Below, piece by piece: positions 1 through 32,264 of a stretch of DNA of 32,264 nucleotides; position 1 is the first letter of the stretch; each line of letters starts with the position of its first letter. The stretch is from a virus. Taxonomy: Duplodnaviria; Caudoviricetes. Below the pieces are notes generated by a model. The model had not been told where the DNA came from and searched no databases. It was given only the letters and a program-made list of their open reading frames with translations. The DNA lies in the IMG/VR virus record IMGVR_UViG_3300014613_000068, positions 1 to 32,264 of that record, one strand, 5' to 3'. The position numbers were made by a program, and so were the translations under genes.

Positions 1-1
1 C

Positions 2-328
2 TATGGGTGCGCGGGAGAACACTGGAAACCGCTGTCTGGGCAGGATGTTTTCTTATTGCTTGCCGGAGCCGGAATCCAGGCCGTGGATTGTGGGCAAACT
101 CTTGCCTTAGTGGATGATCCCGCCCGTCATGAGATGAACCCTGTTCTTGGCGCGGATCCTTCCAGGGATGAAGTATGGGCCTGGATGATCGGATCCCTGA
201 TAACCAAAGTGGTCGTGACGTGGTACCTCGATCCGAAGGACCGGCCGGTCTGGGAGGTGGGGACGAGTTTGATTTCCTTGTGGGCGGTGACGAATAATAT
301 GGATGAGGGGCTTTCCCCTCGATTTTAA
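2..328 (+). CDS. 5'-truncated membrane/lipoprotein (DUF5658-like), lysis-region gene
   Basis: Frame is open from the window start (YGCAGEHWKPL...). It has a possible lipobox Cys, hydrophobic segments and a D-x2-QT...E-MNPVLG motif, and lies directly upstream of the holin. Confidence 0.55.
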   Translation, partial: YGCAGEHWKPLSGQDVFLLLAGAGIQAVDCGQTLALVDDPARHEMNPVLGADPSRDEVWAWMIGSLITKVVVTWYLDPKDRPVWEVGTSLISLWAVTNNMDEGLSPRF

Positions 329-343
329 AAGGAGGGCTTCGCA

Positions 344-853
344 ATGGGACTGGATCTGACAGGACTTGGAAGCGCATTCGATTTTGCCAAGGGCGTAATG
401 AACCGCATCTGGCCGGAAAAGGCTTCCGAACAGGAGAAGCTGGCCGCAGCGGCAGCGATGGCAGAGATGGTGGAGTCCAGGGACTCTGAACGGGACGGAT
501 ACCGCCGGGACATCATGGTGGCGGAGCTGGAGCAGGGTGATAAATTCACCAAACGGGCACGGCCCTGGCTCGTCTATTCCGGGTTGATTTTCACCGGACT
601 GATCCTCTTGTTTCGGCTGGCAGCAAAAGCCATCGGCATCTGGGTCCTCCTGGACAAGACAGCGGACCCGGTCCAGATGGCCGCGCTCCAGGTTCAGATC
701 GAGGGCTTAGCTGGCCTGAACCTTCCCGGCGAATTCTGGTTGGCCTGGGGCGGTGCGGTGAGTATCTACTCCATCGGTCGGTCTGCTGAAAAGCGTGGTG
801 CCCAGGGCGTGATCGGTACGGTGGCGGGGATGATAACCGGGAACAAAAAATAA
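344..853 (+). CDS. 3-TM holin (GTA_holin_3TM-like)
   Basis: AGGAGG RBS. KFTKRARPWLVY followed by a TM helix, and C-terminal GGAVSIYSIGRSAEK, match the 3TM/GTA holin pattern. Confidence 0.8.
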   Translation: MGLDLTGLGSAFDFAKGVMNRIWPEKASEQEKLAAAAAMAEMVESRDSERDGYRRDIMVAELEQGDKFTKRARPWLVYSGLIFTGLILLFRLAAKAIGIWVLLDKTADPVQMAALQVQIEGLAGLNLPGEFWLAWGGAVSIYSIGRSAEKRGAQGVIGTVAGMITGNKK

Positions 854-876
854 CCCCTTTCCGAATTTTGCCGTTC

Positions 877-1007
877 TAAGTTATTGTAATCATTGCATAA
901 AAACAGGTGCTTTCTTAGTGCTTGATTTTATTACATATTCTCACGTCCTGTTTTTCGATAATACCGTCCCGAAGCGAAAATTTATTTATAATGATTACAA
1001 TAACTTA
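877..1007. repeat. Perfect 18-bp inverted repeat in the AT-rich late/early junction
   Basis: TAAGTTATTGTAATCATT (877-894) and its reverse complement AATGATTACAATAACTTA (990-1007). Confidence 0.9.
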
Positions 1008-1037
1008 TAAAATAATGTATTTTTTTTAAGATTTTTC

Positions 1038-1066
1038 TTGTTTTTAAGATTTTTCAGCATTATATT
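1038..1066 (+). promoter_or_regulatory. sigma70-type early promoter
   Basis: TTGTTT (1038-1043), 17 nt, TATATT (1061-1066), with an AT-rich upstream region and tandem TTTTTAAGATTTTTC. Predicted TSS is about 1073. Confidence 0.7.
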
Positions 1067-1299
1067 ATTAATCAACAAGGGCGAGGAACCCAAAACCAAA
1101 CCAGAAACACGAAACGCTGGATTGAAAAATCGATGGTCGGCGGGTGCGAGCCAGAAAAACCCGCAAACGGAAGGGGAACAGCAGAAGCGGCCCCAACCTC
1201 AGGCAAAGCAAAAAGGCCTGCCGAACCGCAAGATACAGGACTAAGGGCCAGGGTGAGCGGGGAGGGAACGAAAGAGAGAGACGGACCCAGAGGATCGGG

Positions 1300-1363
1300 T
1301 CCTTAATGCAGCCTCCTTATATAATAAGGTGCCGGTCCCAAGCCCGGATAAATGCAGAGGGAA
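1300..1363 (+). ncRNA. Twister self-cleaving ribozyme #1
   Basis: U^AA at 1304/1305; P2 TGCA/TGCA (1307-10/1353-56); T2 GC/GC; P3 CCTTAT/ATAAGG; P4 CCGG/CCGG; L4 TCCCAAGC; T1 TCCC/GGGA. The core TGCCGGTCCCAAGCCCGGATAAA matches the canonical rice twister as I recall it. Confidence 0.93.
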
Positions 1364-1397
1364 TCCTTCAAAACCTTTTAAACAAAGGAGCAGGATA

Positions 1398-1742
1398 ATG
1401 GCTAAAGGGACTTCCAACAACAAAGCGAACAGCGGAGGCAAATGGATCCGGACCGAAAAGCGGGCCGCAATCTACCGTCGGGATAATTACCGCTGTGTGT
1501 ACTGCGGCGAGCACGTAGCAGACCCGGAAGTCGGGACCCTGACCCTGGATCACGTTCTGGCCCAGGAGCTTGGCGGGACGAACGAAGCGAACAATTTGGT
1601 GACAGCGTGCTTGTCGTGCAACAGCCGGAAGGGCAAGAAAACCACGACCCAGTTCGTCGCATACCTCCAGAGCAAAGGGGTGGACACGGAAGGGATCGCG
1701 AAACGGATTCGGAACGCCACAAGGCGGAAACTCAATAAATAA
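1398..1742 (+). CDS. HNH endonuclease (McrA/HNH_5-like)
   Basis: AAGGAG RBS and ATG at 1398. IYRRDNYRCVYCG...TLDHV...GGTNEANNLVTACLSCNSRKG. Confidence 0.92.
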   Translation: MAKGTSNNKANSGGKWIRTEKRAAIYRRDNYRCVYCGEHVADPEVGTLTLDHVLAQELGGTNEANNLVTACLSCNSRKGKKTTTQFVAYLQSKGVDTEGIAKRIRNATRRKLNK

Positions 1743-1749
1743 GGAGGGC

Positions 1750-2160
1750 ATGACAATGGCACGGAAAACCACGAAGGTGAAGATCGGCAATGGCGTGGCT
1801 GCGAAGATCAACCGCGGCCGGGAGATCGTGGAGCAGATGGCGGAACTGAAGGAGGAGCTGGACGGGATCAGGACGGCAATGATCGCCGAGGCGGGAAGCG
1901 TGTCCGGGGATCTTCACGCGGAGCCGATCTTCCTCCACACGGCCAAGGGCGTCGGTGTCGAGATCAGCCAGGATGCGGACCGGCCAGTAGTTGGTCCCCG
2001 GATCTTCTGGAGGACTTGCGAGGAGCGCGGGATTTCTGAAGTCGAGCGGTTTCAGGCTTTCAAGGTAAGTATCCCCGAAGCTCGCCGATTTCTGGGAGAA
2101 GATGGGATCAAGGACATCGCAACCAGCATGAAGCCCGGTTCCATCAAGGTCAAATGGTAA
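1750..2160 (+). CDS. hypothetical early phage protein (N-terminal coiled coil)
   Basis: AAGGAGGGC RBS; tightly packed in the operon. Confidence 0.75.
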   Translation: MTMARKTTKVKIGNGVAAKINRGREIVEQMAELKEELDGIRTAMIAEAGSVSGDLHAEPIFLHTAKGVGVEISQDADRPVVGPRIFWRTCEERGISEVERFQAFKVSIPEARRFLGEDGIKDIATSMKPGSIKVKW

Positions 2161-2172
2161 AGGGGGGGAATC

Positions 2173-2436
2173 ATGGCACGGTTCAAAGCAGAGCGGTTAG
2201 TGTTTCAGGACGGACTTTCGACCAGAACCCTCATCCAAGACGCGAGCGGAAATGTCCGGTCCATCAAGGACGGGGTTGAGCGAAACCTGGACGATGATGA
2301 GCTTCTCCGGGCCAGGGAGATGATCCGCAGGGCTCGGGCGCGAAAGCGGGCGAAGGAAGGGCGCCACGCAATGAAAGAAGCGATGGAGTCCATCGGCATG
2401 GTCCGGGGAACGGACAGCATGGGCCGAAGGATCTAG
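2173..2436 (+). CDS. hypothetical early protein
   Basis: G-rich RBS; operon position. Confidence 0.7.
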   Translation: MARFKAERLVFQDGLSTRTLIQDASGNVRSIKDGVERNLDDDELLRAREMIRRARARKRAKEGRHAMKEAMESIGMVRGTDSMGRRI

Positions 2437-2470
2437 GAATAACATCTGGCAGGGGCCGGAAACGGCCCCA

Positions 2471-2538
2471 TCCTTAATGCGGCCTTCCGGGGATGGACCC
2501 CGGATGACGGTTCCAAGCCCGAATAAACGCAGAGGGGG
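2471..2538 (+). ncRNA. Twister self-cleaving ribozyme #2
   Basis: U^AA at 2475/2476; P2 TGCG/CGCA (compensatory change relative to #1); P3 TCCGGGG/CCCCGGA; P4 CGG/CCG; L4 TTCCAAGC; GA then GGGG for T1. Confidence 0.9.
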
Positions 2539-2572
2539 CAATCCAACAAACTCGAAGAGGAGGGCTGGACAA

Positions 2573-2803
2573 ATGATGACCGTAGGCGAACTGAGAGAGA
2601 TCCTGGAGGGTCTGGATGACGAGACGGAGGTGCGTTTTGCGCATCAGCCAAACTGGCCGTTCGAGCTGAGCATCGGAGCCCATTGCCTGGGCCTTGAACG
2701 CAATACCGCCGGAGACGATGTTGACGTTCTATACCTTACCGAGGGACACCAGATCGGATACCTGCCGGATGCTGTTTCCGCAGCGCTGGGATGGGGGGGA
2801 TAA
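2573..2803 (+). CDS. hypothetical phage protein (MTVGELREILEGLDD.. type)
   Basis: GAGGAGGGC RBS before ATG 2573. The ORF-track start at 2477 lies inside twister #2 and is not used. Confidence 0.75.
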   Translation: MMTVGELREILEGLDDETEVRFAHQPNWPFELSIGAHCLGLERNTAGDDVDVLYLTEGHQIGYLPDAVSAALGWGG

Positions 2804-3291
2804 TGAAATACGACGATCACGGAGGCATCATTCATAAGTTGTCCTGGGACTGGCATCGCCGGACCGGTCTGGATCTGGAGGAACTGAAGGCGGAAGCCCT
2901 TTGCGCCTTCGCCAAGGTCGCGCGGACGTATAACGGAACTTCAGAGGAATCCACCTGGGTCTGGTTCCTGGTGGATCGGGAACTGGGAGGATGGGCCGCG
3001 AAAGAGATGCGGCACCGGCGACCAATAAACGCGGAAGGCTGCAACGAGGATCAGGAAGGACTCCCGGACGGCGGTCCGTGGTTGGTGGATCTGCTGGCTT
3101 CCATCGGTAAGGAGGCTCGGGAGGTGGTGGAGACGGTGTTCAAAGCCCCGGCGGAATTGGCGGAGTTCATGCCGACGAAACGAGAGCGGGGACTGACGAT
3201 GGCGACCCTGGGTCGCTATTTCCGACGGAAGAAGGGCTGGAGCGGATGCCAATGCGACCGGGCATTCGCAGAGATCAAGGAGGCACTATGA
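2803..3291 (+). CDS. phage sigma-factor-like protein (region 2 plus C-terminal helical/HTH domain)
   Basis: DLEELKAEALCAFAKVARTYNG..EESTWVWFLVDREL resembles sigma70/ECF region 2 (EDLxQE..L.KA...YD...FSTW). TAATG coupling to the upstream gene. Confidence 0.6.
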   Translation: MKYDDHGGIIHKLSWDWHRRTGLDLEELKAEALCAFAKVARTYNGTSEESTWVWFLVDRELGGWAAKEMRHRRPINAEGCNEDQEGLPDGGPWLVDLLASIGKEAREVVETVFKAPAELAEFMPTKRERGLTMATLGRYFRRKKGWSGCQCDRAFAEIKEAL

Positions 3292-3353
3292 CCAAACGAG
3301 AAATTCTCCCGCTTTTGAAGGCGGCGCCGGTCTTCGTGCAGGAGGTCGCATGA
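3288..3353 (+). CDS. 21-aa coupled micro-ORF (MTKREILPLLKAAPVFVQEVA)
   Basis: AAGGAGG RBS; ATGA overlaps at both ends. Confidence 0.45.
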   Translation: MTKREILPLLKAAPVFVQEVA

Positions 3354-3445
3354 TGAAATGGTCCGATAAAGCATCGAAGATCGCGTTTATCTGGCTCCTG
3401 GGCGTAGCCTGCGGGTACGCCTGGGCATGGCATCATTTCCATTAG
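3350..3445 (+). CDS. 31-aa single-TM peptide (MMKWSDKASKIAFIWLLGVACGYAWAWHHFH)
   Basis: AGGAGG RBS, ATGA overlap, hydrophobic core. Confidence 0.55.
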   Translation: MMKWSDKASKIAFIWLLGVACGYAWAWHHFH

Positions 3446-3468
3446 AAAGGAGGCCCCGAAAAGGGGCT

Positions 3469-3539
3469 ACCGGACATGGGACCACCTCCACGTGGTGTCC
3501 GGCGGGCAACGTCGCGTAGAGCGGCGGCTGACGGTTCCG
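3469..3539 (+). ncRNA. HDV-like self-cleaving ribozyme
   Basis: P1 ACCGGAC/GTCCGGC (A.C at position 1); P2 GGGACC/GGTTCC; P3 ACC/GGT; L3 TCCACGT; P1.1 CC/GG; GCAA; P4 CGTCGC/GCGGCG; J4/2 GCTGAC with the catalytic-position C at 3528. Confidence 0.85.
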
Positions 3540-3635
3540 AAGGGTAAGGGATGGGTTCATAGGTGATCGCCCCGTAGAAACGATTCTACGGCCTTTGAAG
3601 GGGTATTTTAACACGTATCTAAAAGGAGATTTACA

Positions 3636-5666
3636 ATGTCCGACAAAGCTCTTCAGATTCAGGAGCGACCGGACCCCGCGAAGACGTACCGCGTGGAGGT
3701 CCCGGTCTGGCTGGCACTGAGAAAAAACGTGCCCGCCGTGTTCGTGGGAAGAGTTCTTGCCGATTCCGGTAAGGGCCTTCAGATTTATGGCCGAGGGACA
3801 ACGGACGGCCACGCAGTCTGCATGAGATGTGGTCGGGCCTTGACCCACCCGGTCAGCGTGCTCCTGGGCATCGGTCCTGAGTGCGGCGAACACTGGTGGG
3901 AACTGGGCAGGGCGATGACCGAGGCGGATCTGGAATACCTCCAGAGCAGGGTTCGGGAGATTATGGTCGAAGGCTGGTTCCCGGCGCGGTTCCTCTCACT
4001 GTATGAGACGACCGAAACGGTGGAGATTCCGGCTGGTATGAAGGCGGCCGAAGCCAAGAAGCCCGAGGATGCCAAAAAATGGGCCGGTCTTGTGGACGGC
4101 AAGATCGCAGTCAAGTTCTGGTTCCCGAAAGGGGACAACAGATTCAGCGATGCCCTGGCAATCGTCAAAGGCATTCCCGGACGCCGGTGGAAGCCGGAGA
4201 ACAAAACCTGGGTGGCCCCGTTCTCCGTGGAAGCGTATGAAGCCCTGGAACAGGACGGGTTCGAGATGGGTGACAGCCTCCAGGATGCGTATGCGCGGGT
4301 AGCCGGGGAAGTGGCCCAGGGCGAGGATCTGGGAGATGCTGACCTGGATGGGCGCTTGAGACCCTTCCAGAAGGATGGGGTGCTGTTCACGCGGGACCGG
4401 GGATACCGGGCTTTAATCGCCGACGAGATGGGTCTTGGCAAAACCGCCCAGGCCCTGGCTGCGATGAAGATGGCAGATGAATGGCCCGCTGTGGCTGTGG
4501 TGCCCGCAACCGTCAAGATCAACTGGATGCGGGAAGCCGCGATGTGGGTGCCGGGACTTCGAGTTCATATCCTCGCAGGCAGGAAGAATGGTGGGCTTCC
4601 CCCAGCGGATTTGTACATTATCAATTACGATATCCTGGGTGCTCGGCTGGAGGAATTAAAGGCCGTCGGGATCAAGTTTGTAGTGCTCGACGAATGTCAT
4701 TTCGTCAAGAACAAGGCCGCCCAGCGGACGAAGGCAGTCAAGGCACTCTGCAAGGGCGTGGAGAAGGTCGTGGCCCTCTCAGGGACCCCGATCACGAATC
4801 GGCCTGTGGAGTTCTTCACGGCCCTGAATCTGATCCGTCCTGAGGCGTTCCCGTCCTTCTGGCGGTATGCCCAGGAGTATTGCGGGGCCAAGCACAACGG
4901 ATTCGGCTGGGATTTTACCGGGGCAACGAACCTGGAGAAGCTCCACGAGATGTTGACCAGGACGGTGATGGTAAGGCGGCTCAAGGCCGATGTCCTCAAG
5001 GAGCTGCCGCCCAAGACGCGGGCTGTGGTCTCCCTGGAGATCGAAGATCGGAAGGGGTACGAGCGGCTGGAAATGGAGCTGCGGGAATGGGTCCGGGAGA
5101 ATCGGAACGCCAACGCAGAAGCACTTAGCCGGATCGAGCAGCTCAAACAGGCTGCGTTCGCCCGGAAGGAAAAGGCAGCGCTTTCCTGGATCAAGGACTT
5201 CCTGGACTCGGACCAGAAGCTGGTCGTGTTCTGCACGCACACAGCCACGGTAGATGCCGTGATGTCCGCCTTCCCAGGGGTAAGTGTAAGGGTAGACGGC
5301 AGGGACTCTCAGAACGCCAGACAGACGTCTGTGGACCGATTCCAGGAGGATGATTCTGTCCGCTTGTTCGTCGGCAATATCAAGGCGGCCGGTGTCGGGA
5401 TCACCTTGACGGCTTCCTCCAATACCTGCTTTTTGGAGCTTTCGTGGGCGCCTTCAGATCACGATCAGGCAGAAGACCGGGTTCACAGGATCGGGCAGGA
5501 TGACGCAGTCACGGCATGGTATCTCCTGGCGGATGGTACGATCGAATCCGAAATCAGCAAACTACTGGACAGCAAAAGGTCCGTCCTCTCTCAGGCGCTC
5601 GATGGCAAGGAGGCCGACTCCGGTTCCATGCTGCGCGAACTGATGGATGGTCTGGCCGGGGAATAA
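3636..5666 (+). CDS. SNF2-family (SMARCAL1/HARP-like) helicase with N-terminal DUF6011-like Zn domain
   Basis: CMRCGRALTHPVSVLLGIGPECG; LRPFQ; ADEMGLGKT; LDECH; LSGTPITN; GVGITLT; QAEDRVHRIGQ. Confidence 0.92.
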   Translation: MSDKALQIQERPDPAKTYRVEVPVWLALRKNVPAVFVGRVLADSGKGLQIYGRGTTDGHAVCMRCGRALTHPVSVLLGIGPECGEHWWELGRAMTEADLEYLQSRVREIMVEGWFPARFLSLYETTETVEIPAGMKAAEAKKPEDAKKWAGLVDGKIAVKFWFPKGDNRFSDALAIVKGIPGRRWKPENKTWVAPFSVEAYEALEQDGFEMGDSLQDAYARVAGEVAQGEDLGDADLDGRLRPFQKDGVLFTRDRGYRALIADEMGLGKTAQALAAMKMADEWPAVAVVPATVKINWMREAAMWVPGLRVHILAGRKNGGLPPADLYIINYDILGARLEELKAVGIKFVVLDECHFVKNKAAQRTKAVKALCKGVEKVVALSGTPITNRPVEFFTALNLIRPEAFPSFWRYAQEYCGAKHNGFGWDFTGATNLEKLHEMLTRTVMVRRLKADVLKELPPKTRAVVSLEIEDRKGYERLEMELREWVRENRNANAEALSRIEQLKQAAFARKEKAALSWIKDFLDSDQKLVVFCTHTATVDAVMSAFPGVSVRVDGRDSQNARQTSVDRFQEDDSVRLFVGNIKAAGVGITLTASSNTCFLELSWAPSDHDQAEDRVHRIGQDDAVTAWYLLADGTIESEISKLLDSKRSVLSQALDGKEADSGSMLRELMDGLAGE

Positions 5667-5689
5667 GGTCGATTTTTGGTATAATGTAA
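5656..5689 (+). promoter_or_regulatory. phage-specific promoter motif, copy 1
   Basis: CCGG-GGA-ATAAGG-N9-GGTATAATGTAA, followed by a 5' stem-loop at about 5695-5719. Confidence 0.8.
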
Positions 5690-5728
5690 ATAATGGGGGC
5701 CGGTTTTCGGCCGGTCCCCAAACAAACT

Positions 5729-6689
5729 AAAAGGAGGGCTGAAGATGAGGAAAGGCGGGTTCAATTTATTTGGTTCATCGCTTGGAGAAAGAGCAGGCTC
5801 AATACTCGACCAGATTGAAGGGGTGCGGAAGGGTTTAGGAAAAATCCCTTTCTGGAATCGGTTACCGGTTGATGACCCTTTGCGGCCGCAGAAAATTGAT
5901 GCCGGTGCCGTCTGGGAGGCAAACCTGAAGACGCTCGGCCTTGCGGATATCACAGATCCGAACGGACCCATTTTTCGCGTGTTTCAGCATCCGAAAGTCC
6001 TGGATCATGTTTCCAGGGGCGTCAGGGACGCGTACAAGCAAGAACGTCCGGCAACCAAGGGTCAGGCCCGTACTCACGTTTTCGCGGCTTCGAATACCCG
6101 TTTTGCGGCGTTTGAAGGCTGTTATTACAATCCGTGGCGGACCCGAAAAGTAGCCAATCCTCCGGCGGCCGGGAAGTTCTTCAGTTGGGAAGGTGACGAG
6201 ATCGGCTGGTACACGGACAGCGTGATGATGGCGTACCTGCCAAAGCGCCCCGCCATAAAAAAACCCTGGACGAAAATGGATGAAGTCCTGCTCTCGGAAC
6301 GGGCGGAAGAATGGGCGGCGGGACCGTGGGAAGATGCGGACATCCTGGCCGAAGCCTACATGGGGACGGAAAAGACAGATGCTTCAAAGGTGCTTGCGCA
6401 CGTCCGGAGCTGCGCGAATCCGCTCCAGCACTGGTTCTATTCGGCGCACCGGATGGATTTTCTACTGACGACGTTTCCCGGAGCTGGCATCAAGTTCAAT
6501 ACGGCAATGCCGGGGGTAGCGGGGATATTCCCCGCCGGTTCAGAGAAGCCGGCAGCATTCATTGCCAACAGCACTACGGGGACGGGATTGGGTACTCCCG
6601 GAACTATTTCGGCAATGCCGACGGAGTGGACGCAACGATACCAAAAACTCTTTGAAAAGGAGGGCTGAAAAGGAGGGCTGAAGATGAGG
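5729..6689 (+). repeat. 22-bp direct repeat AAAAGGAGGGCTGAAGATGAGG (5729-5750, 6668-6689) plus a tandem 13-mer at 6654-6679
   Basis: Exact sequence match. Confidence 0.9.
5745..6668 (+). CDS. hypothetical protein (307 aa), flanked by a 22-bp direct repeat
   Basis: AAGGAGGGC RBS; long ORF with no recognised motif. Confidence 0.75.
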   Translation: MRKGGFNLFGSSLGERAGSILDQIEGVRKGLGKIPFWNRLPVDDPLRPQKIDAGAVWEANLKTLGLADITDPNGPIFRVFQHPKVLDHVSRGVRDAYKQERPATKGQARTHVFAASNTRFAAFEGCYYNPWRTRKVANPPAAGKFFSWEGDEIGWYTDSVMMAYLPKRPAIKKPWTKMDEVLLSERAEEWAAGPWEDADILAEAYMGTEKTDASKVLAHVRSCANPLQHWFYSAHRMDFLLTTFPGAGIKFNTAMPGVAGIFPAGSEKPAAFIANSTTGTGLGTPGTISAMPTEWTQRYQKLFEKEG

Positions 6690-6902
6690 GCGAAGCTGGT
6701 AATCTTTACAGCAATGAGCGGACGGAGGCGGGTGGGTTTCCTGCTCCGGGAGTCCCAGAAGACGGTCAAGGTGCTGACCCGGACGAACAGCGGGAGAGCA
6801 ATGACGGAGCTGGTGGTAAGCAAGAAAAACGGCGCCGTCTCTTTTGGGCCGAACATCAATGCGGACGAAAGGAACCTGGCGTTCGCGGAACAGGAGGGCT
6901 GA
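6684..6902 (+). CDS. hypothetical protein
   Basis: RBS; operon packing. Confidence 0.7.
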   Translation: MRAKLVIFTAMSGRRRVGFLLRESQKTVKVLTRTNSGRAMTELVVSKKNGAVSFGPNINADERNLAFAEQEG

Positions 6903-6903
6903 A

Positions 6904-7272
6904 ATGGAGATCACGAATGGTAACAAGGGCATCATTCTCCAAGCACTATACAGCCGGAGGGCTGAAGTCAAACAGGAGTTGAACAGCATCGACGCGATGA
7001 TCCAGGCGCTCTCGGAGAACATCAAGGACAAGCCCGCCAAGACGGGTCTGAAGGGCCGGAAGATCGTCGGCTTGACGAGCAAGGTCTGGGATTCCATCAA
7101 GGAACTAAAAGACGCGTTCCATTGGACTGAGGCAGCTTCCCGTGTTGCCAAGGCGCTGGACCTTCCATTTCTGGCACAAGATGCTGCCCGGATTCATTCA
7201 TCCCTGGCACGGCTGACCAACTCGGGGAAACTGATTCGCCGGGACCCCGGCATCTACGAGGTGAAACGATGA
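6904..7272 (+). CDS. coiled-coil plus winged-helix-like DNA-binding protein
   Basis: AGGAGGGC RBS, MEITNG start; C-terminal IHSSLARLTNSGKLIRRDPGIY resembles a wHTH wing. Confidence 0.6.
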   Translation: MEITNGNKGIILQALYSRRAEVKQELNSIDAMIQALSENIKDKPAKTGLKGRKIVGLTSKVWDSIKELKDAFHWTEAASRVAKALDLPFLAQDAARIHSSLARLTNSGKLIRRDPGIYEVKR

Positions 7273-7574
7273 CCCTGAACGAAGATGGACAAGCCGTGGT
7301 TCACCGCAGCCGCTTGCCCAAAATCAAAGACGGCAAAGAACGATCCCGGTGCGGAGAATGCCGGCACTGCGGAATCTTGGAATTGTCTGACTCGAAGCCG
7401 GGAGCGGATGCCGTCTGCATGAAGGCCGGATCCGGGCACGTCTATATCGCCTCCTGGAACATTGCCCCTGACAAGTGCTTCGAGTTGTGGCCGGAGAGGG
7501 TGCCGTTGACCCCGGAGGAGGAAGCGCGGGAAAAGGAAATCATCAAAACGTACATGGAGGAACGGAGGAAATGA
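7269..7574 (+). CDS. Cys-rich hypothetical protein
   Basis: CGECRHC...C...C; ATGA coupling. Confidence 0.7.
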   Translation: MTLNEDGQAVVHRSRLPKIKDGKERSRCGECRHCGILELSDSKPGADAVCMKAGSGHVYIASWNIAPDKCFELWPERVPLTPEEEAREKEIIKTYMEERRK

Positions 7575-8497
7575 GCGGGATGCTTTCCATGATGAAAGAC
7601 CTGGGCATCTCCATCGCTTCAGAAGGGCACAGGCACTACGGGGAGGGCTGGGTGAATGTCCCCTGCCCGTGGTGTACTGGCTCCTCCGGCTGGCACATGG
7701 GCCTGTCCCTGCCCAGGACTGCGCACTGTTACCGATGCGGGAACCGTCCCCTGGATCAGACCATTGCTCGACTCGCCAACGTGGATGTCAAAGGGGCTCG
7801 GGCACTCATCAGGAAATACCTGCGGGAAGGTCCAGCCCCTGTTCTGAGACGAGAAGGGGAGATCCCCAGGCCAACTTTCATTGACCTTCCTATGGGCGCT
7901 CTACCGCTGTCTGACTGTCCCCGGCATCAAGCCTACCTGGAAGGGAGGGGCTTTGATCCGATGCGCTTAGAACGGCTTTACGGGCTTCTGGGGACGGGTC
8001 TGGCGGGGCCTGATGCCCTTCGGGTCATTGCGCCGGTGTACCTTGATGGACAGCTCGTATCTTTCCAGGGCAGGGACATCACCGGGAAGTCCTCTGCCAA
8101 GTACAAAGCCTGCCCGAAGGAAAAGGAGATCGTCTGCCACAAGGATACGCTCTACGGGGTGGATCTGGTGCCGGGGGACCAATGCGTGATCGTGGAAGGG
8201 ACAGCAGACGCCTGGAGGTTCGGACCTGGGGCTGTGGCTACGTTTGGAGTTGAATGGACACAGTCCCAGGTAGCGATGGTTGCCCGGAAGTTTCGGTCCG
8301 CCGTGGTAGCCTACGACAACGACAAAGCAGGGGAACTACGAGGGAAGGCGCTCATGGACGCCCTGGCCTTTGTCGGGGTGGAAGCGGAGCGGGTCCTGTG
8401 GCCCTCGTCCATCCACGATCCGGGGGAGATGTCTCAGGACGAGGCGGACGAAACGATGATGTGCTTAATGGCACCTTTTGACGAGGAGGGGGATTAA
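7571..8497 (+). CDS. DNA primase (Zn finger plus TOPRIM)
   Basis: CPWC...CYRCG Zn finger; SFQGRDI..KY; IVEGTADA; YDNDKAG; HDPGEM. Confidence 0.9.
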   Translation: MSGMLSMMKDLGISIASEGHRHYGEGWVNVPCPWCTGSSGWHMGLSLPRTAHCYRCGNRPLDQTIARLANVDVKGARALIRKYLREGPAPVLRREGEIPRPTFIDLPMGALPLSDCPRHQAYLEGRGFDPMRLERLYGLLGTGLAGPDALRVIAPVYLDGQLVSFQGRDITGKSSAKYKACPKEKEIVCHKDTLYGVDLVPGDQCVIVEGTADAWRFGPGAVATFGVEWTQSQVAMVARKFRSAVVAYDNDKAGELRGKALMDALAFVGVEAERVLWPSSIHDPGEMSQDEADETMMCLMAPFDEEGD

Positions 8498-8498
8498 C

Positions 8499-8717
8499 AT
8501 GGAAACAGGCGAAGAATTTGGTGGGGAAGCTGAAGGCCGACCTTCTCCCGCAGAAGAACTTCTAAACGATCTGGCGGCCGCCATTCAACTTGCCGGCGGA
8601 ATGATGTCCCCGGAGCGAATCGGAGCTATGCCGTTCCGTAAACTGGTCGAGCATCTGTTTCCAAACGGCATACGGATCGGCTTCAAAATGGACAGAGAAA
8701 TCGTCCGGTTCGCGTAA
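8499..8717 (+). CDS. hypothetical protein
   Basis: GAGGAGG RBS, ATG 8499. Confidence 0.65.
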   Translation: METGEEFGGEAEGRPSPAEELLNDLAAAIQLAGGMMSPERIGAMPFRKLVEHLFPNGIRIGFKMDREIVRFA

Positions 8718-8746
8718 GGACCCAGGATCATTGGAAATAAAAATGC

Positions 8747-8775
8747 TTTATTTTTCTAAAAAAACATATTATAAA
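8747..8775 (+). promoter_or_regulatory. possible sigma70-type promoter
   Basis: TTTATT-N17-TATAAA in an AT-rich gap. Predicted TSS 8781-8782 coincides with the start of the structured RNA. Confidence 0.5.
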
Positions 8776-8780
8776 GAGGA

Positions 8781-8858
8781 TGGAGTGTGTGTCCCACGGC
8801 CAGGGACAAAGTCTTTCGGGGCTGGGAGCTCATCCCTCCCAGCCCTCCTCCCACTCCA
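8781..8858 (+). ncRNA. three-way-junction RNA, putative C4/CI-like antisense regulator
   Basis: Closing stem TGGAGTG/CACTCCA; hairpin TGTCCC-ACGGCCA-GGGACA; hairpin GGGCTGGGAG-CTCATCC-CTCCCAGCCC. Loop complements lie downstream at 8864, 8961 and 9099-9114. Confidence 0.65.
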
Positions 8859-8958
8859 CGCTCGGGATGAGCGGGTGTTTTGGGTATGCAAAAGATCCCC
8901 TCTAAAAAATCCGGGCGTTCCTATTTACCTAAAGGGCTGGGGAAAAGGAGCGTCACCA

Positions 8959-9318
8959 ATGGATGAGCAAAAACAAAACCAACTTATCATGGAACAAATG
9001 TGCCCGGTCCCTGTGCAGTATGCGCTGGTACGTATTTTTGGGCCGAGCAGGGGGGTTTGGTTTTCGGCTGTTTTACAATTCTACGGACAAGATGAATATG
9101 GCCGTTGGGATGAGGGAAGGGCGGGTTCCAAAATCCCATTCCTCTGTGTAAAAAATCTTGGCTTTAGCGAAAGGAAGCATGAGCTATATATCAAAGAGTT
9201 TCATAAAATGGGATTTTTGGATCGAGCCCCTTCTGAAAAAGGGCTTTACCAAATAGACTTTGAAGCTCTCTCCGATCACATAGAAAAACAGGAGGGCGCT
9301 ACCAATGAAAATAGATAG
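8959..9318 (+). CDS. winged-helix protein, paralogue of the initiator N-terminal domain
   Basis: AAGGAG RBS. LVRIFGPSRGVWF / KHELYIKEFHKMGFLD / YQIDFEALSDHI aligns by eye with the next gene. Confidence 0.7.
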   Translation: MDEQKQNQLIMEQMCPVPVQYALVRIFGPSRGVWFSAVLQFYGQDEYGRWDEGRAGSKIPFLCVKNLGFSERKHELYIKEFHKMGFLDRAPSEKGLYQIDFEALSDHIEKQEGATNENR

Positions 9319-10642
9319 ACGGAAACGATTTCTTTCGTCATACGGTTCCTGGTGGCAAACGCCAAAAAATTTCGTTCGCGTATTCGGACCAAAAAAAGCG
9401 ATCTGGTTGGCGTACGTTATAGATCATTGGAACCGGTTGGAAGATAGCGGAAAGATGGAAAACGAAGATCACTGGTTCTACCTTCTCCAATCTTGGGTCG
9501 AATATACAACCACGATCAGCGCGGCAAAGCATACCCAATTTATCAAGGATTTTCAAGCGCTCGGGATCTTAGAAGTCGAACGGGTAGGGCTTCCCGCAAA
9601 GAATTGGTTCAGGGTAGATCCTGACGCGCTCTCTGAGTATGTAGCGATGAAAGTCGAAGGTCTGGGAGGTCCCCCAAGATCCTTCGATTCAAAGGATCTG
9701 GGTCCGCCGATCGAAAGGATCATTAATAAGAAGATAGATATTAAGAACGAAGTAGACTCTAAAGAGTCTTGTAGGGAACCTTGCGGTTCCTCCGAACCAA
9801 CCGATAAAACATCCTCCCAAGAAGTTCCCCCAAAGATTACGGTCGGCCGAGTCCTTCGCCCCAAAACAAAACCAGGTCCCAAACGCGCCCAGCCAAGACC
9901 GTGTCGCTGGCTGGAGATTTGGAATGATCTTCCCAACGTCCAGCGGCACCGTGACCCGGCCTCCAAGACATACCGAAAAGCAAAGCGATACATCGCCCAG
10001 CTTTTGGACGGGTCCTTTGCCGCCTCCAATCCAATCTCGCCCGCGTTCCTGGAGAAGCACAAGGTCGGGATTGCTATGCTCCGAAGGAGGTGGACAGAGA
10101 GATCCGTCGAAGAAGGACTTCGGCTCCTGTCGAATCTCCTGACCCCTGGATATTGGCCGGAGGATAAAAGCGGGCTTCCACGGGATCTCCCAACGCTGAT
10201 ATTCAATCCCCGGACCCAATCGAGTTTGCTGATGATGGTGATGACGAAGGAACCGGGGCTTTTGAAGTCCTTGCGCAAGGTGGAGGTCCAGGAAGACAAG
10301 CACGAAAACGCCACGGCTGCCCTGGTGCCGTTGTTCACCGCCGGGAATGGTCCGGACATAGGAAAGATGCCCATTGATGATCGGAATACGCTGATAACGA
10401 CGGTATCCGGTATAATGCAATGGCATAGGCGAGTAAAGCCGGACCGAGGGGGCTGGTGGGGACACCATTACAGATCCGGGACGACGTTCGTCAAAGGCTA
10501 CGCCGAGTTCCTGGATCATAGGGGATTTCAACCCGGGCCGCCAAAGGTTTTGGCGCCGGGTGGGAAGTGGTTCCAGGGGTATTTGGAGGACATATCGGAC
10601 AGGTTATTCCAAGGACAATGGATTCCACGGGCTGGAGAATAA
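9305..10642 (+). CDS. putative replication initiator / replisome organiser (N-terminal wHTH)
   Basis: FVRVFGPKKAIWL..WFYL..QFIKDFQALGILEVERVGLPAKNWFRVD, typical of phage initiator wHTH domains. Located between primase and DnaB; contains internal repeats. Confidence 0.7.
   Translation: MKIDRRKRFLSSYGSWWQTPKNFVRVFGPKKAIWLAYVIDHWNRLEDSGKMENEDHWFYLLQSWVEYTTTISAAKHTQFIKDFQALGILEVERVGLPAKNWFRVDPDALSEYVAMKVEGLGGPPRSFDSKDLGPPIERIINKKIDIKNEVDSKESCREPCGSSEPTDKTSSQEVPPKITVGRVLRPKTKPGPKRAQPRPCRWLEIWNDLPNVQRHRDPASKTYRKAKRYIAQLLDGSFAASNPISPAFLEKHKVGIAMLRRRWTERSVEEGLRLLSNLLTPGYWPEDKSGLPRDLPTLIFNPRTQSSLLMMVMTKEPGLLKSLRKVEVQEDKHENATAALVPLFTAGNGPDIGKMPIDDRNTLITTVSGIMQWHRRVKPDRGGWWGHHYRSGTTFVKGYAEFLDHRGFQPGPPKVLAPGGKWFQGYLEDISDRLFQGQWIPRAGE
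9654..9790. other. putative replication origin inside the initiator gene
   Basis: Four TCGAAGGATCT-like units (9654, 9677 inverted, 9689, 9711), an A-rich tract at about 9722-9747, and palindromes AGACTCT/AGAGTCT and GGAACC/GGTTCC. Confidence 0.55.
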
Positions 10643-10645
10643 AGC

Positions 10646-12166
10646 ATGAGGGTACAGAGGCAGAAGGCAGACGTTGATGCAGAACGCAGGCTGGTCACCG
10701 GGATGATCGTGGACACGCGGTTTCTTTCCGGGATCGCTCCGATTATCAGAGAAGAACTTCTCAGAACCCCATATGCCAAGACGGTCGCCAACTGGTGCCT
10801 GGATTACCATGCCAAGTACGGCGAAGCACCGGGTCGGACAATCCAAGACCTGTTTGAGTCCCATGCCAGGGGCGGCAGGCTGGATGAGGATCAGGCGGAC
10901 CTTATCGGCAGGATGCTCCAGGACCTTTCCAGGCGGTGGGAAGGGGAACAGGACGAAGCCTTCAATGCTCCGTATGAGCTGGACAAGGCCGAGCGGTATA
11001 TCCGGGAGCGTTCCCTGGACGCGGTGATGTCAGACATTAAGGCTTTCCTCTCACAAGGGGATCTGGAGCAGGCTGAGGCGGCCGTAGGCGGGTTCCGTCG
11101 GGCTGCTCGCCCTGAATCAAGGGGATTGAATCCTTTGGACCCCGCCGTGGCAATGGCCGCGTTTACCGGCAAGGATGAGGAAGCCTTGTTTCAGCTCCCC
11201 GGAGACCTCGGGCGGATGCTTGGTCCATTCTGCCGGGAACAGCTTTGGGCGGTGTTGGCTCCTCAGAAGCGGGGGAAGTCGTGGTGGCTGGTTGAGTGCG
11301 CGATGCGGGCGGTTCTGGCCGGCCTTTCCGTCCTGTTCGTTTCCCTGGAGCTTTCGGAGCTGGCTGTGATCCGGCGATTTTATTCAAACATCTGCGGGCT
11401 TCCATCCGAGCGCCATGCCGGTGCGACTCAGATCCCGGTCTGGGACTGCCTGACGAATCAGATGGGGGATTGTGATAGGGGTTGTGGTGTCCGTCTCTTG
11501 GGAAAGGATGATGAACGCCCGAAGATATCACCAAAGGGATACGGCCCATGCTCGGCTTGTCGCGGGACGGATGAGTGGCAGGCAGCAACGTGGTTCCGGA
11601 CGGAGGATCTCCCACCCTTGACCGGTTCCAGGGCGGTGAAGAAAGCCAAGGCCCTTCTTGGTCAATACGTCAGGGGCGGGCGCTTGCGGGTGATGCGCCT
11701 TCCATCTGGTCGGGTGACGATGCAGGAATTCTTGGCGATCCTGGACAATCTGGAGTATTACGACAAGTTGGTGCCAGATGTGATTGTGACCGACTTCGCG
11801 GACAAGTTCGCCAGGGATACCAAGATGGAATACAGGCACGGGATCGCCGACATTTGGGAGCAGCATAAGGCCATATCCCAGGAACGCCGGTGTTTGGTTT
11901 TGACAGCTTCCCAGGCGAACACGATTCGGTCTGGGAAGGACGCGGGACAGGGTTCATGGGCAGAGGATATCAGGAAGTTTGGGGAGCTGGACGGAGCCTG
12001 GGCATTGAACCAGACGCCTACGGAACGAGCAGAGGGGATCATGCGGGTGCCGGTGATCGGGATTCGGGAGGACGATTTTGATATGCTGGGGCAAGCGATC
12101 GTCCTGGAACAGAAGCGGATTGGTCGTCCATATTTGGATTCTCACTGGGGGGGGCTGGCGAAATGA
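10646..12166 (+). CDS. DnaB-like replicative helicase
   Basis: Walker A APQKRGKS; FVSLELS; VIVTDFAD; LTASQAN; AEDIRK. Confidence 0.85.
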   Translation: MRVQRQKADVDAERRLVTGMIVDTRFLSGIAPIIREELLRTPYAKTVANWCLDYHAKYGEAPGRTIQDLFESHARGGRLDEDQADLIGRMLQDLSRRWEGEQDEAFNAPYELDKAERYIRERSLDAVMSDIKAFLSQGDLEQAEAAVGGFRRAARPESRGLNPLDPAVAMAAFTGKDEEALFQLPGDLGRMLGPFCREQLWAVLAPQKRGKSWWLVECAMRAVLAGLSVLFVSLELSELAVIRRFYSNICGLPSERHAGATQIPVWDCLTNQMGDCDRGCGVRLLGKDDERPKISPKGYGPCSACRGTDEWQAATWFRTEDLPPLTGSRAVKKAKALLGQYVRGGRLRVMRLPSGRVTMQEFLAILDNLEYYDKLVPDVIVTDFADKFARDTKMEYRHGIADIWEQHKAISQERRCLVLTASQANTIRSGKDAGQGSWAEDIRKFGELDGAWALNQTPTERAEGIMRVPVIGIREDDFDMLGQAIVLEQKRIGRPYLDSHWGGLAK

Positions 12167-12190
12167 AATGAAATTTTATTTTTCATCCGA

Positions 12191-12224
12191 CCGGGCGATA
12201 AGGACAAAATTTGGTATAATGTAA
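12191..12224 (+). promoter_or_regulatory. phage-specific promoter motif, copy 2
   Basis: CCGG-GCG-ATAAGG-N9-GGTATAATGTAA, followed by a stem-loop GGAAAACCG/CGGTTTCC. Confidence 0.8.
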
Positions 12225-12280
12225 TCGTAAAGGGAAAACCGGCGAGCGGTTTCCAAGAAACTCAAATCAAATAGGAGGGC

Positions 12281-12967
12281 ATGAAGATGGCGCGGAAAAA
12301 GGTAGAGGGAAAAACATCACCGGCGAGCAAGCGGCGCGGGCGTTCAGCTCCGGCGAAGGACGAACCCAAGAAGACGGCCGCGAAAAAGGCCCTGGCGGAG
12401 GATGAACCCAAGGACGACATGGTTCCCAACGAGGAGCCGAAGACCCAGGCCGGACCGACCCTGGAGGATCTGAAGGCGGCCGTGGACGATCTGAACGACG
12501 TGCTCAAGCCCAAGCCCCCGATCGCCGGTAAGGACAAGGCGGTGCTGACGAAGGCTCTCCTGGTGGCCGCCGAGCAACTGGTGCCGAAGGACGACAAGGA
12601 ATACGAGCCGGATGCGGTCCTGCCCACCACGGCCGTCACCCTCAAGGCTCTGGGATACGAGGGGACCCTGGCGGAGCGCGAGGCCCCGGTGGTTGTGGAA
12701 AAGCCCGAGAAGGCCCCGAAGGAGAAGAAGGCCAAGGCCCCGAAGGAGAAGAAGGCGGCTGAAGGTCCGGTGGATGCGTTTGGTTTTCGCGAAGGGTCCA
12801 TCTCGGCCATGTTCATCAAGGCGATTCAGGAAGCGCCCATGACGATGAGCGAGATCAAAAAGGCCTCGTGGAACAAAAATGGGGCGACGTTTTACAACGT
12901 TTGGAAGAAGATCGTGGCGGAGGGCAAGGGCGGCAAGGATGAACAGGGCCGCATGGCCCTTCTGTAA
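12281..12967 (+). CDS. Lys/Ala/Glu-rich, probably DNA-binding (histone-like) protein
   Basis: AGGAGGGC RBS; KAPKEKK repeats; short C-terminal helical domain; has its own promoter and a downstream hairpin. Confidence 0.65.
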   Translation: MKMARKKVEGKTSPASKRRGRSAPAKDEPKKTAAKKALAEDEPKDDMVPNEEPKTQAGPTLEDLKAAVDDLNDVLKPKPPIAGKDKAVLTKALLVAAEQLVPKDDKEYEPDAVLPTTAVTLKALGYEGTLAEREAPVVVEKPEKAPKEKKAKAPKEKKAAEGPVDAFGFREGSISAMFIKAIQEAPMTMSEIKKASWNKNGATFYNVWKKIVAEGKGGKDEQGRMALL

Positions 12968-12974
12968 CAATGGG

Positions 12975-13028
12975 GTCTGGGGGCGGGGGAAATGATTTTC
13001 TCCGCCCCTGGACTGGTGTATAATTTTT
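12975..13028 (+). terminator. long GC hairpin, possible terminator
   Basis: GTCTGGGGGCGGGGGAAA-tga-TTTTCTCCGCCCCTGGAC, with a T-rich tract shortly after. Confidence 0.5.
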
Positions 13029-13045
13029 TGGTTTTGGGGGGTTAA

Positions 13046-13984
13046 ATGATAGGGCAAAAGGATCGGCTTGGTTTTGGATTTGAACATGATATCCCGCCTG
13101 TTTCTTTGCGGGATCGTTTCGTGGTGCCTCCGTTTTCGGTGTTGGATGCCCGCCAGGGGTATTGGCAGGATCGAAAGCGGTTGTGGTTGAAGCTGGGAAT
13201 TGAATCTGAGGTTGGGCGGGTCGCAAAAAGTATTACTTTTGGGGATGCGCTTACATATGGGCGTGCACAAAGCGCGGTGACATCTATATTTGACCCGGTG
13301 CTTTGTGAATTGGTGTATCGTTGGTTTTGCCGCCCTGGATTTTTCGCGTTTGATCCTTTTGCGGGAGGTTCTGTCCGGGGGCTTGTTGCGTCTGTTTTGG
13401 GGGTTGCATATACCGGGATCGACTTGAGCGCGATCCAGATTGAAGCAAACCGGGTTCAGTGGGAGAATATATCTACACGAAAATATGCGGCAGAGTGGCC
13501 CGTGCCAACGTGGATTTTTGGGGATTCGGTAGGCTGTGCTGATTTGCTTTCGGATGGGTATAAAAGCGATTTATTTTTTTCATGCCCCCCATATGGGAAC
13601 TTGGAGGTGTATAGCGATAACCCCGTTGATATTTCGACGATGGAGTATAATTCTTTTTTAGATGCGATGGAAAAGATTGTGACGGCTGGATATTCGATGT
13701 TGCGTGATAACCGATTTGCCTGTTTTGTGGTGGGCGATTATCGTGACAAGAAAACCGGAGCACTTCATAATTTTCCGGGGGACATCGCGTCGATTTTTAT
13801 TGATGCTGGCTTTATTTATTACAACGAGATTATCCTTATTACTGCGGGCGGTAGTTTGCCCATAAGAGCGGCATTCCATTTTCCACGTGGGCGAAAAACG
13901 GAAAAAACGCATCAAAATATATTGGTGTTTTTCAAAGGCGATCCAAAAACAATAACGGACGAATTCGGTTTATTGGAGGGCTGA
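13046..13984 (+). CDS. DNA amino-methyltransferase (N6-A/N4-C)
   Basis: FDPFAGGSVRG SAM-binding motif and FSCPPY catalytic motif. More AT-rich than its neighbours; TGTATAAT upstream. Confidence 0.88.
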   Translation: MIGQKDRLGFGFEHDIPPVSLRDRFVVPPFSVLDARQGYWQDRKRLWLKLGIESEVGRVAKSITFGDALTYGRAQSAVTSIFDPVLCELVYRWFCRPGFFAFDPFAGGSVRGLVASVLGVAYTGIDLSAIQIEANRVQWENISTRKYAAEWPVPTWIFGDSVGCADLLSDGYKSDLFFSCPPYGNLEVYSDNPVDISTMEYNSFLDAMEKIVTAGYSMLRDNRFACFVVGDYRDKKTGALHNFPGDIASIFIDAGFIYYNEIILITAGGSLPIRAAFHFPRGRKTEKTHQNILVFFKGDPKTITDEFGLLEG

Positions 13985-13987
13985 ACA

Positions 13988-15040
13988 ATGGCGAAGAAGA
14001 AAAAAGAGGAAAAGACAGAGGCAGCCGGGACGATCAGCAGGACGGGTTTCCTCAAGGTGCTGGAGAAGGTCAAGCCGGGGCTGGCGTCAAAGGACATCAT
14101 CCAGCAGGCGACGGACGTGATCCTAAACGAAGGCGAGGTTTCGACCTATAACGATTTCGTTTTGGTCTCCTGCTTGTTCAACACGGGGATCGTCGGCGCT
14201 GTAAAGGCAAAGGAGCTTTTCCAGATGCTCCAGCGGATGCAGGGCGAGGACGTGTCCCTGGAAGCTGTCCAGGAAGGTCTGATGCTCCGGTGCGGCAAGG
14301 CGCGGGCCTGTATTATGATGGACCCGGAGATCACGCTACCGCTCCCGGACCTGGCTGCGATGGACGATGCCGAGGGCTGGACTCAGATCCCGGATGGTCT
14401 TATGGATGCGGTAAAGTTTTGCCTGTTCTCGGCGTCCAGGGATCTTTCACGGGGTGTTCTGACCTGTATCCATGTGGATATGGACATGGTGGAATCCTGT
14501 GACAACTTCCGGGCCACTCGGCGGGATGTGGAAGGGTCTACGATGGAAGAGCTGCTCATCCCGGTGCGGGCGGCGGAGGACCTCGTCAAGTATGCTGTAA
14601 CCGAAGTCCTGGTGGAAGAGGCATGGCTCTACTTCCGAAACGCCGATGGCTTGATCTTCGCCTGTCGGCGGATGGACGGGGACTGGCCGGACATCTCTGG
14701 GCCTTTCGAGATTGAAGGCGCATCCTTAACTCTCCCGGACGGGTTTAAAGAGGTCGTGGAACGGGCCGGAGTCCTTGCTCAGGCAGAGTTTGATGCGGAC
14801 CGCCGGGTGGAAGTTCGGGTGGTGAAGAAGGTGATGCAGATCCGCAGCGGGGGTCCCGCAGGCCGGTTTGAGGAGGACATCGCGCTCGACAAGTACAAAG
14901 GCCCGGACCTCCGCTTCATTGTCCATCCCGGTGATTTCGCGGACGTGCTTGGCCTTTCCTTGGACATGGTCGTAGGGGAACAGTGGCTGAAGTTCAGCGG
15001 GGAAGGGTTCCAGCACGTTGTCTGCCTGATGGAGGTTTAA
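13988..15040 (+). CDS. DNA polymerase sliding clamp (DnaN/beta-like)
   Basis: About 350 aa; FSASRDLSRGVLTCIH..ESCDNFRA; ELLIP; RRMDGDWPD, matching beta-clamp patterns. Confidence 0.8.
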   Translation: MAKKKKEEKTEAAGTISRTGFLKVLEKVKPGLASKDIIQQATDVILNEGEVSTYNDFVLVSCLFNTGIVGAVKAKELFQMLQRMQGEDVSLEAVQEGLMLRCGKARACIMMDPEITLPLPDLAAMDDAEGWTQIPDGLMDAVKFCLFSASRDLSRGVLTCIHVDMDMVESCDNFRATRRDVEGSTMEELLIPVRAAEDLVKYAVTEVLVEEAWLYFRNADGLIFACRRMDGDWPDISGPFEIEGASLTLPDGFKEVVERAGVLAQAEFDADRRVEVRVVKKVMQIRSGGPAGRFEEDIALDKYKGPDLRFIVHPGDFADVLGLSLDMVVGEQWLKFSGEGFQHVVCLMEV

Positions 15041-15044
15041 TCGG

Positions 15045-17354
15045 ATGGCCCGTCCGCTAAAATATGATGCTTTTCTCAAGGGGAAGCGTGTCTTGGACGT
15101 AGGGTCTGGATTTCAGGTTTCTCCGGAAGATATAGGACAATCTCTATTCCCATTCCAGCGGGAGATTGTGCGTTGGTCTTGTCAGCGTGGGCGCTCTGCG
15201 TGTTTTGCTGATTGTGGTCTCGGCAAGACCCCGATCCAGCTCGAATGGTCCCGGCTTATCTTAGAGCAGACTGGAAAACCCGTGCTCATATTCGCCCCTC
15301 TTGCCGTGTCGCGTCAGACCTGTCGGGAGGGAGACAAGTTTGGGGTTCCTGTTCGGGCTGTTCGTTCTCAGGATGAATGCGGAAAAGGGATCAACATAAC
15401 CAATTATGAGATGCTTTCCCATTTTGATCCGGAGAAGTTCGGGGCTCTTGTTTTGGATGAGTCGAGTATCCTCAAGGGGTTTGATGGGCGTTTCCGTAGG
15501 GAGGTTACGGAGTTTGCTTCCCGGATTCCGTTTCGTTTGGCTTGTACTGCGACACCGGCGCCGAATGATCTCGTGGAGATTGTGAATCACGCGGAGTTCC
15601 TCGGGATCATGGCAGAGAAGGAGATCAAGGCGCTTTTCTTTTCTAACAAGGCGACGGAGAGTACACAGAAGTGGGTTTTGAAGGAGCACGCTCGGGAGGA
15701 CTTTTGGACTTGGCTTGCATCGTGGGCTGTCTGTTTGCGGAAGCCCTCTGATCTCGGGTTTGATGATGACGGTTTTATTTTACCGCCGCTGGAAATACAG
15801 CAGGTGGTTGTGGGTAATGGGGGATGGTCCCCGCGCAGCGGTGGAGGTCGTCATGGTTTTGGGGTCGTTGAGGCGCAGGGACTTCGGGAGCGGCAGCTTG
15901 CCCGGCAGGCAAGCGTTGATGGGCGGGTACAAGCAGCCGCAGATCTCGTTAATGGAGACCGGGAGCAGTGGCTCGTGTGGTGTGATTTGAATGTTGAATC
16001 TGCTGCGCTTGCCAAGATTATGGAAGGCGCTGTGGAGGTTTGTGGCGCCGATTCACGGGAGCATAAGGAACGGTCTTTGATCGGATTTCAGGATGGGGCT
16101 GTGCGCGCGCTTGTCACGAAGCCGTCTATTGCGGGATTTGGTATGAATCTCCAGAACTGTGATCGGATGGTCTTTGTGGGCCTCAGTGATTCGTATGAGA
16201 AGTTTTATCAGGCAGTCCGCCGGAGTTGGCGATTTGGACAAGATCGTCCTGTTACGGCGTACGTGGTTACTTCTCAGGCAGAGGGTGGTGTCGTTCGTAA
16301 TATTGAACGGAAGGAAGCAGAGGCCTTGGCGCTTTTTGATAATTTAATATCTAACATGAACCTGGGGGGGCAGCTTTCAATATCTCGGGAGGAGGAATCA
16401 TACGTGGAATCCGTGGAGCGTGGGGAGGGCTGGGAGCTTCAGTTTGGGGATTCGGTTGAAACGATGGGCTCGTTGGCGGATGAATCTGTTGGCTTGTCCG
16501 TATTTTCTCCTCCATTTCCGGGCATGTATGTTTACACGAATACTCGCCGGGATGTGGGAAACAGCCAGAACTTAGACGAGCTGGTGGCGCATTTCCGGTT
16601 CATCATGGATAAAGATCACCTCTTGCGCGTGACAATGCCCGGTCGCCATTGCTGCATTCATTTGTCTCAGGCGGTGGCGTTTAAGGGCTCTGACGGATAC
16701 ATCGGGGTGAAGGACTTCCGAGGGCGCGTGATTCAGATGATGGAAGAGGAGGGCTGGATCTATTATGGAGAGGTCTGCATTGACAAGGACCCGCAGCTCA
16801 AAGCGATACGGACGAAGGACCGAGGGCTCCTGTTCAAGACACTCGCGAATGACGCGGCGCATCTTCATCCGGCGTTGGCGGATTATCTGCTCCAGTTTAG
16901 GAAGCCTGGGGATAATCCTGAGCCGATTCGGGCGGGGATTTCTGAGAAATATGGCAACCCAGGGGGATGGGTAACGCAGGAGGAGTGGATCGAATGGGCG
17001 GCCCCGGTCTGGTATAAGGCTTCCCAGGGACTTCCTGGTGGCATACGGGAATCGGATGTGCTTTCCGTTGTCGGGAGTAAGGATGACAAGGATGAAAAGC
17101 ATCTTGCTCCACTTCAGCTTGGGGTGATTGAGCGGGCTGTGAAGCTTTGGACAAACCCCGGAGACCTCGTTTGCAGTCCGTTTGCAGGGATTGGTTCGGA
17201 GGGATACGTGGCGCGGTGCCTTGGGCGTCGGTTTTGGGGATGCGAGTTGAAGCGAGCCTATTTTGATGTGGCCGTGAAAAACGTCAAGATGGCGAAAGCG
17301 CGGACGGGTGGATTCAATCTTGGTATGACCGTTTCCCGCAACAGGAGACGTTAA
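15045..17354 (+). CDS. SF2/SNF2-like helicase fused to an N6/N4 DNA methyltransferase
   Basis: LFPFQ, ADCGLGKT, LDESS, TATPAPN and QAVRRSWRFGQ, then SVFSPPF and CSPFAGIGSEG. Confidence 0.9.
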   Translation: MARPLKYDAFLKGKRVLDVGSGFQVSPEDIGQSLFPFQREIVRWSCQRGRSACFADCGLGKTPIQLEWSRLILEQTGKPVLIFAPLAVSRQTCREGDKFGVPVRAVRSQDECGKGINITNYEMLSHFDPEKFGALVLDESSILKGFDGRFRREVTEFASRIPFRLACTATPAPNDLVEIVNHAEFLGIMAEKEIKALFFSNKATESTQKWVLKEHAREDFWTWLASWAVCLRKPSDLGFDDDGFILPPLEIQQVVVGNGGWSPRSGGGRHGFGVVEAQGLRERQLARQASVDGRVQAAADLVNGDREQWLVWCDLNVESAALAKIMEGAVEVCGADSREHKERSLIGFQDGAVRALVTKPSIAGFGMNLQNCDRMVFVGLSDSYEKFYQAVRRSWRFGQDRPVTAYVVTSQAEGGVVRNIERKEAEALALFDNLISNMNLGGQLSISREEESYVESVERGEGWELQFGDSVETMGSLADESVGLSVFSPPFPGMYVYTNTRRDVGNSQNLDELVAHFRFIMDKDHLLRVTMPGRHCCIHLSQAVAFKGSDGYIGVKDFRGRVIQMMEEEGWIYYGEVCIDKDPQLKAIRTKDRGLLFKTLANDAAHLHPALADYLLQFRKPGDNPEPIRAGISEKYGNPGGWVTQEEWIEWAAPVWYKASQGLPGGIRESDVLSVVGSKDDKDEKHLAPLQLGVIERAVKLWTNPGDLVCSPFAGIGSEGYVARCLGRRFWGCELKRAYFDVAVKNVKMAKARTGGFNLGMTVSRNRRR

Positions 17355-17355
17355 A

Positions 17356-20007
17356 ATGGCCCGTAAAGGCTTCTTCAAGGCCAATGAGATCGCCCCAGCA
17401 CCCCAGGCATGGGGTCAGGGGACAAAGGCCGCCCAGGACCCTTGTGGGGCCTGTGGATTGGGTTCTGGGTGCTTGTCTCCGATGATACCGGCGGGTGGAG
17501 GAGGGCGGCTCGGGATTCTTGTCATCGGGGAAGCTCCCGGCCCAGAGGAAGATAAGCGGAGCGATCCGGGCCGTGGCCTGGGAGTGCATTTTGTTGGGCG
17601 GGACGGGAACCTGCTCGCAGAGGGTCTCAGGCCCGCCGGTGTACGGGATATTCAAAAGGATCTGCGCTTCACCAACGCAGTCTACTGCCGCCCATCTGAA
17701 AACAAGACCCCGACTGATCGTCAGATTGCTCTTTGCCGGTCCCACGTGTTCCAGGCGATCCAGGAGTTCAAGCCGAAAAAGATCATCCTTCTCGGGATGT
17801 CCGCGATCAAATCCTTGTACGGAGAGTTCAACGATATCGCAAGCAACGGGATCGGTCCTTGGATTGGTCGGGCGGTTCCTGATATGCGGTTTGGGGCCTG
17901 GGTATATCCGGTGTGGGAGCCGGGGTTTATTATCTCGGCGGGGCATTACGATGAAGTGATTCCACGAATATGGGATGAACACCTCCAGGGGGCCGTAGAG
18001 CATGATGCCCCTTTCCCGGAGATGTGGCGGGACGATCTGAGCTCTGTTCGGATATTGGATAGGCGGGAAGCGGTTCAGTATCTTTCGGCCTTAGCGCAGA
18101 AGACCGGGATTCGGATTGCTTTTGACTACGAGACAACGGGCCTGCGTCCATATGCGCCTGGGCAGAGGGTTTGGTCAATCGGGGTGGCCGAAGGCCCGGA
18201 TTCGGCGGTTGTTTTTCATTGGCACGAATCTCTCCAATATCCGTGGTCAGCGGTAATGGAAAGTGAACGAATCGCCAAGCTCGCGCATAACATGAAGTTC
18301 GAGGATCTTTGGACGCGGGATTGTCTTGGGATTGAACCTCGGAGCTGGTCTCGTTGCACGATGGTGATGGAGCACGTCCTGGACAACGGACCAAGCACAA
18401 AGGGGTTGAAGTTCCAAGCGGCGGTTCGGTTTGGCGCTTTTGGATATGGGGATGAAATATCGAAGTTCCTCAAGGGTCGGGAATCAGACGGTAAGGAAAG
18501 CAAATCCTCCAACGCCTTGAATTGGATTGATCAAGCTCCCCAGGCAGAGGTCCTCCGGTATAATGGGCTGGATGCAATGCTTACGTTCCGGCTGGCAGAC
18601 GACCAGGACAGGCGGCTTGGAGCGATGAGAAACGGTGGTTCTTTGTCGAACGCATATGGGCTCCTTCACGAGGGGAGTTTGACGCTTTCTCGCGTAGAGT
18701 CTGCCGGGATTTGCGTGGATCTTGATTGGTACGGTTCGGAGGCCGAACGTCTTGACCAGGAGATCATAAGGCTGGAGGCCCTGGTCCGGACAGATCCGCA
18801 GGTTGTCAAATGGGAAGCAAGTTCAGGGAAGCAATTCAATCCCGGTTCGCCCGTTGCCATGAGGGACGTTCTTTTCGGGAAGGGATTCTATGGGCTGAAG
18901 CCGGTCAAGAAAACAGCGAAGGCCAAGGCCGCCAGCGTGGATGAATCCGTGATGGATGAGGTGGCAAAGTCCGTCCCTTTTGCGGCTGCGGCTGTCCGTC
19001 TCTCAAAGTCGAAAAAGACACGGAACACATATCTTGAGGGCTTTACCCGAGAGCAATGGGAAGGGCTTCTTCATCCGTCTTTCAACCTACATCTTGTTCG
19101 GACTTACCGAAGCAGCTCAGACCACCCGAATTTTCAGAACGTCCCCCGGAAAGATGAGGAAGCTGGGAAGGCGACTCGGTCAGGGATCGTTCCATCGGAA
19201 GGTAGGGTCCTTCTGGAGGTGGATTATTCCGGGATCGAGGTCCGGATGGAGGCGTGTAATACGAAGGACACTGCATTGATAAAGTATTTGTCTGATCCGG
19301 GGAGTGGGGATATGCACCGGGATCAGGCGATGGAATTATTCTTTCTGGGGCCGGAGGCTGTTCCAAAACCTTTGCGAGATGTGGCGAAGTCGTCTTTCGT
19401 CTTTGCCTCGTTTTACGGGTCCTATTGGAAGCAGACCGGCACGGATATGTGGGGTCATATCGCGGATATGGCCTTGGGAGACGGAACACCGGTTCGGGAG
19501 CATCTGGCAGATCGCGATATAAACAACGAGGACGGCTTTCTGCGACATGTCAAACGGGTGGAGTATCGCCTGTGGCGGAAGTTCGCCGGGGTTAAGAAGT
19601 TCCAGGACGAGATCCAAGCTCGATATAAACGGGACGGCTTCATTGACCTCCTGACGGGATTCAGGTGCTGGGGTCCGTTGAGCCGGAATGAGCTTTTCAA
19701 CTATCCGAACCAGGGGCCGGGATTCCATTGTCTCTTGTGGTCGATGAATCGTATTTACCGGGAGATCCAGGCAGCCGGGATGGATTCCCTTATGGTGGGA
19801 CAGATTCATGATTCTATCGTGTTTGACGCCGTTCCAGACGAGGTTCCTGATCTGATGTGCATGGTGCAAAGGGTCATGTGTGAGGACATCCGAGAGGCTT
19901 GGCCGTGGATCATTGTTCCGTTAGAGATCGAGACGGACGCAACAGCGATAGATGGAAATTGGTGGGAGAAGCATCTTTTACCGGAGCCGTGGAACCTGGG
20001 GGATTGA
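17356..20007 (+). CDS. family A DNA polymerase with N-terminal family-4 UDG-like domain (SPO1-type)
   Basis: CGAC..GEAPG..FVGRDG..TNAVYCRP; exonuclease FDYETTG, AHNMKFE, YNGLDA; polymerase VDYSGIE, RDVAK..F...YG, QIHDS. Confidence 0.93.
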   Translation: MARKGFFKANEIAPAPQAWGQGTKAAQDPCGACGLGSGCLSPMIPAGGGGRLGILVIGEAPGPEEDKRSDPGRGLGVHFVGRDGNLLAEGLRPAGVRDIQKDLRFTNAVYCRPSENKTPTDRQIALCRSHVFQAIQEFKPKKIILLGMSAIKSLYGEFNDIASNGIGPWIGRAVPDMRFGAWVYPVWEPGFIISAGHYDEVIPRIWDEHLQGAVEHDAPFPEMWRDDLSSVRILDRREAVQYLSALAQKTGIRIAFDYETTGLRPYAPGQRVWSIGVAEGPDSAVVFHWHESLQYPWSAVMESERIAKLAHNMKFEDLWTRDCLGIEPRSWSRCTMVMEHVLDNGPSTKGLKFQAAVRFGAFGYGDEISKFLKGRESDGKESKSSNALNWIDQAPQAEVLRYNGLDAMLTFRLADDQDRRLGAMRNGGSLSNAYGLLHEGSLTLSRVESAGICVDLDWYGSEAERLDQEIIRLEALVRTDPQVVKWEASSGKQFNPGSPVAMRDVLFGKGFYGLKPVKKTAKAKAASVDESVMDEVAKSVPFAAAAVRLSKSKKTRNTYLEGFTREQWEGLLHPSFNLHLVRTYRSSSDHPNFQNVPRKDEEAGKATRSGIVPSEGRVLLEVDYSGIEVRMEACNTKDTALIKYLSDPGSGDMHRDQAMELFFLGPEAVPKPLRDVAKSSFVFASFYGSYWKQTGTDMWGHIADMALGDGTPVREHLADRDINNEDGFLRHVKRVEYRLWRKFAGVKKFQDEIQARYKRDGFIDLLTGFRCWGPLSRNELFNYPNQGPGFHCLLWSMNRIYREIQAAGMDSLMVGQIHDSIVFDAVPDEVPDLMCMVQRVMCEDIREAWPWIIVPLEIETDATAIDGNWWEKHLLPEPWNLGD

Positions 20008-20008
20008 A

Positions 20009-20200
20009 ATGGCGGAGCAAGATACCTGGGAATTTGATTATGACGAGTTGGTTCATGAAACGGATTTGGCCTGGGGCTTGGACATGGGGGATGGGCCGGA
20101 TGAACTTGTCTGGTTCCCGAAGTCCCAATGCGAACTTGACGAAGACACAGAAACGATAATTGTCCCAGTGTGGCTTGCCGAGCAAAAAGACTTGATCTAA
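20009..20200 (+). CDS. small acidic hypothetical protein (VWFPKSQ motif)
   Basis: ATG 20009; WFPKSQC..VPVWLA pattern seen in small phage proteins. Confidence 0.7.
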   Translation: MAEQDTWEFDYDELVHETDLAWGLDMGDGPDELVWFPKSQCELDEDTETIIVPVWLAEQKDLI

Positions 20201-20212
20201 GGAGGGCTGGAA

Positions 20213-22270
20213 ATGCCGTTGCATCTGAGTTACAGGCCGGAGAAATGGGAAGACCTTGTTGGGAATGCGGGAACGGTATCAGCCTTGCGGTCCGTCCTCT
20301 CCAACACAGACTGCCCTCATTCATACCTCTTCCAGGGACCAACCGGATGTGGCAAGACAACCCTCGCCAGGATCGTGGCTCGGGAGATTGGATGTGATGA
20401 ACGGGATCTCCTGGAGCTGAACGCCGCCGAAGCTCGTGGGATAGATACTGCCCGTGGGATTATTGAGCGGATGCGGTACAAGCCTGCCTGGGGAAAGTCC
20501 CGCGTATTCCTCCTCGATGAATGTTTTTCTGGGGGTTCCCTTGTGCGTACTGTTGGAGGGTCTGTTGAGATTCAGCATATTATTCCGGGGGATTTTGTAT
20601 TCAACATTGCGGGGAAAAGTCGCGTGGAGGAAGTATTTAAGAATAGAGTTCCTCTTCAAAACGTTGTTCGATTATGTTTTTCAGATGGGTCTGTTATATT
20701 TTGCTCTAAGGATCATTTGTTTTTGACGTGTGCGGGTTGGGTTAAGGCAAAGGCGTTAAAAAAAGAATTGATTTTGAAATTCAATAGTAGTATATTGTTA
20801 AGCGGGGACCAACGAAAGGAGATTAAAAATGGAAGATCGGGTATGCATTTATTGCGGAAACAGTTACCGGACAAGAAGCAAAACGCAAACGTACTGTTCA
20901 AATTTTTGCAGGAACAGGGCAAGAAAACGAGTGTTACAAAAGGCTTGCGAATGGTGTGGCATAGTTTTTACAACGCGGCGCGCCGGAACATATACGAAGC
21001 GTTTTTGTTCCCCATCATGCGTTGGGAAATGGAGTACGAGCAGACCGGGAAGACGCGAGCTGTTGGTAGCAGCAGGAAAGAAGGGCGGTCAGGCTGTAAT
21101 AGAATCCAGGAAGAAAAATCCAGAGTTGTTTTTGGCGTTAGCGAAAAAAAGTTCCGAGCGCTTGAAGCGGTTCAATCCGATGATGTCCCCGCACGCAGTA
21201 GAGAAAGCGAGGAATACAAAGCATATCAATGGGACGCTTCATGTATGGCCCGGGGAACGTGGTGGAAATGGACACTATACGCGGCCGCAAGAGCTTTTGG
21301 CTGTTTCTTTGGGGTGGCCGATGGAAGTAGTCATATCTTTGGGAGAGCGAAGGTCAGGATTCCCTACGTGCTACAAGGTAGACATCGGGAATCTGGGGTT
21401 GAAGTTGGCGATAGAGGTGGATGGACGGGGACATGGGATGAAAGAAGTTATCTTGAGAGATCAAAAAAAGACATCCGCTCTAAACAAATTAGGTTGGAAA
21501 GTATTGCGTTTTACGAACAAGGATGTACTGACGCGGCTTTCGTGGGTGTTATTGGAGATAAAGAAAGAGATTCGGGCTTTGTAACATTTTATGATTTACA
21601 GGTTGCGGGACATCCGTCTTATTTTGTGGGCGATATTCCCGTACATAATTGTCACAAGGCCACTTCAGATTTCCAGAATGCTCTTTTGAAGTCGATGGAG
21701 GAACCGCCTGACCATGTTTACTTCATCCTCTGCACGACGGAACCGGAGAAGCTCCTCAAGACCGTCCGGGGCCGTTGTTCCGTGTTTGAGGTCCGCCTCT
21801 TGACGAATGACGAGATGGGGGATCTCTTGGATGAAGTGGCCGCTCAGGAGGAAGGGGACTCGCCCCGGATCACGGATGCCGTCATTGATGAGATCATAAA
21901 GTCTGCTCAGGGACATCCCAGGGATGCGCTGGTGCTGCTGGATCAGGTACTTGGTCTGGCGGATGAAGCCGAGATGCTGGCTGCGATCAGATCCTCCGGG
22001 GTAGATGAACGGGAAGTGATCGAGCTTTGCCGCGCCTTGATGAAGGGGGCAAAGTGGCCTCGTGTCCAGGCAATCCTCCAAGGGCTGGCTGCGGACCCGG
22101 AGAAGATACGAAGGGCCGTCTTGGGGTACTGTGGGTCCATCATGGAGCGGGAATCGGATCGGGGGGTGGTCGGTCAGGCGGCTTTGGTGGCAGAGTGTTT
22201 TCGGGAGCCAACATATGATCTGGGGCGTCCGGGGATCATCCTGTCTTGTTTCGACGCCCTTTCCGGATAA
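20213..22270 (+). CDS. clamp loader AAA+ subunit (DnaX gamma/tau-like), intein-containing
   Basis: YRP; GPTGCGKTT; ELNAA..RGID; LLDE|intein|CH; NALLKSMEEPP; TVRGRC; GHPRDA. The spliced product is 309 aa. Confidence 0.92.
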   Translation: MPLHLSYRPEKWEDLVGNAGTVSALRSVLSNTDCPHSYLFQGPTGCGKTTLARIVAREIGCDERDLLELNAAEARGIDTARGIIERMRYKPAWGKSRVFLLDECFSGGSLVRTVGGSVEIQHIIPGDFVFNIAGKSRVEEVFKNRVPLQNVVRLCFSDGSVIFCSKDHLFLTCAGWVKAKALKKELILKFNSSILLSGDQRKEIKNGRSGMHLLRKQLPDKKQNANVLFKFLQEQGKKTSVTKGLRMVWHSFYNAARRNIYEAFLFPIMRWEMEYEQTGKTRAVGSSRKEGRSGCNRIQEEKSRVVFGVSEKKFRALEAVQSDDVPARSRESEEYKAYQWDASCMARGTWWKWTLYAAARAFGCFFGVADGSSHIFGRAKVRIPYVLQGRHRESGVEVGDRGGWTGTWDERSYLERSKKDIRSKQIRLESIAFYEQGCTDAAFVGVIGDKERDSGFVTFYDLQVAGHPSYFVGDIPVHNCHKATSDFQNALLKSMEEPPDHVYFILCTTEPEKLLKTVRGRCSVFEVRLLTNDEMGDLLDEVAAQEEGDSPRITDAVIDEIIKSAQGHPRDALVLLDQVLGLADEAEMLAAIRSSGVDEREVIELCRALMKGAKWPRVQAILQGLAADPEKIRRAVLGYCGSIMERESDRGVVGQAALVAECFREPTYDLGRPGIILSCFDALSG
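20768..20821 (+). promoter_or_regulatory. promoter and RBS for the nested endonuclease, inside the intein coding sequence
   Basis: TTGATT (20768-73), 17 nt, TATATT (20791-96); AAGGAG at 20816-21, 7 nt before ATG 20829. Confidence 0.7.
20829..21584 (+). CDS. Vsr/DUF559-like homing endonuclease with Zn-ribbon repeats, nested in the +1 frame of the intein
   Basis: Two CxxC..YCS/FCSxxC repeats; YKVDIG...LAIEVDGRGH...RDQKK...LGWKVLRFTN. Confidence 0.88.
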   Translation: MEDRVCIYCGNSYRTRSKTQTYCSNFCRNRARKRVLQKACEWCGIVFTTRRAGTYTKRFCSPSCVGKWSTSRPGRRELLVAAGKKGGQAVIESRKKNPELFLALAKKSSERLKRFNPMMSPHAVEKARNTKHINGTLHVWPGERGGNGHYTRPQELLAVSLGWPMEVVISLGERRSGFPTCYKVDIGNLGLKLAIEVDGRGHGMKEVILRDQKKTSALNKLGWKVLRFTNKDVLTRLSWVLLEIKKEIRAL

Positions 22271-22296
22271 TAAGGCCCCTTTTGGGTATAATGTAA
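22263..22296 (+). promoter_or_regulatory. phage-specific promoter motif, copy 3
   Basis: CCGG-ATA-ATAAGG-N9-GGTATAATGTAA. Confidence 0.8.
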
Positions 22297-22313
22297 GCAG
22301 GGAGGATTTTTAT

Positions 22314-22571
22314 ATGAACGCGGAAGAAAAAGCCAAAACCATTTGTCAGTTTTGCTGTTCCTGGGATGGTCGGGAGGTGCGGTGGACTTCTGTCTCGACC
22401 CTCCTGGGCTTTTCTGGTGAGAATATTACCAGGACGGTTCGTCTTTGCCGACGGTGCGAGAAACTATTCCCCGGACAGATTTGGGGTGCTCTTTCTTCGG
22501 ACGAACTCATTGCAAAGGGTCTCCGGATGGTTGAAGCGGGAGAAGGAGGATCATTATGCGTCGACGGGTGA
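22314..22571 (+). CDS. small Zn-binding hypothetical protein
   Basis: GGAGG RBS; CQFC...CRRC. Confidence 0.65.
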   Translation: MNAEEKAKTICQFCCSWDGREVRWTSVSTLLGFSGENITRTVRLCRRCEKLFPGQIWGALSSDELIAKGLRMVEAGEGGSLCVDG

Positions 22572-22837
22572 ACAGGGAAGGTGGGGAGAATCCACCGAAT
22601 GGGGGTTCCAATGTGACCCCGTATGTCCCAGGGTCGAAGGTCCGGGTGTCTTTTTCCTATACGGTGAACATGGGGAATTATGAATCTGCCAAGCTCGAAA
22701 GTTCCGTAGATCGGGAGCTGGCCCCAGGCGAGGATCTGGATTCGGCAATGGATACTGAGTTTGCCCGGTGCCGTGAGTTCGTAGAGGCGAAGGTTTTGGA
22801 AGTGGAGGAGGATCATGGCCGTGAACGCAGACGATAG
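22556..22837 (+). CDS. hypothetical phage protein (YTVNMGNYES motif)
   Basis: AAGGAGG RBS; operon packing. Confidence 0.7.
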   Translation: MRRRVNREGGENPPNGGSNVTPYVPGSKVRVSFSYTVNMGNYESAKLESSVDRELAPGEDLDSAMDTEFARCREFVEAKVLEVEEDHGRERRR

Positions 22838-23366
22838 GGACCTGGACTTCAAAAGGGATTCTCGTATTGATCCGATGGCCCTGGATTCAGAATGGTTGGG
22901 GTTGGCTTCTTTGGCGGGACGATACGCGGAGGCCGCAGCTCAAGCCGTGCTGGAAAAGGACCGGGCTGAAAAGAATCGGGACATTGTGTACGCCAGCCTG
23001 GATAACGAGGTCCGGACAAGCCCGACCATGTGGCCGAAGGCGTTTGGCGGGGATAAGAAACCGTCTGAGGATGCAATCAAGAATTGGATCGCTCTCCGGG
23101 CAGATTATCAGGAGGCCCTGGACGCTGCTCATCAAGCGCGGTATCGGGCAAAGCTGGCGGCGGCGGGTGTCCGGGCAATGGATACAAAGGACCGGAGCCT
23201 GGAGTGGCTGACGAAGCTGTTTTTCAATGGGTATTTCGTAGGGCCGAAGATCCCGAAGGAATTGGATCGCCAGTTTCTCCGGGATGCTGCCGCGGCTCAA
23301 ACAGAGGAAGCTCAGCGCCGGTCTTTGCAGCGTCGGCGTAGGAAAAAGGGGGATGGGGATGAATAA
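22815..23366 (+). CDS. uvsY: UvsY-like recombination mediator
   Basis: IDPMALDSEW...Y; KPSEDAIKNWI...YQEA; all-helical; lies beside SSB and RecA. Confidence 0.7.
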   Translation: MAVNADDRDLDFKRDSRIDPMALDSEWLGLASLAGRYAEAAAQAVLEKDRAEKNRDIVYASLDNEVRTSPTMWPKAFGGDKKPSEDAIKNWIALRADYQEALDAAHQARYRAKLAAAGVRAMDTKDRSLEWLTKLFFNGYFVGPKIPKELDRQFLRDAAAAQTEEAQRRSLQRRRRKKGDGDE

Positions 23367-23592
23367 ATCCGCCCTGGTTATTGCCTTTGGAATCCCGGTC
23401 GGGTTGTTCTTGTTGTATATCCTGGTCCGGGTAATGATGAAGGCTTTTTTCAAATCATATTACGAGGAAAGGAGAAGGCACGAACATGGGAAAACTATCG
23501 AAGGAAGAACGGCGGGAGAAATTCCGCAAGAGGCAAAGGGAAGCGGCGGAATCGAGCAAGAAGGGCGGGGGCGGCGGCGGCAGGGTTCTTAA
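23359..23592 (+). CDS. small single-TM protein
   Basis: MNKSALVIAFGIPVGLFLLYILVRV; the 3' part overlaps the SSB start. Confidence 0.5.
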   Translation: MNKSALVIAFGIPVGLFLLYILVRVMMKAFFKSYYEERRRHEHGKTIEGRTAGEIPQEAKGSGGIEQEGRGRRRQGS

Positions 23593-24568
23593 TTACGGCT
23601 CCCTTGGCGACTTCTCTTTTGACGATGGATTTTTCAAGCCGAGGACCGGGCGCCGGGACAAGAACCTCATTGACATCATCCCGTTCGAGGTGACGGCGGA
23701 GTGGTATCCGTCCCTGTTGACGTGGCAGGGGAAGGCGTGCGGTATTCAGCCGGGGGAACTGGACTTCAAGTTGGAGATCCCCGTCCATCGCCGGATCGGT
23801 CCCGACAACAAGGACTTCCTTTGTCTCCGGCTGGCGTTCGGCAGACCCTGCCCAATCTGCGAGGAGTCAAAGCGGATCGAGGGCGACCGCAAGATGGACG
23901 AGAAGGCCAAAGAGACGGCGGTGGCTGCGTTTAAGCCTTCCTGGAGGACGGCGCTGAATGTGATTGATCTGACCGTGGCCGAAAAGGATCAGTATGTCCA
24001 GGTCTGGGAAGTGAGCCGGTTCCTTTTCACCAAGGAGATGGAGACCGCAGCCCAGGAACTCGGCGAGACGGAACCTCTGACCCCGGCGGATCTGGACGAG
24101 GGCTGGAGCATCGAGTTCGTCGGCAAAGAAAAACAGCTTGGGAAATATCCTTTCATTGAAGCGGAGGCGTTTGAATTTCTGGAGCGTCCTCCATACGAAG
24201 ACGACATCGTGGACGACGCCTATGCCCTGGACACCCTCCTGGTGATTCCTACGTATGAAGATGTTCTGGCTGGTCTGCACGGGATGGATGCAGAGGAGGC
24301 CGCGCATATGGCATCGGGTGGGAAGCCGTCTTCCGTGCCCGAAGAGGATGCTCCAGCTCCTGCAAGAGGAGGACGGAGGGCTGGTGGACGCCCTGCCCCG
24401 GAACCGGAGAAGGATGAACCCGCTCCCGCCCCGAGAAGGCGCGGCAGTCGGGCTGTATCGGAGCCTGCGGAGGAAGATGACATCCCTTTTGACAAAGGCT
24501 CCGGAGGCAAGGATGACGAACCGGAGCCTGCCCCAGCGGAAACGAGACGCAGGCGGAGGCCCAGGTAA
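23486..24568 (+). CDS. T4 gp32-like single-stranded DNA-binding protein
   Basis: VHRRIG...FLC...PCPICE Zn motif; NVIDL; long acidic low-complexity tail with DDIPF. Confidence 0.8.
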   Translation: MGKLSKEERREKFRKRQREAAESSKKGGGGGGRVLNYGSLGDFSFDDGFFKPRTGRRDKNLIDIIPFEVTAEWYPSLLTWQGKACGIQPGELDFKLEIPVHRRIGPDNKDFLCLRLAFGRPCPICEESKRIEGDRKMDEKAKETAVAAFKPSWRTALNVIDLTVAEKDQYVQVWEVSRFLFTKEMETAAQELGETEPLTPADLDEGWSIEFVGKEKQLGKYPFIEAEAFEFLERPPYEDDIVDDAYALDTLLVIPTYEDVLAGLHGMDAEEAAHMASGGKPSSVPEEDAPAPARGGRRAGGRPAPEPEKDEPAPAPRRRGSRAVSEPAEEDDIPFDKGSGGKDDEPEPAPAETRRRRRPR

Positions 24569-24816
24569 TGGAACAGAATGAGCCTGAGAGGGAGGATGTG
24601 TTCCTTACCGTGAGTCAGGCTGCGGAGGCGGCTGGTGTGTCTTATGCCACGGCCCTTAATTGGTGCCATCAGCATAAGATCGGCCGCAAGGTGGTGGGGC
24701 GCTGGAGGGTCAGCAGGACAGCTCTTGAGCGCCTCACCGGACTCCGTGTACGACGCCCGGAAGGGGACAGACCAAAGGGACCGGTACGAAAGGGACTGCT
24801 CGATGCGGGAGCTTAA
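24568..24816 (+). CDS. excisionase-like HTH (HTH_17/MerR-like) protein
   Basis: FLTVSQAAEAAGVSYATALNW...KVVGRWRVSR. Confidence 0.8.
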   Translation: MEQNEPEREDVFLTVSQAAEAAGVSYATALNWCHQHKIGRKVVGRWRVSRTALERLTGLRVRRPEGDRPKGPVRKGLLDAGA

Positions 24817-25876
24817 AAAGAAGGAAGCAGATGTCCCGGCTCAGATCGAGGAAGATGCTCGGGTGGGTCTGGAGAAAGTTCCACCTCCGGACGAGTGGCA
24901 GGGCGCTCCTGTCTCAACTGGCTCAACTCTTTTTGATTTGAGTATCAGTGGGGGCCGGGTTCGCGGAGGCGGGATTCCACCGGGCATCATCATGGTAATC
25001 CTGGGGCCGTCGGGGACTGGAAAAAGCGCCTTTTTGTGTCGAGCGGCCGGGAACGTCAAACGGTCGGGAGGAGAGGTTCGGTACGAAGACCCGGAGTTCC
25101 GCCTTGACCTTGTCCATGCTCGGGAGGCGTATGGGCTGGATCTTGTTGAGGAGGAGGAATACGAAACCCCGGAGACCGTGGTTGGTTTGTTCGACCGGGT
25201 ACACGCCTGGGACCCGAAAGGCCCCGGCCCTCATCTGATGGCGGGTGATTCGTTGGCGGCTTTGTGCGGGAACTCCGAAATCGCGGTTGTGAACAAAAAA
25301 GGGGAAGTGGAACAGCCCGATGGCATGGCCGCAATGAGGAGGGCAGCAGAATTTTCTCAGGGGATGCGTCGAGCGAAGGCCCGGTTCCGGGACTCGAATA
25401 TGATCCTGCTGGCATCCGATCAGACACGGGAGAATCCCCACGCTCTCCCAGGGCAGAAGAAGTGGGCAGAGGGTGGAGGAAAGGCCCTCGAATTTTATCC
25501 TTCTGTTCGGGCGTTCGTTCGGCCAGCCGGGAAGCTGAAGCGTAAGGCAAAGGTGCGAGGAGGGGCTGAGGTCGAGCAAGTCTACGGTGTGCTCGGGGAA
25601 GTGGAAATTATTAAGTCTTCCGTGGATCGCCCGTTCCGAAAGGCCCCGTATCGGATCATCTTTGATTACGGGGTGGACGACATCTCCGCGAACCTCCAGT
25701 GGATCAAGGACATGACGAAGGACACCAAATACTGGACCGGGCATCAGTCCCTTGCGGACGCGGTAGATGAGGTCGAGGAAAAGGATCTGGAGTCGGAGCT
25801 TCGGGAAGAAACCATTGGCTTGTGGGAAGAAATCGAGGCCATGTTCAAGACCGGAAGGAAACGTCAATCATGGTAG
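24803..25876 (+). CDS. RecA/UvsX-like recombinase
   Basis: STGS..DL..GGIPPG; GPSGTGKS; DPEFRLD; DSLAAL; DQTRE; GGKALEFYPSVR. Confidence 0.9.
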   Translation: MRELKKKEADVPAQIEEDARVGLEKVPPPDEWQGAPVSTGSTLFDLSISGGRVRGGGIPPGIIMVILGPSGTGKSAFLCRAAGNVKRSGGEVRYEDPEFRLDLVHAREAYGLDLVEEEEYETPETVVGLFDRVHAWDPKGPGPHLMAGDSLAALCGNSEIAVVNKKGEVEQPDGMAAMRRAAEFSQGMRRAKARFRDSNMILLASDQTRENPHALPGQKKWAEGGGKALEFYPSVRAFVRPAGKLKRKAKVRGGAEVEQVYGVLGEVEIIKSSVDRPFRKAPYRIIFDYGVDDISANLQWIKDMTKDTKYWTGHQSLADAVDEVEEKDLESELREETIGLWEEIEAMFKTGRKRQSW

Positions 25877-25895
25877 TTTTTATGGAGGGGGCAGC

Positions 25896-26483
25896 GTGAA
25901 AAAAATCAGTCTGGTAAAATTGGAAGACGCGGAAGCCTACGCGGACCACGAGACCAAAACCTACCGATTTGGCGGACACCTGGAGATTAAATTTTCCTGG
26001 CTTGTAAAGGCTGGGTACTCCATCAAGGCTGAGGGCTTCATTGAGGTTGGGGGCTTCATTGAGGCTGAGGGCTTCATCAAGGCTGAGGGCTTCATCAAGG
26101 CCGGGGATTTCATTGAGGCTGGGGGCTTCATCAAGGCCGGGGATTTCATTGAGGCTGGGGGCTTCATCAAGGCCGGGGGCTTCATCAAGGCCGGGGATTT
26201 CATTGAGGCTGGGGGCTTCATTTTCTCTTTTGTCTTCGACGTGACCTGTACGCTGCTCAAAGGGGTTTCGCAGCTTCCGTTCTGGTGCAAATACTGGGCC
26301 GTAATGCCGCCGCTCTCAAAATGGAGCGAGGAAATTTTGGACGCTTCGAATTGTTGGGATGTCCTACGCTCCCTGCCGAACAGGGAAGAGGCCGAGGAGA
26401 TTTGCGCGTGGGATGGCTGGCACCCGATTTTGAGAGCGCAGCTGGAACTTTTCTTCATGCTTAAAATAGAGGTGATATTGTGA
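25896..26483 (+). CDS. protein with hexapeptide tandem repeats (beta-helix-like)
   Basis: GGAGG RBS plus GTG start; about 11 units of F-I-[KE]-A-[GE]-[GD]. Confidence 0.75.
   Translation: MKKISLVKLEDAEAYADHETKTYRFGGHLEIKFSWLVKAGYSIKAEGFIEVGGFIEAEGFIKAEGFIKAGDFIEAGGFIKAGDFIEAGGFIKAGGFIKAGDFIEAGGFIFSFVFDVTCTLLKGVSQLPFWCKYWAVMPPLSKWSEEILDASNCWDVLRSLPNREEAEEICAWDGWHPILRAQLELFFMLKIEVIL
26022..26222 (+). repeat. 18-bp tandem repeat, about 11 copies, in frame
   Basis: Variants of ATCAAGGCCGGGGATTTC / ATTGAGGCTGGGGGCTTC. Confidence 0.9.
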
Positions 26484-26881
26484 TGAGAAAGAAAAGGATC
26501 ACGGTCCATTCAGCGAAGGCCAAGGGTAGACGCCTTCAGCAATGGGTCTGCGAACAGCTTTCGGGTCTGCTCCGGCTTCCTTGGGGACCTGACGAGTTGA
26601 TCGCTTCCCGTGAGGGTGCGCAGGCCGGGACGGACATTCGTTTGATCGGGGAGGCTCTGGAACGGTTTCCTTGGGCTGTGGAGTGTAAGGCGCAAGAGTC
26701 TTGGGGCGTCCACGACTGGATTGCCCAGGCGAAGACGAACCGGTCTCCGGGAACCTCGTGGGTGGTCATTGCCAAACGATCCCGGCAGAAGGCGGTGGCA
26801 ATCCTGGACGCAGAGACGTTCTTGAGGCTCGCTGCGGAGCACGGACATAACGAATGGGCGCAAAGCCCGAAGGGGGATTGA
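26483..26881 (+). CDS. PD-(D/E)XK Holliday-junction resolvase
   Basis: SAKAKGRRLQ..GTDI...AVECK. Confidence 0.82.
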   Translation: MRKKRITVHSAKAKGRRLQQWVCEQLSGLLRLPWGPDELIASREGAQAGTDIRLIGEALERFPWAVECKAQESWGVHDWIAQAKTNRSPGTSWVVIAKRSRQKAVAILDAETFLRLAAEHGHNEWAQSPKGD

Positions 26882-26882
26882 C

Positions 26883-27020
26883 ATGGACAACTGGAAAGGA
26901 CAGTTGATTTTCTTCGTGATCGTGGCGGGTGGATCGTTTTGGCTCGGGTACTCCGGCAAGGGCAAGGAGTGGTGGCTCAGGATCAAGGAACTGGTAAAGA
27001 ACCGGGGGAAGCGGTCGTGA
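26883..27020 (+). CDS. 45-aa single-TM peptide
   Basis: MDNWKGQLIFFVIVAGGSFWLGY...; GTGA overlap with the next gene. Confidence 0.55.
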   Translation: MDNWKGQLIFFVIVAGGSFWLGYSGKGKEWWLRIKELVKNRGKRS

Positions 27021-28075
27021 TCGACGAACTCAATATCCTCAATTTTCAATCTCATGAAAAGTCCCGGCTCGTCTTCAGTCCCGGCGTCAATGTGATTGTG
27101 GGCGAGTCGGATTCCGGGAAGTCGGCAGTTATCCGGGCGGTTCGGTGGGTGCTGGAGAACAGGCCGATGGGGGATGGTTTCCGTTCTCGCTGGGGTGGAG
27201 AAACGGATGTTGAGATCATATTGTCCGGGGATGCTCCGGCGGTATCCCGAGTCAAGGGCAAGGATCGGAACAGCTATTTCATCGGGGACCGGGAGCTGAA
27301 GAAGGTTCAGGGTGACGTACCGGATGAGGTCGGTAAGCTGTTGAATATCCCGGCACTTGGCCTCGGGCTTCAGAAGGATTCGTTTTATCTGGTGAACATG
27401 AATCCGGGGGAACGGGCGCGGAAATTCTCCGAGGCTGCGGGGTTGGACGTGATCCACGCCGCGATAAAGGCCGTCAATGGGATGTATCGTTCCGACAAGG
27501 CAGACCGCGATCTGTCTGAAAAGCAGCGAGACGAATACGCCGCCCAAGAAATAGGGTTGGCATGGGTTCCAGACGCTGATTCCGATCTTATCGAACTGGA
27601 GACGCTTGCAGAAGCAATCGGAGAAGACCGGGAAGCGGTAAACGGGGTTCAATCCATTTTGGCTATGTTGGAGACTCTGGATTTGGAAGCGGGCGTCCTT
27701 GCTTGGTATTTGGACGCCTTGCCGCTCGTAGAATCGTTAGAGAAGGCATCGCAGGACATAAAGGGTATTGGGGGGTCTGTTTACAATTTGAAGGCCGTCT
27801 TGGGGTATCTGGACGCCTTAGAAGGGGAATCCGAAGGGCTTGGGTGGTGCATTAATGCAGAATCGGGTGTGGATGCGGTTTTACGGACGGGTGGCGAGGC
27901 CCAGGATTTGGCTCGGCAGGCGTCACGTTTGCGTGGGCTTGTGATTGAACTGGAAAACCAGGACGCGGACCGGGAGGTCTTGGCTGTGGATCTGGCAGAG
28001 ATGGAAACGACTTTGGCGGGGGAACTCGGGGACGCGTGTCCCCTTTGTGAACAACCGATTCGGGGGATTGAATAA
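27017..28075 (+). CDS. SbcC/Rad50-like ATPase, N-terminal half
   Basis: NFQSH; Walker A GESDSGKS; Q-loop LQKD; coiled coil ending in the Zn hook CPLC. Confidence 0.88.
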   Translation: MIDELNILNFQSHEKSRLVFSPGVNVIVGESDSGKSAVIRAVRWVLENRPMGDGFRSRWGGETDVEIILSGDAPAVSRVKGKDRNSYFIGDRELKKVQGDVPDEVGKLLNIPALGLGLQKDSFYLVNMNPGERARKFSEAAGLDVIHAAIKAVNGMYRSDKADRDLSEKQRDEYAAQEIGLAWVPDADSDLIELETLAEAIGEDREAVNGVQSILAMLETLDLEAGVLAWYLDALPLVESLEKASQDIKGIGGSVYNLKAVLGYLDALEGESEGLGWCINAESGVDAVLRTGGEAQDLARQASRLRGLVIELENQDADREVLAVDLAEMETTLAGELGDACPLCEQPIRGIE

Positions 28076-28449
28076 TGAAGCTGTTTCTGCTGGCTTTAGT
28101 CATTATGGCGTTGGCAATTGGGGGAGTGATTTTGGCAGCCCAGGAACGAGCCGCGTTACCTCTCGCCGATCGGATCAGCTTTTACCCAAGCGCCATGTCC
28201 CGCCTGTCCATCGGAATGACCGAGCCCGAGTGTGCCCAGGTGCTTGGCCGTCCCCGTTTCATAAGTGCTGACTCGACCTGCCGGGTCCTTCACTATTTTG
28301 CCCAGGGCCGCACGGAGTACGTTCTAACGTTCGTGGACGGAAAGCTCGCGGAATATGGGCGCCCAGGTGGGTTCGATGATCCGCCAATGGCAGTGGCGAC
28401 TGCGACGGCTAACGGGTGTTTTCTGGATACGATCATGGGGGTGAGATGA
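28075..28449 (+). CDS. exported SmpA/BamE-like domain protein
   Basis: Signal/TM N-terminus; LSIGMT..C.QVLGRP...LTFVDGKL. Confidence 0.6.
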   Translation: MKLFLLALVIMALAIGGVILAAQERAALPLADRISFYPSAMSRLSIGMTEPECAQVLGRPRFISADSTCRVLHYFAQGRTEYVLTFVDGKLAEYGRPGGFDDPPMAVATATANGCFLDTIMGVR

Positions 28450-29360
28450 AAAATCCCGACGCTATTTTGATGTCTGATCCCCATGTTCGCCATGATACGC
28501 CCGCTTGTCGCTTGGATAATTACATGGAGGCGCAGGAGAGCAAATGGCGGCAGATATTCGCCGTGTCAGAAAAATACGACATCATCCCGATCCTCTGCGC
28601 AGGGGATCTTGGTCACCGCGCGTACTGGCCGAATCCCCTGCTCACGTGGTTCATGGGGCTTCTGATCGGGCAGCCTTGGGAAGATATAGTCCCGCCGTTG
28701 GCGACTGTCCTTGGACAACACGATCTCCCATATCACCAGCCGGGGAAGTATGGAGAGGGTGGTGTGCGAATCCTGGAGCAGGCGGGATTGATAACGGTTT
28801 TGAAGGAGGACGACACCTCCCAACTTATTCCCGGTACTTTCATTTCAGGGGCTTGGTGGGGGCAAAGCCCCGCGCAGTCTGAGGTCGATTCTGCCGTTCT
28901 CGTAATGCACAAGATGGTGATTGATTCTCCGCTTTGGCCGGGGCAGGAAGCGCCACAAGCCAGGACGATTCTGAGGAAGCATCCGGGGTTCAAATTGATT
29001 TTGACTGGCGATAATCATAAGCCATTTGTGGAGGAGTTCGATGGGAGGCTTCTGGTCAATCCCGGATCTTTGATGCGTATGACGGCAGACCAAATCGATC
29101 ACCGGCCGCGGGTGTATCTGTGGCGGGAAAAGGATAATGAGTTGGAGGAGGTTTTTCTGGATGTGGTAGCTGGCGTTGTGAGCCGGGATCATATCCAGGA
29201 GGTGACCGAGACGTCCGATGCCCGGATGGAAGCGTTCGTGGAGCGGTTTGGCGCAAGCCGGGACGTGGGTCTGTCTTTTCAAGATAATCTCCAGGCCTTT
29301 TTTGACGCCAACAGCGTTCCGCAGGCAGTCCAGGATAAGGTATGGAAGGCGGTCGGATGA
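28446..29360 (+). CDS. SbcD/Mre11-like metallophosphoesterase nuclease
   Basis: SDPH; AGDLGH; GQHD; MH; GDNH; VNPGS. Confidence 0.9.
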   Translation: MKNPDAILMSDPHVRHDTPACRLDNYMEAQESKWRQIFAVSEKYDIIPILCAGDLGHRAYWPNPLLTWFMGLLIGQPWEDIVPPLATVLGQHDLPYHQPGKYGEGGVRILEQAGLITVLKEDDTSQLIPGTFISGAWWGQSPAQSEVDSAVLVMHKMVIDSPLWPGQEAPQARTILRKHPGFKLILTGDNHKPFVEEFDGRLLVNPGSLMRMTADQIDHRPRVYLWREKDNELEEVFLDVVAGVVSRDHIQEVTETSDARMEAFVERFGASRDVGLSFQDNLQAFFDANSVPQAVQDKVWKAVG

Positions 29361-29361
29361 G

Positions 29362-29712
29362 ATGAACGAGTATTTATACAGATATGTAGATGTGGCATAT
29401 TCCTTGGGTTGCGATGAATACGACAATCCATATCCAGGTTACAATTTAAAGGTAGAATTAAAAAAGTTTAAAATTATAAAGAGGACCCCAAAAGGAGCAT
29501 GGCTTGCTTTTTATGATGGGTTATTTTTGGAAGACAGCAAAAAGTTTGTTCTTTTATCGGCTCGTAAAAAATATGCTTGTGAAACAAAAGAGCTGGCGCT
29601 GGAATCATTTGTAGCACGGAAAAGGAGACAGGTTAGAATTTTGGGGTCATGCATCAAAAGAGCGGAAACAGCTTTATTTATTGCTTCCTGCATGGAGCGG
29701 CGGAGCGGGTGA
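29362..29712 (+). CDS. AT-rich hypothetical phage protein
   Basis: ATG 29362; IIKRTPKGAWL motif; markedly lower GC than its flanks. Confidence 0.75.
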   Translation: MNEYLYRYVDVAYSLGCDEYDNPYPGYNLKVELKKFKIIKRTPKGAWLAFYDGLFLEDSKKFVLLSARKKYACETKELALESFVARKRRQVRILGSCIKRAETALFIASCMERRSG

Positions 29713-29713
29713 G

Positions 29714-30124
29714 ATGGGTGTCCTTGTCGGGCCAAAGCCAGGACGAGAAACAGAACCTTGTTTTGGAGAAGATCATCCATTTCTTTGTCGGAAGAATAGG
29801 GCTGATTATCCGGGTAGGATGTGCTGGCCCTCTGTCAGTTATTTTCGGTCTCGGTTCGTAGCGGGATCAAACGAAGCACCGTGGGGAGATTGTTATGGCT
29901 GCGAGAGATGGAAGTCATGGATCGTTGGGGATGCAGCAGAGTCAGAAGAATATCAGCAAACTGATGAAGATGCGGGAGGAGATCAACTCTGCGAAGATCC
30001 GCCTGTCCGAACTCGACGGCGAAAGGAAAGCCGGGATGAAGCGCCTCCAGGAAGAGTTCGGATGCCCCGACGTGAGGAAGGCCCGAAAAAAACTCGAAAA
30101 GCTCGAAGGGGATTTGGTCTCTAA
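29714..30124 (+). CDS. Cys-rich hypothetical protein, 3' half overlapping the next gene
   Basis: ATG 2 nt after the previous stop; several Cys residues; long overlap. Confidence 0.4.
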   Translation: MGVLVGPKPGRETEPCFGEDHPFLCRKNRADYPGRMCWPSVSYFRSRFVAGSNEAPWGDCYGCERWKSWIVGDAAESEEYQQTDEDAGGDQLCEDPPVRTRRRKESRDEAPPGRVRMPRREEGPKKTRKARRGFGL

Positions 30125-30185
30125 GGAAAAAGAGCTGGCCGACGGGGTTGCAGCCTTGGAGCGGGATTATGAATGGCGGAATTGA
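29931..30185 (+). CDS. short coiled-coil protein upstream of the Rad50 C-terminal half
   Basis: Heptad-rich K/E/L sequence; start position uncertain. Confidence 0.7.
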   Translation: MQQSQKNISKLMKMREEINSAKIRLSELDGERKAGMKRLQEEFGCPDVRKARKKLEKLEGDLVSKEKELADGVAALERDYEWRN

Positions 30186-30804
30186 GACCCTGCGTAGGAA
30201 GGTTGAAAACCTCAAGGGCAAGCTGTCCCATATTCGGGAGCTGAGGGCGAAAGCAGAAGCCGATGTCGCTCAAAGCCAACAGTCTTTGGCGGAATCCGAA
30301 CAGGCGCGGGACATTATTCAAGCTGTGGCGCAGGAAACGCAGGAGCAGCTCCAGCACCATGTATCAGATCTCGCATCCGTGGCTTTGGCTGCCGTATTCC
30401 CCGATCCATATACGGTGGAGGTCGAGTTCGTTCAGCGCCGAAATGCAACAGAAGCCGATCTTTGGTTTGTTCGTGATGGGAAGAGGAACGACCCGATGGA
30501 GTCAACGGGGTATGGGGCTGTAGACGTGGCTTCGTTTGCCCTGCGTTTGGCGGAATGGACAATCCTTCGCCCGAAGCCGCGTTCAGTGGTGATCCTCGAT
30601 GAGCCGTTTCGCCATGTGAAGGGGGAGGAAGCAAATGCCCGAGCAATCCGAATGGTACGGGAGATGAGCCGGCGTCTGGGGGTTCAGGTTTTGATGGTGT
30701 CAGACGAACGTGCCAGCCGGGAGGTTGTGATGGCGGGCGCGGATCGGGTGTTTGAGGTGACGCTTAAAAACGGAAAGAGTCGGGTTTCGGTAGTGAAGGA
30801 ATAA
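30169..30804 (+). CDS. SbcC/Rad50-like ATPase, C-terminal half
   Basis: Coiled coil; variant signature STGYG..VASFALRLA; Walker B VILDEPF; ADRVFEV. Confidence 0.88.
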   Translation: MNGGIETLRRKVENLKGKLSHIRELRAKAEADVAQSQQSLAESEQARDIIQAVAQETQEQLQHHVSDLASVALAAVFPDPYTVEVEFVQRRNATEADLWFVRDGKRNDPMESTGYGAVDVASFALRLAEWTILRPKPRSVVILDEPFRHVKGEEANARAIRMVREMSRRLGVQVLMVSDERASREVVMAGADRVFEVTLKNGKSRVSVVKE

Positions 30805-30806
30805 AA

Positions 30807-30832
30807 GCCCTCCCGGGGCGACTCGGGAGGGC
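30807..30832. terminator. 11-bp GNRA hairpin (terminator or stability element)
   Basis: GCCCTCCCGGG-GCGA-CTCGGGAGGGC; a U-tract follows only on the minus strand. Confidence 0.45.
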
Positions 30833-30843
30833 GGGAGGACCAG

Positions 30844-31023
30844 ATGCCGCACAAATGGCTGTTCGAAACATGGTGGTTCGAAGTCCAGCGGATCGGGAGA
30901 GAAAAGCGGGTGCCGTACCTGTTCGATGACCCAGAATCCTACCTGGGCTATTGGGAGGACGGGTATGAGCCGGGAGCCTGTGTTGACGAGACCATAGACT
31001 ATGCCGCTGAATATGCACGGTAA
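30844..31023 (+). CDS. 59-aa hypothetical protein
   Basis: GGAGG RBS; MPHKWLFETWWF... Confidence 0.6.
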   Translation: MPHKWLFETWWFEVQRIGREKRVPYLFDDPESYLGYWEDGYEPGACVDETIDYAAEYAR

Positions 31024-31033
31024 AGGAGGCACC

Positions 31034-31240
31034 ATGAACGGGACAAATTGGGAGGAAGAACCGAACAGGACGGAGCCGGTGGACCTGGAGGCTGAGGGGT
31101 TTGAGGCGGCCAAATCAGGACTCTTCCTTAATGGCCAGACGTTTTGCGAAGACATTGAAGCCTTCTGGTCCAGAGCCCGCCGCCCGCTCCTGGCCGAGAT
31201 TGCCTGGCTGTGCGACGAGCTGGCCGGGAAAGGAGCCTGA
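31034..31240 (+). CDS. hypothetical protein
   Basis: AAGGAGG RBS. Confidence 0.65.
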   Translation: MNGTNWEEEPNRTEPVDLEAEGFEAAKSGLFLNGQTFCEDIEAFWSRARRPLLAEIAWLCDELAGKGA

Positions 31241-31242
31241 GC

Positions 31243-31587
31243 ATGAAGAAAATCGGACTTGTAGGTGATGCAAGCATGGGCACCGGCAGTCTATTAGAAC
31301 AAGCCCTTGACGGATTGGAGAACGTCCGCATTGCTTCGCACAAACCCAAAACCCCCACCAAGCAAGACCTCCTGGAGATCATCCGGGAGTTGGTGGAGGC
31401 GGGGAAGCCGTGGGGATATACACCTGAGCGATGCGGATTCTGTCACAATTTTAGCGAGAGTGGCTTTTGCGCAAAGGCCCTGGGAAAAGGAAATGTAAAG
31501 CATAATGGAAGCCCGCCTGACTGGTGCCCACGTCGCAAGCTCGCCGCCGCAACCGAAAAGGCCGAGGACGAGCCTGTGGAGGTGTGA
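31243..31587 (+). CDS. Cys-rich hypothetical protein
   Basis: AAGGAG RBS; CGFC..C..PDWCP. Confidence 0.65.
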   Translation: MKKIGLVGDASMGTGSLLEQALDGLENVRIASHKPKTPTKQDLLEIIRELVEAGKPWGYTPERCGFCHNFSESGFCAKALGKGNVKHNGSPPDWCPRRKLAAATEKAEDEPVEV

Positions 31588-31596
31588 ACAGGCTGG

Positions 31597-31779
31597 ATGG
31601 TTTGTTGCCACAAGAAAACACAACATAGGGCATTCTTAGGGCCTTACGAAACCGAGCGGGCCGCAAAGACTCGTGCAGAGGAAGGGCCAGCAGAGAGTGA
31701 GCATGACGTTTTTTACGGCACCGTCACCATCCAGCGGCACGAGCAGAAAAGGAGCGTAAGAAAGGAGACAAATAAATGA
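31597..31779 (+). CDS. hypothetical protein
   Basis: Fills the gap and is ATGA-coupled to the next gene; start uncertain. Confidence 0.5.
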   Translation: MVCCHKKTQHRAFLGPYETERAAKTRAEEGPAESEHDVFYGTVTIQRHEQKRSVRKETNK

Positions 31780-32045
31780 AAAGAATGGTGGTCCACTGCC
31801 AAAAGGAACCCTACGACGTTCTCATTGACCGCCGAACAAAGTGGGGGAACCCGTTCTTCATCGGCTCACACGGAACCAGGGCTGAGGTCATTGCTAAGTA
31901 CGAGAAGTATATCCGCGAGAATCTTGTTTTAATGGCCGCTCTGCCGGAACTAAAGGGGAAAGTCCTTGGATGCTGGTGTGCGCCACAACCATGCCACGGT
32001 AATATCCTCAGAAAGCTGCTTGTTGAGCAGGGGATAGAGGAATAA
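31776..32045 (+). CDS. DUF4326 family protein
   Basis: YDVLIDR.TKWGNPF...ELKGKVLGCWCAPQPCHG. Confidence 0.88.
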   Translation: MKRMVVHCQKEPYDVLIDRRTKWGNPFFIGSHGTRAEVIAKYEKYIRENLVLMAALPELKGKVLGCWCAPQPCHGNILRKLLVEQGIEE

Positions 32046-32093
32046 CCACTAACAGCGGCGCGGTCGTGGTGCCGCGAGGATTGGAGGGGAGAG

Positions 32094-32252
32094 ATGAAGG
32101 TAGGCGATTTGAAGATCGAAAACCAGGAACTCAAGGCCCGGGTGAAGTATCTTGAGTATGAACTCGAAATTGCTGCGGAAATACGTCAGATACTTGAAAA
32201 GGGCCACGAAACCTTGGACATGGTTTTGCGCCTATCCCAAGAAAGGTCGTAA
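32094..32252 (+). CDS. 52-aa coiled-coil hypothetical protein
   Basis: GGAGG RBS; MKVGDLKIENQELKARVKYLE. Confidence 0.55.
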   Translation: MKVGDLKIENQELKARVKYLEYELEIAAEIRQILEKGHETLDMVLRLSQERS

Positions 32253-32264
32253 GGAGGACTGACC

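Follow-up and report, generated by a model that had tools for sequence, protein, structure and literature searches.

The locus described here raises the question of what a structured RNA at the head of a phage replication operon pairs with, and what that pairing would do to the genes behind it. The window, by which we mean the whole 32,264-nt stretch of DNA analysed, is a virus record that is 39% complete and contains the replication region, in which profile matches identified an SNF2 helicase, a primase, DnaB, a clamp, polymerase A, a clamp loader and a recombinase. The original prediction had likened the RNA to the antisense RNAs C4 and CI, with both of its loops pairing with a tandem site in the downstream gene, and had suggested immunity or copy-number control.

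The leader RNA and the operon behind it

The 78-nt structure is present as first described, with the loops ACGGCCA and CTCATCC. A three-way junction is predicted for positions 8781-8858, with a folding energy of -39.4 kcal/mol (z -4.3), and none of 200 shuffled sequences was equally stable (Table 1). The loop complements quoted for 9099-9114, for 8961-8968 and for 8864-8872 within the hairpin 8859-8873 are likewise all in the sequence. The claim that the structure begins at a transcription start site stands in part: a promoter-like TTTATT-17-TATAAA precedes it, but the start site is only predicted and scores weakly, the promoter being uncalled by a consensus scan and at the 16% background level in our own scoring. 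Support for this promoter comes from the homologue L001, in which the region is near-identical. A CTAAAAAA(A/T)C-like word is repeated in the window at 8754-8765, 8900-8911 and 9146-9157; its first copy lies in the promoter spacer, which L001 and L095 share, and is perhaps an operator.

Table 1. Features of the leader and of the genes that follow it (window positions).
Feature	Position	Strand	Remark
Predicted promoter	8747-8775	+	-35 TTTATT, 17-nt spacer, -10 TATAAA; start near 8781
Three-way-junction leader RNA	8781-8858	+	P1 = 8781-8787/8852-8858; closed junction in 10 of 15 members
P2 hairpin	8790-8808	+	loop ACGGCCA (8796-8802), palindromic core GGCC; putative dimer contact
P3 hairpin	8818-8846	+	guide loop CTCATCC (8829-8835)
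P4 hairpin	8859-8873	+	contains the conserved target GGGATGAGC (8864-8872)
SD-like GGGTG	8873-8877	+	8 nt upstream of ATG 8886
26-codon upstream ORF (uORF)	8886-8966	+	stop 8964-8966 overlaps the start of the 119-aa gene; putatively translated
Hairpin, -18.8 kcal/mol	8914-8955	+	inside the uORF; hides SD AGGAG (8946-8950) of the 119-aa gene
119-aa protein	8959-9318	+	paralogue of the wHTH-like N-terminal domain of the 445-aa protein (26% over 101 aa, E 1e-7)
Second P3-loop complement GGATGAGC	8961-8968	+	over the 119-aa start codon and the uORF stop
Tandem P2 + P3 complement TGGCCGT-T-GGGATGAG	9099-9114	+	inside the 119-aa gene, codons Y-G-R-W-D-E; window only
445-aa O-like replication initiator/helicase-loader-like protein	9305-10642	+	phrog_9773, E 2e-5
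DnaB-like helicase	10646-12166	+	profile match

The P4 hairpin is followed by GGTGTTTT and is weak as a terminator (-6.1 kcal/mol; 5 T in 8 nt). The Shine-Dalgarno (SD)-like GGGTG is paired in the alternative folds 8850-8884 (-14.1 kcal/mol) and 8873-8907 (-9.3 kcal/mol), and in alternative leader folds the 3' strand of P1 is able to pair with the first SD. In both the window and the related locus L063, P4 follows P1 without any linker.

The leader lies in a non-coding stretch between the primase block and the 119-aa/initiator/DnaB operon, and its position at the head of this operon, as predicted, was borne out by profile matches and by alignment of the paralogue. Homologues of the 445-aa protein match initiator PHROGs. 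A short wHTH paralogue stands ahead of the full initiator in the relatives L083, L048, L076, L103 and L012, as it does in the window. One contig from run X4, at depth 2.5, agrees with 8735-8922 apart from a single difference and diverges after 8922; the diverging part retains a compatible 3' arm for the hairpin 8914-8955 (pairing by eye), a weak sign that this hairpin may matter. Run X3 gave no cover of the locus. At the end of the primase gene (8489-8497), a contig from run X4 carries 88 different letters.

Four further features of the window were recorded. Around the point where the wHTH domain of the 445-aa protein ends (9573-9721), two pairs of weak repeats, of 27 nt and 19 nt, are candidate origin sites. 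The family A DNA polymerase (17356-20007) is fused to an N-terminal uracil-DNA-glycosylase-family domain, the clamp-loader gene (20213-22270) has an intein-like insertion (PF14890, weak), and an ORF at 25767-26483 has about ten tandem hexapeptide-like repeats of the GFIKAG type with a weak FapA beta-solenoid match.

Covariation of the P3 loop with a site beside the first SD

Because protein searches gave one relative of the 445-aa protein and no full-length relative of the 119-aa protein, we collected related loci via DnaB and primase alignments. This set holds at least 375 loci, of which at least 184 have an initiator profile match and at least 131 remain after dereplication. The initiator alignment was too divergent to serve as a search profile. 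BLASTN with the leader matched the promoter alone, MAFFT yielded no structural alignment of the leaders, and a model built from A8 had zero base pairs and was not used; pairs were counted in Python with the loops as anchor. Sequence and Rfam searches miss these leaders because their letters diverge fast and only the pairing pattern survives. By eye, a structured leader directly after the promoter was seen in several related loci.

We then scanned blind for units made of a hairpin (stem of at least 6 bp, 5-9-nt loop) followed by an SD and a start codon, ignoring complementarity in choosing them; the settings were fixed after some members had already been seen. In 94 dereplicated initiator-bearing loci, 34 units lay no more than 1.5 kb from the initiator; in 8 of them loop and target matched over at least 6 nt, against a permutation mean of 1.0, and none of 2000 permutations reached 8. 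Units elsewhere gave such matches in 2 of 126 cases (1.9 expected). Four of the eight matches (L197, L180, L178 and L220) were new and had not been noticed as candidates beforehand. A held-out set of 38 loci gave 2 matches in 13 units (0.46 expected; 152 of 2000 permutations), which is non-significant alone; both matches (L301 and L349) carry the same ACCT-target-AGGT hairpin. The family as used below has 15 members, window included, and takes in three 5-nt cases of the blind scan as well as L003 and L190.

What is conserved across the members is the layout and hardly any letters. The -10 box lies 36-48 nt before P3 in 10 of the 15, and five members have no three-way junction. The P3 loop is 6-8 nt long, and its target, 5-9 nt in length and 11-26 nt after P3, finishes at the first G's of the SD; in the window this near site occupies 8864-8872. 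For most members it forms the loop of P4, a small hairpin with ACCU paired to the AGGU of the SD in its stem. The window departs from this, its target overlapping the 3' arm of P4, so that P3 pairing would open P4. Complementarity fills the P3 loop and usually ends at the loop edge. Loop positions 3-5 are Watson-Crick paired with the target in 15/15 members, with four pair types at each position; the match rates of 13/15 and 8/15 are those among members picked for complementarity. Between L001 and L177, whose DnaB proteins are 95% identical, P1 and P2 are kept whereas loop and target differ together (CCTATA/TATAGG and TTGCA/TGCAA), and the same is seen between L180 and L190 (CCGTGAA/TTCACGG and CTATGAC/GTCATAG). 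P3 stems contain G-U pairs in 9/15 members, which points to an element that works at the RNA level.

Of the two loop-target pairings expected to covary in related phages, that of loop 2 did so with the near site, and neither loop 1 nor the tandem site followed. We consider it very probable that the P3/target pairing is real and acts on translation initiation. The complement at the start codon of the 119-aa gene occupies a position that most members do not share, although L011 has one at the initiator start.

The element is found in a minority of loci, 15 as against at least 131 dereplicated initiator-bearing loci, and many of the non-member initiator loci have long hairpins and U-runs instead. 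Two scans of viral contigs for the P4 pattern added no members. The first gave 89 distinct sites, 12 with an upstream hairpin and 6 with at least 5 nt of complementarity (4 known members and 2 hsp20-type leaders); the second gave 87 sites, 7 with a hairpin, of which 2 were known members. In a DnaB tree (FastTree, 119 rows, the truncated L017 left out), which we did not use to order events, members are scattered, with 9 changes for 14 rows, and their median DnaB identity is 37%. L220 (974-2150) differs from L232, whose DnaB is 95% identical, in that leader and 238-aa first gene are both missing from L232 at the matching place, which suggests that the cassette is exchanged as a module.

Other leaders of related design were seen in passing. 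Long attenuator-like hairpins or junctions with a U-run before the SD lie upstream of the initiator cassette in L012, L013, L022, L024, L038, L053, L061, L092, L103, L105, L168, L192, L203, L215 and L218; in the initiator leader of L022 an inner loop matches the 5' leader. In the variant leaders L019 (3140-3250), L095 (1950-2045) and L023 (2640-2770), the loop is complementary to the SD itself, and L019 also has a GGCC loop. In the Hsp20 leaders of L441 (1000-1070, PF00011) and L445, both on the + strand, a hairpin loop CCTAA matches TTAGG in the adjoining SD hairpin. Neither Hsp20 leader has a Rfam match, and the same switch logic may possibly operate in these heat-shock leaders.

The palindromic P2 loop and the proposed direction of control

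The P2 loop had been predicted to be a second antisense guide. We detected no conserved target for it near or far: downstream complements of at least 6 nt occur in 1/15 members, against a non-cognate rate of 14.8%. What recurs is a palindrome, namely GGCC in the window, L011, L065 and L301 (and in folds of L017), GCGC in L220, L003 and L063, CGCG in L001 and L177, TGCA in L178 and GATC in L197. The next upstream hairpin loop contains a palindromic 4-mer in 9/14 kissing units near initiators as against 33/249 controls (Fisher p 3e-5; background 5-24% depending on loop length), in a test that was made post hoc once the pattern had been seen, that scored L017 and L349 as misses and that took in two doubtful units (L092 and L257). 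In L180 and L190 the nearest hairpin has no palindrome, and most palindromic cores are only 4 nt long. Within one clade (L001, L003 and L178, DnaB 66-74% identical), the symmetry is kept while the letters change between CGCG, GCGC and TGCA. By analogy, we infer that this is what would be expected of a homodimer kissing loop (PMC7357161). Cofolding gave energy gains for the dimer, computed without a control, which we do not count as evidence. With the palindrome enriched and downstream complements not, loop 1 appears to behave as a palindrome and not as an antisense guide.

Our preferred reading, to which we give somewhat less than an even chance, is a translational off-switch in which P3 kisses the SD target with the aid of leader-leader P2 pairing. 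The P3 loop is predicted to pair with the 5-9 nt that end at the first G's of the SD, the step for which covariation was observed, and this pairing would lock the SD in an OFF state. In the weakest step, a P2-P2' kiss between two transcripts would bring P3 of one to P4 of its partner. The outcome would be negative feedback on initiator and DnaB synthesis, with shutting rising with transcript level, and the fast-changing letters of P3 and P4 would give phage specificity. In the window the switch would act on the 26-codon uORF, whose translation would open the hairpin over the SD of the 119-aa gene. What directly follows the leader varies among members: in some it is the initiator, in others a short uORF, and in others again a gene that has been inserted (such as T5orf172 in L001).

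Both the direction and the trigger of this switch are things we infer. The OFF direction is suggested because the P4 loop coincides with the target in several members (L197, L063, L220 and L003), because the L220 target covers most of its SD and because the L019 loop opposes the SD. It is suggested also by the cobalamin riboswitch, in which a perfectly paired kissing loop brings expression to near background (PMC5028336). As for the trigger, a constant lock in cis would need one, and we found no consistent antisense promoter (2/15 members at or under the 5% background level by a crude score, against 9/15 in which the sense promoter stands out at that level), which favours leader-leader-aided repression; so do the rapid loop changes seen between close phages, which would fit recognition of one molecule by another, and a junction geometry that disfavours a kiss in cis with P1 and P4 both closed.

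Several observations weigh against this off-switch aided by dimers. The held-out loci are non-significant alone, the palindrome test was post hoc on cores of mostly 4 nt with L180 and L190 lacking one, and a third of the members (5/15) have no three-way junction. The window target overlaps a P4 arm that pairing would open, the element is confined to a minority of initiator-bearing loci, and the need for copy-number control is not explained by any lysogeny marker. In about 12 members, moreover, the target does not include the SD core GAGGU/AGGU, an arrangement also seen in the activating pseudoknot of ColIb-P9.

This last point leads to the best-placed alternative, a rather unlikely one in our judgement: an activating pseudoknot in cis of the IncI/IncB kind, in which P3 would pair just 5' of the SD, keep P4 open and turn translation on, with a dimer, a protein or an antisense RNA as the off signal. 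The target does end where the SD core starts and leaves GAGGU/AGGU free in most members, the overlap with the 3' arm of P4 in the window fits, and the distance between P3 and target would, from its geometry, suit an H-type pseudoknot with P4 open. ColIb-P9 has an equal layout on a replication initiator (PMC4705826), and short uORFs follow the leader in 5/15 members. Against it, most targets are the P4 loop and not an arm, so that pairing would not compete with the stem; an antisense promoter is not consistently present; and in L220 the SD is covered.

We consider it unlikely that a repressing kiss is made only within the molecule, to be released by a protein, a ligand, temperature or a co-transcriptional time window. 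The covariation evidence is identical for this alternative. The P2 hairpins of L011, L220 and L178 are perfect or near-perfect DNA palindromes just past the start site, so that the P2 palindrome is a candidate site, on RNA or DNA, for the initiator or for the wHTH paralogue, which is encoded directly behind the leader. The palindrome letters change within a clade while the symmetry stays, however, and the junction linkers fail to place the P3 loop beside the P1 exit, with no linker at all between P1 and P4 in the window and in L063. A family-C junction, which would place the P3 loop beside the P1 exit, was considered and rejected, being unsupported by the linker lengths and by the definition in PMC2952862. 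With P1 and P4 both closed, a kiss in cis would not be favoured by the junction geometry (linkers, and the definition of family A).

A bolder form of the preferred off-switch is a concentration sensor free of protein and antisense RNA, in which two leaders dock by the palindrome and each locks the ribosome-binding hairpin of the other; we regard this as possible, though doubtful. If it is true, initiator and helicase synthesis would drop as genome and transcript numbers rise, and phages with different loop letters would ignore each other.

The distal tandem site and comparison with known systems

The tandem site is rare by chance: one of 100 shuffles of the whole window contained such a site, and 3.46 Mb of other loci contained one. 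Its position is mid-gene and not near a start, and most of it is predicted to be base-paired. As the working target of the family it found no support in the comparison: no other member has a tandem site of at least 6 nt within 400 nt, so that the window stands alone among 15. Distal 7-nt P3 complements are mildly enriched in 3/14 other members (p about 0.02, several thresholds having been tried). In L063 (3462-3535), three 23-nt direct repeats follow the initiator wHTH domain, each with GGCC next to a P3 complement; these are likely origin iterons, and the P2 loop of L063 is not GGCC. The tandem site may be a secondary, lineage-specific site, because distal P3 complements are enriched, because of the L063 repeats and because L011 has a second copy at a start codon.

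That a released RNA of about 78 nt acts with both loops on 9099-9114, blocking translation or terminating transcription as C4 and CI do, is therefore improbable. The P4 CI RNA has an upstream target, seqA, and a downstream target, seqC, and causes premature termination before the replication genes. Near the leader we found no upstream target of this kind, the nearest upstream P3 complement being at 301. At least 6 U in the 8 nt after P3 are found in 5/15 members; the window has 2. Release of the C4 precursor by RNase P goes with a 3' CCA. At its 5' end it goes with GGW (PMC5320573). The window element starts with GGA and ends with CCA, like C4 (PMC5320573), but begins at the predicted start site, and CCA ends P1 in only 3/10 junctions. 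The rarity of the tandem site, the distal P3 complements and the L063 repeats speak for the model; the repeats look like iterons, however, and an Rfam covariance search at E up to 10 gave no C4 match, and membership of the C4/CI class is not supported. In the window, no Rfam family reached its gathering threshold, and relaxing the cut-off to E 10 brought up four weak, unrelated matches; at the gathering threshold, 17 related loci (members and neighbours) yielded tRNAs alone, and int-alpA (RF02996) was matched neither in five member records (E up to 1) nor in the window.

The suggested role in lysogenic immunity found no support either: in five member genomes, of which three are complete, tyrosine integrase, serine recombinase and ParA were all absent. 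It is therefore likelier that the leader serves feedback in the course of infection, or exclusion between co-infecting phages. That loop and target are inverted half-sites of a DNA operator with incidental hairpins is very improbable: the P3 complement does recur, at 8865, 8961 and 9108 of the window and within the repeats of L063, but the matched letters lie exactly in hairpin loops, the stems have G-U pairs and the initiator gene of the window lacks the motif.

Taken from their pairing patterns, these leaders appear to form a real, uncatalogued RNA family, located on replication operons in environmental phages that encode a polymerase and a helicase of their own. We found no description of the element in the literature searched, which was mostly without subscription papers. 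Fremin et al. list candidates upstream of HTH_36 and Phage_rep_O genes, for example DNAVirus_4859 (PMC10690425), and our family may coincide with one of them. Natural pairs such as L001/L177 are a ready test of specificity. If the palindromic loop drives dimers, translation would be controlled by self-pairing of mRNA leaders, of which we found no phage or plasmid case in the literature searched, and synthetic biology would gain a small, orthogonal part for negative feedback.

Compared with known systems, the leaders resemble P1/P7 C4 (RF01695) and P4 CI in size (about 77 nt), in their three stems, in their origin from the sense strand of the regulated transcript and in having loops that hold phage specificity (PMC5320573, PMC4825925). 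They differ in having one guide loop only and no upstream target, conserved tandem target or conserved CCA end; unlike C4, the window leader is followed by replication genes and no antirepressor gene, and no lysogeny marker was found in the five relatives. Gifsy-1 IsrK is likewise a leader-derived RNA; it acts on the longer version of its own transcript, where translation is coupled through an upstream ORF (PMC4825925), but it activates by helix invasion and we observed no sequence or Rfam likeness. The P2 loop recalls the HIV-1 DIS, MoMuLV and oskar dimers, whose GC-rich self-complementary loops are often flanked by A (PMC7357161); those are eukaryotic or retroviral and serve packaging or transport, whereas here the core is mostly 4 nt and the dimer is predicted.

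In the L5-L13 contact of the cobalamin riboswitch, as in the proposed off-switch, a junction RNA uses one of its loops to kiss a small hairpin further downstream that contains the ribosome-binding site, and so represses (PMC5028336). The leader family differs in that it has no Rfam match or conserved core, its letters vary freely and the kiss is perfectly paired in most members, without a ligand bulge. Unlike the rep pseudoknot of ColIb-P9 and IncI/IncB plasmids, our family belongs to phages, has a three-way junction, a palindromic loop and no consistent antisense promoter, and places its conserved target at the first SD, which is the uORF's own where a uORF follows, and not behind a leader peptide. 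With that system (Inc RNA, RLP/RepY, RepZ) it shares a leader loop complementary to the bases just 5' of a hairpin-held SD, on a replication-initiator operon that sometimes has a leader peptide (PMC4705826, PMC10286972).

Follow-up and report, generated by a model that had tools for sequence, protein, structure and literature searches.

Contiguous inteins with a nuclease encoded outside the splicing frame are known from phages and cyanobacteria. Gosselin, Arsenault and Gogarten (bioRxiv 10.1101/2025.01.02.630785) describe actinophage inteins with antisense Vsr-like, antisense LAGLIDADG or same-strand EndoVII ORFs, the last in frame 3, which typically lie outside the splicing domain. The host genes encode polymerase, minor capsid, terminase and thymidylate synthase; invasion by a free-standing nuclease is proposed as the origin of the arrangement, and annotation is expected to miss such ORFs. 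Phillips, DeSimone and Gogarten (bioRxiv 10.64898/2026.09.14.751524) describe an out-of-frame LAGLIDADG nuclease, the '+2 ORF', with a putative Shine-Dalgarno sequence in a dnaX intein of cellular cyanobacteria. In fractured phage genes, a Vsr-like nuclease gene with its own expression signals is located between split-intein halves, its 3' end overlapping the C-half by 6–69 bp, and the model proposed for these genes lists only split or in-frame outcomes (PMC2677866). The intron-borne nuclease I-Bth0305I combines an N-terminal binding region of NUMOD repeats with a C-terminal nuclease, and its activity and dimer were shown (PMC3239194). The insertion in a phage ShiLan methylase gene contains an HNH nuclease in the third frame and lacks a splicing domain (PMC11855218). 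Where the papers on out-of-frame nucleases in inteins discuss homing by them, it is inferred and not tested.

Here, we analyze an intein in a phage clamp-loader gene which is very probably, judged from its sequence and predicted structures, a homing intein whose EDxHD-like nuclease is encoded in the +1 frame and translated on its own, the two travelling as one element. A preliminary description presented this layout as a third architecture. The architecture is, however, already known from the work of Gosselin et al. and Phillips et al., and the fractured genes represent its split counterpart: the intein is of the non-canonical type with the nuclease in a separate ORF, which overlaps it and is selected in its own frame. 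The locus resembles the cyanobacterial dnaX intein in being contiguous, in its clamp-loader host, its disordered in-frame middle, its overlapping nuclease with a putative Shine-Dalgarno sequence, its frame-dependent substitution pattern, and its full, mini and empty alleles. It differs in having a zinc-finger/Vsr-like nuclease, in occurring in phages, and in occupying helicases as well. It shares with the actinophage inteins a contiguous frame and a nuclease in a separate ORF, Vsr-like (EDxHD-like) cases included, whereas the present Vsr-like ORF is on the same strand and its hosts are clamp loaders and helicases. The fractured genes likewise have a Vsr-like nuclease inside an intein, with its own signals and an overlap with the C-part, but their intein frame is broken, while that of the present locus is open across the whole nuclease. 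As in the ShiLan insertion, the host frame is open across a hidden nuclease, and filled and empty alleles differ at the +1 residue; here, however, a Hint domain is present and the nuclease is Vsr-like and in the +1 frame.

The overlap of the nuclease tail with a strand of the splicing domain sets the present inteins apart from the actinophage ones, and it is not described in the dnaX paper. We found no same-strand Vsr-like ORF, no overlap with a splicing strand, and no account of the present family in open-access papers and preprints. A dnaX ORF of Gorbalenya (1998) is reportedly antisense according to some citing papers and '+2' according to others. By the sequence comparisons below, this study adds three points: the last strand and helix of the nuclease double as intein sequence under selection in two frames; mini-inteins keep the nuclease tail, which likely points to decay by deletion and not by splitting; and in two pairs of cultured phages, nearly identical alleles are set apart by precisely the intein and the +1 Cys codon. 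Many phage inteins that look decayed hold an intact nuclease gene missed by gene callers, and the family provides a large natural set for studying two folded proteins encoded on one stretch of DNA.

The clamp-loader gene and its intein

The window, the whole 32,264-nucleotide stretch of viral DNA that was analyzed, contains a phage replication module with profile matches to primase, DnaB, sliding clamp, PolA, SSB-like, RecA, RusA, and SbcCD-like proteins. The host ORF (20213–22270, plus strand) is 685 codons long and stop-free throughout. An insert of 376 residues, starting with Cys and ending with His-Asn, interrupts the Walker B motif of the clamp loader at the site DE/C (the slash marks the insertion point). 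The host gene and its insert have the following parts:

20213 to 20521, plus strand: N-extein, AAA+ clamp-loader (DnaX/RFC-like) ATPase with Walker A, ending in the Walker B residues LLDE
20522 to 21649, plus strand: contiguous intein, 376 aa, with class 1 residues Cys1, SxxH (His65), Asp358, and His375-Asn376; low GC3 relative to the host
20522 to 20791, plus strand: N-terminal Hint lobe (blocks A and B), under selection in the intein frame
21587 to 21649, plus strand: intein blocks F and G, located past the stop codon of the nuclease gene
21650 to 22270, plus strand: C-extein of the clamp loader, its first residue the +1 Cys

On a single clamp-loader profile, phrog_5846, the two extein halves align back to back (positions 4–102 and then 103–217), and empty homologs read DE-C-H or DE-V-H, so that the host protein is contiguous after removal of the insert. 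The layout of a split intein, with a stop after the N-half and a separate start for the C-half, is absent, as the frame is open over 20213–22270 and contains no indel. Two contigs assembled from DNA runs, spanning 19800–22600 and 20465–22600, match the window with 0 differences and 0 gaps, although both may be the source of the window's own DNA; they show none of the compensating indels that, according to the preliminary description, would refute it. One 223-nt contig from RNA run X3 is identical to 21250–21470, and RNA run X4 yielded only scraps that lie outside the locus or are unlike it; these contigs show neither strand nor level and are therefore not counted as evidence of expression. These RNA runs contained no junction that bypasses the intein, and a search of viral contigs with the whole precursor gave no match.

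The intein contains the terminal residues of class 1, Cys1, His375, and Asn376, followed by Cys at +1. The histidine of block B, His65, is kept in 20 of 20 cases, and Asp358 of block F is positioned in the sequence FYDL. The splicing blocks are intact, as first described, with the nuance that block B reads SxxH (SKDH), Ser replacing the Thr of TxxH. The predicted structure is a complete Hint fold in one chain with confident ends and a disordered middle (pLDDT <50). It aligns to the gp41-1 intein over 123 residues (rmsd 1.6, Z 18.1) and to solved inteins in general over 123–128 residues (Z 17–18.6); the Spl DnaX mini-intein is structurally only distantly similar (Z 14.9, rank 45). The scores against Pfam and TIGR intein profiles are below their cut-offs, and a word search with the N-lobe gave no match at E 1e-8. 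The in-frame middle has no family match in Pfam, PHROGs, or NCBIfam and no usable Atlas match, which bears out the earlier remark that it lacks a LAGLIDADG or HNH motif. This, the low pLDDT, and a pN/pS of 1.16 in the intein frame of the overlap leave no sign of the in-frame nuclease that a canonical LAGLIDADG or HNH intein has between blocks B and F. The insert is thus predicted, from its residues and its model, to be a contiguous class 1 cis-splicing intein.

A Vsr-like nuclease gene in the +1 frame

A second gene lies within the intein and overlaps its middle:

20829 to 21584, plus strand: +1-frame gene, 251 aa, with two CxxC...CxxxC zinc-finger repeats, a helical linker, an RGGNG motif, and a Vsr/DUF559 nuclease domain

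The zinc fingers and nuclease were noticed in the preliminary description, and profile searches agree: the protein matches DUF559 above the Pfam cut-off (E 5.5e-11) and zf-FCS weakly (E 0.0012). Its predicted structure has a mean pLDDT of 89, and the best fold match is I-Bth0305I (E 4.5e-4), followed by a DUF559 protein and Vsr. The nuclease domain contains the residues E166, D185, E196, D198, H202, and D211; the last five are invariant in 85/85 homologs, as expected of a Vsr-like fold with the conserved E, D, H, and D active-site residues of EDxHD nucleases. The spacings of 17 and 9 residues in D185-H202-D211 equal those of D196-H213-D222 in I-Bth0305I, and a predicted N-terminal binding region precedes the nuclease in both proteins (PMC3239194). 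I-Bth0305I, however, has NUMOD repeats and a group I intron host, whereas FCS-like zinc fingers take the place of the repeats here and the host element is an intein. The nuclease of the window itself is absent from a collection of 15 billion proteins. Sequence and model indicate that the +1 product is most likely an EDxHD-like (Vsr-like) nuclease.

Two open frames under different selection

Both the intein frame and the +1 frame are stop-free over 20829–21584, as originally stated; 18 stops interrupt the third frame there. When the nuclease was shuffled synonymously 1000 times, the intein frame acquired a mean of 10.3 stops, and 0/1000 shuffles reached the 0 stops of the window. The intein frame, one base upstream of the nuclease frame, lacks stops in 85/87 cluster representatives of the family. 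Across these 87 representatives, 10 intein-frame stops were seen vs 1035 expected from synonymous shuffles, and the third frame had 1757 stops vs 1601 expected. Nine of the 10 stops belong to L101, a free-standing gene without an intein (null expectation 10.2), and the remaining one is a TAG in L060. Of 52 further loci, 50 are free of stops and frameshifts; the exceptions are L213, with a single stop, and the frameshifted L247. In L241, the C-terminal junction could not be placed.

Substitutions were compared in 11 disjoint pairs of 71–99% identity, none of which includes the window. The pN/pS of the N-lobe is 0.39 in the intein frame vs 0.98 in the +1 frame. In the overlap the relation is reversed, with 1.16 in the intein frame vs 0.38 in the +1 frame, and at the C-terminal end the values are 0.19 and 1.59, respectively. 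Amino-acid constraint, as judged from these sequences, is therefore on the +1 frame across the middle and on the intein frame at both ends, and the values in the overlap indicate that the intein-frame middle is filler kept stop-free. The suggestion that the contiguous intein wraps a dual-coded nuclease gene, here under selection in the gene's own reading frame, is upheld by the stop avoidance, the invariant residues, and the pN/pS values; stop avoidance and selection per frame were among the checks that had been proposed for it.

The two frames share one further segment:

21488 to 21514, plus strand: dual-coded segment in which the intein strand IRLESIAFY is encoded by the same bases as LGWKVLRFT of the nuclease, whose synonymous sites are constrained

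IRLESIAFY starts at 21488 (intein residue 323) and LGWKVLRFT at 21489, an offset of one; that the two share bases had been reported. IRLESIAFY is within a predicted strand (pLDDT about 89). The 123 residues aligned to the gp41-1 intein exceed the N-lobe plus blocks F and G, and so this strand probably belongs to the Hint fold. The synonymous sites of LGWxVLRF are biased towards codons that give R-V-E-S-I-E-I in the intein frame. The third base of Gly222 is G in 70/82 sequences vs 13/56 for Gly162 of the other Gly-Trp, Leu226 is TTR in 71/79 vs 39/85 for Leu218, and Arg227 is AGR in 68/85 vs 21/78 for Arg144; the contrasts are drawn within the same sequences, and the significance of the counts is overstated because related sequences are not independent. 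By this codon evidence, the last strand and helix of the nuclease double as intein sequence and are selected in both frames.

Proposed homing cycle

We hypothesize that the 685-aa precursor is made in the intein frame and that the Hint domain splices out, together with about 230 residues of unstructured filler, to leave a 309-aa clamp loader. Ribosomes would start separately at the Shine-Dalgarno sequence and ATG at 20829, probably also on transcripts from an internal promoter, and produce the 251-aa EDxHD-like nuclease. Its zinc fingers and helices would bind DNA, and in a co-infecting phage whose allele lacks the intein, the nuclease would cut that allele close to the Walker B codons. Repair would then copy the intein, probably with the +1 Cys codon. 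As the last strand and helix of the nuclease would now be intein sequence, internal deletion of the nuclease would leave its tail in a contiguous mini-intein.

Recurrence and mobility of the element

The 112 loci found in searches with the nuclease and the window itself fall into 87 clusters (90% core identity); L201, whose sequence equals that of the window, is excluded from all counts. The 52 further loci (46 metagenomic and 6 from cultured phages) bring the total to 110 clusters. Clamp loaders are the hosts of 35 of the 87 representatives, and further hosts are SF2/SNF2 helicases (34 regions scanned, not all hosts). The insertion sites are DE/C, DE/S, DEAH/C or DEAH/S, and DEIHK/C. The annotations of the cultured phages CP-T1, phi673, MR14, 1.194.O, 104E43.1, and K391 list the helicase alone, and the nuclease is unannotated in 6/6. 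The AU test does not reject a single origin for the clamp-loader group (p-AU 0.71), so that only one switch between helicase and clamp loader is required; several switches, hinted at by a quick tree, were not upheld by this test.

Of the 80 sequences that best match the C-extein, one contains the insert. It is missing from 75 in which Walker A is visible, and the remaining 4 are truncated or ambiguous. The extein tree gives a patchy distribution with 14 changes, of which well-supported branches force only 2. GC3 in the window is 0.36 and 0.29 at the intein ends vs 0.61 and 0.67 in the exteins, an argument for mobility that is weakened because the family's inteins are generally more AT-rich than their exteins (mean −0.13 GC3).

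On sequence comparison, two pairs of cultured phages are the best evidence for mobility. The helicase genes of phi673 and phi674 are 99.1% identical and those of CP-T1 and VchM-138 96.4%, and in each pair the difference is exactly the intein plus a changed +1 codon. All three bases of this codon differ amid otherwise sparse differences, and the empty allele encodes Val or Ala. The +1 residue is Cys in 34/34 filled clamp loaders of the DE site, and among 70 distinct empty ones it is Cys in 30, another residue in 39, and unresolved in 1. In the cultured pairs, the element may have brought its own Cys by co-conversion, an idea mentioned in PMC11855218, or else the empty alleles may be resistant. 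The view that alleles with Val or Ala after DE cannot be invaded was dropped after the comparison of the cultured pairs. The relevant passage of PMC6132909 notes the phi673 intein and does not mention the nuclease. With phi673 containing the intein and phi674 lacking it, these phages of Corynebacterium glutamicum, a harmless host, are a ready pair for testing homing by an out-of-frame nuclease.

It is also conceivable that the nuclease is a parasite or passenger, kept for its own spread or for cutting the DNA of competing phages and not for homing. A free-standing relative, L101, exists, and the genome of the window has, near 4695, an empty DE/CH site in an SNF2 gene; the core of this site resembles the clamp-loader site. 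However, the near-identical alleles contain or lack intein and nuclease as one unit. L101 nests inside the intein-borne nucleases, among those of helicases (96% SH-aLRT, midpoint root only), and a search for free-standing relatives of L101 found only L101 itself and one unrelated match. A DNA pattern of block G alone retrieved 114 loci, 94 of them distinct; 93/94 have a +1 nuclease match and the last one a nuclease remnant, although the pattern is built on the consensus of this lineage and measures the lineage, not inteins at large. We consider a passenger role unlikely.

Expression signals of the nuclease gene

Two candidate signals precede the nuclease gene:

20768 to 20796, plus strand: sigma70-like promoter candidate TTGATT-17-TATATT, its −10 box ending 32 nt before the nuclease ATG
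20816 to 20821, plus strand: Shine-Dalgarno sequence AAGGAG, 7 nt before the nuclease ATG

Both sites are present, as had been noticed. The promoter candidate alone is not above chance, as 2.5 such sites are expected in 2.4 kb and one was seen, and its support comes only from homologs; the window's candidate scores just under the threshold used for them. At that threshold, 15/33 clamp-loader members have a promoter-like site vs 2.2 expected from shuffling and 4.1 from synonymous redraws, and their −10 boxes cluster 28–40 nt from the ATG. The signal is absent from helicase members (3/52). Starts were assigned to the ATG nearest upstream of the first CxxC, or to GTG/TTG if there was none. The median Shine-Dalgarno energy of 85 loci is −5.8 kcal/mol vs −2.1 for 1187 control ATGs (p 2e-11), and that of the window is −8.7. 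These signals suggest that the nuclease is likely translated independently and that the clamp-loader clade likely has an internal promoter.

Alternatively, ribosomes translating the clamp-loader frame could yield the nuclease through a +1 frameshift or through coupling. A threshold of −4 is passed by 64% of the candidate starts, and the other 36%, about a third, lack a clear Shine-Dalgarno sequence by the same rule. Several helicase members have a +1 frame that extends without stops well upstream of the zinc finger. The 33 clamp-loader representatives, however, have starts at intein codons 79–106, mostly with a strong Shine-Dalgarno sequence, and nearly half have the promoter-like site. Two singleton proteins, P0039 and P0088, join the N-lobe to the nuclease tail as a frameshift product would; we rejected them as natural fusions since each comes from one contig and has a mid-nuclease shift like an assembly indel. 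Production from the clamp-loader frame is improbable by this evidence, and independent initiation at the ATG is preferred.

Mini-inteins and broken copies

Among 66 inteins with both ends in view, 4 are mini-inteins of 143–178 residues, and 4/4 keep the +1 tail of the nuclease; in L298 it is nearly as in the window. A profile search (48 rows) gave six clamp-loader mini-inteins of <200 residues, which are partly the same loci (P0110 is L298), and five of the six have the nuclease tail in the intein frame. Only rows ending in VHN/CH were used, as the end-finding rule miscalled several inteins. The retained tails indicate that decay likely proceeds by internal deletion to a contiguous mini-intein, which gives intein decay a polarity, from full to mini. 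It is quite possible, though we would not count on it, that the nuclease tail of this lineage is built into a Hint strand and hence never cleanly lost, so that every mini-intein carries its fossil, and that the separately expressed nuclease directs homing into Walker B in two ATPase families unrelated to each other, with the +1 Cys required for splicing carried along.

The broken copies L060, L213, L247, P0039, and P0088 are single cases. L060 was rejected as a split intein since none of its downstream starts has a Shine-Dalgarno sequence, and recoding of its TAG is not supported, as read-through would lengthen the nuclease ORF too.

The preliminary description also suggested that the locus may be on the way to or from split inteins. 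The overlap of the Vsr-like gene with the C-half in fractured genes (PMC2677866) is in keeping with a transient stage between contiguous and split inteins, and L060 illustrates that a single synonymous nuclease substitution suffices to stop the intein frame. Yet the contiguous form extends across 110 clusters, broken copies are rare, L060 lacks the signal for a restart of the C-half, and reduction, where it recurs, has yielded contiguous mini-inteins. Split loci with the nuclease of this family were found in neither the nuclease nor the block G searches. A passing stage towards splitting is thus highly improbable, and the claim of an intermediate is not supported; the contiguous form may still have arisen long ago when a fractured gene was fused again.

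The chance of an assembly error, or of a nuclease that was once in frame, decayed, and was displaced by a pair of compensating indels, is negligible given the gap-free DNA-run contigs, both possibly the window's source, the selection on the +1 frame, and the same offset in 85/87 clusters and in 6/6 cultured-phage loci examined.

Insertion sites of the dual-coded intein family

Two further sites in the window resemble those occupied by the dual-coded inteins, in which the gene of a zinc-finger/DUF559 nuclease overlaps a contiguous intein in the +1 frame. Both are empty, and both site types are filled by the family elsewhere (the vertical bar marks the insertion point).

Empty sites and other features of the window
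near 4680-4710: empty VVLDE|CH site, in SNF2 helicase gene 3636-5666
near 15447-15480: empty LVLDE|SS site, in helicase-methylase fusion gene 15045-17354
17356-20007: PolA, with a uracil-DNA glycosylase-like domain at the N-terminal end
1329-1742: small free-standing HNH gene, near the left end of the window

The core DNA of the occupied clamp-loader junction is closely similar to that of the empty SNF2 site. Within motif II/Walker B, the insertion point is displaced 2-3 codons towards the 3' end at the homologous loci L041, L067, L073, L076 and L098, with the junction DExH|C/S, and likewise at L015 and L082, with the junction DEIHK|C. In the helicases of L105 and L110, the N-extein that precedes the dual-coded intein is itself interrupted by a second intein, of the LAGLIDADG type.

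Variation of the overlapping frames

The stop-free +1 reading frame extends beyond the nuclease in L017, L018, L020-L028, the L010 group, L063 and L079, reaching upstream well into block B, where it opens at intein codon ~20-52, or running on beyond the intein end. In L061, L062, L074, L193 and L195-L198, the intein codons for G-D or D-E-V that close the N-lobe also make up the Shine-Dalgarno sequence of the nuclease gene.

A free-standing member of the nuclease family (L101:2306-2947) is nested among intein-borne nucleases in a midpoint-rooted tree, and may be an escapee from an intein. In L060, a single TAG in the intein frame (2764-2766) originates where the nuclease has adjacent codons for Asn and Arg, and is a dead allele or an assembly error.

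The intein-containing Rv2578c radical SAM family NF038136 weakly matches window positions 20522-21184 (E 6.9e-5), reaching beyond the intein N-lobe.
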